A stretch of DNA of 63,976 bases, counting the filler, from a candidate division WOR-3 bacterium (GTDB taxonomy: Bacteria > SDB-A): NCBI GenBank assembly GCA_016934535.1. It is 4 parts of 4 records of this genome, joined end to end, with 100 filler letters (N's around TTAATTAATTAA, not from the genome) between each part and the next. Parts side by side here need not be neighbours in the genome. Positions count along the whole stretch, not along the records: positions 30,033 to 39,819 come from JAFGSQ010000027.1; 3 more parts are not named here. The stretch is one strand, 5' to 3'. Positions within the stretch are counted from its first letter, which is position 1. Every line of letters starts with the position of its first letter. A program made the translations under genes and the position numbers. The notes below the pieces were generated by a model. It did no database searches. It was not told the origin of the DNA and was given only the letters and a program-made list of their open reading frames with translations. Of this stretch, positions 1-63,976 are shown piece after piece.

Positions 1-120
1 GTTCTTTTCCATAATAATTTTCCGGTAATCCCAATCTGCGACAGATATGGTTTTCAATGATTTGAAAATCTTATATAGGCTTTTAAGTTTTTTAAATGTG
101 ATTTGATAGTAATGTGAAAA

Positions 121-633
121 TCAACCTCCATCGACAGAAAGAATGATGTTGCCGGAAGCTGATTTGATGTAATAAATCGTGTAATACCCGTTTTTAAGGG
201 TTTCTGCCTGTACACCGGTCATGTAGAATCTTGTACCTCCGAAATTAATCTGGTTGTAAGCATTGTATTTTTTCCCGGTTTCAGGGGTCAGAGTGCCGCT
301 GACCGATGAGATTTTACTTTCACGGAGGTCCTTGTTTCTTAAAAAATAAATAATAATCGGAACAAAAAAGATAGGTGAATAAAGTAAAAAAGGCCATATT
401 TGTGTTATGTCAGAGGGAAACACGCCGTTTTTTTTATAAAAAACGAATCCTCCTATTGCAATAATAAGAATTGCTATAAAAAATGTCGTGGACAGCCTTT
501 GAATCGTCAGTTTGTTTATGGCTTTTATCTTGTTTTTCTGATCCTGAGATAGAGTTCCGCTTTTGTTGGCGTACAATCCATCTGTCGTGAAACCAAAGAT
601 TTCCTGAAGCTGTCTTGTATCATCTCGCGTCAT
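121..633 (-). CDS. Hypothetical membrane protein with two predicted TM helices
   Basis: 170-aa ORF with two hydrophobic segments; its start overlaps the stop of the upstream TPR/DUF2271 gene. Confidence 0.7.
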   Translation of the reverse strand: MTRDDTRQLQEIFGFTTDGLYANKSGTLSQDQKNKIKAINKLTIQRLSTTFFIAILIIAIGGFVFYKKNGVFPSDITQIWPFLLYSPIFFVPIIIYFLRNKDLRESKISSVSGTLTPETGKKYNAYNQINFGGTRFYMTGVQAETLKNGYYTIYYIKSASGNIILSVDGG

Positions 634-2240
634 TTTACAGCCTGGTAAATGTAATTCAGTTCGAGATACGGTACCAGCAGGGCGTCGTTTTTCACCGCAT
701 ATTTGTTCCCGTCAGCCAAAAGGATTGGAAGCGATACCGTTTCATATTTATAACTCGGCCAGTAACTGACTTCGACATTGACGACGTAAATGCCGTTCGG
801 GACCATATCACCGAAGCCGTCATCGAGGTCCCATGTGTAAAAATGATTGCCGAGATCTATGCTCGCCCCGGTAGTCGCGTCAGTCTCGAAATTCGATGTG
901 TTGCCCCACAAGGGCAGTGTGACCTGGACTGATTTGACGTGTCCCGCGAATCCGGAAACGTAAATTGTCTTGACGAAATTACCCTTTTCATCCTCGATCC
1001 AGACGGCAGTCTGAGGCGGGAGTTCGTCCTGGAAACCGAGGGCGAATTCTATTGTAAGACAAGGTGTTTCCAGAGAAGTAATATCCGACACCGTGGGACG
1101 GGGGTTGAAGCTCTCAAAGACCGATTCGGCTTGTTCAGAAGACGGATAATCATTTACGACACTTATCCATTTGGAAGTGCCGAGTTTTCTGTAGCCGTAA
1201 CCCAAGTTGAAAAGAGCCTCGGCTTTCATGGAGTCGGGAGCGCTGCTTTGCATAAAAATATTCAAGTCGGATATGCCCTGTTCGAGCCTTCCGACGAAGA
1301 AAGGAAACTGGACTCCCATTATTCCCCTCAAAAGTCTGAATTCAGTATTTTCCGGTTCGAGTTCTAGTACTCTGTCGAGTTGATCCATCGCCTTGAAGCA
1401 CAGATTCGTCCTGTAATCCGTGTTCTCGGAAATGATTTCGGCGTATCCGGCCTCGCTTAAAGCGAGATAGACGTATGCGAGAAGAGAATGCGCATCCACG
1501 CAGTTTTCGTCTGTTTCAACGGCTTTAAGCAATAGCGTTTCTGCTTTGAAATACTCCTCCGACTCGTATAAGAGTTGAGCCTGTGTTAAAACTTCTTCCA
1601 AATCTGAAGGGCTTATGCTTTCTGATTCTAAAAAAGGTATGACAATTTCTTTCAGTCTTTCGATTTCCTGACTGGCTTTTTGCGTAATTTCAGGATCCGA
1701 ATTCAATTCGAAAATTTCTTCCCACATTTTAAGAGCAGATAAAATGTCTTCTTTTTTCTCGTATCCTTCGGCTAAAAACATCCTCGTCTGGACAGCGTAG
1801 CGCTGTACTTCATGTTCTGGGGCGCTTGCCAGCAGAGAAAGTAAGGTTTCAAGGTCTTCTATGCCCTGGTTCAGTTTTCCCAAAAAAGGAGGCACTTTAA
1901 CACTCATGAGACCTCTGTAGAACAGGGCGTTAAGATTTTCGAAATCGAGGCGCACCGCTTTATCGAGTATGTTGAAGGATTCGAACGCGCGGGAGGCCTG
2001 AAGTTGGAAATTATCGGTTTCGCCGGCGCTTTTGCCGACGTAAAAACCCAGAAGGGCCAGAACATCAGGATTGTCCGGGTATTTTTCGGCGGCTTCCCTC
2101 ATCAGAGTTATAGCTTCTTCGGTCTTTCCCTGGTTGTTGAGCTCTCCGGCCGTGTCCATGTAATCCTTCAGCATCATCTCCGGGAAAAGGATACCGATTG
2201 ACATTAACAAAAATATTGCCGCGATAAATAAAACTTTCAT
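630..2240 (-). CDS. Secreted TPR-repeat protein with C-terminal DUF2271 domain (flavinylation-type motif)
   Basis: Likely start MKVLFIAAIF after AAGGGAG; signal peptide; helical TPR-like repeats; C-terminal PQTAVWIEDEKGNFVKTIYV...DATTGAS...WDL typical of DUF2271. Confidence 0.75.
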   Translation of the reverse strand: MKVLFIAAIFLLMSIGILFPEMMLKDYMDTAGELNNQGKTEEAITLMREAAEKYPDNPDVLALLGFYVGKSAGETDNFQLQASRAFESFNILDKAVRLDFENLNALFYRGLMSVKVPPFLGKLNQGIEDLETLLSLLASAPEHEVQRYAVQTRMFLAEGYEKKEDILSALKMWEEIFELNSDPEITQKASQEIERLKEIVIPFLESESISPSDLEEVLTQAQLLYESEEYFKAETLLLKAVETDENCVDAHSLLAYVYLALSEAGYAEIISENTDYRTNLCFKAMDQLDRVLELEPENTEFRLLRGIMGVQFPFFVGRLEQGISDLNIFMQSSAPDSMKAEALFNLGYGYRKLGTSKWISVVNDYPSSEQAESVFESFNPRPTVSDITSLETPCLTIEFALGFQDELPPQTAVWIEDEKGNFVKTIYVSGFAGHVKSVQVTLPLWGNTSNFETDATTGASIDLGNHFYTWDLDDGFGDMVPNGIYVVNVEVSYWPSYKYETVSLPILLADGNKYAVKNDALLVPYLELNYIYQAVK

Positions 2241-2788
2241 TTGTTCTCCCTTTTTAGAAAAAGAAATAACTGGGCTCCTTCCCAAAAATTTTCAAGCACG
2301 GCCTCAGAACTTATAGTCGCTCCAGTCACAGCGTCGATGCTGTAATTCATAAAATTCTTTCCCGGTACGTCTATGCTGTCAATATTTACTCCGGAAAATT
2401 CACCAAAGAAATTTTTCTTTTCAAGAAGAGCGAAGTATTGCGGCGTCTCTTCGTGAGAAACAACCTGAACGCCGGTGCAAAAGCCGTTTACATCAAAGCC
2501 TGTCATTGTGATTATCGGGCCTCCAATGCCTCTGTTCTCTCCGACGAAGGCGTATCCGGACACTGAATAAGATTCAATCGCTGTAAAATAAACAGTCGTG
2601 TCCAAAAGCGCTTTTGAAAAAGATACCGACGAAGGGAAAAGGTTTTGAAGGCAGTTCAATTCTTTATCCGAGATCGGGTTCTCGGAAAAATCCACGGCAA
2701 AAGCTTTGTCGGCAGAAAAAAATGCAGATATTTCAAGTATGAAAAGAAAGAAATACGGCGCAAAAAAGATTTTTCCTAATTTTGTCAT
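2237..2788 (-). CDS. FMN-binding domain protein (RnfG/NqrC-like)
   Basis: G-I-G-G-P-I, HEETP and IDAVTGATISS flavinylation motif; hydrophobic N-terminus. Confidence 0.85.
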   Translation of the reverse strand: MTKLGKIFFAPYFFLFILEISAFFSADKAFAVDFSENPISDKELNCLQNLFPSSVSFSKALLDTTVYFTAIESYSVSGYAFVGENRGIGGPIITMTGFDVNGFCTGVQVVSHEETPQYFALLEKKNFFGEFSGVNIDSIDVPGKNFMNYSIDAVTGATISSEAVLENFWEGAQLFLFLKRENK

Positions 2789-3037
2789 TTACGTTGTCAC
2801 TCTCCAGTTTTTTTCCCGAACGAATTAATTAACAACAATTTACCACATTTGGTATGAAATAGTAAAATAATTGCGGAATATGAGATGTTTATAGCATTAT
2901 CCCTGAAGATGCTTCTGCGAAAAATGTCACGATTAAACTTCTCAGTTTATTTTTGACTTTATATTGAACGGGATTTTTATTAAAATTTACGGAATAATGG
3001 CTGAAAATTTTGAAAGTGTCCGAAGGGGAGGATAAAT

Positions 3038-3571
3038 ATGGAAATGAATGAGAACGTCAGGAAGATTGTCGAATCCTATAAAAGTAAAATTAAAGATGAT
3101 AAAATTTTTTTTCATCCGGACATACCGTTTAAAAAGCTTCACAATGTTCAAAACAGCTACGCCAGGGGTGTTCCCACAAAAACAATTCTTCTTCTCATAG
3201 ACAATACGACTTTCGGAAGCGCGAAAGACGGGGCTCTTTTCACGGAAAACGCGATTTATTCGCACAATATAATGCAGAAACCGCAGAATTATATGTACGA
3301 TGAAATCGAATCGGTTGTTTTTCTTCCCGGAATGACGAGCAACCTCATAATAAACGGCAACAAGTTTCTCGAAACGAATTTTCCATCCCAGGTTTCGATG
3401 GTCTCGGTAAAAGATATGCTCCTGGAGATTATCAATTCCCTTAACGCCAAACCGTCCGGTGAAACTTTACCTGTTGAGGGATTGAAAAAACTCAAGGAAC
3501 TCTACGAACAGGGATTGATTAATGAAGAGGAATACAATCAAAAGAGAAAAAAATACATCGATCTGATCTGA
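3038..3571 (+). CDS. SHOCT domain-containing protein
   Basis: GGAGG RBS; C-terminal LKKLKELYEQGLINEEEYNQKRKK SHOCT motif; DNTTFGSAKDG motif. Confidence 0.8.
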   Translation: MEMNENVRKIVESYKSKIKDDKIFFHPDIPFKKLHNVQNSYARGVPTKTILLLIDNTTFGSAKDGALFTENAIYSHNIMQKPQNYMYDEIESVVFLPGMTSNLIINGNKFLETNFPSQVSMVSVKDMLLEIINSLNAKPSGETLPVEGLKKLKELYEQGLINEEEYNQKRKKYIDLI

Positions 3572-3616
3572 TGTTTAATTATAAAACATCTGAACGATTC
3601 CAGTAAAACTCGATTC

Positions 3617-4219
3617 CTATGAAACAATGATGCTCTCAATAATTCTGTAAACGTCAAAACCGTCCGAAAGTTCAGGATGGAATGTGCAGGCGATTATCCT
3701 GTTTTGGATGACCAAGACCGGACTGCCTTCGGATTCGGCGAGTACTTGGACGCCATTTCCTGTTCTCGTTATCCTCGGGGCTCTTATAAAAATGCCGTTC
3801 ATTGAATCTGTTCCGGTGAATTTTCTTCCGGAAGAAGTGAAGCGGATTTCCTTGACTGATGAATCCACCTGCCTTCCGTAGGCATTTCTTTCTGTTTCTA
3901 TGTCAATTAGACTCCAAGGTTTCGCTCTGCCGGGGTTGAGAATATTTTTTGAAAGCATTATGCTTCCCGCGCAGGTCCCGAAAAGCGCGACGCCTTTTTC
4001 TGTTTCAGATATTATTCTTTCTCCGAGACGCGAGAGGTCTGAAAGTATTGAAATTGTTGAAGACTCCCCGCCAGGAATTATTATAAGATCGACGGTTTCA
4101 GGAAAGTCCCCCGGTTTTCTGATAAAAAAGACCTTGGAATCCCTGAAGTATTCCAGAACCTTTCTGGAATGAGAGTCGTAATCGCCCTGTAAGGCGACTA
4201 CGGCTATTTTCGTTACCAT
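3617..4219 (-). CDS. pdxT: Pyridoxal 5'-phosphate synthase glutaminase subunit
   Basis: ALQGD, PGGES, GTCAG, RNAYGRQ, FIRAP and FHPEL motifs; adjacent to pdxS. Confidence 0.95.
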
Positions 4220-5088
4220 CCTCTAGACTGAAGTTCTTCTTCAGGGGAGAGCTTTGAAGAATCTATCCCTCTCATCCCCTCGCCGAGTTCTTCAGAAATT
4301 TCAGCGACTGCTTTGGCGTCTTTGTAATGCGTCACGGCCAGAACTATCGCTCTCGCTCTTTTTTCCGGGTCGGAAGACTTGAATATTCCCGATCCGACGA
4401 AAATACTTTCTGCGCCGAGTTGCATCATTAAAGATGCGTCGGCAGGTGTCGCTATGCCTCCTGCGGCGAAATTCGGCACAGGCAGTTTGGCGGTTTCGGC
4501 AACATTCTTTACGAGAGAATAAGGTGCGCCGAGTTCTTTCGATTGTGCCATGAGCTCGTCGTCCCTGAGAGCAGTCAGTACTTTTATGTCGTGCTGAACC
4601 GTTCGCATGTGTCTGACAGCGTGGATTATGTCTCCTGTGCCCGCCTCTCCTTTTGTTCTTATCAGCGCGGCTCCTTCTCCGATCCTCCTGAGAGCCTCGC
4701 CGAGGTTTCTGCATCCGCAGACGAAAGGCACTTCGAAGGCGTGTTTGTTTACGTGGAATCTATCGTCAGCCGGCGTCAAAACTTCCGATTCGTCAATGAA
4801 ATCCACGCCTACGGCCTGAAGTATCTGCGCCTCGGCAAAATGTCCTATCCGGCACTTTGCCATCACCGGTATGTCCACGGTTTGCATGATCTCTTTGATT
4901 TTTTTCAGGCTCGCCATCCTTGCCACTCCCCCGGAAGCCCGGATGTCCGCAGGCACTCTTTCCAGAGCCATCACAGCTACTGCTCCGGCTTCCTGTGCTA
5001 TCGAGGCCTGTTTGGCGTCGGTGACGTCCATTATGACGCCGCCTTTCAGCATGTCTGCGAGTCCGATTTTGATTTTTATATCAGCCAT
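4213..5088 (-). CDS. pdxS: Pyridoxal 5'-phosphate synthase lyase subunit
   Basis: [30 protein letters not shown] and [12 protein letters not shown]; start at MADIK after CAGGAGG. Confidence 0.97.
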
Positions 5089-5182
5089 ATAAACCTCCTG
5101 AAAATGGGATAATTTATAAGTAAAAAACCAATTCAATTATAATTATAACATATATTCAGGTCAAACTGAACAAGGGGATTCC

Positions 5183-6301
5183 TTACGCAGATTCCGGCAA
5201 ATCAGTTGTTATGAGGCCTTTGGGTGACGTGTAGAAAACCGAACCGCCTGAGCGGGTATAAGTTTCGAGTTCTTCCATGAACCATTTTATTCTTTTTGCG
5301 TCGAGGTGAAGGAGCGGATTCTCGATAAAAATAATCTCGGGATTTCTCGACAGAGCCAGACAAATAGCAATCGCGCGTCTTTGGCCGGATGAAAGAGTAA
5401 AAGGGTCGGCTCCGATAATGTCGTCCGGAAAACCCGCTCCTTGAGCCATTTTAAGAAAAAGGTCTCTGTCGATTCTCCGCCAGGCAAGTTCCCTGCCGAT
5501 ATCTCTGTAAAAGAAAAGGCGTTCGGAACATTGAGGGAGAAATGAAATTTTTCCCTTCTTTTTCAATCGGCTTTTCAGTTCTTTGATCAAAGAATTGTTG
5601 GAATCAAGTTTGAAGTAATTTGGCTTTGTGAAGATATTCTGAACTCTTTCAATTGTCACATCTTTTAAAGACAGTTCGGGATCTTCTGTCAGTCCGCCTT
5701 TTTCCAGAAAGTAATGCTTTTTGGTTATGTTTTTGAAAAAAGAGGGGAATTGCGTGACGTAAAGACACCCGATGCCGTGGTTGAGCAGTTTTTCGGTCAT
5801 CTCCTTTCTCTCATTTTCAGTCAGATTGATGAATACTTCATCGAACAGTATGAATTTTTTCCCGGTCATGCAGAATCCCGCAGTGAAAAGCTTCAAAAGT
5901 TCGTAATAGTCCATATCGAAGGTTTTTTTAGAATTGATAGTCCATTCTTTCGCGATTTCCGAGGCTGATATTAAGCCGTGCGAGGAGTTGCCTTTTGCGA
6001 GAGAAGCGCTGAATCGCAATTCCTTTTCTGATGTTGTAAAAGCTATTTGATTGAATATTTCCTGCCTTATCAGTCCTGTGAAAGAGGAAGACGACGATGT
6101 CGAAACTCCGTTTCCACTGCAGTAAACTTTTCCGGAATCCGGCACCAGCAAACCGGACAAAGCGAAAAGGAGTGTGCTTTTACCGGATGCAACATCTCCG
6201 GAAAGAGTCGCGACACTTCCGTCCTCTATCTCAAGACTGACGTCAGATAATAATTTTCCTTTGTTCCATGAAAATGTTATATTTTCTGATACTAATTTCA
6301 T
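5183..6301 (-). CDS. ABC/ECF-type ATP-binding protein with two partly degenerate ATPase domains
   Basis: Walker A GDVASGKST and ILFDE in the N-terminal half; LSSGQRR signature in the C-terminal half. Confidence 0.7.
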   Translation of the reverse strand: MKLVSENITFSWNKGKLLSDVSLEIEDGSVATLSGDVASGKSTLLFALSGLLVPDSGKVYCSGNGVSTSSSSSFTGLIRQEIFNQIAFTTSEKELRFSASLAKGNSSHGLISASEIAKEWTINSKKTFDMDYYELLKLFTAGFCMTGKKFILFDEVFINLTENERKEMTEKLLNHGIGCLYVTQFPSFFKNITKKHYFLEKGGLTEDPELSLKDVTIERVQNIFTKPNYFKLDSNNSLIKELKSRLKKKGKISFLPQCSERLFFYRDIGRELAWRRIDRDLFLKMAQGAGFPDDIIGADPFTLSSGQRRAIAICLALSRNPEIIFIENPLLHLDAKRIKWFMEELETYTRSGGSVFYTSPKGLITTDLPESA

Positions 6302-6346
6302 TGAATTGCTGTTAGCACGCGGCAAAAAAAAAGAAAAGAGGAAATT

Positions 6347-8152
6347 GTGCCGGACAAAATCGCTGTGATAGACCTTGGGGGTCAGTATGCGCATCTCATT
6401 GCCACCAAAGTGAGGGAGACGGGAGTTTTCTCGGAGATACTGAATCCCGACGCGGACATGAGCGTTCTGTCTGAATTCAAAGGAGTGATCCTTTCCGGCA
6501 GTCCCGCCTTGAGTTCACAAAACGAACTGGCAATCGGCGGAGAAATTTTAGGCAAAGATATCCCGGTTCTCGGTTTTTGTTTCGGCCATCAGGAGATCGC
6601 CAAATTCCACGGCGGTAAAATCGAAAACAAGGGACAGGAATACGGTAAAAGCGTTTTGAGGATAACAAAGAAATCCGAGATATTCGAAGGCCTTTCCCTG
6701 GAAGAAACGGTTTGGATGAGCCACGGTGACGCAGTTGTCTCTCCAGGCCAGATGGAAGAAACAGGCGTTTCGGTTTCTCCAGAAGGGCGGATCCAGAGAT
6801 ATTCAGCGCTACAGCATCTTCCGTCAAAACATTTCGGCTTTCAGTTTCATCCGGAAGTGGACGACACTCCCAACGGCATAAAAATGATAGAAAACTTTGT
6901 TTTTAAAATATGCGGCTGTATTAAATCCTGGGATCAGAAAACGATGCTCGAAAAAATAAAAAATAATGTCATAAAGGAAGCTTTCGGCAAAAAAACAGTA
7001 ATGCTAGTCAGCGGAGGAGTAGATTCAACAGTAGCCGCAGTGGTGCTTGGCAAATATCTGCCGCGCGAAAGCCTGTCTTTCATACACGTTGACACCGGGC
7101 TTATGAGGGAAAACGAGAGCAGGGAAGTGATGGACCTTTTTGAGAAACAAGGTCTTCTCGGCAGAATGAAGTTCATAGACGCCTCAAAGAACTTCATCGG
7201 GAAACTCGAAGGAATAAGCGACCCGGAAAAGAAAAGAAAGATTATAGGTGAATCGTTCATACAAACTGTGGAACCGCTCTTATCAGAAACCTCCGGAGAG
7301 GGAAATCTTTTGGGTCAGGGCACAATATACCCTGACAGGATAGAAACGGGTGAAACGAAACACGCGAACAAGATAAAGACGCACCACAACAGAATACCGG
7401 TTATAGAGGAGATGGTCAGAGCCGGAAAGGTCATAGAACCGCTGAAAGACCTTTACAAGATGGAAGTCAGGGAATTGGCCAAGCATTTAGGAATACCCTC
7501 CGAATTCGTCGACAGGCATCCTTTTCCCGGTCCCGGACTCGGAGTGAGATGTGTGTGCTCCGACGGTAATGTTGACAAAGACGAATTTGCAAAAGTCCGA
7601 AAAGACCTTTTAAATTTGCCTTCTGTAACTTTTGAAAAGGACCTGCTTCCGGTCAAATCGGTCGGAGTAAAAGGCGACCTCAGGAGTTTCGAATACTCGG
7701 CTGTTTTGTGTTCGGAAAAAACGGATTTCGATGAGGCCGAATCTTATGCCAACGTCATTTTTCGGTCTGTGAAAGGCATTAACAGGACACTTTTGATATA
7801 CGGCATCAAAAGCCTGCCTGAATTTCGAGCAAGAGAAGCTTATCTCACACCGAAAAGGCTTGAAATTTTAAGAAAAGCAGACAGAAAAGCGAACGATTTG
7901 CTGATTAAATTCGGCCTGTACGGCGACGTGTGGCAGATGCCCGTCATACTTCTGCCGGTGACAGCGAACGGGCAAGAGAAAGAGATAATCGTCGTAAGAC
8001 CGGTTGTCTCCTTGAGAGGTATGACAGCCAGGCCGTATCATTTGACAGATATATTTATGGACGAGTTAAACGAATTCATAAAATATTCGGACGCTGGATT
8101 TCTGGCGTTCGACCTTTCATCAAAACCTCCCGCGACAATAGAATGGGAATGA
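6347..8152 (+). CDS. guaA: GMP synthase (glutamine-hydrolyzing)
   Basis: GFCFGHQ, FQFHPEV, SGGVDS, QGTIYPD, IKTHHN, RHPFPGPGLGVR and KPPATIEWE. Confidence 0.97.
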   Translation: MPDKIAVIDLGGQYAHLIATKVRETGVFSEILNPDADMSVLSEFKGVILSGSPALSSQNELAIGGEILGKDIPVLGFCFGHQEIAKFHGGKIENKGQEYGKSVLRITKKSEIFEGLSLEETVWMSHGDAVVSPGQMEETGVSVSPEGRIQRYSALQHLPSKHFGFQFHPEVDDTPNGIKMIENFVFKICGCIKSWDQKTMLEKIKNNVIKEAFGKKTVMLVSGGVDSTVAAVVLGKYLPRESLSFIHVDTGLMRENESREVMDLFEKQGLLGRMKFIDASKNFIGKLEGISDPEKKRKIIGESFIQTVEPLLSETSGEGNLLGQGTIYPDRIETGETKHANKIKTHHNRIPVIEEMVRAGKVIEPLKDLYKMEVRELAKHLGIPSEFVDRHPFPGPGLGVRCVCSDGNVDKDEFAKVRKDLLNLPSVTFEKDLLPVKSVGVKGDLRSFEYSAVLCSEKTDFDEAESYANVIFRSVKGINRTLLIYGIKSLPEFRAREAYLTPKRLEILRKADRKANDLLIKFGLYGDVWQMPVILLPVTANGQEKEIIVVRPVVSLRGMTARPYHLTDIFMDELNEFIKYSDAGFLAFDLSSKPPATIEWE

Positions 8153-8216
8153 TCAAGAGAAACATATGTTATTGAGATCCGGAACGCCTGCCGGTTTTCG
8201 GATCTGAGGGGGACGA

Positions 8217-10166
8217 ATGAACAGAAAACTGACCGCAGTATTTTTGATTGTTTTAACTTTAATATTCGTCGCGAATCCCGTTTTATTAGCCAGAGCCGGA
8301 GGCGGTGAATCATACGGCGGCGGGGGAGGTGGCGGAGGATCTTTTGGAGGGGGTGGAGGAGACGGTGGAGGTGGCGGGGGAGAACTGATACTGTGCCTGA
8401 TATGGCTTATAATAAAATATCCCTGCATAGGTATTCCTCTGACTTTGTTTATAATCGCCGCAGCCATATTTTCTAAAATAAAGGGCACCGGAGCCGTCAC
8501 AGACAGGAATCTCAAAAGAGCCCAGAGGGCAGTCAGAAGCAGTTCGATAGATCAGAATCTCAAGCGTCTTGTATCAAAGGATCCGAATTTCTCTCTCGAA
8601 GCGCTGAAAACGAGAGTCGCGACCGCTTTTGCCGCTGTACAGAAAGCATGGAGCATACAGGATTTGACTAAAATTACACCTTTTGTCTCAGACGGCATAA
8701 ACGAGAGGTTCAGCCTTCAGATAGATATGCAGAAAGCTGAAGGATGGAGAAACGTAATGGAAAACGTGTCCGTACAGAAAGTCGAACTCGTCTCCGTTTT
8801 GTCGGACCAAAATTACGACACTCTGCATTTTGCTGTGACCGCCAAAGCAAAAGACTACAAAGTAAATCTGAAGACCGGGAAAACATTGCAGGGGTCAATG
8901 ATAAACGACAAATTTACGGAAGTCTGGACTTTCTTGAGAAAAGCCGACGTCAAAACACTCAACAGGAAAGGCGCTTTCGAGGGTAATTGCCCTAACTGCG
9001 CCGCTCCTCTCGCTATTACCGACGAGGGGAACTGTAAAGCCTGTAAAGCTTTCATCCGAAGCCCCAATTACGACTGGATACTCTCAGAGATAACTCAGGT
9101 TGAAGAATGGGAGCCGCGCTCCGCTGAAGCGGCAGTTCCGGCAAACAATATAATTTCAGAAAAAGACCCCAATTTTTCAACACAATATATAGAGGATAGG
9201 ACGTCGGTGGTGTTCTACCGTTACCAGGCGGCACTGTTTACGGGCGACGCTCTCCATCTGATGAAAGTCGCTTCTGCAACGGCTTACAAAGACCTGGCAA
9301 CCCGTATTTCCGGAAATAAAAAAGGCGACACCGTCCTTTATTATAGATTTCCTGCTGTTGGTAAGGTAGAAACTCTTTGGGTGCAATCGGAAGGCGATAT
9401 TGACAAAGTTCACGTTCTCGTTAAATGGTCGGGAAGCGGGGCTGAAAGAAATCTGGCCACCGGAACAATTAGGGTGACTGGAGCCAGGACGATAAGAACG
9501 ACAGTGTTCACTCTTTTCAGAAAAGGAGACGCTTTATCGCCGTCGGAATCCTTTGCCTCGGCGCACTGTCCTAACTGCGGAGCTCCCGAAATTAGGGATT
9601 CAAAAGAAGTCTGTCCTTACTGTGGAACGGTTCTCAATGACGGGAGCAGAACCTGGATACTCCGAGAAATGCAGGATTACCAAGCTTGGATGCAGGTCAA
9701 CAGGGAAAGATGGAACGCCGACAGAAAAAAGACCGTTTTCTCCCAGAATCCGTCAGCGGTTATTGAAGCTCTCGCGGCGATGATGTTCGCCGACGGGATC
9801 GCGGATGAACAGGAAAAGAAAAAACTTACTGAATTCGCCTCCAAATACGGCATGACTAAATCTGCGGTGGATGAACTGACCGATAGAGCCGTTTCAGGAA
9901 ATCTTGTTTGGCAGATACCGTCGGATAAAGCGAAGGCTCAGGGCTTCCTGATGGCTCTGACGGACATGTCGCTAAGCGATGGTAGAGTGAGCAGGGAAGA
10001 GTGGAAAATACTGAAAGACGTGGCTTATAAGATAGGAATCGACGAACCGAAACTAAAAAATCTTGTCAGAGAAAGACAGAAAGCATTGATAAATTTCGGT
10101 AAGAAATATTTCAAAAAACCGGGAGAAAACATTCAACCTCCTCCTCCTCCAGATATACCGAACTAA
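8217..10166 (+). CDS. Tim44-like domain protein with two zinc ribbons and C-terminal TerB-like domain
   Basis: Signal peptide, RAGGG Gly-rich segment and TM helix; DPNFS...FTEVWTF Tim44 pattern; two CPNC ribbons; ADG..DEQE and SDG..SREE TerB-like repeats. Confidence 0.8.
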   Translation: MNRKLTAVFLIVLTLIFVANPVLLARAGGGESYGGGGGGGGSFGGGGGDGGGGGGELILCLIWLIIKYPCIGIPLTLFIIAAAIFSKIKGTGAVTDRNLKRAQRAVRSSSIDQNLKRLVSKDPNFSLEALKTRVATAFAAVQKAWSIQDLTKITPFVSDGINERFSLQIDMQKAEGWRNVMENVSVQKVELVSVLSDQNYDTLHFAVTAKAKDYKVNLKTGKTLQGSMINDKFTEVWTFLRKADVKTLNRKGAFEGNCPNCAAPLAITDEGNCKACKAFIRSPNYDWILSEITQVEEWEPRSAEAAVPANNIISEKDPNFSTQYIEDRTSVVFYRYQAALFTGDALHLMKVASATAYKDLATRISGNKKGDTVLYYRFPAVGKVETLWVQSEGDIDKVHVLVKWSGSGAERNLATGTIRVTGARTIRTTVFTLFRKGDALSPSESFASAHCPNCGAPEIRDSKEVCPYCGTVLNDGSRTWILREMQDYQAWMQVNRERWNADRKKTVFSQNPSAVIEALAAMMFADGIADEQEKKKLTEFASKYGMTKSAVDELTDRAVSGNLVWQIPSDKAKAQGFLMALTDMSLSDGRVSREEWKILKDVAYKIGIDEPKLKNLVRERQKALINFGKKYFKKPGENIQPPPPPDIPN

Positions 10167-10218
10167 ATTAATATGAACTGATGTTTCAATATCCGACTCG
10201 TACGAAAATTTTATATTA

Positions 10219-10247
10219 TTGAATTGAAAACTTAAATCTGATAAAAT
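10219..10247 (+). promoter_or_regulatory. Putative sigma70 promoter for 6S RNA
   Basis: TTGAAT-17 nt-TAAAAT with an extended -10 TG. Confidence 0.5.
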
Positions 10248-10283
10248 GTAATCGATGAAAAACAAAGTATCAAAGAATCGGAC

Positions 10284-10447
10284 ACTGGGGTGTGCGTGAT
10301 GGATAGATTTTGTTTGAGCCAACAGCCTTTAGCAGGGAATCCGGTTCCTTGCGGGACGATCGAGCTCTTAAATGAGATTTTCCGAACTCAAGGCAGGATG
10401 CCCACCTTGACAAAGGTTCAAACTCTTCTTTCACACGGCATCCCGGT
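10284..10447 (+). ncRNA. ssrS: 6S RNA
   Basis: Long irregular hairpin: ACTGGGGTGTGCGTG pairs with CACGGCATCCCGGT and TTTGAGCC with GGTTCAAA; central bubble with AGGGA/CCCACC; conserved position upstream of rny. Confidence 0.8.
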
Positions 10448-10669
10448 TCCAATATTAAAGGGATAAGAACACTTGTTTGAAAGAAATCATTCTCTTTTAA
10501 TAACAAAAAAATATCATATGAAAAGAGACGCAATTTTCCATGGATTTGTTTTGACGCTTATTTCGCGCTTTGACAAGCCTTTTAAGGCGTCGAGACTGCC
10601 GGAATTTCGTACCTGACATTTTTTTGATTTCTTGGATTCGTGTTCTCCGTCCCGTACGGGAGGATTTTC

Positions 10670-12295
10670 GTGTTAATATACTTTTTGACCCAATTGGTAG
10701 GTCAGAATGGCGGGATTTCCAACATTCCCCTTGTCCTGATACTTCCGATAATAATCCTGTGTTTTTTCCTTTGCATAATCACTTTTTGGCTCGGATACGT
10801 TGTGAGTCTGAAAATTCAAAAAAGCAGGCTTGAAGACGCAAAAACTCAAGCCCGCAAGATAATAGAAGACGCGAGAAGCGAATCCGAATCCTATAAAAAG
10901 ACTGCTAAACTCGAGGTGAGTGAAGAGGCGGCAAAGACGAGAGCGGAACTCGAATCGAAAGAGCGAAAATTTCAGAGAGACATGTATCAGATAGAAAAGC
11001 GGCTCAACGACAGAACCTCTTCTCTCGACAGAAAACAGGAATCAGTAAACGGGAAAGAAAGAGAGCTGGTAAAAAAAGAGAAAGACCTCGTCGTCAAAGA
11101 AAGAGCCCTCATGCTCAAGTCCGAAAAACTCGACAACGAATTGAGAGAGATCAGCAACAGACTTCAGAAGATATCGAGGATGACGGTTCAGGAAGCCAAA
11201 AACGAACTGCTTCAAAGCCTTGAAAATCAGGTCAAAAAAGAATCGGCTCAGATGATAAAAAAGATAGTAGACAACGCCGTCAAGGAAGCGGACAAAGAGG
11301 CGGCTGAAATAGTTGTTTCGGCGATCCAAAGATGCGCGACCGACCACACTGTGGAATCGACGGTTTCAGTCGTTGCTTTGCCTTCGGAGGACATGAAAGG
11401 GAGAATAATTGGAAGAGAGGGAAGAAATATAAGGTCTTTCGAGAACCTAACCGGTGTCGAGATAATAATTGACGACACTCCCGAAGCCATAACACTGTCG
11501 GGTTTTGACCCCGTGAGAAGGGAAATCGCGAGAATAGGCATGGAAAAACTTGTCTCGGACGGCAGAATCAATCCCGGCAGAATCGAGGTCGTGATCGAAA
11601 AAGCAAAAAAAGAAATCGACGAAATAATCCAAAAAACCGCCGAAGAGACAGTGAACGAACTGGGTATATCGGCGTTTCACCCTGAGATAATGAGATATCT
11701 CGGCAGGCTGAGATACAGGACGAGTTACGGACAGAACGTATTACAGCACTCGAAAGAAGTTGCCTATTTGGCCGCTTTAATGGCAGGCGAACTTGGTCTC
11801 GACGCCGCTATAGCGAGAAGAAGCGGCCTTCTTCACGACATTGGAAAAGCGGCAGACCACACTCTGGAAGGAACGCACGCGCTCATTGGAGCCGATCTGG
11901 CAAAAAGGTACAACGAAGACATAATAGTTGTGAATGCTATCGCATCGCATCACGAGGAGGCCGAGCCGGTTTCACCGATAGCGGTTCTTGTTCAGGCGGC
12001 GGATGCCATATCAGGTTCGAGACCCGGCGCGAGAAGAGATACAATTGAAGCCTATCTTGAGAGAGTTGAAAAGTTGGAAGACATCGCCGCAGATATTGAA
12101 GGCGTCGAGAAAGTTTTCGCCCTTCAGGCCGGAAGGGAACTGAGAGTCATTGTCGAACCTTCGAAAATATCTGACGCTGAAGCCATAGTGCTGTCCGGCG
12201 AGGTAGCAGCGAGGATTGAAAAGGAGCTCAAATACCCGGGGCAGATAAAAGTCACGGTAATCAGGGAGATCAGGGCGACGGAATATGCAAAATAG
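10670..12295 (+). CDS. rny: Ribonuclease Y
   Basis: N-terminal TM, coiled coil, KH domain (KGRIIGREGRNIR) and HD domain (LLHDIGK); GTG start after GGGAGG. Confidence 0.96.
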   Translation: MLIYFLTQLVGQNGGISNIPLVLILPIIILCFFLCIITFWLGYVVSLKIQKSRLEDAKTQARKIIEDARSESESYKKTAKLEVSEEAAKTRAELESKERKFQRDMYQIEKRLNDRTSSLDRKQESVNGKERELVKKEKDLVVKERALMLKSEKLDNELREISNRLQKISRMTVQEAKNELLQSLENQVKKESAQMIKKIVDNAVKEADKEAAEIVVSAIQRCATDHTVESTVSVVALPSEDMKGRIIGREGRNIRSFENLTGVEIIIDDTPEAITLSGFDPVRREIARIGMEKLVSDGRINPGRIEVVIEKAKKEIDEIIQKTAEETVNELGISAFHPEIMRYLGRLRYRTSYGQNVLQHSKEVAYLAALMAGELGLDAAIARRSGLLHDIGKAADHTLEGTHALIGADLAKRYNEDIIVVNAIASHHEEAEPVSPIAVLVQAADAISGSRPGARRDTIEAYLERVEKLEDIAADIEGVEKVFALQAGRELRVIVEPSKISDAEAIVLSGEVAARIEKELKYPGQIKVTVIREIRATEYAK

Positions 12296-13115
12296 AGTCA
12301 ACTTCGTCTTTCTGGGAGACATAATAGGAAAACCGGGAAGACAGATATGCAAAGTCTGTCTTCCTGAGATTTTTAACGAGTACTCGCCGGACGCCGTCAT
12401 AGCGAACGGAGAGAATCTGGCTTCGGGATTCGGAATATCGAGAAGGGTTTCGGAGGAGCTTTTCGAAGCCGGAGTTTCGGTTTTCACAGGAGGGAATCAT
12501 TCTCTTCACGTGGTCGGTTCGGAGGATTGGTTCGAGAAGGAGCGCAGAGTTGTCATACCCGCAAATTTCACCAAATTCATAAGAGGATCCCGCCTTGCAG
12601 AAATCGAGACGGAAAATTCCTGCATATACATCGCTTGCCTCGTAGGCAGGCTTTTCATGAATCAAAGCGACAATCCGTTTACTGTTGCCGACGCTCTTCT
12701 GGAAGAGATCGCGAGAAAAAAGAAGGTGGAAAATCCGGTTATACTAGTCGATTTTCACGCCGAAGCGACATCGGAAAAAAAGGCGCTTCTTTTCAATCTC
12801 GACGGCAAGGTCACTGCTCTCCTGGGCACGCACACTCACGTAGCGACTTCTGACGAATTTGTGTCAGAAAAAGGAACGGCTTACATAACTGATGCCGGAA
12901 TGGCGGGAGCATTCGACTCAGTGATCGGAATGAATCCCGGCGATTCACTTGAAACGATGAAAACAGGAAGAAAATTGAGGCTCAAACCGGCTTTCGGCTC
13001 GAAAAGGAGGCTCGACGGTGTTTTTGTTTCGGCTGATGCGGAAACCGGCAAGGCTTTGGAAATAAGACGCTTCACTAAATTCGCCGAGTTTCCCAGCATA
13101 AGGAACGGAGTTTGA
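12285..13115 (+). CDS. ymdB: YmdB-family metallophosphoesterase
   Basis: GDIIGKPGR, NGEN, GNH, DFHAEATSEK and GTHTHV; follows rny. Confidence 0.92.
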   Translation: MQNRVNFVFLGDIIGKPGRQICKVCLPEIFNEYSPDAVIANGENLASGFGISRRVSEELFEAGVSVFTGGNHSLHVVGSEDWFEKERRVVIPANFTKFIRGSRLAEIETENSCIYIACLVGRLFMNQSDNPFTVADALLEEIARKKKVENPVILVDFHAEATSEKKALLFNLDGKVTALLGTHTHVATSDEFVSEKGTAYITDAGMAGAFDSVIGMNPGDSLETMKTGRKLRLKPAFGSKRRLDGVFVSADAETGKALEIRRFTKFAEFPSIRNGV

Positions 13116-13117
13116 CG

Positions 13118-13984
13118 ATGGATACAAAAATACTTCAGGGAAAACCGGTTGCAGACAGAATTTATGCTGAAATAAGCGAAACTGTCGCAAACATGGATGA
13201 AAAACCGAAACTTGTAGTCTTTTTTGTCGGCGAAGATCCCGCTTCAAAATCTTACGTTAGCTCAAAAGCCAGGGCGGCAAAAAAAACGGGTATAATCGAA
13301 ACAACTTTGACTTTACCCGAATGCACGAAGGAAAATGAGCTCGTGCACATGATTAAAAAATACGCGGAAGAGGAAAATCCCGACGGTATTCTGGTCCAAT
13401 TCCCTCTTCCCGGGCACATAGATCCTGAAAAAATTATATTGGCTGTTCCACCTGAAAAAGACGTCGACGGACTGCATCCTCAGAATCTCGGAGCACTGTT
13501 GAGAGGAACTTCCGGTCATTATTGCTGTACTCCGGCAGGAATAATAGCTTTGATGGATTATTACGGCCTCAGAGTAAAAGGAAAGAGCACTGTAGTCTTG
13601 GGCAGAAGCCTGATAGTCGGAAAACCGTTGGCCAATCTTCTTCTCGCAAAAGGCACTGATGCGACAGTCACTGTATGCCACAGCGCGACATCTGATCTGA
13701 GAGAATACACTGAAAACGCCGATTACGTCGTATCGGCAATCGGAAAAGCGAATTTTTTAAAAAAAGATATGATTAAAGAAGGCTGTTGTATCATAGACGT
13801 CGGCGTAAACAGAGTCGAATCAGATTCGTCGGCAAAAGGATATTCGATACGCGGAGACGCCGATTTTGAGAGCATGATCGGATACGCAGGCGCCATAACA
13901 CCGGTTCCGGGCGGAGTCGGCTTGATGACCGTTGCAATGCTTATGAAAAACACGGTCAATTCAGCTCTTTTCAACAGGAAATAG
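13118..13984 (+). CDS. folD: Methylenetetrahydrofolate dehydrogenase/cyclohydrolase
   Basis: GILVQFPLP, KDVDGLHP, GRSLIVGKP and TPVPGGVG. Confidence 0.96.
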   Translation: MDTKILQGKPVADRIYAEISETVANMDEKPKLVVFFVGEDPASKSYVSSKARAAKKTGIIETTLTLPECTKENELVHMIKKYAEEENPDGILVQFPLPGHIDPEKIILAVPPEKDVDGLHPQNLGALLRGTSGHYCCTPAGIIALMDYYGLRVKGKSTVVLGRSLIVGKPLANLLLAKGTDATVTVCHSATSDLREYTENADYVVSAIGKANFLKKDMIKEGCCIIDVGVNRVESDSSAKGYSIRGDADFESMIGYAGAITPVPGGVGLMTVAMLMKNTVNSALFNRK

Positions 13985-13993
13985 TCGTCCGCC

Positions 13994-15316
13994 ATGGAAA
14001 TATTTTCTGTTTCCCAGATAAACAATCTGGCGAAAAAAACGCTCGAAATGCAGTTTTCCGGTATTGCGGTGAAAGGAGAGGTTTCAAAAACCACTCTCCA
14101 CTCGAGCGGACATTTTTATCTGACATTAAAGGACGAATACGCGGCTCTTGACGCTGTAATATACAAAGGAAGTCTGAGAAGACTTTCATTGACGCCCTCT
14201 GTCGGAGAAACCTGGATATGTCAGGGAAGGCTCTCTCTCTGGGAAAAGACGGGCAGATTTATTTTTGTAATTGAGACGGCTTATCCGTCGGGCAAAGGCG
14301 ATCTTTACCTGAAATTCATACTGCTTAAGGAAAAACTGGAAAAGGAAGGTCTATTTGACTCTTCAAGAAAAAAAAGACTGCCAGAGTATCCCGAAAAAGT
14401 GGGTATCGTGACATCTCCGACAGGAGCTGTCATAAGGGATTTTGTAAACATATACAGAAGGCGTTATCCCGTCGCCGAGATCATTTTGTCGCCTTCTTCT
14501 GTTCAGGGTGAAAATGCTTCTTCCGAACTTATAAAAGCCGTGAAAAGATTGTTGAAAACCCGAGTCCAGCTCATAGTTATCGCAAGAGGCGGAGGTTCAC
14601 CGGAAGATCTCGCCGCTTTCAACGATGAAGATTTGGCTCGCGTCATAGCCGCGTCGCCGGTACCTGTAGTGTCGGCTGTCGGGCACGAAACCGACAGAAG
14701 CATTTCAGACCTTGCCGCCGATGTTGCAGCTCCCACACCGTCTGCGGCGGCAGAGCTTGTGTTTCCGGATAGAAAAGACATACTCGAGGTGATCGGCTAT
14801 TCCGAAAGAAACCTAAAAGTTAAAATGTCTGAAAAGACGAGGTATTTTAAAGTTTCGCTGTCGTCATACGCAGGTTCATATTCTTTGAATTCCGTAAAAA
14901 GCAAGATCAACGAATATTCGGCATTGCTGGGATACAGGAAAGACAACGCAGTAAAATCGATGAATTCAGTTCTGACGCGCAAAAAAAACGAACTCGAAAA
15001 CAGCCGCCGGAAAATAGACGTAAGAAGACTCAAAGAAAACTTGGCTCTGAAAGAAGAAAATCTGGGTTACAGGTACGCTGAAATTGACCGCAGAATCAAA
15101 AACCGTACGGCGAATGCAATGGAAATCCTGAATTTGGCCGAAAAAAAGATTTTTGCACTCTCTCCGTATGTTGGCCTGAAAAAAGGGTACGCAATGATTT
15201 ATGATTCAGAAGGCAATCTCGTTCCGAGCGGGGACAGAGTGAACAGAGACGAATCATACGATGTAAAATTTGTTGATAAAACCTGGCAGATGAAAGCAGA
15301 AAAGGAGAAACAATGA
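13994..15316 (+). CDS. xseA: Exodeoxyribonuclease VII large subunit
   Basis: SGHFYLTLKD, ARGGGS, SAVGHETD and TPSAAAE. Confidence 0.95.
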   Translation: MEIFSVSQINNLAKKTLEMQFSGIAVKGEVSKTTLHSSGHFYLTLKDEYAALDAVIYKGSLRRLSLTPSVGETWICQGRLSLWEKTGRFIFVIETAYPSGKGDLYLKFILLKEKLEKEGLFDSSRKKRLPEYPEKVGIVTSPTGAVIRDFVNIYRRRYPVAEIILSPSSVQGENASSELIKAVKRLLKTRVQLIVIARGGGSPEDLAAFNDEDLARVIAASPVPVVSAVGHETDRSISDLAADVAAPTPSAAAELVFPDRKDILEVIGYSERNLKVKMSEKTRYFKVSLSSYAGSYSLNSVKSKINEYSALLGYRKDNAVKSMNSVLTRKKNELENSRRKIDVRRLKENLALKEENLGYRYAEIDRRIKNRTANAMEILNLAEKKIFALSPYVGLKKGYAMIYDSEGNLVPSGDRVNRDESYDVKFVDKTWQMKAEKEKQ

Positions 15317-17706
15317 TCGGCGCCTTTTTATTTTCAATTCTAGTGACGGCAAAAAGCCCGGAGATAATAGTGTCGGCCGACACTTCTTTTGGTCTGACTT
15401 TCTCCGAGGGCAGGGCTTCTTTCAAGGTTTTCGAAGACAGATACATAGACCTTGAAATTTCAATCGATCCGCCGGTGGCTTTCGTCGTTTACGACGAAGA
15501 AGGAAACATTCTGGCGAAAAGCTCGAACGGCGAAGCCGTTCTAAACACTTTTTTCAATTACTGGTTCAGCGTAAAGTTTTCAGGTGTGTCTTCGAACTCT
15601 GTTTCTGTTGATGTCAGAGCCGCAAGAGACTATAGGCAGATATCGGCCATTCCTCATACGGGCAGACTGGAGGCTGAAAAACCTTCGGAAGTTTTCACTT
15701 TCACGCCTTCTGTTTCCGGTGTTTATGAGTTCTCAGTATCTTCCGAAGACCGCGGAGGGGACCTGGACCTGAAAATATACACCGCTGACGACGAATACAT
15801 TTCAGGGAGTTTCTCTGACGGCAACGATGAAAGAGTGAGAGTCCCGATATTCGCGGGCGACGTCGTCAGAGCGATAGTCTATCTGAACGACATCTCGAAA
15901 TCAGTGAATTTTGCCGTTTATGCAGCCAGAAAAGACGACTTGCGTGAGTTACAGTCCGGCAGGACTCTGAGCGGGACAGTTGGAGAAAATTCAATGCAGA
16001 ATTTGTATCTGGTTCCTTCTACGGGATCAAGACCGGTTCTTATCTATCTGGATGCTAATTCAAACACAGATGCGGATCTCGATCTTTATGCAAGCTTCGG
16101 CGGGGAAACTTACAAATCAGTCAGTTACACTTCGAGGGAAATGATACTTCTTCCTCCTGAAGCCGGAGAAGTTCAAGTCACGGTAAAAGGTTATAATTTA
16201 AGCGGTTCTGATGTAAGATATTCGCTCATCGCCCAGGAGGTCGCTACTTTTCTCCCGCATTCCTCTCCCGTCCTGACAAAACGGATAGAACCTGACAAGC
16301 CTTACATATTTGGTGTGACGTCTGGTGAAGAGGGATTTTATTACTTTGGAGCATTGTCTGCTGAGAAGAGAGACATAGACATGATGGTTTTCGACCGTTA
16401 CGGTTCAACAGAATTGAAACTCAACACACTCAATCCTTCTGAAATCACCGCTATATGGCTCGGCAGAAGAGACACTGTGTATCTTCTGCCGATTCTTTAC
16501 GACAGGCCTTCCGAGATCGAGGTTTCGTTTGGCGCAGTTGACTTAGACACCATAGAGACCATATATTCGGGGGATCACATAAACGGCACAGTCAGACCGC
16601 CTTTCCAGGGAGTGAAGTTTTACAGTCTTCAGTTTCCAGGCTCAGGAACGGCGGCTGTTACCGTCAGAGGAGAGAGCACCAGGGACAGAGACGTGGATCT
16701 TTTCGTCAGCGGGAGGAGTTTTTACAGACGCTCGGAAGGTTCGGAAAATCCGACCGACATGGCTTCCGACGAAACCGTCCTGTTCGGTGTTGAACCAGGA
16801 GAATATTATCTTGCTCAGGTATACGCCTACGGGCGGGGAGACAGGTGCAGATACGACATCAGCACCAGATTGATAGAAGATTATAATTTGACTGCTGAAA
16901 ACTCTCCCGGCACTGTCCGGGCACTAATTATAGGAATCAGCGGTTATCCCGGGGAAGGATCTCTCAACAGAGCCACTCAGGACGCTCTCGAATTTTACGA
17001 TTTACTTGTCCTCAACGGCATTATAGCGCCTGAAAACACTGTTTTTCTTGCCGATGAAAACGCGACAAGACGGAACATTCTCGATGCCCTCGCGAAAATT
17101 TCGAGAGTATCTGTGCCAGGCGACAAATTCGTTTTTTTCTTCAGCGGCCACGGTGACAGAAAAAGATTTTCCAGGGGGACTCTCGAACAGGACGGGTACG
17201 ATGAGAGCATATGCCCATACAGCCTGACTGACGAGAACGGCGACATCTTCGACGATGAATTGAGCGCAGCTATACCTGATCATATTGAAAGCTATGTATT
17301 TTTAGACGCTTGCCATTCCGGCGGGTTCGTGTCAGATTTGACCGGGACGGGCAGACGTCTCATAATTACAGCTTCGGAAGAAGACAGGGAAGTCGGAGAA
17401 AGAGTTTTAACTCCTCTCATTCTGAGAGCTTTCAGAGGTGAAGCAGACAAAAACGGCGATTCCTGGCTGAGCGCGAAAGAAATAATTGACTTCGTCAGAG
17501 ATCGTTCAAGACGAATTTGTCCGGAGTGTCTTCATGAATTTACCGGAAGCGTGCCGAGAACATGTCCGGATTGCGGTGTCAGCCTGACGGACGAGAACAG
17601 ACCGATGAATCCCGATCTTGGAGTGAATTTCGACGAAGATACAAGACTATTTGAGCTGAAACCGGTTTACAACGAATCACAGGACGGAGAAAAGGATAAG
17701 AGATGA
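15313..17706 (+). CDS. Secreted caspase-family (peptidase C14) protein with N-terminal PPC-like beta-sandwich repeats
   Basis: Four D-x-D-L/M repeats (GDLDLKIY, DADLDLYA, DIDMMVF, DVDLFV); catalytic FFFSGHG and FLDACHSGG; CPEC/CPDC ribbon near the C-terminus. Confidence 0.85.
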   Translation: MIGAFLFSILVTAKSPEIIVSADTSFGLTFSEGRASFKVFEDRYIDLEISIDPPVAFVVYDEEGNILAKSSNGEAVLNTFFNYWFSVKFSGVSSNSVSVDVRAARDYRQISAIPHTGRLEAEKPSEVFTFTPSVSGVYEFSVSSEDRGGDLDLKIYTADDEYISGSFSDGNDERVRVPIFAGDVVRAIVYLNDISKSVNFAVYAARKDDLRELQSGRTLSGTVGENSMQNLYLVPSTGSRPVLIYLDANSNTDADLDLYASFGGETYKSVSYTSREMILLPPEAGEVQVTVKGYNLSGSDVRYSLIAQEVATFLPHSSPVLTKRIEPDKPYIFGVTSGEEGFYYFGALSAEKRDIDMMVFDRYGSTELKLNTLNPSEITAIWLGRRDTVYLLPILYDRPSEIEVSFGAVDLDTIETIYSGDHINGTVRPPFQGVKFYSLQFPGSGTAAVTVRGESTRDRDVDLFVSGRSFYRRSEGSENPTDMASDETVLFGVEPGEYYLAQVYAYGRGDRCRYDISTRLIEDYNLTAENSPGTVRALIIGISGYPGEGSLNRATQDALEFYDLLVLNGIIAPENTVFLADENATRRNILDALAKISRVSVPGDKFVFFFSGHGDRKRFSRGTLEQDGYDESICPYSLTDENGDIFDDELSAAIPDHIESYVFLDACHSGGFVSDLTGTGRRLIITASEEDREVGERVLTPLILRAFRGEADKNGDSWLSAKEIIDFVRDRSRRICPECLHEFTGSVPRTCPDCGVSLTDENRPMNPDLGVNFDEDTRLFELKPVYNESQDGEKDKR

Positions 17707-19487
17707 ACATTGAAGATCTGAGAAAAGCTTACATAGAATACTTTAAACTTCACGGTCACGCCCACGTTGCGGGCGGGTCGCTTATACCCGAAAACGATCC
17801 GACGGTGCTTTTCACGACTGCAGGAATGCATCCTCTGGTTCCTTATCTGATGGGTGAAAAACATCCTTCAGGCAAAAAACTCTGTAATTGGCAGAAATGC
17901 ATTAGAACCGGAGATATTGACGAAGTGGGTGACACTCAGCATCTGACATTTTTTGAAATGCTCGGCAATTGGTCCCTCGGAGATTATTTTAAAGAAGAAG
18001 CTGTCCGGATGAGTTGGGAATTTCTCACTTCGAAAAACTGGCTGGGTCTCAACCCCGAAAGACTATTTTTTACAGTTTTTGAAGGCGACGAAGTGTCTCC
18101 GCGCGACGATGAAACAGCAGAGATTTGGAAAAAAAGCGGAGTAAAAAAAGAACGCATTTTATTCCTGCCCAAAAAAGACAACTGGTGGGGTCCCGCCGGA
18201 AAGACAGGGCCTTGCGGTCCGGACACTGAGATGTTTTACGACACTCTTATGCCGCGATGTTCTGAAAAGTGCGCACCAGGCTGTCCTTGCGGAAAATACG
18301 TTGAAATCTGGAACGACGTGTTCATGCAGTATAATAAAGTCAGCGAAGACAGATACGAACAGCTCAAAGTGAAAAACGTAGACACGGGAATGGGTCTCGA
18401 AAGGACAGCGGCTGTGTTAAACGGGTTTTCGACAGTTTACGAAACAGAAAAATATTCGTCTATCCTAAACGAACTCGAAAAAGCGAGCGGAAGAAAATAT
18501 GAGCACAGCGACACAGACACAAAAGCTATGAGGATCATCGCCGATCACATGAGATCTGCTTTCTTCATAATAGGAGACGACCTGGGTGTGAAACCGTCAA
18601 ACCTCGATCAGGGGTACATCGTACGGAGGCTGATCAGGAGGGCGATGAGGTATGCGATTGCGATAGGCATAGAAAAAAGTCTCGGCGATACCCTCGCCGA
18701 AAAAATAATTGAGACTAACCCGGTGTACGACGAACTCGAAAAAAGAAAAGAATTTATTGTCGAAGCTATCGTCGAAGAAGAGCAGAGATTCAGGCATTGT
18801 CTCAGCAAAGGCATGACTGAGTTTTCGAGAATAATCCCCAACATCGAAAAGAGCGAAAAGAAGACGATCCCCGGAAGGATAGCTTTTAAGCTTTATGACA
18901 CTTACGGTTTTCCGCTCGAGATGACGGAGGAACTGGCGGGTGAAAAAGGGCTTAAAGTCGATGTCGATGGATTTCGAGAAGCTTTTAAGAAACATCAGGA
19001 GCTTTCGAGGACTGGAAGCGAAGTCAGGTTCAAAGGAGGGCTTGCCGACGCCAGCGAACAGACAAAGAAGCTTCACACGGCGACTCATTTACTGCACGAA
19101 GCGCTGAGGAGAATTTTGGGAGATCATGTCGCACAGAAAGGATCGAACATAACTCCCGAGAGATTGAGGTTCGATTTCTCGCACCCAAAACCGATGACGG
19201 AAGAGGAGATAAAAGAAGTCGAAAGACTCGTAAACAAAGCCATTGGCGAAGATCATCCCGTCATAGAAGAATTGATGAGCGTTGAAGAAGCGAAAGCCAA
19301 GGGAGCCGTCGCACTTTTTACAGATAAATATTCGGAAAAAGTCAAAGTTTACACTATAGGGGGATTTTCGAAAGAAGTTTGCGGAGGTCCTCACGTCGGG
19401 AAGACGAGCGAACTCGGCAAATTCAAGATACTCAAAGAGCAGTCTTCTTCTTCGGGAGTGAGGAGGATCAAAGCCATTCTTGAATGA
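17703..19487 (+). CDS. alaS: Alanine--tRNA ligase (short form lacking C-Ala domain)
   Basis: LFTTAGM, FFEMLGNWS, DTGMGLER, editing-domain HTATHLLH and CGGPHV; ends at SGVRRIKA. Confidence 0.96.
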   Translation: MNIEDLRKAYIEYFKLHGHAHVAGGSLIPENDPTVLFTTAGMHPLVPYLMGEKHPSGKKLCNWQKCIRTGDIDEVGDTQHLTFFEMLGNWSLGDYFKEEAVRMSWEFLTSKNWLGLNPERLFFTVFEGDEVSPRDDETAEIWKKSGVKKERILFLPKKDNWWGPAGKTGPCGPDTEMFYDTLMPRCSEKCAPGCPCGKYVEIWNDVFMQYNKVSEDRYEQLKVKNVDTGMGLERTAAVLNGFSTVYETEKYSSILNELEKASGRKYEHSDTDTKAMRIIADHMRSAFFIIGDDLGVKPSNLDQGYIVRRLIRRAMRYAIAIGIEKSLGDTLAEKIIETNPVYDELEKRKEFIVEAIVEEEQRFRHCLSKGMTEFSRIIPNIEKSEKKTIPGRIAFKLYDTYGFPLEMTEELAGEKGLKVDVDGFREAFKKHQELSRTGSEVRFKGGLADASEQTKKLHTATHLLHEALRRILGDHVAQKGSNITPERLRFDFSHPKPMTEEEIKEVERLVNKAIGEDHPVIEELMSVEEAKAKGAVALFTDKYSEKVKVYTIGGFSKEVCGGPHVGKTSELGKFKILKEQSSSSGVRRIKAILE

Positions 19488-19658
19488 AACACTCGGTTCA
19501 GAACTCTTTTATTTATTAATGATGAAAATTGACACCACCAGAAATATCGAACGGTTCCAATTATTGTCCGATGTCCAAAAAACCAACCGGAAAATCACTT
19601 TATTGAGACTTTAAACAGATTCTGTTTCGATTTAAAAAGTCATTTTATTGCGAATATT

Positions 19659-20404
19659 TCACAGTCCGAGTGAATCCATTTTTTCCTTTTCGTATTCTCC
19701 GTCTTCACCGGGATATCTGAGTATGTTTTCGAATTTTCCTGATTCTTTTGCAATTGCCCAGACAATACTCTCTCCAAGAGGTATAATTTCGGGTCTTTTA
19801 ACATATATTGGATCATTGTATGCTTCCTGAGGCGGTATTATCTCCCAGCCCGAAGACACAAAATGATTTATCAGATCATCGAGAAAAAGTGCCGACACCA
19901 GGTTGTGGTGAAGCAGGATCACGTGGGATATTCTTCTCCCTGTCAATTCGTATGCTAAATCATCGTAAAAAACGGCTCTTTCATTGATGTGAGAGATATA
20001 AAAATCTCTGTAAGGTGTGAGATCGGTTTCAGCATTTTCTTCGAGTTTTTCTTTTAGCCTTTCGTCTATATACCATTCCGAATTGTCTATTGAAACATGA
20101 CCGATTACGTAGCCCGCGCTGTCAAAAAAGTTATAGACGGCATCGATTTTTTCTCTCGTTTCCCCTTGTTTTAGGAAAGGAAATCTGAACAGCTTTACGT
20201 AGTTCTCGTAATTTTTTATCACTGAATCTCCTCTGACGATGTCTCCAATAAACATTTCAGGAGTGAGTCTTGAAGAATTGTAGTAAAAATGAGAATACGA
20301 ATGATTGGCTATTAAGTGTCCGTCCGAGTTCCAGTTTGTTCAACGGCCATTTGACTCACCGATGTTAAAAGCATAGCTATTAGAAAAAAAAGCGTATTTG
20401 TCAT
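19659..20404 (-). pseudogene. Polysaccharide deacetylase (NodB-like), internally deleted and frameshifted
   Basis: The frame upstream of the 198-aa ORF reads WNSDGHLIANHSYSH, followed by FRFPFL and ILLHH; the signal-peptide start at 20404 (after AGGAG) is in another frame; no TFDD motif. Confidence 0.7.
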
Positions 20405-20507
20405 TATGTCTTGTACTCCTATATTTTTTGATCAGGCGGTTCTGGAAAAATTCATTTCCTGTGATTTGATATGCGAATAAAATGATAACCGGTCTTTGAT
20501 TTGGCTG

Positions 20508-21626
20508 TCATCGGAACTTTTTCAGTGCGCCGGAAGCGACAAGCGTATTACCTGCCATAATTTTATATATATAAATTCCCGACGGAAGGTCTCTGCCTGA
20601 AAAATCTTCACCTGACCAAGTTACTGAGTAACTGCCTGCCTCGAAATTACCTCTCAAAAGATTTAAAATTTTTCTGCCGGAAATATCCGAGACATAAACT
20701 TCTATCCATTCGCTTTTCGAGGTTTTGAAAGATATATCTACGCGGGAGGTGAAAGGATTCGGGCGCGCGTTAAATTCGCTGATGAAAGACGGGATTTCGA
20801 TACTTTCTTCGACTCCTGTTGTCCAACCGGCAAGAACGGCAAACATATACCAGACCGCCATTCCCTTGTGAAGGCAGTTTTCGTAAGCGGTGTGTGAGCC
20901 GTTGTAATCGCCGTAATAAGCAGGGTGTTCGGCTGGTATGTATTGACCGTTGTGATAATAGGTGTGCTGTTCCCACTGGTCGGTGGTGTCGTTATACCAC
21001 CAACAGTCCATGTCGGCGAAGTCGAAAAGTATCTTGCCGTTGTTCAGGCAATATTGTCTTATCTGGTTGTTTCTCTGATGCCTTATATAGCCGTCATCTC
21101 CGGTCGCCTGGGCGTTTCCTGTCATATAAATGAAAATGACGTTCGAATACTGCTGGTCGAGTCTGTTGACGGAGTCGAGATAGGTCTGTACGGAATCGGA
21201 CGTGTAATGATCGCACTGACAGCACCAGGCCCAGGCGGAATAATTCAGATTTGAATTGGCGTTGAGAACAGCTCTCGTCTCGTTCATTCCGTCTGTCGTC
21301 TGCCAGTACATTTCCGGAGTCACGTAATCGTCATATCTCTGACCGTCGTGTATGCAGAAAGAACCGGGGGAATTCGGCAATTCACACCAGCCGATGTCCA
21401 CACCGAATGCGGAATTAATTATCTCGAGTTCTTCCAATCCTGTGGTCAGCTGGCTTCCGTGTGAAGTGTGCGCGTAGTGCCATTTAAAGTTGGTTTTTAC
21501 GTAGGTAACCCATTGAGAAGGAATGTTGTCAACTCTCATACAGGTGTGGTCTATAACGATCTGAGTGAATGCGTTGTGAAACAAAAAGAAGAGGACTGCC
21601 GAAAAAACAGAAAGTTTTGTTTTCAT
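20508..21626 (-). CDS. Secreted protein with T9SS type A/FlgD-like C-terminal domain
   Basis: Signal peptide MKTKLSVF; YAHTSHGSQL and LFDFADMD core; C-terminal PNPF...DISGR...WSG.D.SG..LPSGIY. Confidence 0.85.
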   Translation of the reverse strand: MKTKLSVFSAVLFFLFHNAFTQIVIDHTCMRVDNIPSQWVTYVKTNFKWHYAHTSHGSQLTTGLEELEIINSAFGVDIGWCELPNSPGSFCIHDGQRYDDYVTPEMYWQTTDGMNETRAVLNANSNLNYSAWAWCCQCDHYTSDSVQTYLDSVNRLDQQYSNVIFIYMTGNAQATGDDGYIRHQRNNQIRQYCLNNGKILFDFADMDCWWYNDTTDQWEQHTYYHNGQYIPAEHPAYYGDYNGSHTAYENCLHKGMAVWYMFAVLAGWTTGVEESIEIPSFISEFNARPNPFTSRVDISFKTSKSEWIEVYVSDISGRKILNLLRGNFEAGSYSVTWSGEDFSGRDLPSGIYIYKIMAGNTLVASGALKKFR

Positions 21627-21754
21627 TTTTCCTCCTTTGTAATTTCCTGCTCTCATATTATGAGCGGGTTTTTAAAACCAATCAGATCCCGATCCAATTA
21701 TACTCCCGTCGGAAAGGTTTTCCATGTTTTATTCCGAACGGGGACCGGGATGTC

Positions 21755-21900
21755 TCAGAATTTTTTGATTCTGCCATGGCAATAAGGCGTTTTACCTGTT
21801 TTCAGATAATATTCCTGATGATTATTTTCAACCGGAAGGAACTTGTCTGCCTGAGTTAATTCAGTGACTACTTTGAGCCCTCTGCTTTTCGCCAACGTAA
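21755..21900 (-). pseudogene. msrA: C-terminal remnant of peptide-methionine sulfoxide reductase MsrA
   Basis: KVVTELTQADKFLPVENNHQEYYLKTGKTPYCH resembles the MsrA C-terminus (VTE...F..AE.YHQ.Y...PYCH); no GCFW N-terminal part. Confidence 0.65.
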
Positions 21901-22018
21901 AAAACTGCTGATTTGTATTGATACTAAACGCCGGAGGCCTGTATTTCATTATGACCTTCGAATATTAATTAAGATATTTCGTAATGAAATTATGGCAAGG
22001 TCGTATTAAAATCTTACC

Positions 22019-25000
22019 ATGAATAGCGTTTCCCCCGAAAAAAGCATTTTGTCTTCTGTACCCGATTTTATTTTGGACAGATATAAAACAGGAAAATATT
22101 CCGGAAGCTTTGAAGGAGCAGTATTTTACGCAGATATAAGTGATTTCACTAAAATAACTGAAACACTTATGAAAAGAGGGAAGAAAGGCGCCGAGGAATT
22201 GAGTTCCATTCTCAACAGATTTTTCGGACCTTTAATCAACGGAATATATTCCGTAAAAGGATTTGTCTCTTGTCTTGAAGGAGATTCTATCATAGCCGTT
22301 TTCCCTTCTTTATACTGTGAAAAAGCTAAAGTTGCCGACACCGTGATTAATGCCTACAATAAATTTTCCAAAATCAAACCGCAGGGTCTTAAAAAAGTAA
22401 GCCGAGGTATTTTCGTCAAAGCTGGATTCTCCTATGGGAAGATTGACTGGCAGATTGTGCATAAGCATTCTCAATATGCTTATTTTTTCATGGGTGAAGC
22501 CGTGTCAGGAGCCATATCAGCCGGAAGCAATTTCCGTGAAAATGAAATCCGCTTCGACAAAGGCGGAAAAGATGATTTGTCATTAGGGAAAGCGGACTTT
22601 GTCAGTTGCAGGTATAAAAAGAACTTGCATGACTCTGCATTACCGGTAGTAGAAGATAACAACAGGCAAGACGACGTTTTGAGAGAGATGTTCTTGTCTC
22701 ACATGTTACGAGGTAGAGTATTTAAAAATGAATTCAGAGACGTCATAACTTGTTTCATTTCTCCGCATAAGGGAGTGGAAATTTCGGAATTTGTAGGCAC
22801 GGTGTCGAGACTTTCGGAAAAGTACAGTTGTTACGCGAGATTCAGTTACGGCGATAAAGGTGTTGTTTCCGTTACGGTCTTCGGCGCTCCGGTTAGAATG
22901 GAGGATTCATTTGAAAGAGCGTGCGGCTTTGCGTCCGAATTGTCGAAGACAGGTCTCTATAAAATCGGTTTGACGTACGGATCGGCTTTTGCAGGTATTA
23001 TAGGAAATAATACGAGAGCCGAATACGTTGTTCTCGGAGAGAAGGTCAATCTGGCTGCCCGGTTGATGTCGCATGCTAAAGCGCGAGAGATCTTCATAGA
23101 TTTCGATTTATCAGATGCAGCAAAAGAAAGTTATAGTTTTAATTACCGCGGAGAAGAGTTTTTCAAAGGCTTTCACGATCCTTGCAAGTATTATGTTTTA
23201 AAAAAGAAAAAGTACGAGAAAAAAACAGAAAGAATCGAGCTGACGGGAATGAAAAAAGAGGTTTTAAAACTTACGGACGAACTGAAAAAATTTTCACACG
23301 AAAAAAATTTTCGAGTAATCAGTATTTTCGGCGACGCGGGCGCTGGAAAAACCGTTTTAATAAAAAAGTCACTCGAAAAAGCTGGAGTCGAAGATGCGGT
23401 TTTCATATCGCCTGAATTTTCTAATTTCGAAGATTTCGGCGTTGTATCGAAATTTTACGAATCAATTTTTATCGGCAAAACAGAAAACAAAAAGTTCGGA
23501 AAAAAACTGTTTAATAAAAAATTCTCAGATTATGTTCAAATTACAACAAAAAACCCGGACAAATCCACAGCTTCGGAGCGGCAAGATGAACTGTCAAGGG
23601 CAAAACCTTTAATATCATATTTTGTTTCATCCCCTGACAATAAATCTTTCATCGAAAAACTGAATTACAAAACCATGCGCGAAGAAACAATCAGGGCAAC
23701 GGCGGCCGTTTTAAAGTCTTTTTGCCTGCATAAACCTTCGGTTTTAGTAATAGATGACGCTCATAACCTGGACGAACAGTCAAAAGAAGTGTTTTCAGAA
23801 GCCTTGGAAAAAGCCGGTAATCTGTCTCTTTGTCTGATTTTATGTTCGAGGTACGCAGGAGACGGATCCAGAAAAATGATTTTTAAAACCTTAAAGGGCA
23901 AAAGGACTCTGATAGATGTGAAAAGACTTACTCCGGCAGAGATTTCTGACTTGGCCGAAAAATTTTTTAGTTTAAAACTTTCGAAGCAATTTTCCTCATA
24001 CCTTTTCAATACTACACGCGGAAATCCTTATTTTCTGGCTACTTACTGCGATTTTCTCAAAAAAAGCGGTCTTTTCGAGACCAGGGACAATAAAGCTTAT
24101 CTGAAAAAAGAAACGCAGAATCTTCCAGGCAGTATAAAAGACGTCATTATCGCTAAAATTGACAGGCTGGAAAACGATGCCAAGGATATTCTTTTTTCTT
24201 GCTCGGTGTTCAGAAAAAGAATTGAAGTGTCAATACTCTCCGATATTCATAAAGTCAGGCGAAACCGCATTTATGGGCTTTTAGAAGAGTTGACCGAGAA
24301 AGGATTTCTTTTCGCTAAAGGCCGAAAAGAAGTAGGATTCCAGAGTGATATAGTTTCCAAAGCAGTCTACGGAATGATGCTCGAATCCGAAATTGCTCGC
24401 CGGCACTCCGCTGCGGCAAGATGCATTCAAGATAAATACGGAGAAAAAAAGAACTATTTTGAAGAGATTGCCTATCATTTGGACAAAGCGAATGATTTAA
24501 GAAATTCCGCTGAATATTTCGTAAAAGCGGCGCGTTACGACAAAGAAAGATTATTTTACAAAAGAGCCGTTGAACTGTATTCAAAAGCGAAAACGAATCT
24601 GAGCAGGCAGAAAGATCCCATAAAAACAGTTATGATAAATCTGGAATTGTCGGAGATTCATTCGAAAGCCGGAGAGATTTTGTTGTCGAAAAAGAATCTC
24701 TTGGAGAACATTAAGATCTGTAAAAAAGTTACCGAAAAAGAAAAAAAAGCGTCCTTGGACAGAAAAACAGCTGAAGATTTGCTTTTCAAAACGTATTATT
24801 CACTCGGGGATGATTACATCGTCCAAGGAAAATACGTCAAGGCAATTGAGACTGCAAAACTTTCTTTGAAAATCGCTAAAAAACCATATTACAGACAAAA
24901 TAAGCACAAATCCTACAATCTTCTCGGCAGGATCTTCTACTACAAAAATAATTACGCAAAAGCGCTGTATTATTACAAGAAAAGCATAGGGTCAATGATA

Positions 25001-25984
25001 AGTTCCGGCAGTTCAGGTGATGACCCGAGAATTTTTATGAATATAGCCAACGTTTATTCTGAAACAGGGGATTACGACAAAGCTATTAGTTACTACAGGA
25101 AAAGCCAGAGGATTTCAGAAAAGCAGGGCGACAGGATTACAGTTTCTAACATCAAATTCAACACCGCTTACCTGTATTATGAGAAAAAAAATTATAAAAA
25201 ATCTCTCAGATATTTTAACGAATGTCTTGCGTTTTGCAGGAAATTCAAACTGCATTCGATTTTAGCTAAAACCTCTCTGAATATCGGGTTGCTGTATATG
25301 GATTTGCGCGATTTCAGAAAATCAAGAAGATGCTTTTCGGAAAGCCTTAAGCTCAACAGAAAAATTGACGACCCACTCGAAACATCGAGAGTCTTGAACA
25401 ATATAGGATCATTGCTGATTGAAAAGCAGGATTATAAATCTGCGGAAAAATATTTCAAGGAAGCTCTTGATATAAAAGACAGGATAGGAGACGAAAAAGG
25501 CAAAGGTATATTGCTTGGAAATCTTGGGAAAATGCATACTCAAATGAAAAATTACAAAGAAGCCGAAAAGTATCTATCGGAGTCTGCCGAAATTTTCAGG
25601 AAATTGGGAGTAAAATTTCTTTTAGCGACGGTGCTCGTATACAAACTGGAGTTGCATTCATTACGTGGAGACCGAACATTCCCTGAAAAAACAGTTGCTG
25701 AAGCCATGTCGCTCGCCCGCAGGTTGAAAAATGAATCGCTCAAAAAGAAAATTGAAAATTTTTCAGTAATCTTCAATGAGATAGTGCGAAGAGCCCGTGA
25801 CCCTGAAGACTTCTTTGTGAGAGGTCTCTCCGAGGAGCATTTTTGCCGCCGCCGCCTCTCGCAGGGATCTCATTCCGTTTTTCTTTGCCTCGGACCTGAT
25901 AAGATTGAGGCTTTCTCCAATAACTATGAACTTCCGTATTTCAGGAGTGATTTTGAGAATTTCGAAAATACCTGTTCTGTATAA
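22019..25984 (+). CDS. Class III adenylate/guanylate cyclase-AAA ATPase-TPR multidomain protein
   Basis: FYADISDFT, EGDS, GDKG and VNLAARL cyclase motifs; Walker A GDAGAGKT; IDDAH; GNPYFL; C-terminal TPR array. Confidence 0.9.
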   Translation: MNSVSPEKSILSSVPDFILDRYKTGKYSGSFEGAVFYADISDFTKITETLMKRGKKGAEELSSILNRFFGPLINGIYSVKGFVSCLEGDSIIAVFPSLYCEKAKVADTVINAYNKFSKIKPQGLKKVSRGIFVKAGFSYGKIDWQIVHKHSQYAYFFMGEAVSGAISAGSNFRENEIRFDKGGKDDLSLGKADFVSCRYKKNLHDSALPVVEDNNRQDDVLREMFLSHMLRGRVFKNEFRDVITCFISPHKGVEISEFVGTVSRLSEKYSCYARFSYGDKGVVSVTVFGAPVRMEDSFERACGFASELSKTGLYKIGLTYGSAFAGIIGNNTRAEYVVLGEKVNLAARLMSHAKAREIFIDFDLSDAAKESYSFNYRGEEFFKGFHDPCKYYVLKKKKYEKKTERIELTGMKKEVLKLTDELKKFSHEKNFRVISIFGDAGAGKTVLIKKSLEKAGVEDAVFISPEFSNFEDFGVVSKFYESIFIGKTENKKFGKKLFNKKFSDYVQITTKNPDKSTASERQDELSRAKPLISYFVSSPDNKSFIEKLNYKTMREETIRATAAVLKSFCLHKPSVLVIDDAHNLDEQSKEVFSEALEKAGNLSLCLILCSRYAGDGSRKMIFKTLKGKRTLIDVKRLTPAEISDLAEKFFSLKLSKQFSSYLFNTTRGNPYFLATYCDFLKKSGLFETRDNKAYLKKETQNLPGSIKDVIIAKIDRLENDAKDILFSCSVFRKRIEVSILSDIHKVRRNRIYGLLEELTEKGFLFAKGRKEVGFQSDIVSKAVYGMMLESEIARRHSAAARCIQDKYGEKKNYFEEIAYHLDKANDLRNSAEYFVKAARYDKERLFYKRAVELYSKAKTNLSRQKDPIKTVMINLELSEIHSKAGEILLSKKNLLENIKICKKVTEKEKKASLDRKTAEDLLFKTYYSLGDDYIVQGKYVKAIETAKLSLKIAKKPYYRQNKHKSYNLLGRIFYYKNNYAKALYYYKKSIGSMISSGSSGDDPRIFMNIANVYSETGDYDKAISYYRKSQRISEKQGDRITVSNIKFNTAYLYYEKKNYKKSLRYFNECLAFCRKFKLHSILAKTSLNIGLLYMDLRDFRKSRRCFSESLKLNRKIDDPLETSRVLNNIGSLLIEKQDYKSAEKYFKEALDIKDRIGDEKGKGILLGNLGKMHTQMKNYKEAEKYLSESAEIFRKLGVKFLLATVLVYKLELHSLRGDRTFPEKTVAEAMSLARRLKNESLKKKIENFSVIFNEIVRRARDPEDFFVRGLSEEHFCRRRLSQGSHSVFLCLGPDKIEAFSNNYELPYFRSDFENFENTCSV

Positions 25985-27520
25985 AAAACCGGTTCCCCTG
26001 CACTGAACACAGCCTTTTCCGATTTTGACGCCTGCCGTGGAGAGTTGGTTCTTTTCGATTTCCAGCGCTTCAACCGCATCCGGGGGAAGATTAAAACTTT
26101 CAGAGCAGAACTGGCAGTTTTTTCTTATAAGCCTTTGCGCTATTACACCAATGAGAGTGCTCGACAAAAGGAATTTCGGAACACCGAGGTTGACCATTCT
26201 CGAAATTGCCGAAGGGGCGTCAATCGTGTGGAGAGTAGAAAACACGAGATGGCCGGTTAAAGCCGCCTGAATTGCGTATTCAGCGGTTTCTTTGTCCCTT
26301 ATTTCTCCGACCATAATTATGTCAGGGTCCTGCCTGAGAACGTTGCGAAGGGCATTGGCGAAGCTTATTCCGGATTTGTTGTCTATAGGTATCTGATTGA
26401 AATCTTCGTAGACGAGTTCGACGGGATCTTCTATGGTCACAATGTTGACTTCCGGTTTTGAAAGCTCTCTTAGAAGAGAATAGAGGCTTGTTGTTTTTCC
26501 GCTTCCTGTCGGTCCTGTAAGCAAGATTATCCCTTCGTTGTGCCCCAGGAATTCCCTGACGAGCGACATGTCGTCGTCGAAAAATCCCAGATCTCCTATG
26601 TTCTGCAGAAGTACGTCGGGGTCGAATATTCTCATAACTACTTTTTCTCCGAATACTGTCGGGACCGTGGAAATTCTTATTTCCAGTTCGTTGTCTTTGT
26701 ATTTCTTTTTAATTCTTCCGTCCTGAGGTATTCTCTTTTGGGAAATGTCGAGTCCGGAAAGAATTTTGACTCTCGACACGATGGCGGAGTGTACAATGTT
26801 CGGTATTACGTGAACGTCGTGAAGAACACCGTCAATTCTCATTCTGACTAAAGAGAGGTTTCTTTTCGGTTCGATGTGAATGTCCGAAGCTCTTTGTTCA
26901 AATGCGTAGGAGAACAGATTGTCTACTGCCGTGACGACGGGTTTTATGTCGGGTTGGACTTCGATGTCAGTCTGACTCAGGTATTCTTTGTTGAAAATAT
27001 TTTTGGACTCGAGGGTGCCCGAACGCAGAAGAGTTTCAGCGGCTTTTAAAGCCGAGTGGAAGGAAAAAAATCCCTCAATAATTTTTTCGACGTCGGAAGG
27101 CTTGGCCATAACAAAATTCAATTTAATGTGAAGTTGATTTTCGAGGTCGTCTCTGAGCTTCAAAACCGAGGGCTCGCAGAAAGCAACAGTCAGGCTGTCT
27201 CCTTCGCGCGATAGAGGCACTATTTTGTTGTGTTTGGAAAATTTCTGAGGAATGGCTCCTGTAACTATTTCCAGGTCGAGTGTGAGGGGGTCGATGTGTA
27301 TGAAAGGAGCGCCAAGTAATTCGGCTAAATTTTCATAAACTACGTCTTCGGAGATTGCTTTGGTGGAGACGAGCGAGGTAAGAACATCCTGACCCGATAT
27401 TTTGGAATGTCTTTCCATTTTTTCAAGATATTCCTTCTTTATGATTTTTTTTGACTGGAGAAGTTCGATCAGTTTTTCGGTTATCTGAGTTTCGGTCAGT
27501 GATAGAATATCTTCATTCAT
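25763..27520 (-). CDS. GspE/PilB family type II secretion/type IV pilus assembly ATPase
   Basis: ASDIHIEP, PQDGR, GPTGSGKTT, TIEDPVE, LRQDPDIIMVGEIRD and tetracysteine Zn motif. Confidence 0.93.
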   Translation of the reverse strand: MNEDILSLTETQITEKLIELLQSKKIIKKEYLEKMERHSKISGQDVLTSLVSTKAISEDVVYENLAELLGAPFIHIDPLTLDLEIVTGAIPQKFSKHNKIVPLSREGDSLTVAFCEPSVLKLRDDLENQLHIKLNFVMAKPSDVEKIIEGFFSFHSALKAAETLLRSGTLESKNIFNKEYLSQTDIEVQPDIKPVVTAVDNLFSYAFEQRASDIHIEPKRNLSLVRMRIDGVLHDVHVIPNIVHSAIVSRVKILSGLDISQKRIPQDGRIKKKYKDNELEIRISTVPTVFGEKVVMRIFDPDVLLQNIGDLGFFDDDMSLVREFLGHNEGIILLTGPTGSGKTTSLYSLLRELSKPEVNIVTIEDPVELVYEDFNQIPIDNKSGISFANALRNVLRQDPDIIMVGEIRDKETAEYAIQAALTGHLVFSTLHTIDAPSAISRMVNLGVPKFLLSSTLIGVIAQRLIRKNCQFCSESFNLPPDAVEALEIEKNQLSTAGVKIGKGCVQCRGTGFLYRTGIFEILKITPEIRKFIVIGESLNLIRSEAKKNGMRSLREAAAAKMLLGETSHKEVFRVTGSSHYLIEDY

Positions 27521-28356
27521 AACTTGTCTATTTCATCCGCTTCTTCCGGCTGAAGGCGGACAGTTTCCTTTTCCGACGGAAAATTGCCCGATCTGACATC
27601 TTCGATATATTTCGAAGCGGCCCCTGATATGGTTTCGCCTATTTCCGCGTATTTTCTAGCGAATCTCGGAATGTTTTCCGGCGTCAGACCGAGCAGGTCG
27701 TTTGTGACAAGAATCTGTCCGTCGCAGGCGCCGCCGCTGCCGATTCCGATAGTCGGGATAGTGAGAGACGAAGTGATTTTTTCAGCTAACTCGAAAGGGA
27801 TAAATTCAAGAACCAAACTGAAAACACCTAAATCTTCAAGCATTTTAGCGTCGTCAACTATCATTGCCGCGTCATTGAAAGTCCTGCCTTGAACCTTGTA
27901 TCCTCCAAAGCGCGACACGGATTGCGGAGTGAGTCCGAGGTGACCCTGAACTGCCATTCCGGCAGCCAAGACAGCTTCTATCTTGTCTTTTACAACGGAG
28001 CCTCCTTCGATCTTGACGGCGTCAGCTCCGCCTTCGGCTATCAGTTTCCCGGCGTTTTTAACGGCTTTTTCCATGGAAAGCTGATACGAAAGAAACGGCA
28101 TGTCTGCTACTATGAAAGTTTCCCGGGCGCCTTTTCTTACCGCTTTGCAAAAGCGAAGGATGTCGTTCACTTTGACGCAAAGAGTGTTTTCAGAGCCGTA
28201 TACGACCATGCCGGCCGAATCTCCGACGAGTATGAAATCAACGCAGGATTTCTGAAGCCAGTTAGCCGTGCAGTAGTCATAAGCTGTGAGCGCGCAAATC
28301 TTTTTTTTTTCCAATTTGCGCTTTTTGAAATCGTGGAGCTTGAATTTGCCTTTCAA
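27517..28356 (-). CDS. panB: 3-methyl-2-oxobutanoate hydroxymethyltransferase
   Basis: LTAYD, LVGDS, DMPFLSY, VKIEGG, GHLGLTPQ and IGIGSG..CDGQILV. Confidence 0.97.
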   Translation of the reverse strand: MKGKFKLHDFKKRKLEKKKICALTAYDYCTANWLQKSCVDFILVGDSAGMVVYGSENTLCVKVNDILRFCKAVRKGARETFIVADMPFLSYQLSMEKAVKNAGKLIAEGGADAVKIEGGSVVKDKIEAVLAAGMAVQGHLGLTPQSVSRFGGYKVQGRTFNDAAMIVDDAKMLEDLGVFSLVLEFIPFELAEKITSSLTIPTIGIGSGGACDGQILVTNDLLGLTPENIPRFARKYAEIGETISGAASKYIEDVRSGNFPSEKETVRLQPEEADEIDKL

Positions 28357-28826
28357 AACGTCTTTGCGAGCGCGAAAATAGGTTTCAGTCTTTCATTGGT
28401 TGCTCTGAGTCTTTCGGCCAGAGTCCTGACCAGGACCCAAAGAATGTTAATGCCCGCGCCGGGGTATTCCTGCATGAATTCTATGAGTTTTTCTCTTTTA
28501 AAACCTATGGTTTCTGTTTCTTCTTCAGCAGTGACCGTGGCGGACCTTTTTGACGCTTCGACCAGAGCCATTTCTCCGATAATCTCTCCCGGTCCGTATA
28601 TCGCGAGAGCTTCTTCGCCGACTCCCGGGACTATCGTGGAGATTCTGACTTTACCTTTGATAATTACATACATGGAGTCGCCTTTTTCGCCTTCGTTGAA
28701 AATCGTCTCACCCTGAGAGAATATTTTCAACTTTGCTCTTTTCAGGAGTTCGATTATCTCTTCGCGGTTCAATCCTCTGAACAGGGCGACTTTTCTGAGC
28801 AAATCAATTTTTTTTTCTTCATCCAT
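28353..28826 (-). CDS. Stand-alone cyclic nucleotide-binding domain protein
   Basis: IFNEGEKGDSMYVI, GEMAL and RSATV; no HTH. Confidence 0.9.
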   Translation of the reverse strand: MDEEKKIDLLRKVALFRGLNREEIIELLKRAKLKIFSQGETIFNEGEKGDSMYVIIKGKVRISTIVPGVGEEALAIYGPGEIIGEMALVEASKRSATVTAEEETETIGFKREKLIEFMQEYPGAGINILWVLVRTLAERLRATNERLKPIFALAKTF

Positions 28827-28853
28827 GAGATTGCCCTCGTTTTTTCTGCAAAA

Positions 28854-29885
28854 TTACAATTCAGCTCTGCAGACGAGTTTTATTTTGTCTCCTTCTTTTA
28901 TTTCAGAAAGACCGTTGATTCCGAAGATGTAACCCGTTGCGGATTCGTTTTGCACGTTCAGTATCTGAATATAGCCGGAGGGTCTTTCCGGAATTATGAC
29001 TTTTGCGCCTGTTGCCGGATTTGTTACTTCCTGTGAAGGGATCAATATCTCAAAAACATCGCCTACAATGACATCGTTGTTTGAACCTATGTTGACATAG
29101 ACGAAAGATGTGTTTTTGATTGTTCCAAAATAGTTGAGTATTCTGATTATATAACCGGTGATGTTTTTGTCGGTGAGTTTCATCTGGGTATTCAGAGGGA
29201 TGGAAGGAGTTTCAAACAAGGAAACCGCTTCACCAAGTTCGATGGAATTGTCATAAATTTCCTGAATAAGGCATCGTGATACGTCGGCTTTTGTTTCGAT
29301 AACTCTCAATATACCCAAAGGATATATAATTTTTCCGAGGTCTCTGCCGGTTATGGGATCGCTGATGGAATATGTCTCTCTCTCTATCAACAGGAATTGT
29401 CCCTCGCTTATGCCTTTATTGGTTCCGGCGTCTATATAAACCTGAAAACCGGTGCTTAATTGCGGGACTTCCCTGTCGTGATAGTCGACAATATGAGCCT
29501 TTGCTCTGTATGGTTCTCTGGAAACATAACCGCACCTGAACGAGAGTTCATAAGCCACGACAGGCTGAGCGATGTCAAACAGTGATACTTGGATGGCGGG
29601 AGGAACGTCAAAAAGTTCAGGAGATGAAACAATATCTGTGATTGCCGGTATGAGAAACTTCTGACCGGGATAAATCCAATGAGGATCGCGGATCTCAGGT
29701 TTGTTGGCTTCCCAGATCACAGGCCATTTGTATGGATTTCCGAGATAATAGTGAGAAAGGTTCCACAGGCAGTCGCCCGGAGAAACTATATGATACCTTG
29801 GTTGGGTGTGAATGTTGAAATTGTCCGACATAATGCAGACAGGAATAATTGCCATCAAAAGGAAAAACTGCCACTTTTTCACCAT
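28854..29885 (-). CDS. LysM peptidoglycan-binding secreted protein
   Basis: Signal peptide; HIVSPGDCLWNLS...WPVIWEAN..IRDPHWIYPGQ LysM. Confidence 0.9.
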   Translation of the reverse strand: MVKKWQFFLLMAIIPVCIMSDNFNIHTQPRYHIVSPGDCLWNLSHYYLGNPYKWPVIWEANKPEIRDPHWIYPGQKFLIPAITDIVSSPELFDVPPAIQVSLFDIAQPVVAYELSFRCGYVSREPYRAKAHIVDYHDREVPQLSTGFQVYIDAGTNKGISEGQFLLIERETYSISDPITGRDLGKIIYPLGILRVIETKADVSRCLIQEIYDNSIELGEAVSLFETPSIPLNTQMKLTDKNITGYIIRILNYFGTIKNTSFVYVNIGSNNDVIVGDVFEILIPSQEVTNPATGAKVIIPERPSGYIQILNVQNESATGYIFGINGLSEIKEGDKIKLVCRAEL

Positions 29886-29932
29886 GGCCTCCTTTGTGCC
29901 TTTGTATAAATATATATTATATCATTTTCTTA

Positions 29933-30032
29933 NNNNNNNNNNNNNNNNNNNNNNNNNNNNNNNNNNNNNNNNNNNNTTAATTAATTAANNNNNNNNNNNN
30001 NNNNNNNNNNNNNNNNNNNNNNNNNNNNNNNN
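29933..30032. other. Artificial contig linker
   Basis: 100-nt N-run containing TTAATTAATTAA (stops in all six frames). Confidence 0.97.
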
Positions 30033-30038
30033 AATAAT

Positions 30039-31295
30039 ATGATAAAATTTATTCACGGAAAATTCATAAAAGTCATAGGCATATACGCCGGGAGCATAAA
30101 GCTCTTTTCGAGAAACGCAAAACTTTTCCTGGCTGGATCTTTCTTCGTCGGCATGGGTTTTTCGGGATTCTCGCTTCTTTTTAACTTATATCTGAAATCA
30201 ATCAGTATAGACGAAACTGGAATCGGCCACATAATCACTGCGACCACCATGGGGACTCTCCTCATGGCGATTCCGGCTTCAATATTGATAAGAAAGATAT
30301 CCATAAAGAAAATCCTTCTTCTTTCTACACCTGTGACAATTTTCACATATTTCATTCAGGTCATGGGATTCAACTACAACATGATAATCACCGGCGGGAT
30401 TCTCTCGGGAGTTTTTACTGTTTTTTTTCAAATAGCCGCCGCACCTTTTTTCATGAGGAATTCAACTCCCAAGGAAAGACCATATCTTTTCAGCATGAAT
30501 TTCGGAGCACAGCTCATAGCAGGTGTCCTCGGAAGCGTCATTGGCGGCTTATTACCGGGAATGATCGCTAAATTCGGCCTGGTTCCACACGTAACCTACC
30601 GTTATACGCTTTTTATATTCGGAGGTCTCGTCCTGGCAGCCTTGCTTCCATACCTGCTGATAAAAGAAAGTTCTGAAAAAGAAGTAAAAAACGACAGGTT
30701 CAAGTTTAAAACTGAGAAAAAAGTGATTGTAAGGTTGTTTCTCCCAAACCTCGTGACAGGTCTCGGTGCGGGTCTCAGCATACCATTTATAAATCTTTAT
30801 TTTGACGAAGTATTTTCAGCTTCGACTAAGCTTATCGGCGCAGTTTTCGCGGGTTCCCAGTTCCTGATGATTTCAGGAATACTTCTGGCTCCTTTGCTCT
30901 CTGAGAAATTTGGGAAAATCAAAACAGTAGTATCATCTCAGTTAATATCCATTCCTTTTCTGATAATCATGGGTATAACCGGAAATTTTTACTTTGCAGT
31001 AATTGCTTTTCTTGTAAGGGCTGCCCTAATGAACATGGCTCAACCTCTTTTCACCAATTACGCCATGGAAAAGGTTCATAAAGACGAACAGCCGCTGACA
31101 AACGCTTTACTAGTCATCGCCTGGACGGCAGGCAGGGGAGTCAGCGCGAGCATAGGCGGATTTCTTATCGAGAGATTTTCATACGCTCTGCCCTTTTTCA
31201 CGACGAGTGCGCTTTATCTGGTCTCAAGCCTTTTGATACTTATATTTTTTGAAATAAAACCGAAAAGGAAAGCTTCTTCAGTTACAACAACATAA
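30039..31295 (+). CDS. MFS transporter
   Basis: About 12 hydrophobic segments; FNLYL, LSEKFGK and GGFLIE MFS-like motifs. Confidence 0.9.
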   Translation: MIKFIHGKFIKVIGIYAGSIKLFSRNAKLFLAGSFFVGMGFSGFSLLFNLYLKSISIDETGIGHIITATTMGTLLMAIPASILIRKISIKKILLLSTPVTIFTYFIQVMGFNYNMIITGGILSGVFTVFFQIAAAPFFMRNSTPKERPYLFSMNFGAQLIAGVLGSVIGGLLPGMIAKFGLVPHVTYRYTLFIFGGLVLAALLPYLLIKESSEKEVKNDRFKFKTEKKVIVRLFLPNLVTGLGAGLSIPFINLYFDEVFSASTKLIGAVFAGSQFLMISGILLAPLLSEKFGKIKTVVSSQLISIPFLIIMGITGNFYFAVIAFLVRAALMNMAQPLFTNYAMEKVHKDEQPLTNALLVIAWTAGRGVSASIGGFLIERFSYALPFFTTSALYLVSSLLILIFFEIKPKRKASSVTTT

Positions 31296-31327
31296 AAGGC
31301 GACCCGAATTTTCCGGGCCGCCTTTTT
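31294..31327. terminator. Bidirectional intrinsic terminator
   Basis: AAAAGGCGACCCG...CGGGCCGCCTTTTT between convergent genes. Confidence 0.8.
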
Positions 31328-31338
31328 CTACCCCAAAA

Positions 31339-34335
31339 CTATTTAACTATGAGAAGTTTCTCCGAAACACATTCTCCCTGGGCTTCCATCCTGAAAAAAT
31401 ACGCACCAGGATTGAGTGTTTGACCTCTGTCGTCTCTCCCGTCCCAGTAAATTGAATACTCGCCGGGATTCTGCGGGGCGTCTAAAAGTGTCCTGACTTT
31501 CTGCCCGGCGATGTTGTATACATTTATCTCGACATCTGTGGCTGTTCCTATGGTGTATTGGACAGTACCCTCGCCGGAAAGGGAGTTAAGATCTGATAGA
31601 CAACAGCTGAATTCAGTTGTTCCGGTTGTGATATTATCAAGTTGCTCCGAACCACCTAATGTTAAATTAACATCATCAATTTTAAGACCGCTAGTTGGAA
31701 TCGGACCGGTAGAATAACACCTGAATTCGATAATAAAAGAATTTGTTTTATTCAGTTTAGGAGTATTTTCAATTATCTGAGAAATATTGAGCGTGGTCAG
31801 ATTCCATCTATCACTCGGACCAGTGAAATCATAAACTTTTACAAAAGTTAAACCTGCATCGTCAGATAAATAAACGCCGTCTTCAATATTACCTGAGTTA
31901 TAATCCCACCATTTGAAATTCAACATTACCACTTGATTTATTATTGATAAATCACAATACAATCTCAATCCATTTTCTGAAGCAGGAAAATGAGGATTAA
32001 TCTCTTTTTTTGAATCGAGGGTTATATAATGTATGGTCTGGCTTTCAGAATAAACCTCCACTCTACCAAGGCTGTCAGAAATCTTTCTCCTCCAGCATCC
32101 GTCCCAACCCTCATCAAAATTACCATTATCATCATTTTCAAAACTTGTCCGATATGAACTGTTAAGCCATACAGGAACACGTTTAAAACTTGAGTCATAT
32201 GAATTATAATTCCAGCAGAAATAATTTAAACCACCCTCGCATCTATTATAAACATTTTTCCAGTAACTCAGATATTCATGATGCCAACCTACATTGCCGA
32301 TTAAAATAATATTTTTACCAAGAGCTTCAAGAGTAGGACCGAGTTCCGTAGGAAGGTCCCAAGCACAAACAGCATAATCGATATCTGTAGTTGCACTTAT
32401 CATAGACCAATCCATGCTGTTATATTCCATATTCGTTAAATTTCTCTTAATATAATCCTGATAACCGCTATACACATAAACCTTTATATCAGAATTACAT
32501 GATTTGTTAACCTCATTTACAACACTATCAATATCTCTTATAATCCAGGCAATACATTGGGTTTCAAATTCTATCCAGTCTCTGTGAAGTTTACCTAAAT
32601 CCATGTTTAAAACCGGTGTTTTCACTGCAAAATACAAATCGGCTGTCGATATCGACGTCCATGTACTTAACGATCCATGATAAAGCTTTCCATCTATGTA
32701 AGGTCCGGGATTAACTCCAATGTCCTTTGATGCGATTTTATAATATTCCGTACCATTTGGTTCACCTTCGTATTCAAGTACGATTGCGTATTCGGTATTT
32801 CTCTGAAGATCACAGGGCAAATCTATTGTAACTTCTTCTTCGAGAGCAGTAGTCGAAAACCTAAAACAGGCAAGTTCATTTTCTGATGGTTGACCATTGT
32901 TCATCATTGTTCTGATAGAAACCTTAATTGAAGCAGTGGTATTATTAAATTTCTTTACTTTCAAAATGATTGATGAAAGATGATCATAATCAGATGAAAA
33001 TAAAAAGGTTTGAGCAATCCTCATATTCGATTCATTGTCGCCTAAATATATATAATCATTTTCTTCATTTTGATAAATATCTGTTCTGCTCGGTAAATTT
33101 GGATAATACACATTAAACCACATATCTACAGATGGTTCGCTCATCCATCCTTCTGAGGTTAATTCTATTTTACTGTATAGCTGTCCTTCAGAATAATTGT
33201 CTTGTCTGCATCCTAATAAGTAGAACCAAGGATTTGGATTTTGTAATGGATTTCGATCTCTACTTCGGATAACTAATGCATATTGAGAATCAATATCGAG
33301 GAAACCAATTGAGTCAGGATCGAAATATACCTTAAATGAGTCTAATTCGTCTGAGGGATCAGTTACTTGAATTTGTTCCCCTACAACAAAACCCCGGTCA
33401 AAACTATGACCTGTTAACCAATTTATTCGGTCGGAACTTCCGAGAATTTGATCTAAATCAGGTCTCCCATTTTCATCAACTCTTGTAAGAAATATTTCTA
33501 GATCAGAACAAGGGGAAGAAATATCAGGTGGAATTTCTTGATTAATAACTCTCACTAAAAAAAGATCAACACAAGTAATTCGACTGTGAAGGGGTTTAAA
33601 AGTCTGGGCACATATTATATAATGATTACCTGTCTCTTCGGTTGGACCAATTATGTGATTATTGCTAAATAAACCCGTAGAACTGATGTCCAGTTCTGGA
33701 AAATTGAACTCCACTTCATCCATTGTCATTATAGTATCAAGCATGTATTTTTTTACAAAATGATCATTGTCGTTGGGATAATTTCTGAATGAAGACCGTT
33801 CTTTATAATCCCCATCTGAATTATTTATTTTATCAAGACTGAAGTCAGGTTCAAGCGGATGACTTCCGCCAGCATAAAATTCTTTATCAGGAAATACTGA
33901 ACTCTCTACCCCTTGAACAACAGCCGAAATATTTTCATAATTATTTATGAGAAATGACTTAAATTTATTCATATTCTTTATATATAGGTGTCTATTTAGT
34001 AAATCATATGGGTGCTTGAATAAAAAATTAAAAGGACCGTAAGGAAAATGCATATATAAAATTACATCGATATTTTTTGCAGTAAAAAGAGGAAAGTAAG
34101 CTTTCCAAGTAGAATCCAGCATAACATGCGTAAAACCTCTCAACCTCAAAGTATCAATTCTGGCATTTATTGCTTCATCAGTAAGCGCAGACCCATCTGG
34201 ATGATCAAATATTGACTCTCCTCTCCAGTATATCGCCTGCTTGGGTTCGGAGAAGGAGAGAGAGGTCAGTAAAAACAGCAATAACAATGAACAGAACAAC
34301 AGTTTTTTGGGCAGAGATAAATATTTCATGGACAT
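31339..34335 (-). CDS. Large secreted multidomain protein with T9SS/FlgD-like C-terminal domain
   Basis: Start MSMKYL after GGCGGTG; signal peptide; two internal AQTF repeats; C-terminal VYNIAGQKVRTL...WDGRDDRG...GAYF. Confidence 0.85.
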   Translation of the reverse strand: MSMKYLSLPKKLLFCSLLLLFLLTSLSFSEPKQAIYWRGESIFDHPDGSALTDEAINARIDTLRLRGFTHVMLDSTWKAYFPLFTAKNIDVILYMHFPYGPFNFLFKHPYDLLNRHLYIKNMNKFKSFLINNYENISAVVQGVESSVFPDKEFYAGGSHPLEPDFSLDKINNSDGDYKERSSFRNYPNDNDHFVKKYMLDTIMTMDEVEFNFPELDISSTGLFSNNHIIGPTEETGNHYIICAQTFKPLHSRITCVDLFLVRVINQEIPPDISSPCSDLEIFLTRVDENGRPDLDQILGSSDRINWLTGHSFDRGFVVGEQIQVTDPSDELDSFKVYFDPDSIGFLDIDSQYALVIRSRDRNPLQNPNPWFYLLGCRQDNYSEGQLYSKIELTSEGWMSEPSVDMWFNVYYPNLPSRTDIYQNEENDYIYLGDNESNMRIAQTFLFSSDYDHLSSIILKVKKFNNTTASIKVSIRTMMNNGQPSENELACFRFSTTALEEEVTIDLPCDLQRNTEYAIVLEYEGEPNGTEYYKIASKDIGVNPGPYIDGKLYHGSLSTWTSISTADLYFAVKTPVLNMDLGKLHRDWIEFETQCIAWIIRDIDSVVNEVNKSCNSDIKVYVYSGYQDYIKRNLTNMEYNSMDWSMISATTDIDYAVCAWDLPTELGPTLEALGKNIILIGNVGWHHEYLSYWKNVYNRCEGGLNYFCWNYNSYDSSFKRVPVWLNSSYRTSFENDDNGNFDEGWDGCWRRKISDSLGRVEVYSESQTIHYITLDSKKEINPHFPASENGLRLYCDLSIINQVVMLNFKWWDYNSGNIEDGVYLSDDAGLTFVKVYDFTGPSDRWNLTTLNISQIIENTPKLNKTNSFIIEFRCYSTGPIPTSGLKIDDVNLTLGGSEQLDNITTGTTEFSCCLSDLNSLSGEGTVQYTIGTATDVEINVYNIAGQKVRTLLDAPQNPGEYSIYWDGRDDRGQTLNPGAYFFRMEAQGECVSEKLLIVK

Positions 34336-34675
34336 CAGATCACCGCCTTTCTGTTTGTGCAGACCTTGTGTAAATTTCAATTTACCCAATGAACTAAACA
34401 ATTCCAGAGAAATTGCTTCGTAATTGTCTGCATTTTTTATGAAACTTTGGACGACAACCACATAGTTTTGTATTCTAATACTTTTATAAACTTTGTCAAT
34501 TCAAAATATACAATAATATGTTAAATTGAATTATTACTGATTATTTGATTTATTACAAATTATCGACGAATATGACAAAATATTGAATAACCTTTTTTCT
34601 ATTATCTATTAACAATGATAACTAAATATTCGTATAAAAGACTTTACAAAGCCTTTTAATAATGTTATGTACCGA

Positions 34676-34772
34676 TAACTCCGAGTCTTTGGGGCTAAAA
34701 CCATGGGGGTCACGCCCGAAGAACGTCAGGGTTGGACCGGAAACAGTCCAGCCTTCCACCTTTGAAAAGGAG
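34676..34772 (+). ncRNA. Moco/Wco (molybdenum/tungsten cofactor) riboswitch-like element
   Basis: ACTCCGAG...CTAA...ATGG...CAGGGTTGGAC-GGAAA-GTCCAGCCTTCC...TTTGAAAAGGAG follows the Moco motif layout; CTCC pairs with the SD GGAG. Confidence 0.75.
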
Positions 34773-34866
34773 AAAATTAATATGGAATTATTCACGAGAA
34801 GCCAGTCCCCTTAAGAGCATTTTCCCCGCGAATTTCTAAAATCCAAAACAAACACGAGGAGTGTAT

Positions 34867-36495
34867 ATGAACAATGCAGTATTCAATTTTGACGTCCCCC
34901 AGAACGAACCCATTTATGAATATTCAAAAGATTCAAAGGAAAGAGAAGCCCTCGTCAAAGAGCTGGATAAACAGGCTTCGGAAAAGATAGACATCCCTTT
35001 GATAATCGGCGGAAAAGAGGTAAGGACAGGCGACACCGGAAATGTCGTCATGCCGCATCTCCATTCGCACGTTTTGGCAACCTACCACAGAGCAGGAAAA
35101 AAGGAAGTTTCTCGGGCAATAGATGAGGCGAAGAAGGCAAAAGATGAATGGATGAACATGTCCTGGACGGAAAGAGCGTCCATTATGCTGAAAGCGGCAG
35201 AGCTTCTTTCAAAAAAATATAGATACCTGATAAACGCTTCGACGATGCTCGGGCAGGGCAAAAACGCTTTCCAGGCAGAAATTGACGCGGCGTGCGAGAC
35301 CATCGACTTTCTGAGATTCAACGCAAATTACATATCAATAATATACAACGAACAGCCGAAATCCTCACAGGGCATTCTCAACAGGATGGAATACAGGCCA
35401 CTGGAAGGTTTCATTTACACGATTTCACCCTTCAACTTCACCGCGATTGCCTCAAATCTCAACATGGCGCCGTGCCTCATGGGAAACACGATGGTCTGGA
35501 AACCGGCCTCCACTTCGCTTCTTTCGAATTACTATCTCATGAAAATCTTCATGGAAGCCGGTATACCGGCCGGAGTGATAAATTTTCTGCCGGGATCCGG
35601 TAGCACGATCAGCGAAGTCGCGCTTTCTGACAGAGAACTCTCAGGAATTCATTTCACGGGATCGAACGCGACCTTCAACACATTGTGGAAAACCGTCGCA
35701 CAGAACCTCGACAAATACAGGTCGTACCCTAAAGTTGTAGGTGAAACAGGAGGTAAAGATTTCATTTTTGCCCATTGTTCGGCAATTCCGGAACAAGTCG
35801 CCACGGCAATTGTCAGAGGCGCATTTGAATACCAGGGTCAGAAATGTTCTGCCGCTTCCCGCGCTTACATTCCCCGTTCCATGTGGAAACAGGTCAAAGA
35901 AAAAATCATCTCCGACATCGGGAAGATTAAAATAGGAGACGTCAGAGATTTCACCAATTTTGTCAATGCAGTCATCGACAAGAATTCCTTCGACAATATT
36001 GTCGGATACATAGAAAATGCGAGAAAAAGCCCCGAAGCCGACATTATTGCCGGCGGCAAGTACGACGATGGAACCGGATATTTCATCCATCCGACGGTTA
36101 TCGAAGTTAAGAATCCTCATTTCATAACCATGGAAGAAGAAATGTTCGGTCCAGTAATGTCCATTTTTGTCTACGACGACGACAAGTACGAAGAAACACT
36201 GAAGATTTGCGATTCTACTTCACCTTACGGTCTGACCGGTTCAATATTCTCCCAGGACCGCTCAATGTCTGTTAAAGCCTGCAGGTATCTCAGATACGCC
36301 GCCGGAAATTTCTACTACAACGACAAACCGACGGGGGCAATGGTCGGACAACAGCCTTTCGGCGGATCCAGAGCATCCGGAACAAATGATAAATCCGGAA
36401 GTTATTTGAATCTATTACGCTGGACAAATCCGAGAACCGTTAAAGAAACTTTCCTCCCACCGGAAAATTTTGAATATGATTACATGAAAGAATGA
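34867..36495 (+). CDS. pruA: L-glutamate gamma-semialdehyde (P5C) dehydrogenase
   Basis: GQGKNAFQAEIDA, SPFNFTAI, FTGS, GETGGKDF, FEYQGQKCSA and QQPFGGSRASGTNDK. Confidence 0.95.
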   Translation: MNNAVFNFDVPQNEPIYEYSKDSKEREALVKELDKQASEKIDIPLIIGGKEVRTGDTGNVVMPHLHSHVLATYHRAGKKEVSRAIDEAKKAKDEWMNMSWTERASIMLKAAELLSKKYRYLINASTMLGQGKNAFQAEIDAACETIDFLRFNANYISIIYNEQPKSSQGILNRMEYRPLEGFIYTISPFNFTAIASNLNMAPCLMGNTMVWKPASTSLLSNYYLMKIFMEAGIPAGVINFLPGSGSTISEVALSDRELSGIHFTGSNATFNTLWKTVAQNLDKYRSYPKVVGETGGKDFIFAHCSAIPEQVATAIVRGAFEYQGQKCSAASRAYIPRSMWKQVKEKIISDIGKIKIGDVRDFTNFVNAVIDKNSFDNIVGYIENARKSPEADIIAGGKYDDGTGYFIHPTVIEVKNPHFITMEEEMFGPVMSIFVYDDDKYEETLKICDSTSPYGLTGSIFSQDRSMSVKACRYLRYAAGNFYYNDKPTGAMVGQQPFGGSRASGTNDKSGSYLNLLRWTNPRTVKETFLPPENFEYDYMKE

Positions 36496-36504
36496 TTTTC
36501 AATC

Positions 36505-36536
36505 TGAAAGAAAGGGGGCTTTCCCCCTTTCTTTCA
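36505..36536. terminator. Bidirectional intrinsic terminator
   Basis: Perfect 14-bp stem TGAAAGAAAGGGGG-CTTT-CCCCCTTTCTTTCA between pruA and trpB2. Confidence 0.85.
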
Positions 36537-37904
36537 ATAAAAAACCGGTTTAGGATGATCTTTGATTTCAGAAAGAGACCTCAAAAGATATTCTTCCTCA
36601 AGTTTGAAATCGACATTATTCCCGTTCATATGCGACTCATAAAATTTAAGGTCGAGCAGACCATGACCGCTCAAACAGAAAAGAATCACTTTTTCCTTCT
36701 CTTCTTCTCTCGCTTTTACGGCTTCTTCTACAACACATGCGAGAGCGTGTGAAGTTTCAGGCGCGACCAGTATTCCTTCGGTCCTGGCAAAGACGTGCGC
36801 GGCAGTAAAGCATTCGCTTTGCCTGAAAGATCTTGCCTCTACGAGGTTTTCTTTTATCGCTTTGGAAAGAAGAGGGGCGGCTCCATGGTAACGGAGACCA
36901 CCGGCATGTATAGGCGGCGGTATGAATTTGTGACCCAGTGAATACATTGCAAGAAGAGGCGTCATACCGGCGCAGTCTCCGAAATCATAGACAAATGGTC
37001 CTCTTGTCAGAGTAGGGCATGATTCAGGTTCGCACGCAATGATGCTGATGCTGTCTCCTTCAATTTTATCTTTTATGAAAGGAAAACCAAGACCAGCAAA
37101 ATTGCTTCCTCCTCCGACACAGCCGATTACAGTGTCTATTTTATTTTCACCTATTTTAGCGAGTTGTTTTTTTGCCTCGAGACCTATGACTGTCTGATGT
37201 AACATAACAAAATTTAAAACGCTTCCCAAAGAATATTTGGTTTTTACTTTTTTGTCGTTTACGGCTTCCTCGATGGCTTCACTCACTGCCATACCAAGGC
37301 TTCCCGGAGAATCAGGATCTTCTTCGAGCATCTTTCTTCCGAAAGAAGTCTCATGGCTCGGACTCGCAACGCAAGTAGCGCCCCAGACGTTCATCAGCGT
37401 CTTTCTGAATGGTTTTTGGTCGTAACTTACTCTGACCATGAAGACTTTGCACTCCATATTGAGAAGTGAACAGGCGAAAGCGAGAGCGCTGCCCCATTGA
37501 CCCGCTCCGGTTTCAGTCGTTATTTTTTCCGTCCCCTCCTTTTTGTTGTAATAGGCCTGGGCGATGGCAGTGTTAGGTTTGTGACTGCCTGTTGGAGATA
37601 CACTCTCATTTTTGAAAAATATCTTGGCGGGCGTTTTCAGGTACTCTTCAAGCCCGCGCGCCCTGCTCAACGGCGTAGGCCTCCATTTCAAAAGAGTTTC
37701 TAAAACTTCTTTCGGTATTTCAATCCACCTATCAAGGCTCATCTCCTGCTCTATTAGCGATCTTGGAAAAATTACTTCGAGGTCTTCGGGTTTGACCGGA
37801 TTTCCTCTATTGTCGACCGGCGGATGTGTTCCATTCAAATCTCCCGCAAGATTGTACCACTTAAGAGGTATTTCACTGTCTTCTAATACCGATTTATAAT
37901 ACAC
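36534..37904 (-). CDS. trpB2: TrpB-like PLP-dependent enzyme (TrpB2)
   Basis: [42 protein letters not shown] and LSGHGLLD. Confidence 0.95.
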
Positions 37905-37958
37905 GTTATTCTCCTTTTTGGAATTTTTGATTATTGGGGATTGTTGGATTATTACACG

Positions 37959-37987
37959 AAAAATATGCGGGCGGTCAGACCGCCCAC
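37959..37987 (-). terminator. Putative attenuator terminator overlapping the trpR Trp codons and stop
   Basis: Minus strand GUGGGCGGU-CUG-ACCGCCCGC followed by AUAUUUUU. Confidence 0.65.
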
Positions 37988-38280
37988 CAGATCCAGAGAG
38001 CCGATATGACTGCCGGTTTTAGTACATTCAATCCTCGTTTTAGAGCCGAATTTCTTTTTCCAAGTTCTTTCGAACCTCGCGTTATCTTGCAAAGACTCAG
38101 TCCTAATTTTTTCGATATTTTTCTCTGGCTCAATCCGCAAGCAAGCATTTTTGAAAGCTCCCAGCGGGAAGAAATCATTTTTATCTCGTCTTTTGTCAAA
38201 AGAGCCCGTAAAAAAGAACAAGCGATTTCCGGGTCGCTCATTTCGCTCAACACGATTGATATTTCTTTTAATTTGTCCAT
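37975..38280 (-). CDS. trpR: Trp repressor family regulator with Trp-rich C-terminal tail
   Basis: LLTKDEI..ISSRW and [26 protein letters not shown]; ends ALWIWWAV; upstream of trpB2. Confidence 0.88.
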
Positions 38281-38281
38281 A

Positions 38282-38322
38282 ATGTTTCTACAAATAGAAA
38301 CATGTTTATACAGATTTGTCAA
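38282..38322 (-). promoter_or_regulatory. Putative TrpR operator/promoter
   Basis: Palindrome ATGTTTCTA-CAAA-TAGAAACAT (38282-38303) just upstream of the trpR ATG; TTGACA on the minus strand at 38317-38322. Confidence 0.6.
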
Positions 38323-38424
38323 CTTTGAGATAGAATGCAAACACAATTATTTTCGGAATCCTTGCCTCAGCATGTTAAAGAAATTATTATTTAATACAAA
38401 AATACAGGACATAAGGAGGTCAAA

Positions 38425-38691
38425 TTGGAAGAAAATTCAAATCAAGAAAAATTTGAAGTAAGAGGCGAAGACCTCATCAAAAAAATCAACGAAATTCTAA
38501 AAGAGGGAAACGCGAAACGGATAATTATCCAAAACGAAAAAGGCGAGACTGTCGCCGAGTTTCCTTTGAGTGTAGGTGTCGTTGGTGTATTTCTATCTCC
38601 AATGTTAGCGGCGGCAGGAGCCATAGCCGCGCTGGCGACAAAATGCACGATAATTGTTGACAGGAAAAAAACACCCATCAAGGAGGATTAA
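38425..38691 (+). CDS. DUF4342 domain-containing protein
   Basis: LIKKINEILKEGNAKRIII...EFPLSVGVVG...AALATKCTI pattern; AGGAGG RBS with TTG start. Confidence 0.85.
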   Translation: MEENSNQEKFEVRGEDLIKKINEILKEGNAKRIIIQNEKGETVAEFPLSVGVVGVFLSPMLAAAGAIAALATKCTIIVDRKKTPIKED

Positions 38692-39525
38692 TTGTTAATA
38701 TTTATGCTTCTTGTTTTGCTTTTTCCGCTGATTTCCTGTTCAAAAGACAATAAGCCGTTAGGAGACCCTTCTTTGCTTCCATCGGACGTCCTTGCAAATT
38801 ACTTTATCGCACTCGAAAGTGAGGATTATGAAAGCGCAGTCTCCATGCTTTCCTCGCACACTATCGAAGTTATGTCTGATGCGCTAAGGGATGACTTAAA
38901 CGAAAAAAAGCGGTTGGTAAAAGACGATTCCATCCTGAACCACAAAATTCAATCGCTTTTAGGCTTGCCGATAGAGGAAGCTCTTGTCAAAGAGAATTCT
39001 CAACTCATTGCTTTGTATATTGAAAAACTTCCTAAATATTTCGAATTTGACCCGAATTATTCTATTGTCAAGGAAGAAATAATTGACAGCACAAGAGCTT
39101 TTATTTGTCTCTTGTATCAAAACGGTGCGGAAGACACAGTTTTTTTTGAAGGACTCAATGGGAACTGGAAAATAGATTTTTCGTGCCTTGTCGAACTTTA
39201 TTCATTCAAAAAACAGGTCCTCGAAAACGCTCACACAATTCAACTCGCAGTTGAAGAGTTTCTTTATTTTGCTGACAGCAGAGGATATCCCCTGACTAAA
39301 GAAGAGATGAATCTTCCAGAAGGATTGATCAATCCATTTAACGGAGACACAGCTTTCCTCATCATTAAAGAAACACCCGATCAAATAGAATATCCGGCTC
39401 TTGAAGGCTACGTTACATATTTTGTAAGGACCGATTCCTTGTACTATCTCATAACAGCTCATGGAAAAAACGGTATAATTCTCATTGAGCTTTATCCCAT
39501 GCCGGAGATACCAGCGGAAAATTGA
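38692..39525 (+). CDS. Hypothetical lipoprotein
   Basis: Lipobox-like LISC after a hydrophobic N-terminus; AGGAGG RBS. Confidence 0.7.
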   Translation: MLIFMLLVLLFPLISCSKDNKPLGDPSLLPSDVLANYFIALESEDYESAVSMLSSHTIEVMSDALRDDLNEKKRLVKDDSILNHKIQSLLGLPIEEALVKENSQLIALYIEKLPKYFEFDPNYSIVKEEIIDSTRAFICLLYQNGAEDTVFFEGLNGNWKIDFSCLVELYSFKKQVLENAHTIQLAVEEFLYFADSRGYPLTKEEMNLPEGLINPFNGDTAFLIIKETPDQIEYPALEGYVTYFVRTDSLYYLITAHGKNGIILIELYPMPEIPAEN

Positions 39526-39538
39526 TAACATGAAAATA

Positions 39539-39559
39539 AGCGCGGCTCGACGCCGCGCT
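39539..39559. terminator. Hairpin between convergent genes
   Basis: AGCGCGGC-TCGAC-GCCGCGCT. Confidence 0.6.
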
Positions 39560-39566
39560 GGAAATT

Positions 39567-39819
39567 TCAATCGGCAAAAATTATTTTGTCTGTGTATATT
39601 CCTTCCCCGGCTTCAATACTGAAAAAATACACTCCCGGAGAGACAGTTTCACCCCTATCGTTTTTTCCTTCCCAATACAGTCGGTGAATTCCCTCTGAAA
39701 TATTACCGAAACGATCTTCTCTGACGAGTCTTCCGCTTAAATCGTGAACTTTAAATATGACAGAAGTACGGCAGGGTAAAGAGAGCTCGATTTCAATTTT
39801 CCTGTTGAAAATATTCGAA
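39567..39819 (-). CDS. 3' fragment of a T9SS/FlgD C-terminal domain protein (cut by contig end)
   Basis: Manual translation: ...VHDLSGRLVR...YWEGKNDRGETVSPGVYFFSIEAGEGIYTDKIIFAD*. Confidence 0.8.
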
Positions 39820-39919
39820 NNNNNNNNNNNNNNNNNNNNNNNNNNNNNNNNNNNNNNNNNNNNTTAATTAATTAANNNNNNNNNNNNNNNNNNNNNNNNN
39901 NNNNNNNNNNNNNNNNNNN
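39820..39919. other. Artificial contig linker
   Basis: 100-nt N-run with TTAATTAATTAA. Confidence 0.97.
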
Positions 39920-40007
39920 GGTTGCGATGGAAAAAGGACTCAGATTCGCCATAAGGGAAGGCGGAAAGACCGTAGGCGCAGGCGTAGTCACGGAAATATT
40001 GGAATAA
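39920..40007 (+). CDS. tuf: Elongation factor Tu, 3' end only
   Basis: VAMEKGLRFAIREGGKTVGAGVVTEILE*. Confidence 0.95.
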
Positions 40008-40022
40008 ACAAGGACGAATAAA

Positions 40023-40175
40023 ATGCCGAGAGAGATAATTGTTCTGGCTTGCGGTCAATGCAAGAGAAGAAATTACACGACGAAGAAAAACAAAAAGAAA
40101 CACACAGGCAGGGTAGAGTTCAAGAAATTCTGCTCTTTTTGCAACAAAAGAGTCGGACACAAAGAAACAAAATAA
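40023..40175 (+). CDS. rpmG: 50S ribosomal protein L33 (zinc-binding type)
   Basis: Manual translation [50 protein letters not shown]. Confidence 0.95.
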
Positions 40176-40176
40176 T

Positions 40177-40250
40177 AGGCCTGTAGCTCTAATTGGTAGA
40201 GCGTCGGACTCCAAATCCGGTGGTTGCAGGTTCGAATCCTGCCAGGCCTG
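40177..40250 (+). tRNA. tRNA-Trp (CCA); 3' CCA not encoded
   Basis: Cloverleaf: AGGCCTG/CAGGCCT acceptor, GCTC/GAGC D-stem, anticodon CCA at 40211-40213, GTTCGAATC T-loop. Confidence 0.97.
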
Positions 40251-40280
40251 AAAATTAACTTTTTGTCGGAAGGAAACCTA

Positions 40281-40484
40281 ATGAAGGCTGTTTTGCAAAT
40301 ATTCAAAAAGATGAAAAATTTTCTTTTTGAATCCAAACAGGAGCTGGGCAGAGTATCTTGGCCCTCAAAACAGGAACTTTGGGATTCGACGATGGTCGTA
40401 ATTTTCGTGTCGATAATGCTCGCGGTGTTCGTAGGGATTTTCGATAGAATTTTCACGACTCTCGTAAGTTTGATTGTAAGGTAG
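40281..40484 (+). CDS. secE: Preprotein translocase subunit SecE
   Basis: ELGRVSWPSKQEL plus a TM helix; lies between tRNA-Trp and nusG. Confidence 0.93.
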   Translation: MKAVLQIFKKMKNFLFESKQELGRVSWPSKQELWDSTMVVIFVSIMLAVFVGIFDRIFTTLVSLIVR

Positions 40485-40486
40485 AA

Positions 40487-41116
40487 ATGGATCACGAAGA
40501 AACCTCTGAAGATTTAAAACAAGACGGTTCCGAAAACGCGGCGGAAAAACCTGTCGAAGACCTCGTGGAAGATGCCGAGGCTAAATGGTTCACCATACAC
40601 GTCTATTCGGGTTCCGAAAAAAAAGTTGAAAAAATGATACTGGAAATGGTTAAGGAAAATGCTGAAATAGGTAAAAACATTCACGAAGTTTACACACCGA
40701 TAAAGAAGAGTTCAAAAGTTATAAGAAGCAGTAAATCCGTGAAAAGAGTCGTGAAGCCGAAAAACCTTTATCCCGGTTATATTTTTATCAGGATGAGACC
40801 GGAAAAAGAGGTGATCAGCATGATTTCTGATCTACCCAATGTCATCAGTTTTCTCGGAGGCAAGAATCCTATACCACTCAAAGGCCTCGAAGAGGGTGAA
40901 CTCAAGCAGCTGAGGGAAGAAGGCGACAAAATCGTTAAACTCACTGCTCCATTTGCCGTAAACGACAGTGTGAAGATAGTAAGCGGTCCGTTTTCGGATT
41001 TTATCGGAGTCGTGGAAAACGTGAACGAAGAAAAACAGAGATTAAAAGTTGTTGTCACTATATTCGGAAGATCTACACCGGTTGAAGTTGATTTCATAGA
41101 CGCTCAACCAGTTTAA
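40487..41116 (+). CDS. nusG: Transcription termination/antitermination factor NusG
   Basis: [26 protein letters not shown] and [12 protein letters not shown]. Confidence 0.96.
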
Positions 41117-41130
41117 AAAAGGGGACCTCG

Positions 41131-41571
41131 ATGGCAAAGGCTAAGAAAAAACAAATACAGGCAGTAATCAAGCTGCAGATACCTGCTGGTCAAGCGACTC
41201 CGGCTCCTCCTTTGGGACCGGCTTTGGGTCAGGCCGGCGTCAATATTCCCGAATTCATAAAGACTTTTAACGCGAGAACCGGCGGACAGGATCCGCTGCC
41301 TTTACCCACCGTGATTACGGTTTACAAAGACAAAACTTTTTCTTTTGAAGTCAAATCACCTCCGGTGGCGGTTCTTTTGAAAAAAAGCGTTAAAATTGCA
41401 AAAGGTTCCGGAGAACCAAACAAAATAAAAGTGGCCACAGTATCGGCTAAAGATGTCAGAGCCATAGCTGAAAAAAAACATCAGGACATGACAGCGGGAT
41501 CAGTTGAAAAAGCCATGAGCATGGTCAGGGGAACCGCGAGAAGCATGGGAATATTAGTGGAAGAAGGATGA
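41131..41571 (+). CDS. rplK: 50S ribosomal protein L11
   Basis: [21 protein letters not shown] and GTARSMG. Confidence 0.97.
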
Positions 41572-41572
41572 A

Positions 41573-42277
41573 ATGAAACACGGAAAAAGATACGACAATC
41601 TCAAAAAAGACCATTCCTCGAAAGAAGATTTTTCTCTCAAGGAAGGGGTTGAGAAAGCAAAAAGCATGGCTAACGCCAAATTCGACGAAACTCTCGAAGT
41701 TTCCGTGAAACTCGGCATAGATCCGAGAAAATCGGATCAGCTGGTCAGGGGAAGCGTCGTTCTTCCGCACGGCACCGGAAAAAAAGTCAAAGTTCTCGTT
41801 TTCGCCGGAACCGAAAAAGCACAGGAAGCCAAAGATGCAGGCGCCGATTATGTAGGCGCGGATGAATATATTGAAAAAATCCAGAAAGAGAACTGGCTTG
41901 ATTTTAACGCTGTCGTCGCAGTACCGCAGATGATGGGAAAAGTCGGCATGCTTGGAAAGATCCTCGGGCCGAGAGGACTAATGCCCAATCCTAAACTCGG
42001 CACAGTCACGATGAATGTCAAAGAAGTCGTCGAAGAGATAAAAAAAGGAAGGATCGAGTTTAAAAACGACAAGTCCGGAAACATTAACGTACCCGTGGGA
42101 AAGACATCATTTTCAGCAGAAAATCTTTTCGAAAACGTCAGTGAGTTTTTCAGGGAACTTATAAAGAGTAAACCGTCTTCGGTCAAGGGTACCTACATCA
42201 AATCGGTTTATCTCAGTCCAACAATGGGTCCGAGCGTTAAAATAAATGCGGCTGATTTGATTCAGCCCCAGCGCTGA
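41573..42277 (+). CDS. rplA: 50S ribosomal protein L1
   Basis: KFDETLE, LPHGTGK, LGPRGLMPNPK and TMGP. Confidence 0.97.
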   Translation: MKHGKRYDNLKKDHSSKEDFSLKEGVEKAKSMANAKFDETLEVSVKLGIDPRKSDQLVRGSVVLPHGTGKKVKVLVFAGTEKAQEAKDAGADYVGADEYIEKIQKENWLDFNAVVAVPQMMGKVGMLGKILGPRGLMPNPKLGTVTMNVKEVVEEIKKGRIEFKNDKSGNINVPVGKTSFSAENLFENVSEFFRELIKSKPSSVKGTYIKSVYLSPTMGPSVKINAADLIQPQR

Positions 42278-42302
42278 TACTGGTACAAGCAAGGAGTGGA
42301 AA

Positions 42303-42821
42303 ATGGCAACAAAGGAAAAAATAAGCCAGGTCCAGGACCTGACAAAGAGCATAAAAGAGGCTAAAGCTATATATATCAGCGATTATAAAGGGATGACCGT
42401 CGCTCAAATGACCTCGTTCCGGAAAAAAGTCAGAGATGCCGGGTTGAGTTTCAAGGTCGTCAAGAACACAATGACAAAAATCGCCCTTAACAACAGCGGA
42501 TATTCCGGCATGGATGATCTCCTTACCGGACCAACTGCTGTGGCGTTCAGTTATAAGGATCCGGTAATGCCGGCAAAGATAATCAAAGAGAGCTTCGCAG
42601 AAATGGGTTTTCCCATAATAAAAGGCGGTTTCCTTGAAGGTAAGCTCGTGACCAGGGAAGAAATAAACAGAATTGCGGATCTTCCGCCAAAAGAAGCTCT
42701 TCTCGGACAACTCGCCGGTACTCTGGCGGCTCCAATAACTGGATTCATGTTCGTAGGCAATAACATATTGTCAGGTTTTCTGAGGATTTTAAGTTCAATA
42801 AAAGACAGCAAAGAAAAATAA
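42303..42821 (+). CDS. rplJ: 50S ribosomal protein L10
   Basis: DYKGMTV, VVKNTM, GPTAVAF and LP.KE.L; operon position. Confidence 0.95.
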   Translation: MATKEKISQVQDLTKSIKEAKAIYISDYKGMTVAQMTSFRKKVRDAGLSFKVVKNTMTKIALNNSGYSGMDDLLTGPTAVAFSYKDPVMPAKIIKESFAEMGFPIIKGGFLEGKLVTREEINRIADLPPKEALLGQLAGTLAAPITGFMFVGNNILSGFLRILSSIKDSKEK

Positions 42822-42845
42822 GAAAACAAAATAGGGAGGTATTCG

Positions 42846-43229
42846 ATGTCTGAGGCTACCAAGCAAATATTGGAACTTGTTAAAGGTTTGACGGTTATGG
42901 AACTGTCTGAACTTATAAAAGAAATGGAAACAGTGTTCGGTGTTTCAGCCGCGGCTCCTGTCGTTCAGATGGCGGCGGGCGCCGGTCCTTCCCAGGCCGC
43001 TGAAGAGCAGGAAGAAAAAACGGAATTTGACGTAATACTGAAAGAATACGGCGATAAAAAAATCCCTGTGATCAAGGAAGTTAGAGCGATAACGGGCCTG
43101 GGACTTAAAGAAGCAAAGGACCTTGTAGAAGGCGTCCCCGCAAAAATTAAAGAACAGGTTTCGAAGAAAGAGGCTGAAGAAATGAAGAAACAACTCGAAA
43201 GCGCAGGAGCTGTCATAGAAATAAAGTAA
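42846..43229 (+). CDS. rplL: 50S ribosomal protein L7/L12
   Basis: [16 protein letters not shown] and [21 protein letters not shown]. Confidence 0.97.
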
Positions 43230-43282
43230 TAGAGTCATAATAATTCTGAATGACTTGATGTTACTTGTTCGGATGTCGGGAA

Positions 43283-43324
43283 ATGTCTCAGGGACTTTGA
43301 TTCCCTGAGATGTTTCTTTCTTTT
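43283..43324 (+). terminator. rplL-rpoB intergenic terminator/attenuator
   Basis: ATGTCTCAGGGA...TCCCTGAGATGT followed by a T-rich tract. Confidence 0.75.
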
Positions 43325-43359
43325 AAATCTGTCTTTCTTTATTTTTCATGGAGGTAAAA

Positions 43360-46300
43360 TTGACAAAAGGTGAAAGAGTAAACTACGGTAAATTGACTTC
43401 ACCTTTGCCTATACCTGACCTTCTCGATGTTCAGAAAGAATCTTTCGCGAAATTTATTCAGAAAAACGTGCCCCAGAGCAAGAGAAAAAAAACAGGGCTT
43501 CAGGCTGTTTTGGAAGAATTCTTTCCCATCGAGGATCAGCAGGGCAGATGCGAATTGAGATTCGTCAATTATGAAATAGAACCGCCAAAATACAATCCAG
43601 ACGAATGTATTCGAAAAGGCAAGACGTATTCGGCTCCCTTGAAACTCAAACTGCAAATAGCCATAAAAGACAAGAAAAACGAAGCCATTGAGGAAATTCG
43701 CGAGCAGGACGTGTTCCTTTGCGATCTGCCCATGATGACAGAAAAGGCGAGTTTTATTATCAACGGAGTGGAAAGGGTTATAGTCTCTCAGCTCCACAGA
43801 AGTCCGGGTGTGTTTTTTAATGTCGAATACCATCACACGGGAAAAATGCTTATTGTCGCCCAGATAATTCCTCAAAAAGGAACGTGGATAGACATCAATC
43901 TGGATCACAATGAGATTTTGAACATAAGTCTTGACAGGAGAAGGCATTTTCCTCTGACGATCTGGCTTCAGGCAATAGGACTTGGCGATCCCGGTCAAAT
44001 TTTGGAGCGTTTTTTCGGATCAGAAACGGTAAAAATCTCGAATTTCACAGGTAAACAAGCCGAGAAATTGATCGGGAGAGTTACTGTCGAAGACATAACA
44101 GATCCAAATTCGGGAGAAGTTGTCCTTTTTTCAGGTTCCGAACTCACTTCCGGTTCACTGGACATGCTTAATCTTTTCGGTAAAAAAGAGTTGCTGCTGG
44201 TTAAGGACGATAACATTCCCGCCCTCGAAGTCATGAAAAAAACATTTGCAAAAGTCAAAAAGAGACTGTCTAAAGAAGAATCGGCTGAATATATTTTTAA
44301 ATTTCAAAGAGGCACTGATCCGGTTAATCCTGAAGCCGCAATCGATTACATAAACAGCATGTATTTCTCTCCCAAAAGATACAACCTCGGGGCAGTAGGA
44401 AGAAAGATGATGAAGGACAAACTCGGAAAAACACCGAATGAAGAAACGCTTTCTCTTTGCTCGGAAGATTTCGTCCACATAATGGATTATCTGTTCGGAT
44501 TGCTCGACAAAAACAAGGGACTCGACGTAGACGACATAGATCATCTGGGAAACAGACAGGTCAGAAGGGTAGGAGAGTTGCTCGCCGATCAGTTCAACAC
44601 TGCCATGATAAGGGTAGTAAAAGGAGTCAAAGACAGATTCATTCTCGAAAGCGATCCGAAAAAAATAGTTCCGCAGATGCTTGTCAACTCGAGATATGTG
44701 ACGAGCACTCTCATGGCTTTTTTTGGCCTCAGTCAGCTGTCGCAATACATGGAGCAGACAAACCCGCTTGCTGAAATGACACACAAGAGGAGGCTGAGCG
44801 CATTGGGGCCGGATGGGCTTACCAGAGATACTGCCGGATTTGAGGTAAGAGATGTCCATCATTCACATTACGGAAGACTCTGCCCTATAGAGACTCCGGA
44901 AGGTCCCAACATAGGATTGATAACGTCTCTGGCGATATACTCAAAAATAAACGAATACGGCTTCATTGAGACTCCTTACAGAAAAGTTGAAAAAGGGAAA
45001 CTGACTGACATAATAGAATATATGTCTCCGCATCCGGAAGACAAAAAGATCATAGCTCAAGCGAACGAACCGATTGATAACAACGGAAAATTGACAAATC
45101 ATGAGCTCGTAACCAGATACATGGACGATTATCCTGTTGTGGCCAGAGATCAAGTTGATTACATGGACGCTTATCCGACTCAATTACTGAGCATTTCGGC
45201 CGCGCTAATACCTTTCATGGAGCACGACGAAGCCAACAGAGCTCTGATGGGATCGAATATGCAGAGGCAGGCGGTCCCCCTTATCAGACCGGAATCACCT
45301 CTTGTTGGAACCGGTTTGGAAAGAACGGTCGCAAAAGATTCGCAGACCGTATTGACAGCAAAAAGAAAAGGCGAAGTTGTTTTCGTGAATTCAGAGGAAA
45401 TTAGAATTCAGCCGGATAAAACTTCCCTTCTGGTTTTCGGAGAAAAAGACCTCGACGTATATAAACTACAGAAATACAAAATGACCAATCAAAACTCTTC
45501 TGTAAATCAAAGACCCATAGTCAATGTAGGAGACAAAGTGAAAGAGGGTCAGGTCATAGCCGACAGCTCCTCTTCAGACGGCGGCGAACTTGCCCTCGGC
45601 AGAAACGTACTTGTAGCTCTAATGTCCTGGAGAGGCTACAATTTTGAAGACGCTATAATAATCAGTGAAAGACTCATAAAAGAGGATGTATTCACATCAG
45701 TAACCATTAATAAGTTCAACGTAGAAGTCAGGGAAACAAAGCTGGGTCCCGAGGAAATTACAAGAGAAGTTCCGAACGTCGGAGAGGATGCCACAAGAAA
45801 CCTCGACGAAAACGGCGTAATCAGGATAGGAGCCGAAGTCGGTCCGGACGATATCCTTGTCGGAAAAGTCACTCCAAAGGGTGAAACCGAATTGACTCCG
45901 CAAGAGAAACTTTTAAAGGCTATTTTCGGTGAAAAAGCAGCCGATGTGAGGGATACGTCGCTGAGAGTTCCGCCGGGAGTTCAGGGAGTCGTCATAGACG
46001 TTCACCAACTGAGCCGCAAAACTCAATCAGCCAACGAAAAGAAAGCAAACGAAAAAAAGATCAGAGAAATCGAAGAGAACTACAACAAACGGATAGAGGA
46101 ACATAAAAAACAGAGACTGGAAAAACTTGTTCAGCTTTTCGACGGAACTGTTCTGCCTGACGGCATTCTTGATATGCAGGGATCTGTCGTAATCCAGCGC
46201 GGCAAGAAGATCACTGCAAAAATGATCAAAGACACGGAATGGGACGAAATAGCAGTTCCTGATTCAGCCAAGGGAGACATGTTGACTCTCTCTAAAATAC

Positions 46301-47151
46301 TCACTGAGTCCAATAACATAATAGAAGAGTTCGAAAGGCTGAGAAACAACGAAGTCGAAGTACTAAGACAAGGTGACGATCTACCTCACGGATTATTGAA
46401 AAGAATAGACGTCTACGTGGCAGAAAAAAGGAAGCTGTCTGTAGGAGACAAAATGTCAGGAAGACACGGTAATAAAGGCGTAGTATCCATAATTGTCCCG
46501 GAAGAGGACATGCCCTATATGGAAGACGGAACACCCGTGGACGTAATACTCAATCCTCTCGGCGTTCCGTCCCGAATGAACATAGGACAGGTTCTCGAAA
46601 CGCATTTGGGATGGGCGGCTAAAAAACTTAACATAAAAATCGCGACGCCGGTATTTGACGGAATTTCAGTAAAAGAAATCGAGGGTCTTCTGGAAAAAGC
46701 CGAACTTCCAAAATCCGGAAAAGTCGCACTGCACGACGGTATTTCGGGTCAGGTTATTGACGGCGAAATCACAGTCGGATACATGTATATGCTGAAACTG
46801 GGGCACATGGTAGACGACAAAATCCATGCCAGAAGCATCGGTCCGTACTCGATGATCACACAGCAACCGCTCGGGGGAAAGGCTCATTTCGGAGGGCAGA
46901 GATTCGGAGAAATGGAAGTGTGGGCGCTCGAAGCATACGGAGCCGCTTACACTCTTCAGGAAATGCTGACTGTTAAATCCGATGACATAAGCGGCAGAAC
47001 TAAAATGTATGAAAGCATAATAAAGGGTGATAATCCGCCCGAACCCGGATTGCCGGCATCTTTCAATGTTCTCGTAAAAGAGCTGAACGGACTTTGCATG
47101 AACGTTGAAATTGAAAAAGGCAAATCAAAATCGAAACAGAACAAAAAGTAG
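43360..47151 (+). CDS. rpoB: RNA polymerase beta subunit
   Basis: NGVERVIVSQLHRSPG, ETPEGPNIGL, GDKMSGRHGNKG and GGQRFGEMEVWAL; TTG start after GGAGGT (ATG 43348 is an alternative). Confidence 0.98.
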   Translation: MTKGERVNYGKLTSPLPIPDLLDVQKESFAKFIQKNVPQSKRKKTGLQAVLEEFFPIEDQQGRCELRFVNYEIEPPKYNPDECIRKGKTYSAPLKLKLQIAIKDKKNEAIEEIREQDVFLCDLPMMTEKASFIINGVERVIVSQLHRSPGVFFNVEYHHTGKMLIVAQIIPQKGTWIDINLDHNEILNISLDRRRHFPLTIWLQAIGLGDPGQILERFFGSETVKISNFTGKQAEKLIGRVTVEDITDPNSGEVVLFSGSELTSGSLDMLNLFGKKELLLVKDDNIPALEVMKKTFAKVKKRLSKEESAEYIFKFQRGTDPVNPEAAIDYINSMYFSPKRYNLGAVGRKMMKDKLGKTPNEETLSLCSEDFVHIMDYLFGLLDKNKGLDVDDIDHLGNRQVRRVGELLADQFNTAMIRVVKGVKDRFILESDPKKIVPQMLVNSRYVTSTLMAFFGLSQLSQYMEQTNPLAEMTHKRRLSALGPDGLTRDTAGFEVRDVHHSHYGRLCPIETPEGPNIGLITSLAIYSKINEYGFIETPYRKVEKGKLTDIIEYMSPHPEDKKIIAQANEPIDNNGKLTNHELVTRYMDDYPVVARDQVDYMDAYPTQLLSISAALIPFMEHDEANRALMGSNMQRQAVPLIRPESPLVGTGLERTVAKDSQTVLTAKRKGEVVFVNSEEIRIQPDKTSLLVFGEKDLDVYKLQKYKMTNQNSSVNQRPIVNVGDKVKEGQVIADSSSSDGGELALGRNVLVALMSWRGYNFEDAIIISERLIKEDVFTSVTINKFNVEVRETKLGPEEITREVPNVGEDATRNLDENGVIRIGAEVGPDDILVGKVTPKGETELTPQEKLLKAIFGEKAADVRDTSLRVPPGVQGVVIDVHQLSRKTQSANEKKANEKKIREIEENYNKRIEEHKKQRLEKLVQLFDGTVLPDGILDMQGSVVIQRGKKITAKMIKDTEWDEIAVPDSAKGDMLTLSKILTESNNIIEEFERLRNNEVEVLRQGDDLPHGLLKRIDVYVAEKRKLSVGDKMSGRHGNKGVVSIIVPEEDMPYMEDGTPVDVILNPLGVPSRMNIGQVLETHLGWAAKKLNIKIATPVFDGISVKEIEGLLEKAELPKSGKVALHDGISGQVIDGEITVGYMYMLKLGHMVDDKIHARSIGPYSMITQQPLGGKAHFGGQRFGEMEVWALEAYGAAYTLQEMLTVKSDDISGRTKMYESIIKGDNPPEPGLPASFNVLVKELNGLCMNVEIEKGKSKSKQNKK

Positions 47152-47173
47152 TTTTATCTCTTGAGGAGGTAAA

Positions 47174-50100
47174 TTGAAATACAACTATTTTTCAAGATCG
47201 CAGAAGGACCAGAACGCAGACCTAAGTATAGATTTGCTGAAATTGAGTGTTGCCTCGCCTACTGTTATTCGTGACTGGTCTAACGGCGAAGTCATAAATT
47301 CCGAGACAATAAATTACAGGACGCAAAAACCCGAGCCGGGCGGACTCTTTTGCGAAAAAATATTCGGACCCGTTAAGGATTTTGAATGTAACTGCGGAAA
47401 ATACAAACACGTAAGATACAGAGGCGTTGTCTGCGAAAGATGCGGAGTGGAAGTTACGAGCTCGAAAAGCAGAAGAGAGAGGATGGGACACATCGAACTC
47501 GCGGTACCCGTTGCGCATATATGGTTTTATAAAGTGACACCGAGCAGAATAGCTCTTCTTTTGAACATGACGCAGGACATGCTTCAGAGAGTATTGTTTT
47601 ACGAAGCCTACATTGTTTTAAACCCGGGAAATCTCGGCGATGACAATCCGTACGCTGTCAAAAAAGGAGGCTTTCTTTCAGAAGAACAAAAAAGCGAGAT
47701 TGAAGAAAAAGTTGAAGAAGGCCTCTTCAAAAGCCTGAAGCTCGGAATAGGAGGAGAAGGAATCAGAGAAGCTCTGCAGGACCTGGACCTTGAAAAACTG
47801 ACGGCAGATCTGAGATCCAGAATTAAAATAGAAAAATCCGAAGACGCCAAAACCAAGATGCTGAAAAGACTGAAAGTTGTTGAAGCTTTTCGGAATTCAA
47901 GCAATCATCCTGAAGACATGATCCTGACTGTAATCCCTGTGATTCCTCCTGAATTGAGACCTCTCGTAGCTCTCGACGGGGGAAGATTCGCATCAAGCGA
48001 TTTGAACGATCTTTACCGGCGGGTGATCTCGAGGAATAACAGGCTGAAAAGTCTCATAAACATAAAAGCTCCCGATATAATTATAAGAAATGAAATGAGA
48101 ATGCTTCAAGACGCCGTGGATGCTCTTTTTGACAATTCGAGGAGAGCGAAGAACGTCAGGGGGAAAGGCAATAAACCGCTAAGATCTCTTGCGGACGTGC
48201 TGAAAGGAAAGCAAGGCAGGTTCAGATCAAATCTTCTCGGAAAAAGGGTTGACTACTCGGGAAGATCAGTAATAGTTGTCGGCCCGAAGCTCAAAATCCA
48301 TCAATGCGGGCTTCCGAAAGAGATAGCACTCGAACTTTACAAACCGTTCATAATCCGGAAACTGGAGGAGAGAGGACACGCTCAATCAATAAAAGGAGCG
48401 GAGAGACTCCTGGAAAAGGGGTCCCCTGAAGTATGGAGCATACTCGAGGAAATCGTTAAGGATCATCCCGTGATGCTCAACAGAGCTCCGACATTGCACA
48501 GACTCGGCATTCAGGCTTTTCAGCCGGTATTGATTGACGAGAAAGCCATTCAGGTTCATCCGCTGGTCTGCACGGCTTTCAACGCCGACTTTGACGGCGA
48601 TCAGATGGCTGTCCATCTTCCGCTGTCATATGAAGCCCAGGCCGAAGCCTATCTTCTTATGATGTCCTCGAACAACCTTCTTTCTCCATCCAACGGTGCT
48701 CCCATTGTGGCTCCAACGAAAGACTTGGTTCTAGGAATATATTATCTTACGAAAGGAAAAGAGAAGGCCGAAGGCGAGGGCAAACATTTTTCCAGTGTTG
48801 AAGAGATAGACATGGCGCGGGAATTCAGCGATCTCGACCTTCACGCACATATAAAATATCCCGTCGCCGGAAGAATAATCGGAGTTAATGAAAAAGGAAG
48901 GGACGAAGACAGGGTCGTAACCAAGGAAATAATAACAACGACCCCCGGAAGAGTCATATTCAATCAGATACTGCCTGAAGGAATGCCGTTTTATAATATA
49001 GTCATTGAAAAGAAAATACTCGCCGGAATTATTGCCAACGTCAATTATATGTTCGGCAACGAGAGAACCGCAAAGTTTTTGGACGACTTAAAGGATCTCG
49101 GATTTCATTTCGCCACTTTCTCCGGTGTGACTTTCGGCATGTATGATCTTGTTGATACACCTGAAAGACCTTCGATTTTGAAAAGAACACAGACTGAAGT
49201 AGATAAAATCAGAGACAATTTCAAAAAGGGTGAAATCACCGAGAATGAAAAATACCAGAGAACAATAGAAGCGTGGACCAAAGCTACAAACGAAGTTGAA
49301 GAACGCATGATAGAAACCTTTCAAGCGGACAGAAAAGGTTTCAATCCGATTTACATGATGGTCAATTCCGGCGCAAGAGGAAGCAGGGAACAGGTCAGAC
49401 AGCTTGCGGGTGTGAGAGGATTAATGACTCGACCTCAAAAAAAGATCACGGGTCAAAAAGGAGAGATCATTGAATCCCCTGTGCTGTCGAATTTCAAAGA
49501 GGGATTGAAGGTGCTCGAATACTTCATTTCGTCTCACGGAGCGAGAAAGGGGCTGACAGATACGGCGTTGAAGACTTCGGAAGCCGGTTATCTGACGAGA
49601 AGGCTGATCGATGTCGCTCAGGATGTGATAATTACGGAACCTGACTGCGGGACAATAAAAGGACTTGAAATGCAGGCTCTGACAGAAGGCGGAGAAATTA
49701 TTGAACCTCTGTCTGACAGAATCGAGGGAAGATTTGCCCTCGACGACATAGAGGACCCGCAGACTCACGAAGTGATAGTCCATGAAGGTGAAGTGATGTC
49801 AAAAGAACTCGCGCTCAAAATTGAGTACAGAAATATAAGCAAAGTAAAAATCAGATCGGTTTTGACTTGTGAAGCAGAGAAAGGTTTATGCCAGAAGTGC
49901 TATGGAAAAGATCTTTCGACGGGGAAAACGGTTTCCATAGGCGAAGCCGTCGGAATTATTGCCGCACAGTCAATAGGAGAACCAGGCACACAGCTTACTC
50001 TGAGAACATTCCACATCGGAGGAACCGCCACTCGTATAGCACAGCAATCCATCGTAAAATCAATAATCACCGGAGCGGTCAAGTTTCAGAAAGTTAAAAC

Positions 50101-51349
50101 CATAAAACGAGATATTGACGAAAAAAGGATAGTCATCTCACGTAACGGAGAAATTATAATCAAGGGCAGAGAACGCGAAGTGACTCACAAGATACCTCAC
50201 GGTTCCGTGCTTTTGGCCGTAGAGGGGGCTTACGTAGACACGGACACACCTCTCTATGAATGGGATCCTTTTTCCGATCCTATACTGTCCGAAACTAACG
50301 GTATAGTCAGGTACAAAGACCTTATTGATAACCTGACCATGAGATATGAAACTCATCCGCAAACCGGAGAAAAGCAGGTTCTCGTTGTCGAGCATAAAGA
50401 AAGAGGTCTTATTCCGGCACTGGAAATTGAACCTTCAGAGACCAGCAGAAAAAAACAGGTCGCTTTGGTCCCTATCGGAACTTATATCATTGTCGAGAAT
50501 GGAAAGAGGGTCACTCCCGGAGACATAATCGGTAAAATTCCGAGAGAAAGCAGCAGAAGCAGGGACATAACTGCAGGATTGCCTAGAGTTGAAGAGCTCT
50601 TCGAAATGAGAAGACCCAAAAATGCGGCAATAATTTCGGAAATCAGGGGAGAAGTCAAATTTATGGACACGACAAAAGGAGCCAAAGCCATAAAAATCGT
50701 CAGTGAAGTGGGTGACGATAAAGAATACGTGGTTCCATACGGTAAACACATACTTGTTCACGAAGGACAATTCGTTGAAGGAGGAGAAAAACTCACAGAC
50801 GGACAAGTATACCCTCCGGATATACTTCAGGCTAAAGGGCCTCTCGCGGTTCAGGAATTTCTTCTCAACGAAGTACAGGAAGTATACAGGCTCCAGGGAG
50901 TTAAAATAGCCGATCGTCATATAGCTCTTATTATCAGACAACTTCTGAGAAGGGTAAAAATTGAAGATTCGGGGGACACAAATCTCATAGAGGGCGAAAT
51001 AGTTGACAGCAAAACTGTTACGTTTGAAAATAACAGAATATTAAAAGCCGGAGGAAAACCGGCGACTTACAGATACATACTGCTGGGTGTGACCAAAACT
51101 GCTTTGACGGCAGAGAGTTTTATATCGGCGGCGAGTTTCCAGGAAACAACAAAAGTGTTGACATCGGCTGCCATTGAAGGTAAGAGAGACACTCTGGAAG
51201 GGATCAAAGAAAACGTCATAGTCGGCAATTTGATACCTGCGGGCACAGGTTTGAGAATTTACAGAGCCATAAGGGTCGAAGGCGAGGAAGACGTCGAAGA
51301 AAAGAAAGAGGACTCTGTCGTTATACTGAGTACAGAAGAACAGAAATAG
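47174..51349 (+). CDS. rpoC: RNA polymerase beta' subunit
   Basis: GLFCEKIFGP, NADFDGDQMAVH and GEPGTQLTLRTFH. Confidence 0.98.
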   Translation: MKYNYFSRSQKDQNADLSIDLLKLSVASPTVIRDWSNGEVINSETINYRTQKPEPGGLFCEKIFGPVKDFECNCGKYKHVRYRGVVCERCGVEVTSSKSRRERMGHIELAVPVAHIWFYKVTPSRIALLLNMTQDMLQRVLFYEAYIVLNPGNLGDDNPYAVKKGGFLSEEQKSEIEEKVEEGLFKSLKLGIGGEGIREALQDLDLEKLTADLRSRIKIEKSEDAKTKMLKRLKVVEAFRNSSNHPEDMILTVIPVIPPELRPLVALDGGRFASSDLNDLYRRVISRNNRLKSLINIKAPDIIIRNEMRMLQDAVDALFDNSRRAKNVRGKGNKPLRSLADVLKGKQGRFRSNLLGKRVDYSGRSVIVVGPKLKIHQCGLPKEIALELYKPFIIRKLEERGHAQSIKGAERLLEKGSPEVWSILEEIVKDHPVMLNRAPTLHRLGIQAFQPVLIDEKAIQVHPLVCTAFNADFDGDQMAVHLPLSYEAQAEAYLLMMSSNNLLSPSNGAPIVAPTKDLVLGIYYLTKGKEKAEGEGKHFSSVEEIDMAREFSDLDLHAHIKYPVAGRIIGVNEKGRDEDRVVTKEIITTTPGRVIFNQILPEGMPFYNIVIEKKILAGIIANVNYMFGNERTAKFLDDLKDLGFHFATFSGVTFGMYDLVDTPERPSILKRTQTEVDKIRDNFKKGEITENEKYQRTIEAWTKATNEVEERMIETFQADRKGFNPIYMMVNSGARGSREQVRQLAGVRGLMTRPQKKITGQKGEIIESPVLSNFKEGLKVLEYFISSHGARKGLTDTALKTSEAGYLTRRLIDVAQDVIITEPDCGTIKGLEMQALTEGGEIIEPLSDRIEGRFALDDIEDPQTHEVIVHEGEVMSKELALKIEYRNISKVKIRSVLTCEAEKGLCQKCYGKDLSTGKTVSIGEAVGIIAAQSIGEPGTQLTLRTFHIGGTATRIAQQSIVKSIITGAVKFQKVKTIKRDIDEKRIVISRNGEIIIKGREREVTHKIPHGSVLLAVEGAYVDTDTPLYEWDPFSDPILSETNGIVRYKDLIDNLTMRYETHPQTGEKQVLVVEHKERGLIPALEIEPSETSRKKQVALVPIGTYIIVENGKRVTPGDIIGKIPRESSRSRDITAGLPRVEELFEMRRPKNAAIISEIRGEVKFMDTTKGAKAIKIVSEVGDDKEYVVPYGKHILVHEGQFVEGGEKLTDGQVYPPDILQAKGPLAVQEFLLNEVQEVYRLQGVKIADRHIALIIRQLLRRVKIEDSGDTNLIEGEIVDSKTVTFENNRILKAGGKPATYRYILLGVTKTALTAESFISAASFQETTKVLTSAAIEGKRDTLEGIKENVIVGNLIPAGTGLRIYRAIRVEGEEDVEEKKEDSVVILSTEEQK

Positions 51350-51388
51350 AAAACGAAATATTATAAATTTACTTTTTTGGAGGAAACA

Positions 51389-51763
51389 ATGCCCACGATA
51401 AATCAGCTCGTGAGAAAAGGAAGAAAGAAAATAGTCAAGAAGACAAAAGCACCCGCGCTGACCAAATGCCCCCAGAAGAGAGGTGTTTGCGTCAGAGTAT
51501 ATACGACGAGCCCGAAAAAACCCAATTCGGCTCTCAGAAAAGTTGCTCGCGTGAGACTCAGCAACGGTTATGAAGTCACCGCGTACATACCCGGTGAAGG
51601 TCATAACCTCCAGGAACATTCCACAGTCTTGATCAGAGGTGGAAGGGTGAAGGATCTTCCGGGCGTCAGATATCACATTGTCAGAGGTGTTCTCGACTCA
51701 GCGGGCGTCGAGGGCCGCAAGCAAAGTAGATCTCTTTACGGGACAAAAAAGGCAAAGAAATAA
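51389..51763 (+). CDS. rpsL: 30S ribosomal protein S12
   Basis: [22 protein letters not shown] and [12 protein letters not shown]. Confidence 0.98.
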
Positions 51764-51775
51764 CCGGAGGAACCG

Positions 51776-52249
51776 ATGTCCAGAAAACACAAAACGTATA
51801 AAAGAATCATACCGCCAGATCCGAATTTCAACAGTGAACTCGTAAGTAAATTCGTCAACGTCGTGATGAAGAGAGGTAAAAAGGGAACGGCCGAAACAAT
51901 AGTGTACGGCGCTCTAGACATTGTCGCTCAGAAACTTAAAATCGCCGATCCCATAGAAATTTTCGAAAAGGCTGTCAATAACGTCAAACCGACTATAGAA
52001 GTAAAACCGAGGAGAATAGGCGGCGCGACATATCAGATTCCCGTGGATGTTCCCACAAACAGACGAATAGCGCTTGCGATAAGATGGCTTCTCAGTTCGG
52101 CCAGAGCGAGAAGCGAGAAAACTATGAAGGAAAGACTTGCAGCAGAATTTATAGCCGCGAGCAACAAAGAGGGAACCGCGATAAAGAAAAAAGAAGATAC
52201 TCACAAGATGGCTGAAGCCAACAAAGCTTTTGCCAGCTACATGTGGTAA
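51776..52249 (+). CDS. rpsG: 30S ribosomal protein S7
   Basis: RRIGGATYQIP and HKMAEANKAF. Confidence 0.98.
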   Translation: MSRKHKTYKRIIPPDPNFNSELVSKFVNVVMKRGKKGTAETIVYGALDIVAQKLKIADPIEIFEKAVNNVKPTIEVKPRRIGGATYQIPVDVPTNRRIALAIRWLLSSARARSEKTMKERLAAEFIAASNKEGTAIKKKEDTHKMAEANKAFASYMW

Positions 52250-52280
52250 TTTTTTACCTTTAACTCAGAAAACTAATAAG

Positions 52281-52323
52281 CGGCAGCATAACGGGAAGAC
52301 CAAGACGTGCTGCCGGTTTTTTT
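52281..52323 (+). terminator. Terminator-like hairpin between rpsG and fusA
   Basis: CGGCAGCAT...GTGCTGCCG followed by G and a T7 tract. Confidence 0.65.
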
Positions 52324-52348
52324 AACGGACGGATTGTTTTAGCAAATT

Positions 52349-54418
52349 ATGAGAAGTATTAGAAATATAGGCATAATAGCCCACATAGACGCGGGTAAGA
52401 CGACTACGACCGAAAGAATGCTGTTTTATTCCGGAAAGACGCACAAAATGGGTGAAGTAGACGAGGGAAGTGCGACTACGGATTATCTCGATCAGGAGAA
52501 AGAAAGAGGGATAACCATCACTTCTGCAGTCGTTTCCCTTTTGTGGAAAAAAGCAAACATAAACATCATAGACACTCCAGGTCATGTTGATTTCACTGGT
52601 GAAGTCGAAAGATCTTTGAGAGTTCTGGACGGATCTGTTGTGATTTTCAGCGCGGTCGAAGGCGTGGAATCCCAGTCTGAAACTGTATGGCATCAGGCCG
52701 ATAAATATAAAACACCGAGAATAGTCTATGTTAACAAACTTGACAGAATCGGAGCGGATTTCAAATCCGTCGTCAACGAAATAAAAGAGAAGTTTTCGCA
52801 GTTTCCCCTCATAGTCAACATTCCTTACGGGTACGAAGAAAATTTTACGGGTGTGGCTGACGTGATAGAGAGAAAAATCCTTGTCTGGAACCGTTCGACG
52901 GACGGCTCAAGTTTTGAAATTAAAGCTACAGACGAAAAAACAACCGCTGAAATTGAAAACCAGAGAAATTTCCTAATAGATTATCTTTCCGATTTCAACG
53001 ACGAGATAGCAGATCAGTTCATAAACTCAGGCGACGCCGACAACGATCTCATCAAATCGGAAATCAGAAAATTGACGATTCAGGGAAAAATTGTCCCTGT
53101 TCTCTGCGGGGCTTCGCGCAGGAACGTTGGCGTTCAGCCGCTGCTCGACGCAGTGATGGATTATCTTCCTTCCCCTTTGGATGCAAAAGAGATTGAAGTT
53201 CTCACCGCAAAATACGGCAGGTCTAAGAAAATCACTCTCGATCCGGAAAATCCCTTCCTCGGTCTTGTTTTTAAAATAATCCTTGACGAGCACGTCGGAA
53301 AAGTCCATTTCGTAAGAGTTTACGAGGGGAAATTGAAGACTAAACAAACGGTAATAAATCTGACAACGTCAAAAAATGAAGTTGTCCAAAAAATATTCAG
53401 AATATACGCGGACAAAAGAGTCGAAAGAGATGTCGCTTTGATGGGAGACATAGTAGGAGTGACGGGGCTGAAGAACTCTTTCACAGGAAATACTCTGAGC
53501 GAAGAAAGCAGGGATTTTCTTCTTGAAGAACCGACTTTTCCCGAACCGATAGTATCTGTAGCGGTCGAACCGAAGGCTTCGGCTCATTTTGACAGACTGT
53601 GCGAAACTCTCAATCTTTTTACCCAGGAAGATCCGACGTTTAAATTTGCCGAGGACAAAGAGACCGGACAACTCATCATTTCAGGGATGGGTGAACTATA
53701 TATTGATGTTCTCGCCGAAAGACTCAAACGTGATTTTAAAATTCCCGTCAAACTCGGAAATCCGAGAGTGGCTTACAGGGAAAGCACAGGTAAAACGCAA
53801 AAAATGACTTCGGACATAATCAAGAATATTGGCGGAAAGAAACACACCGTGAGAGTGTCACTTGAGGTAAGACCTCTTGAAAATCACAAAAATGTTTTCA
53901 TAGTTCCCAAGGATTGGAAATTCAACGAAAATAATTCCGTCAGAAAAGCCGTCGAAGAATACGCCGAAGAATTCAAAAGTTATTATTTTCCAGGGCCTAT
54001 CGCCGGATTTCCTTTAATGGGTGTTGAGTGCAGACTTCTGAATGTAGAGACCGACGAAGACGCCAACGAGACAGTCGTGTTGTCTTCGCTCGAAGAAGTT
54101 TTCGAAAAGGCCTGCGCCGCGGCGGATCCTGTTGTTTTAGAGCCGCTCATGAACCTGGAAATATTCGTTCCGGACGATTATTTTGGTGAAGTTATAAAAA
54201 GCCTTCATTCACTCTCTGCGGAAATATCACACATCGAAGATAAAAAGAAATACAAACTCGTTCACGCACAGGTTCCGCTGTCAAAAACATTCGGCTACGC
54301 CTCTGCCATAAGAAGCCTTACCAAGGGAAAAGCAAGCTACACCATGCAGTTTTTGAAATATGAAAAACTGTCTGAGCACGATAAAGATTTCCTGATGAAA
54401 AAGATCCGCGGTTACTGA
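52349..54418 (+). CDS. fusA: Elongation factor G (str-operon copy, divergent domain IV)
   Basis: AHIDAGKTTTTER, ERGITI, DTPGHVDF and NKLD; sits between rpsG and tuf. Confidence 0.92.
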   Translation: MRSIRNIGIIAHIDAGKTTTTERMLFYSGKTHKMGEVDEGSATTDYLDQEKERGITITSAVVSLLWKKANINIIDTPGHVDFTGEVERSLRVLDGSVVIFSAVEGVESQSETVWHQADKYKTPRIVYVNKLDRIGADFKSVVNEIKEKFSQFPLIVNIPYGYEENFTGVADVIERKILVWNRSTDGSSFEIKATDEKTTAEIENQRNFLIDYLSDFNDEIADQFINSGDADNDLIKSEIRKLTIQGKIVPVLCGASRRNVGVQPLLDAVMDYLPSPLDAKEIEVLTAKYGRSKKITLDPENPFLGLVFKIILDEHVGKVHFVRVYEGKLKTKQTVINLTTSKNEVVQKIFRIYADKRVERDVALMGDIVGVTGLKNSFTGNTLSEESRDFLLEEPTFPEPIVSVAVEPKASAHFDRLCETLNLFTQEDPTFKFAEDKETGQLIISGMGELYIDVLAERLKRDFKIPVKLGNPRVAYRESTGKTQKMTSDIIKNIGGKKHTVRVSLEVRPLENHKNVFIVPKDWKFNENNSVRKAVEEYAEEFKSYYFPGPIAGFPLMGVECRLLNVETDEDANETVVLSSLEEVFEKACAAADPVVLEPLMNLEIFVPDDYFGEVIKSLHSLSAEISHIEDKKKYKLVHAQVPLSKTFGYASAIRSLTKGKASYTMQFLKYEKLSEHDKDFLMKKIRGY

Positions 54419-54637
54419 CGCTATGTTTCGACTTGTAGAGATAAAATATGCTTGACAGGATTTTAAAAATATGTCAAATTCATAGTCTTTTTGATTACAT
54501 CCGCAAGGATTCTATTTATCTGAATTAAGTTATAATTTTTTATAAGTTAATTGGATTAGCTATTTTTGGGTCTATTGGCGATTTAGTGATACTTTGAAGA
54601 TAAAAACTCAACTTTATGTTCAACAAAGGAGAGGGAT

Positions 54638-54705
54638 ATGGCGAAAGAGAAGTTTGAGAGGAAGAAGCCTCATTTAAATATAGGCACGATAGGCCATGTA
54701 GATCA
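54638..54705 (+). CDS. tuf: Elongation factor Tu, 5' end only (second copy)
   Basis: [22 protein letters not shown] after GGAGAGGG. Confidence 0.95.
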
Positions 54706-54805
54706 NNNNNNNNNNNNNNNNNNNNNNNNNNNNNNNNNNNNNNNNNNNNTTAATTAATTAANNNNNNNNNNNNNNNNNNNNNNNNNNNNNNNNNNNNNNN
54801 NNNNN
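54706..54805. other. Artificial contig linker
   Basis: 100-nt N-run with TTAATTAATTAA. Confidence 0.97.
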
Positions 54806-54902
54806 CTGCAAATTTTATAACTTCGTGCAGTTCTCTTATTTGCTTTGGTAAATATGAGAGCCTTCGTGGTAAAAATTGTATTATTTCTTAAATTCAAAAA
54901 CG

Positions 54903-56342
54903 TCAATCCAACCAAAAAAAATATTTCGCATCAAACGGTTCGCCTGTAGCGTTGAATAAAATGTCCCTGAAAGAAACTTCGTTTCCCATGGCGTAGACCT
55001 TTTCTTTCATAAATCCAAATACCTCTGGTCTTAGATAACTGCCGAATTTCTTGTATATGCAAGAAGCCAACTGGTTTGAAATTACGTGGCCGACGAGGTA
55101 AGAATAACCGTAAAATGGATATCTCGCAGTTCCCATTATGGAATCACCCCAATTTCTCCTTCCCTCAATACCCGTCCAGTCTTTTATCAAATTTTCGTAA
55201 TAATCGTCTGCCTCATCAACGGTTAAATCCTTTGAATGAAGTTCGAGTTCGAACAAAGTGCTTATCACATTGCCTAAAAAAACGTTGTAGTTATTGCTGA
55301 ATACTTTTTTAGACATAATATCAATGTCGCCTGAATCTTTTACACTTTGGCCAAGACTCTCTTTTAAAACGAGCAATTTATCTACAATGCCTGCCATTGC
55401 TTCGCAAAAATGACCGGGCATTTCCTTGAAAATAAAATCCTTGGCCTCGATGTTTGAATGGTGAAGAGCATGACCGAATTCATGAAAAATGCAATACAAA
55501 TAATCGGAAAGACTTTTGTCGGTGTTTATGAATACCCTGACATCATTAGGCACAGACACGTCAATACATTCGGTCGTTTCATGATGAGCGGATCCCTCTT
55601 CTGTCTCGAAGATTTGAATATTTTTATAAGAAGAGTCTATACCCCAATGACTTAAAAATCCGTTCAGCAAATCTTTTCCTTTTTCTCTGCAAAAGTATTT
55701 GCTCATTACCGAGTTGTTTTCATTGAACTTTTTTTGAACATTGTTTTCGGCAATGTCTTTGCGCGTTCTCTTTATTATTTCGTCTTTCAGAGAATCAAAC
55801 ATATCTCTCAATTCTTTTTCAGTCATGTCTTTGTCGCTGAAATATAGATCGGAATACGATGAATATCCCTCCTGCACCGAGAGAATGTTCCTCCTTTTTG
55901 CTAACCCTAAAATGTTCTGTTTAAATTTTTCGAAAAATTTGTACAAAACACTTCTGTAGTATTTGACTTCTTCTTCGTTTTCGCCGGAGTAAATCTTGTG
56001 TTGGAGTTCCATGAAACCGAATTTCTTACTCTCTATTTCGATTGCGCCCGAAAGCATCATATTTGAAGCGGTTTCGTATATAGCTGATAATTCGGGGTCT
56101 GATTCGAGACGTTTTTTAGCGAAATATACGTTTAGCAGAGACCACTTGCGTTTATCTATTTCGTCGGCGGCGTTTTTTAAACCAGATTTAATAAAACAGT
56201 CAATATTTTTGTCGAAGAAAAAATCCCTGTATTTGTTATCCTTTCCGAGAGGTTCGTTTTTCGACAAATGCCGCCAGTAATTCAATTTGGTTTCAGTGTG
56301 AATTCTTTCGAGTTCGCTGTTTATGTATTGATAGGTGATCAT
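54903..56342 (-). CDS. Zinc metallopeptidase, M3/M2-like gluzincin
   Basis: FHEFGHALH with downstream FCEAMA third ligand; RNILS...GYSSY; YSYLVG. Confidence 0.8.
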   Translation of the reverse strand: MITYQYINSELERIHTETKLNYWRHLSKNEPLGKDNKYRDFFFDKNIDCFIKSGLKNAADEIDKRKWSLLNVYFAKKRLESDPELSAIYETASNMMLSGAIEIESKKFGFMELQHKIYSGENEEEVKYYRSVLYKFFEKFKQNILGLAKRRNILSVQEGYSSYSDLYFSDKDMTEKELRDMFDSLKDEIIKRTRKDIAENNVQKKFNENNSVMSKYFCREKGKDLLNGFLSHWGIDSSYKNIQIFETEEGSAHHETTECIDVSVPNDVRVFINTDKSLSDYLYCIFHEFGHALHHSNIEAKDFIFKEMPGHFCEAMAGIVDKLLVLKESLGQSVKDSGDIDIMSKKVFSNNYNVFLGNVISTLFELELHSKDLTVDEADDYYENLIKDWTGIEGRRNWGDSIMGTARYPFYGYSYLVGHVISNQLASCIYKKFGSYLRPEVFGFMKEKVYAMGNEVSFRDILFNATGEPFDAKYFFWLD

Positions 56343-56532
56343 TTATTTTCCTCCTCAATATAAATTTTCAATGCGGCTAGATTTAAGGCATTAAGCTCAA
56401 AACATAATGCACTAATTGTTTTTTCTTTTTTACCGGGAAAATATATAATCAGGTATCTACAAATTCATAATTGAAATTATATGGCATTTTAGGAATATTT
56501 CAATGATTATTCGCGGAAACTTGATCAAAGCA

Positions 56533-56997
56533 CTATATAGTCTTACGCATTTTATAGTGTTTTTTGTCTCTTTGGCCGGATATTTTAAATCCGGATTTTT
56601 CGTAAAATTTTATTGCGCAGGTATTCTTTTTTGAAACATCCAGTATAATTTCATTACAGCCCTGTCCTTTTAAGATATCGACCACATAGTCCATCAGATT
56701 CCGGCCCTGACCCATGCCTCTTTTACTTTCAATAATATAATCGAAACAAAGACAGCCGATCTCTTTATGCTTTTCCAATGGAAAACAAAAGACAAATCCG
56801 ATTTTTTCCGTTTCTTCGAGCATGACAGAAGCAAAGACAGGGTTTTTCTCCTGGATTTTAGATATTCCTGCTATCAATGATTCTCCGTCTTTTAAAGGAT
56901 CATCAGGCAATTCGCCGGTCAAACTCTTCGTGTCATAAAGAGCATTAATGACAAAATCTCTGTCCATACTGACGTCAAAGGGTCGAAACGTATTCAT
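56533..56997 (-). CDS. GNAT family N-acetyltransferase
   Basis: RGMGQGRNLM acetyl-CoA motif; N..AIKFYEKSGF. Confidence 0.9.
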   Translation of the reverse strand: MNTFRPFDVSMDRDFVINALYDTKSLTGELPDDPLKDGESLIAGISKIQEKNPVFASVMLEETEKIGFVFCFPLEKHKEIGCLCFDYIIESKRGMGQGRNLMDYVVDILKGQGCNEIILDVSKKNTCAIKFYEKSGFKISGQRDKKHYKMRKTI

Positions 56998-57112
56998 GCT
57001 TATGATACATCCTCTGTTTAATTACAAAACTTATATTATCATTTTCAAATCCCGGATTTAAGAATAAAATCAAGTTTCCGGATAGTCGTTATAAATGTTT
57101 AAAGGAGAAAAT

Positions 57113-57850
57113 ATGAGAATATTTTTATTTGTGCTGACGACGGCGGCGATTGCTATGAATTTATTTTCATCCGACACGCAGATCGCAGAGATAATTGAAA
57201 CTCATTATTCTGTAGCGATCTCAGGCGGGGATTTTGTCAAAAACTCAATCATGTATTCTTTTCAAAACTTCTACGATTCATCGGGCAACAAAGTTCTCGA
57301 TGTAAGATTCGATTCGCTCGGCGTCGAAATAAAAAGATACGTCTACGAGTACGACGAATCAGGCAACAGGACCGAACAGAATCAGTTCATACCGGAAGGC
57401 CTTCTCGTGCGAAAAATAGTTTACACTTACGACGACGCAGGAATGCTGACCGAAGACAACAGTTACGACTCTCTCGGCAACCACGAAAAAAGATACACCT
57501 ATATTTATGATGCCAAAGGCCTTCTCGTAGAAGACAGAAGCTATTCAAATTCAGGGCAATTATTAAAAAAGCATGTTTATTATTACGACGAAGAAGGATC
57601 GAAAACCAGTTGTGAAATTTCCGATTCGATTGGATCACTCGTGGTAACCATCGAGTATTCATTTTATACAGTAAATGAAAATACGATTTACACTGAAGAA
57701 CGATACATCGATTCTGAAGGTGTTATAATTCAAACAGTAGATTTTGATTTTGAATACGACGAACACGGAAGATGGACTGTTAAAAAGGTATACATAGATG
57801 AAGACGTCGTAGAAATCATCGAACGGCAATACATTCCTGCCGCGAGATAA
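57113..57850 (+). CDS. Secreted YD-like repeat protein
   Basis: Signal peptide; roughly 24-aa repeats of Y.YD..G...E......G; AAGGAG RBS. Confidence 0.8.
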   Translation: MRIFLFVLTTAAIAMNLFSSDTQIAEIIETHYSVAISGGDFVKNSIMYSFQNFYDSSGNKVLDVRFDSLGVEIKRYVYEYDESGNRTEQNQFIPEGLLVRKIVYTYDDAGMLTEDNSYDSLGNHEKRYTYIYDAKGLLVEDRSYSNSGQLLKKHVYYYDEEGSKTSCEISDSIGSLVVTIEYSFYTVNENTIYTEERYIDSEGVIIQTVDFDFEYDEHGRWTVKKVYIDEDVVEIIERQYIPAAR

Positions 57851-57855
57851 ACTGT

Positions 57856-57884
57856 TTGACCTTTGTTATATGATGAATTAGTAT
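57856..57884 (+). promoter_or_regulatory. Putative sigma70 promoter of selenoprotein gene 1
   Basis: TTGACC-17 nt-TAGTAT. Confidence 0.5.
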
Positions 57885-57911
57885 TTTTTAACCTTTAAAA
57901 GTGAGGTACTG

Positions 57912-58946
57912 ATGAAATTTGCCCTCGCTCTCCTTTTAGCCGTTTCTCTGTCCGGATCGTTGTTCGGAGCCCAGAGAATGGCGGTCCTCGAAGAATTCAC
58001 AAGTCACACCTGACCTTCGTGCGCAAACGCCAGCCGTGAGCTGGATTCTCTTGCAGTTCAATACGCAGACTGCACTGCCGTCATCGCCTATTACATAAGC
58101 AACGGTTTACCATATTATTCGGCTGAAGGCAGGCAGAGGTTGAATTTTTACCCTCCGCCTTACTGGTATAACGGTTCGTTTGTTTACGCGACACCCTGGC
58201 TTTGGTTGGACGGAAACAAGGACCCCGGATACAGTTACTCTGGCTGGGAGACTTATTTGACAAACAGGCTGTCAGTCCCTTCCCAGCTCGATATAGACAT
58301 GTACGCCGAATTCAACTCCCAAACGAACGCGGGATTCGTCGACATCTGGGTCTACAACGAAGGAGCGGACACACTCGTTAGAAAGCTAGTCTGCGTCCTC
58401 ACTGAGTCGGGTCTTTATTATGTCGCGTCTAACGGCCTTCAGTGGCACGACCATGTGTGCAGGGATATGATACCGGACCAAAACGGGACGCAAATCACCC
58501 TTTATCCCGGCGACACTACTTATGTCCACCTCGACTTCACCTTCGATCCGACTTGGGTGGCAGCAAACTGCGAAGTTTTGTGCCTGGTTCAGCACGATTC
58601 CCTGACCGCCGACAGCATAAAGGACATCATGCAGGGAGGAAAAACTTCATTGGTTGCAAACGCTGTTGAAGAACAGCCCGTATCACTTCCCCGGGAATTC
58701 AAATTTTCAGTCTGTTATACAAACGATATCACCGTCGAATACGCCCTTCCGTTTGCCTCCCGTGTAAAATATGAAATAGTTGACGTATCAGGCAGAGTTC
58801 TTCAAACGCGCAATCTCGGCGTCCAGAATGCGGGACAGAACTTTTTGAGAATAAACAGATCGGAAATCAATTGCTCTTCAGGGGCGGCTTTCCTGATAAT
58901 GAAGATAGACGACACCGAATACACTGAAAAACTTATTTTCTTTTAA
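57912..58946 (+). CDS. Omp28-like thioredoxin-fold secreted protein, predicted selenoprotein (U34, UxxC), with T9SS-like CTD
   Basis: GAGGT RBS; ATG 57912 gives MKFALALLLAVSLSGSLFGAQRMAVLEEFTSHT-TGA(58011)-PSC and stays in frame with ORF 58140-58946. Confidence 0.85.
58030..58044 (+). promoter_or_regulatory. Candidate bacterial SECIS hairpin
   Basis: CCAGC-CGTGA-GCTGG; loop begins 21 nt after the TGA. Confidence 0.6.
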
Positions 58947-58953
58947 TAGGCTC

Positions 58954-58988
58954 AACCGCGGATTTTCCGCTGAAAATCCGCGGTTTTC
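58954..58988. terminator. Intrinsic terminator
   Basis: Perfect 14-bp stem AACCGCGGATTTTC-CGCT-GAAAATCCGCGGTT followed by T's. Confidence 0.8.
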
Positions 58989-59038
58989 TTGGTAAACAAT
59001 ATATTTCATAATCCCAAAGATTCTCAGCGCGAACAGCG

Positions 59039-59965
59039 TCAGAGAGGTCTGTTGAGGCTCCTCAGGCATTTTGCGAAAACATCGTCTCTTATTTTTCTTT
59101 CGAGATGAGGAATGTTTCGCGGGACCCGGTTCAGATATTGAGCGATGTCTTTTCTTTTACTTGCAGTAAAATGAAGCGCGAGCCTGACGAAAAGAGCGCG
59201 GGCTCCGACAATTTCATTTCTGCGTTTGATTCCTTTTAAATCAAATACCGGAATGCCGGTTATCTTTTCTGTCATTTCGGCGACTTCGTCGAGAGTTTTG
59301 GTTTTTTCGGTCTGGATCACTATATTTCTGCCTTGTGTCCTTTTGACCTGTTCAATGAACTCTTCATTTCCAAGTATATTTCCGTCCGTCGATATATCTA
59401 ATGAGAATTTATTTTCTTTGACCGCTGATTCCAAAATGTATTCGTTGTATTTTTTTATCGCGGCTTCAGGATCCGGATCGAACCTCGGCAATACTTTGTC
59501 TTTGTCAACGAGGCCGCTTTTTTCGGCGCTGATATAGGTTTTGTGAGAACTCCATTCATACAGAGAAGGATCTTGAACGGCGCCTGTCAACAAGCATTTC
59601 AAATGTATATAACTGATGAGAGAGAGCAATAACGACTCTTTGTCGCAAAGCACGGCTTTGTACCTGCCTTGAAACAGGTGTCCTTCTGTGTCGTGCTGTT
59701 TGTTGAACCATTGAGTATAAGACTGCATCAATCCCTGCATAATCCTCGATAGCGGAACCAAATCGGTTTCTATAAGCAAATGAAAGTGATTTTCGAAAAG
59801 GGAGTAAGCATAAACGGCAAAGTTGTATTTTTCCTTGTAATCTTTCAGCTTTGACAAAAACTTTCTTTTGTCCTCATCGTTAAGGAAAACAGGCGATCCG
59901 TGATTGCCCCTCGCCTTGACGTGATAAAGGGCTCCCGGGAATTCAATTCTTCTTTTTCTTGACAT
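59039..59965 (-). CDS. RAYT-like Y1 (HUH) tyrosine transposase with C-terminal DnaA-like HTH
   Basis: YHVKARGN, NHFHLL (HUH), GHLFQGRYKA, YIH and YEWSS. Confidence 0.88.
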   Translation of the reverse strand: MSRKRRIEFPGALYHVKARGNHGSPVFLNDEDKRKFLSKLKDYKEKYNFAVYAYSLFENHFHLLIETDLVPLSRIMQGLMQSYTQWFNKQHDTEGHLFQGRYKAVLCDKESLLLSLISYIHLKCLLTGAVQDPSLYEWSSHKTYISAEKSGLVDKDKVLPRFDPDPEAAIKKYNEYILESAVKENKFSLDISTDGNILGNEEFIEQVKRTQGRNIVIQTEKTKTLDEVAEMTEKITGIPVFDLKGIKRRNEIVGARALFVRLALHFTASKRKDIAQYLNRVPRNIPHLERKIRDDVFAKCLRSLNRPL

Positions 59966-60035
59966 ACTATTTTGTATCAGGTCAATTGACTTTAATCAAG
60001 CATTATTGCTATTTTTCAGAACGACCCCATGGAAT

Positions 60036-60075
60036 GTAAATATTACTTGACAAAATGTAAACAATACTTTACTAA
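60036..60075 (+). promoter_or_regulatory. Promoter with tandem palindromic operators for the XRE regulator
   Basis: GTAAA-N6-TTGAC (60036-60051) and GTAAA-N6-TTTAC (60057-60072) overlap TTGACA-17-TACTAA. Confidence 0.65.
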
Positions 60076-60081
60076 TTGCTT

Positions 60082-60285
60082 GTGAAAAACAAAGTAAAAC
60101 AGTTCCGGTTTCAAAAAAATGAAATGACTCAACAGAAACTTGCTGAATTAACCGGCGTGTCGAGGCAGACAATAATAGCAATAGAAAAAGGGGCTTTCAA
60201 CCCTTCAGTAAGACTCGCTCTGAAAATAGCAAAAATATTAGAAACCGGCGTCGAGTCGCTTTTCTTTTTGGAAGAAAAAGATTAA
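60082..60285 (+). CDS. XRE/Cro-CI family HTH regulator
   Basis: MTQQKLAELTGVSRQTIIAIEKG.FNPSV.LAL; probable leaderless GTG start. Confidence 0.92.
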   Translation: MKNKVKQFRFQKNEMTQQKLAELTGVSRQTIIAIEKGAFNPSVRLALKIAKILETGVESLFFLEEKD

Positions 60286-60299
60286 AAAGTGAGGATAAA

Positions 60300-60980
60300 A
60301 TGAAAATATCAGAAAGCGTTTTAAGGAACATCTGGCTTATATTCCTCGTCATTTTGCTTTTTTTGGCCAACGCCGTTCCATATTGGGTCTTTGTCGCTTC
60401 AGCGTCCGTTCTTTTTCTTTCCCCTGTTTTGCTGGAATTCAACAGAAAGAGGTTAATAGACGAAAGGCAGATCCAGATAAGCCATTTCTCGAGCCACGTA
60501 TCTTTTTACGTTGTTTTGGCTCTTTTGTTCCTTGTAATAAATAGAGAGTACATTTCAAAAGGCGTAAATCCTCCCCCTCAGTTCTATGCGCTGATCGTTG
60601 TACCCTTTGTCTTGAAAATGCTTATAAGTCTGTATCAAAACTACGGCCCGGTTCCGACTGCGCAGTGGACCGGATACTTTTTTTCGTTTTTCTGGCTTCT
60701 TTTTGTAGTTCTTTCTCACGGCTTCAGCGCCGCGACTCTGATAGAGTCCGTTCCATTTGTCGTTATTTTTCTCGTCTCGTTGTTTTCTAAAAAATTTCCT
60801 CTTGCCGGAGGCATCCTTTTCCTTCTTCTGACTGCGGCTTTGCTCGCATTTTTCAGAGGCTGGTGGCGGCTTGACGTCTACGTAAGACTGCTGATGTATT
60901 CGCTCATTCCGCTTCCGCTTTTTATGAGCGGATGCGGGCTCCTCTATCATTATTTCGCCGGCAGAAAGCATGATGCGTAA
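60300..60980 (+). CDS. Hypothetical multi-pass membrane protein
   Basis: About 8 hydrophobic segments; DER motif common in partners of this regulator family. Confidence 0.8.
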   Translation: MKISESVLRNIWLIFLVILLFLANAVPYWVFVASASVLFLSPVLLEFNRKRLIDERQIQISHFSSHVSFYVVLALLFLVINREYISKGVNPPPQFYALIVVPFVLKMLISLYQNYGPVPTAQWTGYFFSFFWLLFVVLSHGFSAATLIESVPFVVIFLVSLFSKKFPLAGGILFLLLTAALLAFFRGWWRLDVYVRLLMYSLIPLPLFMSGCGLLYHYFAGRKHDA

Positions 60981-61254
60981 ATTTATTTTTGTAGCAATGA
61001 TGTTGTTTTCATATATTTCAGCGAACTCTGCAGGGAGAGATCAGGTTGATCTGTCAGTTGTTTTCAGCGGACACGTACTCGTTGGAACAGGTTACACGCG
61101 CTTTTTCGACGAAAGAAATGCGCTTCACGCAACGGCGTATCTGATACCTGCAAACGGAATGCCAATGGCTTTTGACGTCGGATACTTGCGGTTTACTGTG
61201 GGTGTCGTTATTTCTAAACAGATCGAGCCCGTTGATAATTCCGACCGGAATTAA
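60970..61254 (+). CDS. Hypothetical short secreted protein (possibly truncated)
   Basis: Signal-peptide-like N-terminus; overlaps the upstream stop. Confidence 0.5.
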   Translation: MMRKFIFVAMMLFSYISANSAGRDQVDLSVVFSGHVLVGTGYTRFFDERNALHATAYLIPANGMPMAFDVGYLRFTVGVVISKQIEPVDNSDRN

Positions 61255-61299
61255 ACTAAATTACGGAAGAAGATTTTAGTTTTTATCCACAATAAAACT

Positions 61300-61695
61300 C
61301 TAATGCGGCTGAGGCTTCGCCGATGAATGATGATGGATTATTTCCCAATTACCTTCATCTGAAAGCCTCCAGCAAAACGTAAAACGGGCATTCACTATTT
61401 CTCTTCCCGAAGACGAATCGATTTCGAAATTGTAGTGCCCGGAATGGACATAAAATTTATCCGATAATACATGCAACTCTTCTTCCTCGATCGTTCCCGC
61501 AGGATTTTTCTCAAGGAAATGTATGAAATAGTCACGTGCACCTTTTTTGCCTTTTTTGAATTCGCCAGAGACTGTTGGAAGAAAAGTGGAATCTTCCGAA
61601 TAAAGTTCCGCAACTTTTTCAGGATCAAGCGTTTTAAGTGAGGTCAGCCATTTTACCGAGTTGTTTTCAGCAATTTCTTTTATTATATCCTTCAT
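61300..61695 (-). CDS. SnoaL/NTF2-like SgcJ/EcaC-family protein, probable iota-class carbonic anhydrase
   Basis: FLPTVS, YF.HFL.K.P.G, SG.Y.F, ARFTF and IIHHHSS motifs. Confidence 0.75.
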   Translation of the reverse strand: MKDIIKEIAENNSVKWLTSLKTLDPEKVAELYSEDSTFLPTVSGEFKKGKKGARDYFIHFLEKNPAGTIEEEELHVLSDKFYVHSGHYNFEIDSSSGREIVNARFTFCWRLSDEGNWEIIHHHSSAKPQPH

Positions 61696-61761
61696 TTTAT
61701 TCTCCTTCTCAGAAATATAATATTATCATTCAGCTTTTTCTCCGTATTCTTGAGGAAAATA

Positions 61762-61806
61762 TTAACACTTTTTTAATAAATATTTTATCCCAAAAAAATA
61801 TTTACA
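61762..61806 (+). promoter_or_regulatory. Putative Pho box upstream of pstS
   Basis: 11-bp periodic hexamers TTAACA, TTAATA and TTTATC, plus TTTACA at 61801. Confidence 0.5.
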
Positions 61807-61852
61807 AAATAAACTTCTCCAAAACTCAACAGAAACTAAAAGGAGGTTTAAA

Positions 61853-62881
61853 ATGAGGAAATTTTTGACACTGTTGTTTGCAGGAACAGTCGTTCTGAGT
61901 TCCGGCTTGTCGTCCATGGAGATAAAAGCTGCGGGAGCTTCCTTCCCGTATCCTTTTTATTCAAAAATCTTCGACGTCTACAATAAACTTACGGGACATC
62001 AGATCAACTACAACCCTGTCGGTTCAGGAGGAGGAATAAATCAGCTCATAGAAAAAACGGTCGATTTTGCAGGAACGGACGCGCCGATGAAAGACGAAGA
62101 AATACAAAAGGCAGGTGCTGATATCATTCACATACCAACTTGTCTCGGAGCAGTTGTACTGACGTACAATCTGCCGGGAAATCCCTCGCTAAAACTTACA
62201 CCGGAAATCATTGCAGGAATATTCCTGGGTGAAATAACCAGATGGAACGACCCGAAAATAACTGCTCTCAATTCAGGTGTTGAACTGCCTAATTCAGATA
62301 TAGTAGTCGTCCACAGAGCTGACGGAAGCGGTACAACATACATATTCAGCGATTATCTGACAAAAGTCAGTCCTGAATGGGAGTCAAAAGTCGGCCGCGG
62401 AAAGTCTCTGGAATGGCCCACCGGACTCGCCGGAAATCAAAATCCCGGCGTGGCCGGTCTGATTCAGGCAACACCAGGATCTATCGGATACGTCGAACTC
62501 ATATATGCTCTATCAAACGGCTTACCTGTCGCCACGATAAAAAATAAAAGCGGCAGATTTGTATATCCGAGCATCGAAACAGTCAGCGCGGCGGCAAACG
62601 TCGAGATGCCTTCAGATATGAAGGTTTCCATAACAGATACGGATGCAGAAGAAGGCTACCCGATAAGCGGCTTCACGTGGATTATTCTCTATCAGGAGCA
62701 GTATTATCAGGGCAGAAACAGAGAAAAAGCCGAAACCGTAATCAATTTAATCTGGTGGATGATTCATGACGGGCAGAGTCACGCGGAAACCCTCCTGTAC
62801 GCGCCTCTTCCCCAGAGCGCCGTTAGAAAAGCCGAGGACCTTCTCAAATCCGTCACATTTAACGGCGCTAAAATTCTATGA
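61853..62881 (+). CDS. pstS: Phosphate ABC transporter substrate-binding protein
   Basis: AGASFPYP, GSGGG, DFAGTD, RADGSGTT, IGYVE and YPISGFTW. Confidence 0.96.
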   Translation: MRKFLTLLFAGTVVLSSGLSSMEIKAAGASFPYPFYSKIFDVYNKLTGHQINYNPVGSGGGINQLIEKTVDFAGTDAPMKDEEIQKAGADIIHIPTCLGAVVLTYNLPGNPSLKLTPEIIAGIFLGEITRWNDPKITALNSGVELPNSDIVVVHRADGSGTTYIFSDYLTKVSPEWESKVGRGKSLEWPTGLAGNQNPGVAGLIQATPGSIGYVELIYALSNGLPVATIKNKSGRFVYPSIETVSAAANVEMPSDMKVSITDTDAEEGYPISGFTWIILYQEQYYQGRNREKAETVINLIWWMIHDGQSHAETLLYAPLPQSAVRKAEDLLKSVTFNGAKIL

Positions 62882-62887
62882 AAAAGA

Positions 62888-62923
62888 GGAGGCCAGCCCA
62901 TATAAACGGCTGGCTTCCTTTTT
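62888..62923 (+). terminator. Intrinsic terminator after pstS
   Basis: GGAGGCCAGCC...GGCTGGCTTCC followed by TTTTT. Confidence 0.8.
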
Positions 62924-63137
62924 CATCCCATTTTATTTCAAACGAGATGTCAAAAAAAAGTTCCCTCTCAAAAGGGGAAAGATAATATAATTTTATACTA
63001 CCCTCTTTCGATCTGAGGTGGGATTAAATATTAATGTTGTTGTTCTATGCCGCGATTTATCGTTTCTAATAAAAAGTATATATAATAGTATTGCATTTAT
63101 AATAAAATCCCGTTCATTCAAATTCAGGGAGGTAAAC

Positions 63138-63976
63138 TTGAAGAAAAAAGTTTTGGTCCTCGGAATTCTCGGTGTGTTTCTATTGCCGATGATTCTTTCC
63201 TCGGCGGTCAGAAGACCGCTCCTTGAAATACACTCGGGAGCATTTTGAAGCGGATGCGCTTCATCTGCAGGTCTGCAGAATACTTTCATCTCGACAAATC
63301 AGGACACTCTGACAGCTCTCAAGTATCAGCTCTATTCAAATGAACCACTGTATAGCCCTGACGGTTGGGGAAGATTTCAGTTCTACGGGGATTCAGTAAT
63401 TCCGCGCGCGAACATGGACGGAGCCGCCATGTTTTCTCCGACTTCCATCGCCACACTGAACTCTCAATACGCGACGGCAATGACAGTGCCCTGTTATGTT
63501 GATATCTTGCTCCAGGGAACTGCTGAACCCGATCTCATGTCAGGAACACTGAACATAACAATAATAGCCGAACAGGAACCCGGAGCCAGCCCCTATTATC
63601 TGCACGTGGCCGCTTGTTCTTACCATGTTCCTTATGGCGCCGGAAATTTTTCAGAATTTCATTATCCACTGAGAAAAATGTATCCGAATTATAACGGCAC
63701 TGCCGTAACTTTTACAGGCGTTTACCCGGAAACTCTTCAGTTTAATATTCCTTTCACCTTTTCTTCCTCCTGGTGGCATTTCGAAGCTGACGACGTCTAT
63801 TTCGCAGTGTGGCTTCAATCCAACAAAGCCACAGACAAACAAGTTCACCAGAGCAACATGATTGACATATCAGGTCTTAACGCCGTAGAGGAGACGCCTT
63901 CCTCGCCGGTTATGTCAAATACATTCGGACTCGGCAATTTCTATCCCAATCCATTCATCGGCACAGCCTTCATACC
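63138..63976 (+). CDS. Second Omp28-like secreted predicted selenoprotein (U37, UxxC) with T9SS CTD; 3' end outside window
   Basis: GGGAGGT RBS and TTG start; MKKKVLVLGILGVFLLPMILSSAVRRPLLEIHSGAF-TGA(63246)-SGC; frame stays open to the window end and reaches FYPNPF. Confidence 0.85.
63264..63279 (+). promoter_or_regulatory. Candidate bacterial SECIS hairpin
   Basis: TCTGCA-GGTC-TGCAGA; loop begins 21 nt after the TGA. Confidence 0.65.

Follow-up and report, generated by a model that had tools for sequence, protein, structure and literature searches.

A tryptophan repressor gene that ends in clustered tryptophan codons within a conserved hairpin upstream of trpB2: a candidate fusion of repressor and leader peptide

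In an uncultured, tryptophan-requiring bacterium of candidate division WOR-3, the gene of a TrpR-family repressor ends in a cluster of tryptophan codons that reaches into a GC-rich RNA hairpin shortly before trpB2, and the unit formed by two adjacent tryptophan codons and a hairpin with the stop codon in its loop is conserved before trpB2 in two genera of the same small phylum. The in-frame fusion of trpR with the end of a leader ORF appears to be specific to the genus of the window (the whole stretch of DNA analyzed, 63,976 nucleotides including filler, from assembly GCA_016934535.1), because in the sister genus the same WWAV-stop within the hairpin ends a separate ORF. We read this arrangement, with a probability of about one half, as an operon that acquired a leader-type element sensing tryptophan by occlusion of a hairpin and in which this element was then fused to trpR. 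Judging from its sequence, one gene may here both repress the operon and gauge the tryptophan supply.

The trpR gene (37975-38280, minus strand) encodes a protein of 101 aa, as seen from its translation and from a match of residues 4-85 to the Pfam Trp_repressor domain (PF01371; E 1.8e-15, 57.2 bits against a cut-off of 27), so that the last 16 residues (about 86-101) form a tail appended outside the domain. The ORF ends in LWIWWAV, and its leader-like terminal codons read TGG ATC TGG TGG GCG GTC TGA (W I W W A V stop; 37975-37995, minus strand), with tryptophan codons at 37995-37993, 37989-37987 and 37986-37984 and the stop at 37977-37975. Three of the four tryptophan residues of TrpR fall within its final six positions, the fourth being the family-invariant W40, and tryptophan makes up 4% of the protein compared with 0.93% across the proteome. 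Such an ending is singular in this genome: at least three tryptophans in the last six residues are found in TrpR alone among 3778 ORFs of at least 90 aa, and of 324 TGGTGG sites, the end of TrpR is the sole one to combine a long open reading frame with an in-frame stop close by and a tight hairpin. Among 120 listed TrpR homologues, any tryptophan in the last 12 residues is seen in four, three of which are the window's TrpR and two close relatives; the tail is kept as LWIWWA(A/V) in proteins P0002 and P0003.

An AF2 model of TrpR (mean pLDDT 84.7) shows seven helices in an all-helical fold with a helix-turn-helix, its core scoring 88-97 and residues 94-101 below 50, which suggests that the tail is no confident part of the modeled fold. 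The protein lies outside the NCBIfam TrpR equivalog (TIGR01321; 42.7 bits, under the cut-off of 67.25) and is not a member of YerC/YecD (TIGR02531; 23.4 bits against 42.2), while E. coli TrpR chains match it at E about 6e-4. By these scores it appears to be nearer to TrpR than to YerC/YecD and to belong to a subfamily of its own, and the TrpR-family proteins encoded beside trpB2 are likely a subfamily captured by neither NCBIfam model. L-tryptophan is the putative corepressor of the window's TrpR, as suggested only by the constant linkage to trpB2.

This trpB2 gene (36534-37904, minus strand) starts 70 nt past the trpR stop and encodes a TrpB-like PLP enzyme of the stand-alone kind (456 aa), recognized by NCBIfam and Pfam PALP (NF009057, 687 bits, cut-off 366; TIGR01415, 629 bits, cut-off 519) and scoring under the cut-off for canonical TrpB (TIGR00263; 157 bits against 392). 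Among the six genomes of the small phylum that we compared (G000-G005), trpR and trpB2 occur together in three, of which G000 and G002 belong to the window's genus and G005 to a sister genus. TrpA and IGPS were found in none of these six genomes and both were found in all 14 control genomes, so that tryptophan supply would depend on uptake and TrpB2; the window's uncultured lineage, by its gene content, depends on trpR-trpB2 or on tryptophan uptake. Because these genomes lack TrpA and IGPS, trpR-trpB2 looks like an autoregulated indole-salvage operon.

A probable TrpR operator, the palindrome ATGTTTCTA-TTTG-TAGAAACAT (38282-38303, minus strand), ends 1 nt before the trpR start codon, with TTGACA nearby (38322-38317, minus strand), and the GTTTCT-N6-AGAAAC palindrome is present in G000, G002 and G005. 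When we scanned the 150 nt upstream of trpR with at most one mismatch to GTTTCT-N6-AGAAAC, it was found at 41 of 44 loci from other phyla with trpB2 downstream, at 3 of 35 loci without, and in none of the control stretches, and TrpR presumably binds this predicted operator. The gap between trpR and trpB2 is at most 65 nt at 41 of the same 44 loci, which implies co-transcription. Taken by sequence, trpR-trpB2 appears to be an indole-salvage cassette that regulates itself, is widespread and carries a conserved predicted operator.

The hairpin, GUGGGCGGU-CUG-ACCGCCCGC as RNA (37967-37987, minus strand), is a conserved candidate attenuator or terminator stem. Written as DNA (GTGGGCGGT-CTG-ACCGCCCGC), it comprises 9 pairs, 7 of them G-C, and a 3-nt loop, followed by ATATTTTTCG; the UGA stop of TrpR sits in the loop and AUAUUUUU comes next. 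It folds at -15.9 kcal/mol alone and is present in both the MFE and the centroid structure of its 171-nt context. Translation, Pfam and folding therefore agree with the original prediction of a TrpR whose WIWW tail overlaps a GC-rich hairpin before trpB2. The hairpin sequence is unique in the window's genome, occurs once each in G000, G002 and G005 and in none of G001, G003 and G004, and is confined to the three phylum genomes with trpR-trpB2. The pairs at its base differ (G-C/U-G in G000, G-U/U-A in G002 and G005), and in X2, a strain that is 96% identical, the sole change in the hairpin turns the closing G-C pair into G-U; with wobble pairs at this place, pairing is maintained on the sense RNA only.

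A U-rich tail, AUAUUUUUCG (37957-37966, minus strand), follows the stem. The arrangement of GC stem and U tract just upstream of trpB2 is complete in G000, while G005 has only part of the U tract (ACUAUUUUACC) and G002 lacks it (UAAUAAAUC). Between it and trpB2 lies a G-poor spacer with the AAGGAG ribosome-binding site of trpB2 (37905-37956, minus strand), and the spacers of the three genomes hold 5 G in 60 nt, 5 in 59 and 3 in 57. We saw no conserved promoter in these spacers, and no minus-strand promoter-like site is listed in that of the window. A possible internal promoter over the G000 hairpin (CTGACC-19 nt-AATAAT) was discarded for its spacing and because G002 and G005, inspected by eye, do not share it. 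The hairpin is thus placed between the operator-bearing promoter and trpB2 with no conserved internal promoter seen, and a constitutive terminator at this position would silence trpB2. Searching L001-L003 against Rfam at E up to 1 gave no match to the element, Trp_leader included; the one hit, to alpha_tmRNA within the coding sequence of trpR (27.3 bits, threshold 50), was taken as chance.

The comparison with the sister genus reveals how the fused form may have arisen. TrpR of G005 has normal length, and its stop is followed after one base (TGAgATG) by the start of a separate ORF of 49 codons, which closes with IHWWAV-stop in the same hairpin and looks, from its sequence, like what a leader peptide would be. 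This is the alternative that the original prediction had itself raised, namely that a separate leader ORF in a relative would point to fusion. The 49-codon ORF has no clear ribosome-binding site; its frame stays open in 5.5% of 20000 shuffles, and the other two frames of the region contain 5 and 3 stops. A protein search with its 49 aa returned no candidates, including itself, so that it is not annotated there and the search is no evidence either way on translation. Across G000, G002 and G005, the module TGGTGGGCGG-YYTR-ACCGCCC is kept together with an in-frame stop (TGA, TGA and TAA, respectively) at the same loop position, and the sequence around it has diverged, with TrpR 51% identical and different tail residues before LWIWW. 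The reading frame of the homologous upstream stretch differs between the two genera, a 2-nt indel preceding TGGTGG, and it is therefore not the peptide sequence that is conserved.

Our comparison sample is small and consists of three species in two genera, the protein-only relative P0002 and strain X2. Within the phylum, the expectation that homologues upstream of trpB2 would share a tryptophan cluster with an overlapping hairpin was borne out in three genomes from two genera. It failed beyond the phylum, where at least two TGG within 6 codons, in any frame, were found at none of the 44 trpR-trpB2 junctions. At three of these 44 junctions we found strong hairpins (-16 to -21 kcal/mol) without tryptophan codons, and intercistronic hairpins thus arise here for other reasons too.

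Under the preferred reading of an acquired and later fused leader element, trpR-trpB2 would be a two-gene, self-repressed indole-salvage operon in an organism without the rest of the tryptophan pathway. Between the genes, the lineage would have gained a leader-type element in the form of a translated frame ending in tandem tryptophan codons, whose last Trp, Ala and Val codons supply the 5' arm of the hairpin and whose stop codon occupies the loop. Loss of roughly 110-120 nt in the window's genus would have let trpR read in frame into the last ~13 leader codons, and a third tryptophan codon would have been added there. Holo-TrpR would shut the promoter via the GTTTCT-N6-AGAAAC operator, and on transcripts that escape it the hairpin (an intrinsic terminator in G000) would limit transcription into trpB2. 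With charged tRNA-Trp in short supply, a ribosome stalling at the tryptophan codons would keep the 5' arm single-stranded and let polymerase read on into trpB2; where trpR is fused to the leader, this stall would also hold back finished repressor. A good deal more tentative is the fullest version of this idea, in which a single frame would be both repressor and leader peptide of its own operon, arisen by a deletion that fused trpR to a trpL-like ORF, with direct occlusion of a lone hairpin, no antiterminator and the stop in the loop, with the stall blocking repressor release, and with both free tryptophan (by TrpR) and charged tRNA (by the ribosome) being read.

Several features weigh on this mechanism. 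No conserved antiterminator was found: the best arm partners fold at -7 to -9 kcal/mol in non-homologous places, compared with -14 to -17.6 kcal/mol for the hairpin, and the candidate AAAACCG(G/A)CAGUC upstream in G000 and G005 was rejected because it can pair with the 5' arm at no more than 4-5 positions and is not conserved in G002. The attenuator reading put forward originally is strengthened by a tryptophan-codon/hairpin unit kept with trpB2 in all three phylum genomes that have trpR-trpB2, and weakened by the missing antiterminator and by G002 having no U tract. Its specific claim that masking of the hairpin by a starvation-stalled ribosome forms the tryptophan switch does not follow from the anatomy alone: a ribosome that merely finishes the ORF and reaches the stop also covers the stem, so that tryptophan-rich and tryptophan-poor states are not obviously different. 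In addition, the codon of the invariant W40 lies 165 nt upstream and would stall a starved lead ribosome first, uncoupling polymerase and favoring the hairpin, that is, the opposite polarity. Tryptophan-induced stalling at the stop in the manner of TnaC, a peptide with a terminal Pro, was rejected as the leading idea since we see neither a terminal Pro nor a TnaC-like peptide, and since induction by tryptophan would have the wrong sign for a synthesis gene.

The strongest rival, somewhat improbable in our view, is an ordinary intercistronic hairpin, either a partial terminator or a 3'-end stabilizer that sets the TrpR:TrpB2 ratio, whose overlap with the end of the upstream frame would be chance and at which nothing would sense tryptophan; these codons would be a by-product of a G-rich 5' arm and shared ancestry. 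Indeed, the stem GUGGGCGG in this frame dictates one Trp codon and one Ala codon, terminators overlapping stop codons are common in compact genomes, and the hairpins without tryptophan codons at three junctions in other phyla as well as the missing antiterminator fit an ordinary hairpin. However, the second tryptophan codon, and in the window's genus also the third, is kept although it lies beyond the stem or at its edge, a conservation that for the second codon is seen in only one deep comparison, between the window's genus and G005. The frame and the in-loop stop also survive the change from TGA to TAA, the G005 frame runs for 49 codons without a stop where the other frames have 3-5, and tryptophan codons are clustered neither at any of the 44 other junctions nor at any other ORF end in the genome.

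Less probable still would be a gate coupled to translation as such, of the rph-pyrE/pyrBI kind, in which any ribosome at the end of trpR or of the leader suppresses the hairpin while the tryptophan codons act mainly in trans by cutting the amount of finished TrpR, as WWW does in YtgCR; a contribution of Rho at the G-poor spacer, as in the tna operon, may come in addition. With the stop inside the hairpin, translation to the end must open it, and the enrichment of TrpR in tryptophan over the proteome fits an effect in trans. A rho gene product is encoded in the window's genome and the spacers are G-poor, but ~60 nt is short for a Rho loading site. In G005 the tryptophan codons lie outside TrpR, and an effect in trans cannot explain the conservation of the module before the fusion. 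Nor was a U-rich pause region or another coupling sensor noticed at trpR-trpB2, unlike in rph-pyrE/pyrBI. From E. coli it is reported that terminators a few bp past a stop are suppressed, with termination falling from ~90% to <10% when the stop was moved from 28 to 5 bp before the terminator (PMC4824070), that the distance from stop to attenuator loop controls pyrE in rph-pyrE (PMC2784333), and, for the chlamydial case, that the WWW motif lowers YtgR under tryptophan limitation (PMC7755916). A functional role of the LWIWWAV tail in the protein (as corepressor mimic, membrane or partner contact, or C-terminal degradation signal) with an incidental hairpin overlap is very improbable, even though LWIWWA(V/A) is kept in three proteins of 77-80% identity in which the seven preceding residues vary and its nonpolar Ala-Ala or Ala-Val end resembles known C-terminal degradation tags, because WWAV-stop and hairpin are detached from TrpR in G005, the upstream frame shifts between genera, pLDDT is <50, and such a tail is seen in none of the 117 other listed homologues.

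The arrangement may well be a variant of known leader-peptide attenuation, the new part being the fusion of the leader end to trpR. Like the E. coli trp system with TrpR and trpL, it combines a Trp-family repressor and a palindromic operator with tandem UGG codons late in a translated frame and, directly before a tryptophan-synthesis gene, a GC-rich hairpin that in G000 carries a U run. Unlike there, trpR heads the regulated operon (E. coli trpR is unlinked), the tryptophan codons are the end of trpR itself with no separate 14-codon leader in the window, a single hairpin stands without pause or antiterminator alternatives, the stop falls within the loop of the terminator and not ahead of it, Rfam Trp_leader does not match, and trpB2 alone is controlled. 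In rph-pyrE and pyrBI, the position of the ribosome relative to a hairpin decides readthrough into the next gene; these systems sense UTP through polymerase pausing and not an amino acid through codon choice. As there, a frame ends at or runs into the hairpin, and all three genomes here place the stop in the loop.

The assertion that such a fused arrangement had not been described has to be qualified by three precedents, of which rph-pyrE is one, with the full-length enzyme frame of rph reported to end close to the attenuator loop (PMC2784333). In Chlamydia trachomatis, according to the account in PMC7755916, trpR heads the indole-salvage operon trpR-IGR-trpBA of a tryptophan auxotroph with an intergenic element between trpR and trpB, and consecutive tryptophan codons (WWW) in the repressor's own frame make YtgCR synthesis tryptophan-sensitive. 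The putative chlamydial TrpL described there has 59 aa, non-consecutive tryptophan codons and the status of an unvalidated ORF, and YtgR is an iron repressor acting in trans at a second promoter (PMC7755916); in the window, by contrast, the tryptophan codons are in TrpR itself and abut the hairpin in cis, and the enzyme is TrpB2 without TrpA. The third precedent is the actinobacterial ilvB uORFs, in which runs of Ile/Val/Leu codons lie directly over candidate terminator hairpins with a mode of regulation called unclear in that source; those it describes are short, independent and dedicated to branched-chain amino acids, none being fused to a regulator (PMC1262725).

If our reading is right, this would be the most compact form of textbook two-level trp control, with repressor and leader peptide in one ORF serving one salvage enzyme, and it would offer a natural case of attenuation by direct occlusion of one hairpin. 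The G005 and window loci would be a before-and-after pair for the origin of such a fusion, and the question whether a leader must be a separate mini-gene becomes directly testable with reporters.

Sequencing reads and metagenomes add a few observations. Among the sequencing runs recorded as RNA, none was found to contain the locus, and two metatranscriptome runs of the same study contained next to none of its sequence words. Among read-derived contigs, X2 provides one full-length DNA variant of the locus, and X6, X7 and X8 gave short pieces of conserved trpB2 from other organisms in addition to two small X7 pieces over trpR. A scan of metagenome DNA for TGGTGGGCGGNNTNACCGCCC found at least 120 stretches; among the matches listed, tblastn placed no TrpR or TrpB2 nearby, and all of them are in DNA of 50-79% G+C, mostly within coding sequence.

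The trpR gene of the window is a 101-codon ORF on the minus strand (38280-37975) whose product matches the Trp repressor family over residues 4-85 (Pfam PF01371, E 1.8e-15). With 42.7 bits for TrpR and 23.4 bits for YerC/YecD, the protein stays below the cut-off of each of these NCBIfam models, as do both TrpR proteins of trpR-trpB2 cassettes that were scored; E. coli TrpR chains match it at E about 6e-4, and its closest named relative is a protein from "candidate division WOR-3 bacterium". An AlphaFold2 model based on a 20-sequence alignment gave pLDDT values of 88-97 for the domain blocks and below 50 for residues 94-101. Beyond the TrpR domain, the ORF ends with TGG ATC TGG TGG GCG GTC TGA (37995-37975, minus strand), and an RNA hairpin, GUGGGCGGU-CUG-ACCGCCCGC (37987-37967, minus strand), begins at the final G of the second TGG and is followed by AUAUUUUUCG. 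The hairpin has -15.9 kcal/mol when folded alone and is seen in both the MFE and the centroid structure of its context. The trpB2 gene starts 70 nt past the trpR stop on the same strand, with AAGGAG ahead of its start, and encodes a stand-alone TrpB-like enzyme of 456 aa (NCBIfam NF009057, 687 bits against a cut-off of 366; TIGR01415, 629 bits). The original prediction had described this TrpR ORF, its Trp codons, the hairpin, and trpB2 with every coordinate correct.

The Trp codons and the hairpin at the end of trpR are real and statistically unusual. Among 3778 ORFs with a minimum length of 90 aa, collected crudely from the whole genome (Trp frequency 0.93%), the window's TrpR is the only one with at least 3 Trp among its last six residues, and WW within the last six residues occurs in 3. 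TGGTGG occurs at 324 sites in the genome, counting both strands; at 56 of them an in-frame stop follows 2-7 codons on, and only at the trpR site is the frame open over a long stretch and the stop enclosed by a compact hairpin. GGGCGG-N3-5-CCGCCC occurs a single time in the 2.23-Mb assembly, and Rfam has no family for the hairpin element. Among the best 120 of 705 TrpR homologues, only 4 have Trp within their final 12 residues, 3 of them being the window's TrpR and two relatives of 77-80% identity.

Comparison with relatives shows what kind of ORF end this is. G002, a genome of the same genus, encodes a TrpR of 78% identity that ends in ...ELTLNSTLWIWWAA (CTC TGG ATT TGG TGG GCG GCC TGA) with the hairpin GUGGGCGG-CCUGA-CCGCCCAU (-14.1 kcal/mol), after which the U run is missing (UAAUAAAUC). 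G005, from another genus of the same family, has a TrpR of 51% identity and ordinary length that ends in ...SMYNKND and is separated from trpB2 by 215 nt. This spacer holds a 49-codon ORF that starts one base past the trpR stop (TGAgATG) and ends in ...TITCIHWWAV (CAT TGG TGG GCG GTT TAA), its stop overlapped by the hairpin GUGGGCGGU-UUA-ACCGCCCAU (-15.0 kcal/mol), with ACUAUUUUACCUUUAUUUUU next. The remaining two frames of the leader stretch contain 5 and 3 stops, and 43 codons of the leader frame stay open in 5.5% of 20000 shuffles. In the DNA alignment, an invariant block, TGGTGGGCGG..T.ACCGCCC, stands amid otherwise diverged sequence, and about 119 columns are found only in G005. Judging from these alignments, Trp codons with a stop-in-loop hairpin ahead of trpB2 are conserved across two genera, and the window's arrangement is a trpR fused to the end of a leader ORF. 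From the conserved ...TRGS onward, the TrpR tail measures 31 residues in three proteins of the window's genus and mostly 18-27 in others; we take the fused state to be the derived one, a direction suggested by these outgroup tail lengths. The alternative raised beforehand, a separate leader in relatives and a lineage-specific fusion, is thus borne out. The 49-codon ORF also harbors a perfect hairpin of ~15 bp (CAAUUGUUUUAA...UUAGAACAAUUG; about 1412-1444 of the G005 locus, minus strand) in the segment missing from the window's genus; it may serve as a pause hairpin or may be what is left of a palindromic element that once inserted there.

TGGGCGG-N3-5-CCGCCC occurs once per genome in the window's genome, G002, and G005, each time at the trpR-trpB2 junction, and is absent from the other three genomes of the phylum. 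A contig from a wastewater run, representing a 96%-identical strain, spans the trpR-trpB2 region compared; 38 of 998 bases differ, none of them between 37968 and 38058. Within the hairpin it differs only by 37967 G>A (plus strand), which leaves a G-U where the closing pair was G-C. The stem base reads G-C/U-G in the window's genome and G-U/U-A in G002 and G005, and such wobble pairs fit a sense-strand RNA hairpin better than a DNA palindrome. Outside the phylum, two TGG within six codons in any frame were found at 0 of 44 trpR-trpB2 junctions, scanned from the last 15 trpR codons up to the trpB2 start. The expected pairing of a Trp cluster with an overlapping hairpin held in fused form in G002 and at the end of a separate ORF in G005, and clustered Trp codons did not extend to the junctions from other phyla; the long-spacer loci L022, L088, and L053 contain no Trp-rich ORF.

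The trpR-trpB2 pair itself is a widespread two-gene cassette. Our survey of species genomes comprised 80 loci, or 79 with L032 (same tail and spacer as the G005 locus) counted once, and 44 of the 79 have trpB2 as the next gene after trpR in the same orientation. These 44 come from Spirochaetota, SAR324, Calditrichota, Acidobacteriota, Myxococcota, and others. Spacers are mostly 2-65 nt, with 41 of 44 at or below 65 nt. For the palindrome GTTTCT-N6-AGAAAC our searches found no literature. Sought in the 150 nt ahead of trpR with up to 1 mismatch, it is present at 41 of the 44 trpB2-linked loci, often in tandem, at 3 of 35 loci without trpB2, and in 0 control stretches. It is also found upstream of trpR in G002 and G005, and in the window the operator-like copy ATGTTTCTATTTGTAGAAACAT (38282-38303, minus strand) ends one base ahead of the trpR ATG. 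Based on linkage, short spacers, and palindrome, we read trpR-trpB2 as a probably self-repressed, co-transcribed bicistronic operon with one promoter; in Chlamydia trachomatis trpRBA, trpR likewise lies within the operon. At the myxobacterial locus L088 (2746-2936), 150 nt separate trpR from trpB2, and the tandem palindromes GTTACTGTAGATAGTAAC and GTTACTGCAAATAGTAAC in this spacer look like operators of an internal trpB2 promoter. Of the six species genomes that make up the phylum in the collection searched, three (the window's genome, G002, and G005) contain trpR and trpB2 together and three lack both, so the cassette is either dispensable or recently gained or lost. TrpA (PF00290) and IGPS (PF00218) scored above cut-off in 0 of these 6 genomes and in 14 of 14 controls; the window's lineage therefore seems to lack de novo tryptophan synthesis, and trpR-trpB2 has the appearance of a cassette for indole salvage.

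The function that we rank as most likely for the element, at roughly even odds, is Trp-codon sensing at the hairpin. A ribosome that waits on the second or third UGG for Trp-tRNA would keep the 5' arm single-stranded, the hairpin would then be unable to stop or hinder the polymerase en route to trpB2, and in the fused form the stalled ribosome would also withhold finished TrpR. The mechanism is not straightforward, and a role in Trp regulation is putative. The element is a single-hairpin design with no alternative structure: The best other partners of either arm reach -7 to -9 kcal/mol, and their positions are not homologous among the three sequences. With the stop codon in the loop, any ribosome finishing the ORF also masks the stem, so a Trp-rich and a Trp-poor cell would not obviously differ, short of an effect of dwell time, pausing, or Rho. 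Shifting a stop codon from 28 to 5 bp ahead of tR2, a terminator of E. coli, cut termination from about 90% to below 10%, an effect gone once translation was removed (PMC4824070, in excerpt). At the invariant W40, 165 nt upstream, a starved lead ribosome would stall earlier, so that the polymerase runs ahead and the hairpin is favored. Among the three genomes, a good U tract follows the stem only in the window's. A Rho variant is conceivable by analogy to tnaC, in which a ribosome halted on the Trp codons would shield the adjacent G-poor spacer; Rho is encoded in the window's genome and the spacers carry 3-5 G in 57-60 nt, but the trpR-trpB2 spacer is short.

A plain intercistronic hairpin without Trp sensing is a possible though clearly less probable explanation. 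Three of the 44 other junctions (L019, L053, and L049) fold strongly near the stop, at -16 to -21 kcal/mol, and have no Trp codons there, so a hairpin between trpR and trpB2 alone is no evidence of Trp sensing; the element, for its part, has kept its Trp codons in both genera. We consider it rather unlikely that the element acts as a gate for translation coupling in general, with an effect in trans on the yield of TrpR. A protein-level role of the TrpR tail is highly improbable: Upstream of the invariant block, AAAACCGACAGTC of G005 matches AAAACCGGCAGTC of the window, but a 2-nt indel just ahead of TGGTGG puts them in different frames, so that the peptide before the Trp codons is not the conserved thing.

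Setting Trp-codon sensing beside known systems, we found no TrpR-Trp leader fusion and no trpR-leader-trpB2 operon in a literature search whose coverage leaves out most subscription journals and thus leaves absence unproven; within this scope, the fused arrangement has no published description, in line with the original prediction. SinR is reportedly a serine-codon sensor. The one published case that we found of an in-frame repressor Trp gauge is the WWW motif of chlamydial YtgCR, where consecutive Trp codons in the repressor's own frame act in trans, and the same source, as far as excerpted, calls the putative intergenic TrpL of Chlamydia atypical and unvalidated (PMC7755916). At rph-pyrE, the stop position of a full-length gene relative to the attenuator loop governs the next gene (PMC2784333, in excerpt). 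Upstream of actinobacterial ilvB, regulatory codons overlap terminator stems in a mode of regulation called unclear in the excerpt of PMC1262725, and a later model of the Corynebacterium ilvB uORF includes an antiterminator (excerpt of PMC10272879).

The divergent neighbor of trpR (38425-38691, plus strand) encodes a DUF4342 protein (PF14242, E 6e-25), followed by a 277-aa ORF without Pfam match; this pair lies beside trpR in G002 too and not in G005. The window joins several contigs (1-29932 is C36, and the trpR locus is on C37), and an ORF at 39864-40214 reads through a run of X (N bases), so gene neighborhood across the joins (29933 onward; about 39870-39915) is not real linkage. Within the trpR coding sequence (1565-1728 of the window's locus, minus strand), Rfam alpha_tmRNA gives a sub-threshold match of 27.3 bits (E 5.6e-5; gathering score 50), with a weaker one in G002, which we put down to chance. 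Where trpB2 and a 544-aa ORF (34861-36495, plus strand) converge, GGGGGCTTTCCCC at 36514-36526 is flanked, according to the ORF translation, by T-rich and A-rich runs. It has the look of an intrinsic terminator for both directions and shows that canonical U-tract terminators are in use in this genome.

Follow-up and report, generated by a model that had tools for sequence, protein, structure and literature searches.

The locus studied here raises a simple question: does the TGA near the start of a long reading frame end translation, or does it encode selenocysteine (Sec)? The window, i.e., the whole stretch of 63,976 nucleotides that was analyzed, chains four contigs of the source genome, referred to as G000, and the TGA gene of interest (the target) lies on the last of them (contig C43, positions 8333-9171). 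Other genomes are named G002, G003, G004, and G006; paralogs in G000 are called by their contig (C51, C56, C63), and a further TGA gene inside the window is simply termed the first gene. The first-pass annotation had described the target as a signal peptide followed by LLEIHSGAF-TGA-SGC and by more than 240 open codons up to YPNPF, and all of these elements are present at the coordinates listed in Table 1, the signal peptide as judged by eye. From sequence comparison, the TGA almost certainly encodes Sec, which would form part of the active site of a thioredoxin-like protein exported to the cell surface. The whole account, comprising Sec decoding by means of a downstream hairpin, a product of about 350 residues that is exported by the type IX secretion system (T9SS) and acts as a surface oxidoreductase, and membership in a set of four Sec paralogs, appears highly probable to us.

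Table 1. Features of the target gene and its surroundings, in window coordinates.
Feature	Position	Strand	Remarks
First gene, distant paralog (24% identity)	57912..58946	+	TGA 58011-58013; CCAGC-CGTGA-GCTGG at 58030-58044 (arms 58030-58034 / 58040-58044)
pstS-like phosphate-binding protein gene (presumed), upstream neighbor	61853..62881	+	ends in terminating TGA
Shine-Dalgarno sequence GGGAGG	63127..63132	+	5 nt upstream of the TTG start (63138); sequence reading
Predicted selenoprotein coding sequence	63138..63976	+	279 codons, TTG start; ended by the end of contig C43
Signal peptide, residues 1-23	63138..63206	+	by eye: KKK, hydrophobic core, SSA before VRRP
Thioredoxin-like domain, residues 28-115	63219..63482	+	AlphaFold model of G003 ortholog; cis-Pro candidate in VIP, residues 87-89
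UGA as predicted selenocysteine, residue 37	63246..63248	+	Cys-column alignment and Sec machinery
UxxC redox motif U-S-G-C (predicted)	63246..63257	+	TGC at 63255-63257; where helix 1 begins in the thioredoxin-like domain
Putative SECIS hairpin, 6-bp stem TCTGCA/TGCAGA	63264..63279	+	arms 63264-63269 and 63274-63279; GGTC tetraloop 63270-63273
Beta-sandwich middle domain (Omp28-like region)	63498..63866	+	AlphaFold model of G003 ortholog
VEETP linker and first strand of T9SS C-terminal sorting domain	63885..63976	+	YPNPF at 63942-63956

At the place equivalent to the Shine-Dalgarno sequence of the target, its orthologs carry AGGAGG ahead of an ATG. Read by eye, the N-terminus passes from a K-rich stretch to a hydrophobic one and then to ..LSSA, followed by VRRP; A22 and R24 (numbered after the first aligned sequence) are invariant in an alignment of 13 family members. 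Behind the signal peptide the target reads VRRPLLEIHSGAF-TGA-SGC, and the frame then stays open for 242 codons, up to the final base of the window. Since the window ends where contig C43 ends, the target gene is truncated; its full-length orthologs comprise 349-351 codons. In general, full-length TGA genes of the family start with ATG, GTG or TTG behind an AGGAGG-type box, 33-36 codons 5' of the TGA, and extend for about 315 codons from the TGA to an ordinary stop.

A tblastn search of G000 with the read-through product revealed five family loci, four with TGA (target, C63, C51, and the first gene) and one with Cys in the same column (C56, motif NHTCSFC). The GTDB order and phylum of G000 are composed of six species genomes in all; matches occur in every one of them, each with at least one TGA copy. 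The 18 matches listed in these genomes divide into ten genes with one TGA, six Cys genes, and two fragments that lack the motif region. Together with the first gene, the ten make up the 11 TGA genes considered below. A single alignment column thus holds TGA in 11 genes from six genomes and TGT or TGC in six paralogs. These counts, which answer the scan for TGA genes in the genome and its relatives that the first-pass annotation had proposed, bear out the expanded family that it had supposed for this lineage. Outside the phylum, a profile of seven aligned sequences found one match to the tail and one Cys homolog only. A separate scan of G000 for U beside C, S or T in open frames returned 268 candidates, chiefly due to chance, and is of no use as a census of the selenoproteome.

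The frame 3' of the TGA is under purifying selection, with dN/dS of about 0.05-0.135. Among the orthologs compared, synonymous sites are saturated at dN values of 0.17-0.25 (target against G003: dN 0.168, dS saturated), and the closest pair, G003 and G004, yields a dN of 0.082, a dS of 0.608 and an omega of 0.135 over 302 codons. Along this line, a contig from a wastewater metagenome of another study is about 91% identical to the target over 63447-63952, and third codon positions account for 32 of its 40 listed differences. Two metatranscriptome runs and the probable source run yielded no sequence for the locus, which speaks neither for nor against its expression.

These data bear on the suspicion that the target is a decaying pseudogene, or that its TGA stems from a mistake in sequencing or assembling this metagenome-assembled genome. 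The target does adjoin the end of a contig, its own ends are mosaic, and the G004 ortholog contains a second stop, an additional in-frame TAG, which marks either a pseudogene or an assembly error in that genome. Against this stand the recurrence of the TGA in the same column of 11 genes in six independently assembled genomes, the single in-frame stop of each of the other TGA genes, the presence of TGA at the equivalent position in 27 of 27 metagenome loci of a sister clade, and the omega values of 0.05-0.13. We regard decay or error as extremely unlikely. The first-pass annotation had likewise considered a nonsense mutation or sequencing error improbable, and the TGA column, the selection on the downstream frame and the complete Sec machinery of the genome agree with it.

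This machinery consists of a tRNA-Sec (50.7 bits, cut-off 47) together with selA (505 bits), selB (309 bits) and selD (361 bits), each above its curated cut-off; selD carries an in-frame TGA of its own. UGA nevertheless serves as an ordinary stop in the same genome: it is the commonest terminator, ending 573 of the 1066 open frames of at least 300 codons, and it terminates the C51 paralog, the C56 paralog, and the gene upstream of the target, which from a reading of its sequence we take to encode a pstS-like phosphate-binding protein.

The stem of the target hairpin starts 15 nt, and its loop 21 nt, after the TGA. Both the TCTGCA/TGCAGA stem and the position of the GGTC loop are as described in the first-pass annotation, which had also noted the same spacing in the first gene on dissimilar DNA. 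There, the stem starts 16 nt after the TGA, one base later than in the target, and closes a loop of 5 nt, while the DNA of the two hairpins is unrelated. We compared the region in a gapless alignment of 11 TGA genes and six Cys genes anchored at the TGA. When the 24 nt from +15 to +38 were folded, a hairpin formed in all 11 TGA genes, with energies of -3.3 to -11.6 kcal/mol, and in none of the six Cys genes (0 to -1.5 kcal/mol). The hairpin thus exceeds what is expected by chance. A conserved hairpin among the TGA genes and purifying selection downstream, the two properties by which the earlier interpretation could stand or fall, are thus both observed.

Members of the target clade have GGUC, GGAC or AGUU as their loop. 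The loop G occupies column 32 in 11/11 TGA genes and is followed by U33 in ten of them. The stem varies little: one closing pair changes from A-U to U-A in three sequences, along with a Leu to Gln change, and the other five pairs are unvaried. In terms of covariation, one of six pairs is changed on both sides, probably in a single event, and the score was equalled in 34 of 500 shuffles, such that covariation within the target clade is thin. Moreover, part of the nucleotide conservation could be due to protein constraint, because the stem overlies the conserved peptide (S/Y)A(G/S)(L/Q)QN. In the C51 subgroup the hairpin contains an A-G mismatch and only four contiguous base pairs.

Support stronger than the thin covariation of the target clade comes from the group of the first gene and from hairpins elsewhere in G000. 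The former has a GCCAG/CUGGC stem and a loop G-U in the same columns as the target. This stem is 89.6% paired in 26 distinct sequences, compared with at most 39.6% in slid controls, and at its pair 30-36, 12 sequences have U-A and 11 have C-G. In G000 itself, a peroxiredoxin-like gene and three genes with a CU motif have hairpins with GGUC tetraloops on stems of 7-8 bp that start 17-20 nt past the UGA, and the formate dehydrogenase gene (motif CARLUHSS) has a hairpin past its UGA whose loop contains GGUC. On both strands G000 has a total of 95 hairpins with a GGTC tetraloop and at least 5 bp; seven of them, the target among these, follow an in-frame TGA in frames that are open on both sides. 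In view of the stem of the first-gene group and the GGUC loops of unrelated selenoprotein genes, the target hairpin fits what the SelB of G000 evidently recognizes.

The same layout is familiar from the fdhF gene of E. coli, where a hairpin soon after the UGA exposes GGUC in its apical loop and SelB contacts the G and the U; that loop lies about 3 nt nearer to the UGA than in the target, and its stem has a bulged U. The bSECISearch model, too, expects a stem-loop shortly past the UGA with a G in the apical loop, and the target has both. An Rfam scan of 63100-63400 at E <= 10 gave three chance matches and no SECIS family. RNAfold predicts a second hairpin over the UGA itself (63246-63263), which we treat as incidental; in an alignment inspected by eye, the orthologs do not retain it. 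The hairpin downstream of the UGA, in contrast, we take to be a bona fide SECIS element.

An alternative that dispenses with selenium would be readthrough, either by a genome-wide reassignment of TGA to Trp or Gly or by near-cognate decoding as Cys or Trp, with the hairpin as a by-product of the encoded peptide. That the stem overlies a conserved peptide motif speaks in its favor, as does one library protein (P0014) with W at the Sec column, which most simply reflects gene prediction with a translation table in which TGA=Trp. But a reassigned codon would hardly be the commonest terminator of long frames in G000, nor would it end the paralogs themselves; the recoded site always corresponds to the cysteine of a CxxC motif; the Cys paralogs lack the peptide motif as well as the hairpin; and the GGUC loop recurs at the same distance past the UGA in unrelated selenoprotein genes. 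Readthrough of this kind is therefore highly improbable, and decoding as Sec is preferred.

The public annotation implies yet another reading, in which the TGA terminates a leader ORF of 36 codons and a separate gene starts at an internal Met (255-275 aa, MDG...). Each public protein record that we found for the target clade starts at this internal Met and has neither signal peptide nor active site, and the names given to the orthologs, 'FlgD Ig-like domain containing' or 'T9SS type A sorting domain' protein, refer to their tail only. These N-terminally truncated records are what the reading has on its side. It does not account for the stretch of 55 codons from the TGA to the internal Met, which shows conservation between genera and lines up with the thioredoxin-like domain of the Cys paralogs; the latter are continuous. 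Furthermore, a product starting at the internal Met would have no signal peptide or redox motif, yet its T9SS tail needs export. We consider termination at the TGA very unlikely. With Sec as the preferred reading, the features by which bacterial selenoproteins are recognized come together in the target: a column shared by UGA and Cys codons, a downstream hairpin, the four-part machinery, and constraint past the UGA.

What kind of protein would result? An AlphaFold model of the G003 ortholog (pLDDT 74.3), whose residue numbers are those of the target minus one, is composed of a thioredoxin-like domain (27-114), a beta-sandwich (120-242), and a C-terminal beta-sandwich (262-349). The best PDB match of this model in Foldseek is HBP35 of Porphyromonas gingivalis (5y1a; E = 1.5e-12, TMq 0.51, 358 aligned columns). 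On the sequence level, the family profile matches thioredoxins weakly over the motif region (E = 0.003). The target itself has no Pfam or NCBIfam match. Pfam PF11551 (Omp28, gathering cut-off 34.9 bits) is matched by the first gene over its middle region with 41.6 bits, and neither by the target nor by the C63 paralog. A profile of the N-terminal 250 residues retrieved 7717 proteins at E <= 0.001 among 1.84 billion, and nearly all of the best 150 of these have CxxC at the homologous place.

The first-pass annotation had also assigned the family to T9SS cargo, of which type A is described by the models TIGR04183 and PF18962. The tails of two full-length orthologs pass the sorting-domain model TIGR04183 (31.7 and 31.4 bits, cut-off 23), and G000 encodes PorU (479 bits, cut-off 420) and SprA (SprA_N 44.3 bits, cut-off 27, in a frame of 1883 codons); because of these findings, export by the T9SS and anchoring at the cell surface are well supported for the target, as a prediction. 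About 35 more tail-like matches occur in G000. The C51 paralog scores 22.9 bits, just below the cut-off. Contig C51 begins with a frame of 72 residues that would extend the target; this frame attains 20.1 bits over model positions 17-71. The remainder of the sorting domain of the target is thus probably located on contig C51, outside the window.

Following the established bacterial model, the hairpin would recruit SelB-GTP-Sec-tRNA(Sec) to a ribosome paused at the UGA at 63246. The predicted product has about 350 residues, with a cleavable signal peptide, a thioredoxin-like domain, a beta-sandwich, and a type IX secretion C-terminal domain; its UxxC motif would lie about 14 residues from the mature N-terminus. 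The protein would be exported by the Sec translocon and then cross the outer membrane by the T9SS, whereupon PorU would cleave off the tail and attach the protein to the cell surface. By analogy with HBP35, which shows thioredoxin activity in vitro, the target product is most likely a selenol/thiol-disulfide oxidoreductase in this location. HBP35 is reported to depend on its two cysteines for this activity, to reach the cell surface, and to bind hemin (PMC2907840). It shares with the target a dithiol thioredoxin-like domain, a beta-sandwich, and a T9SS C-terminal domain (PDB 5Y1A), but has Cys where the target has Sec and is only 11% identical in sequence.

For a wider view of Sec forms, we scanned metagenomes with a truncated protein as seed, which carries the UniRef label 'Omp28-related outer membrane protein' and is assigned there to candidate division WOR-3. 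Twenty-seven loci were found, all 27 with TGA in a UxxC motif and a hairpin at the same place. These WOR-3-like loci have a T9SS tail and the GCCAG/CUGGC stem rather than UCUGCA/UGCAGA, and form a clade separate from that of the target. A maximum-likelihood tree of 36 rows was rooted at the midpoint only; it included 14 Cys representatives from outside, hand-picked from the 150 best matches, and left out G003_C63 (a fragment of 114 residues) and G002_C59. One Sec clade unites the target clade with the pair C51/G002_C93 (support 100/99) and is nested among Cys forms of its own phylum. The WOR-3-like Sec clade is sister to the first gene (support 99/95), and both are nested among other Cys forms. 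The hairpins of both Sec clades have the loop G-U at exactly equal distance from the UGA. Two independent switches between Cys and Sec, in either direction, are the simplest reading of this tree.

The copies in G000 differ in their genomic context. In spite of its long branch, C63 is the syntenic ortholog, since its flanking genes match the flanks of the G003 and G004 orthologs with 78-87% tblastx identity. The target, by comparison, is an extra copy after the pstS-like gene; in G002, a paralog of the C51 type follows pstS. Target and C51 paralog are 93% identical over the first 30 nt and about 98% over the last approximately 100 nt. Read on the reverse strand, contig C51 starts with the 72-residue tail and a stop, followed by the C51 paralog, and the end of C43 is one base short of this start, both measured on the C51 gene. 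The likely order is pstS, target, C51-type paralog; the assembly would have broken where the tails are nearly identical. Given the identity of the ends, there is a slight chance that the target is a partly chimeric assembly; for the 5' end this is argued against by an independent Logan contig of 380 nt that spans 63099-63476 with 13 differences. We propose only tentatively, and without quite leaning towards it, that a small phylum built a multi-gene surface selenoproteome from HBP35/Omp28-like T9SS cargo by at least two independent gains of Sec, and that the target clade grew through duplications, probably tandem ones, accompanied by gene conversion at the ends of the genes; after duplication, C63, the syntenic copy, would have diverged more rapidly than the new one.

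How do these genes relate to known selenoproteins? Zhang & Gladyshev 2008 (PMC2398784) listed a selenoprotein GOS_C as a 'hypothetical protein'. Table 1 of a 2026 review (PMC13188914) equates 'Hypothetical protein GOS_C', with its UxxC motif, with the NCBIfam family NF045500, 'Omp28-related selenoprotein'. As far as these sources describe it, GOS_C resembles the target in the thioredoxin-like fold, in a UxxC motif with Sec in first position, in a SECIS-like hairpin past the TGA, and in its many Cys homologs. Homology to NF045500 is weak: the first gene scores 20.4 bits and the C56 paralog with Cys 22.8 bits, and the WOR-3-like loci reach 29-54 bits, below the cut-off. Of 65 family representatives, 58 match the model at E <= 0.001. 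The target, in contrast, has no match at E <= 1 and hence stays below the cut-off of 200 bits; as far as could be found, members of the target clade occur in a single phylum of six species. At 200 bits or more, NF045500 has no match in the six genomes of the phylum of G000, nor in the 86 genomes of the phylum of G006. As the target gives no match, its paralogs score 20-23 bits, and nothing in the phylum attains 200 bits, the target is a distant relative rather than a member of NF045500, and thus belongs to a divergent offshoot of selenoproteins that have been known as a group since 2008.

Our literature search found no work joining selenoproteins with Omp28 or selenocysteine with type IX secretion, and none of relevance on 'Omp28-related' proteins; the main text and one supplement of BSepDB (PMC13326102) contain no wording on Omp28 or outer membranes. 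No new class is opened by the target, as GOS_C was predicted in 2008. For annotation, the full-length reading corrects the truncated public records of the target clade. With TGA in the genomes of the phylum of G000, in the 27 WOR-3-like loci, and in two of 35 matches from the phylum of G006, Sec forms of thioredoxin-like T9SS cargo are widespread: they recur across lineages of uncultured anaerobes, namely in the phylum of G000, on WOR-3-like contigs, and sporadically in a third phylum. Finally, the presence of Sec and Cys paralogs within one genome offers a natural test of the benefit of selenium to a surface redox protein.

The syntenic ortholog of the selenocysteine (Sec) genes in G003 and G004, two other genomes of the same small phylum, is not the target gene, which is truncated by the end of contig C43, but its Sec paralog on contig C63 (locus L030, G000:C63:35952-39743, compared with L025 and L026). 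The flanks of this paralog share 78-87% identity with those of L025 and L026 (tblastx). The branch of the C63 paralog is much longer (0.52 versus 0.095); after duplication, the C63 paralog and the target diverged asymmetrically.

Another Sec paralog lies on C51, a contig outside the window. When this paralog is used as a ruler, the final stretch of C43 (window 63876-63976) ends one base before the start of the C51 reverse strand. The first feature encoded there is a T9SS tail of 72 residues, and the C51 paralog comes after it; at the DNA level the tail is about 97% identical to the C51 gene's own tail. The target and the C51 gene probably lie in tandem, and gene conversion has probably acted on their ends. 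Separately, a frame that by eye resembles a REP-associated or IS200-like transposase (..YHVKARGN..HFHLL..) is situated between the two Sec paralogs of C43.

Further predicted selenoprotein genes and candidates of this genome are collected in the table below, together with two tRNA-Sec-like matches. Two of the three C-U-G motif genes lie 2 kb apart, and each is followed by a T9SS-tail-like match; of the loci on C18 and C2, one is the third C-U-G motif gene and the other a peroxiredoxin-like gene. The TGA sites on C26 and C45 may represent additional selenoprotein genes or may have arisen by chance. Both tRNA-Sec-like matches are located at contig ends, and they probably derive from a single gene that was split or duplicated by the assembly.

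Putative transposase frame, further predicted selenoprotein genes and candidates, and tRNA-Sec-like matches in G000. Minus-strand positions on C18, C2, C26 and C45 are numbered along the reverse complement of the contig.
Feature	Position	Strand	Motif or context	Score
Putative transposase frame	window 58943-60442 (C43 4138-5637)	-
C-U-G motif gene, GGUC-loop SECIS hairpin	C19 6068	+	..DSTYDCUGGSELAE-like
C-U-G motif gene, GGUC-loop SECIS hairpin	C19 8067	+	..DSTYDCUGGSELAE-like
Third C-U-G motif gene or peroxiredoxin-like gene, GGUC-loop SECIS hairpin	C18 4534	-	..DSTYDCUGGSELAE-like or FYPGDFTFVU
Peroxiredoxin-like gene or third C-U-G motif gene, GGUC-loop SECIS hairpin	C2 23507	-	FYPGDFTFVU or ..DSTYDCUGGSELAE-like
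In-frame TGA, then GGTC-loop hairpin, frames open on both sides	C26 92390	-	..FFGSLCUPWFF..
In-frame TGA, then GGTC-loop hairpin, frames open on both sides	C45 39173	-	..CRSRUCREP..
tRNA-Sec-like match	C67:1-75		just upstream of selA-selB	45.9 bits
tRNA-Sec-like match	C11:3-82			50.7 bits

The G004 ortholog (L025, G004:C10) contains an additional in-frame TAG about 27 codons past the Sec codon, at a site occupied by Gln in G000 and by Trp in other orthologs; elsewhere its frame is undisturbed. Either this copy became a pseudogene recently, or the assembly is in error here. The library protein P0014, a full-length homolog encoded on a single 2674-nt contig, shows Trp in the Sec column (..SDDWQIC..SAGQQ..) and groups with the Cys forms of the target's phylum. 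P0014 is probably a TGA gene called under a table that reads TGA as Trp, in which case it would represent one more Sec lineage.
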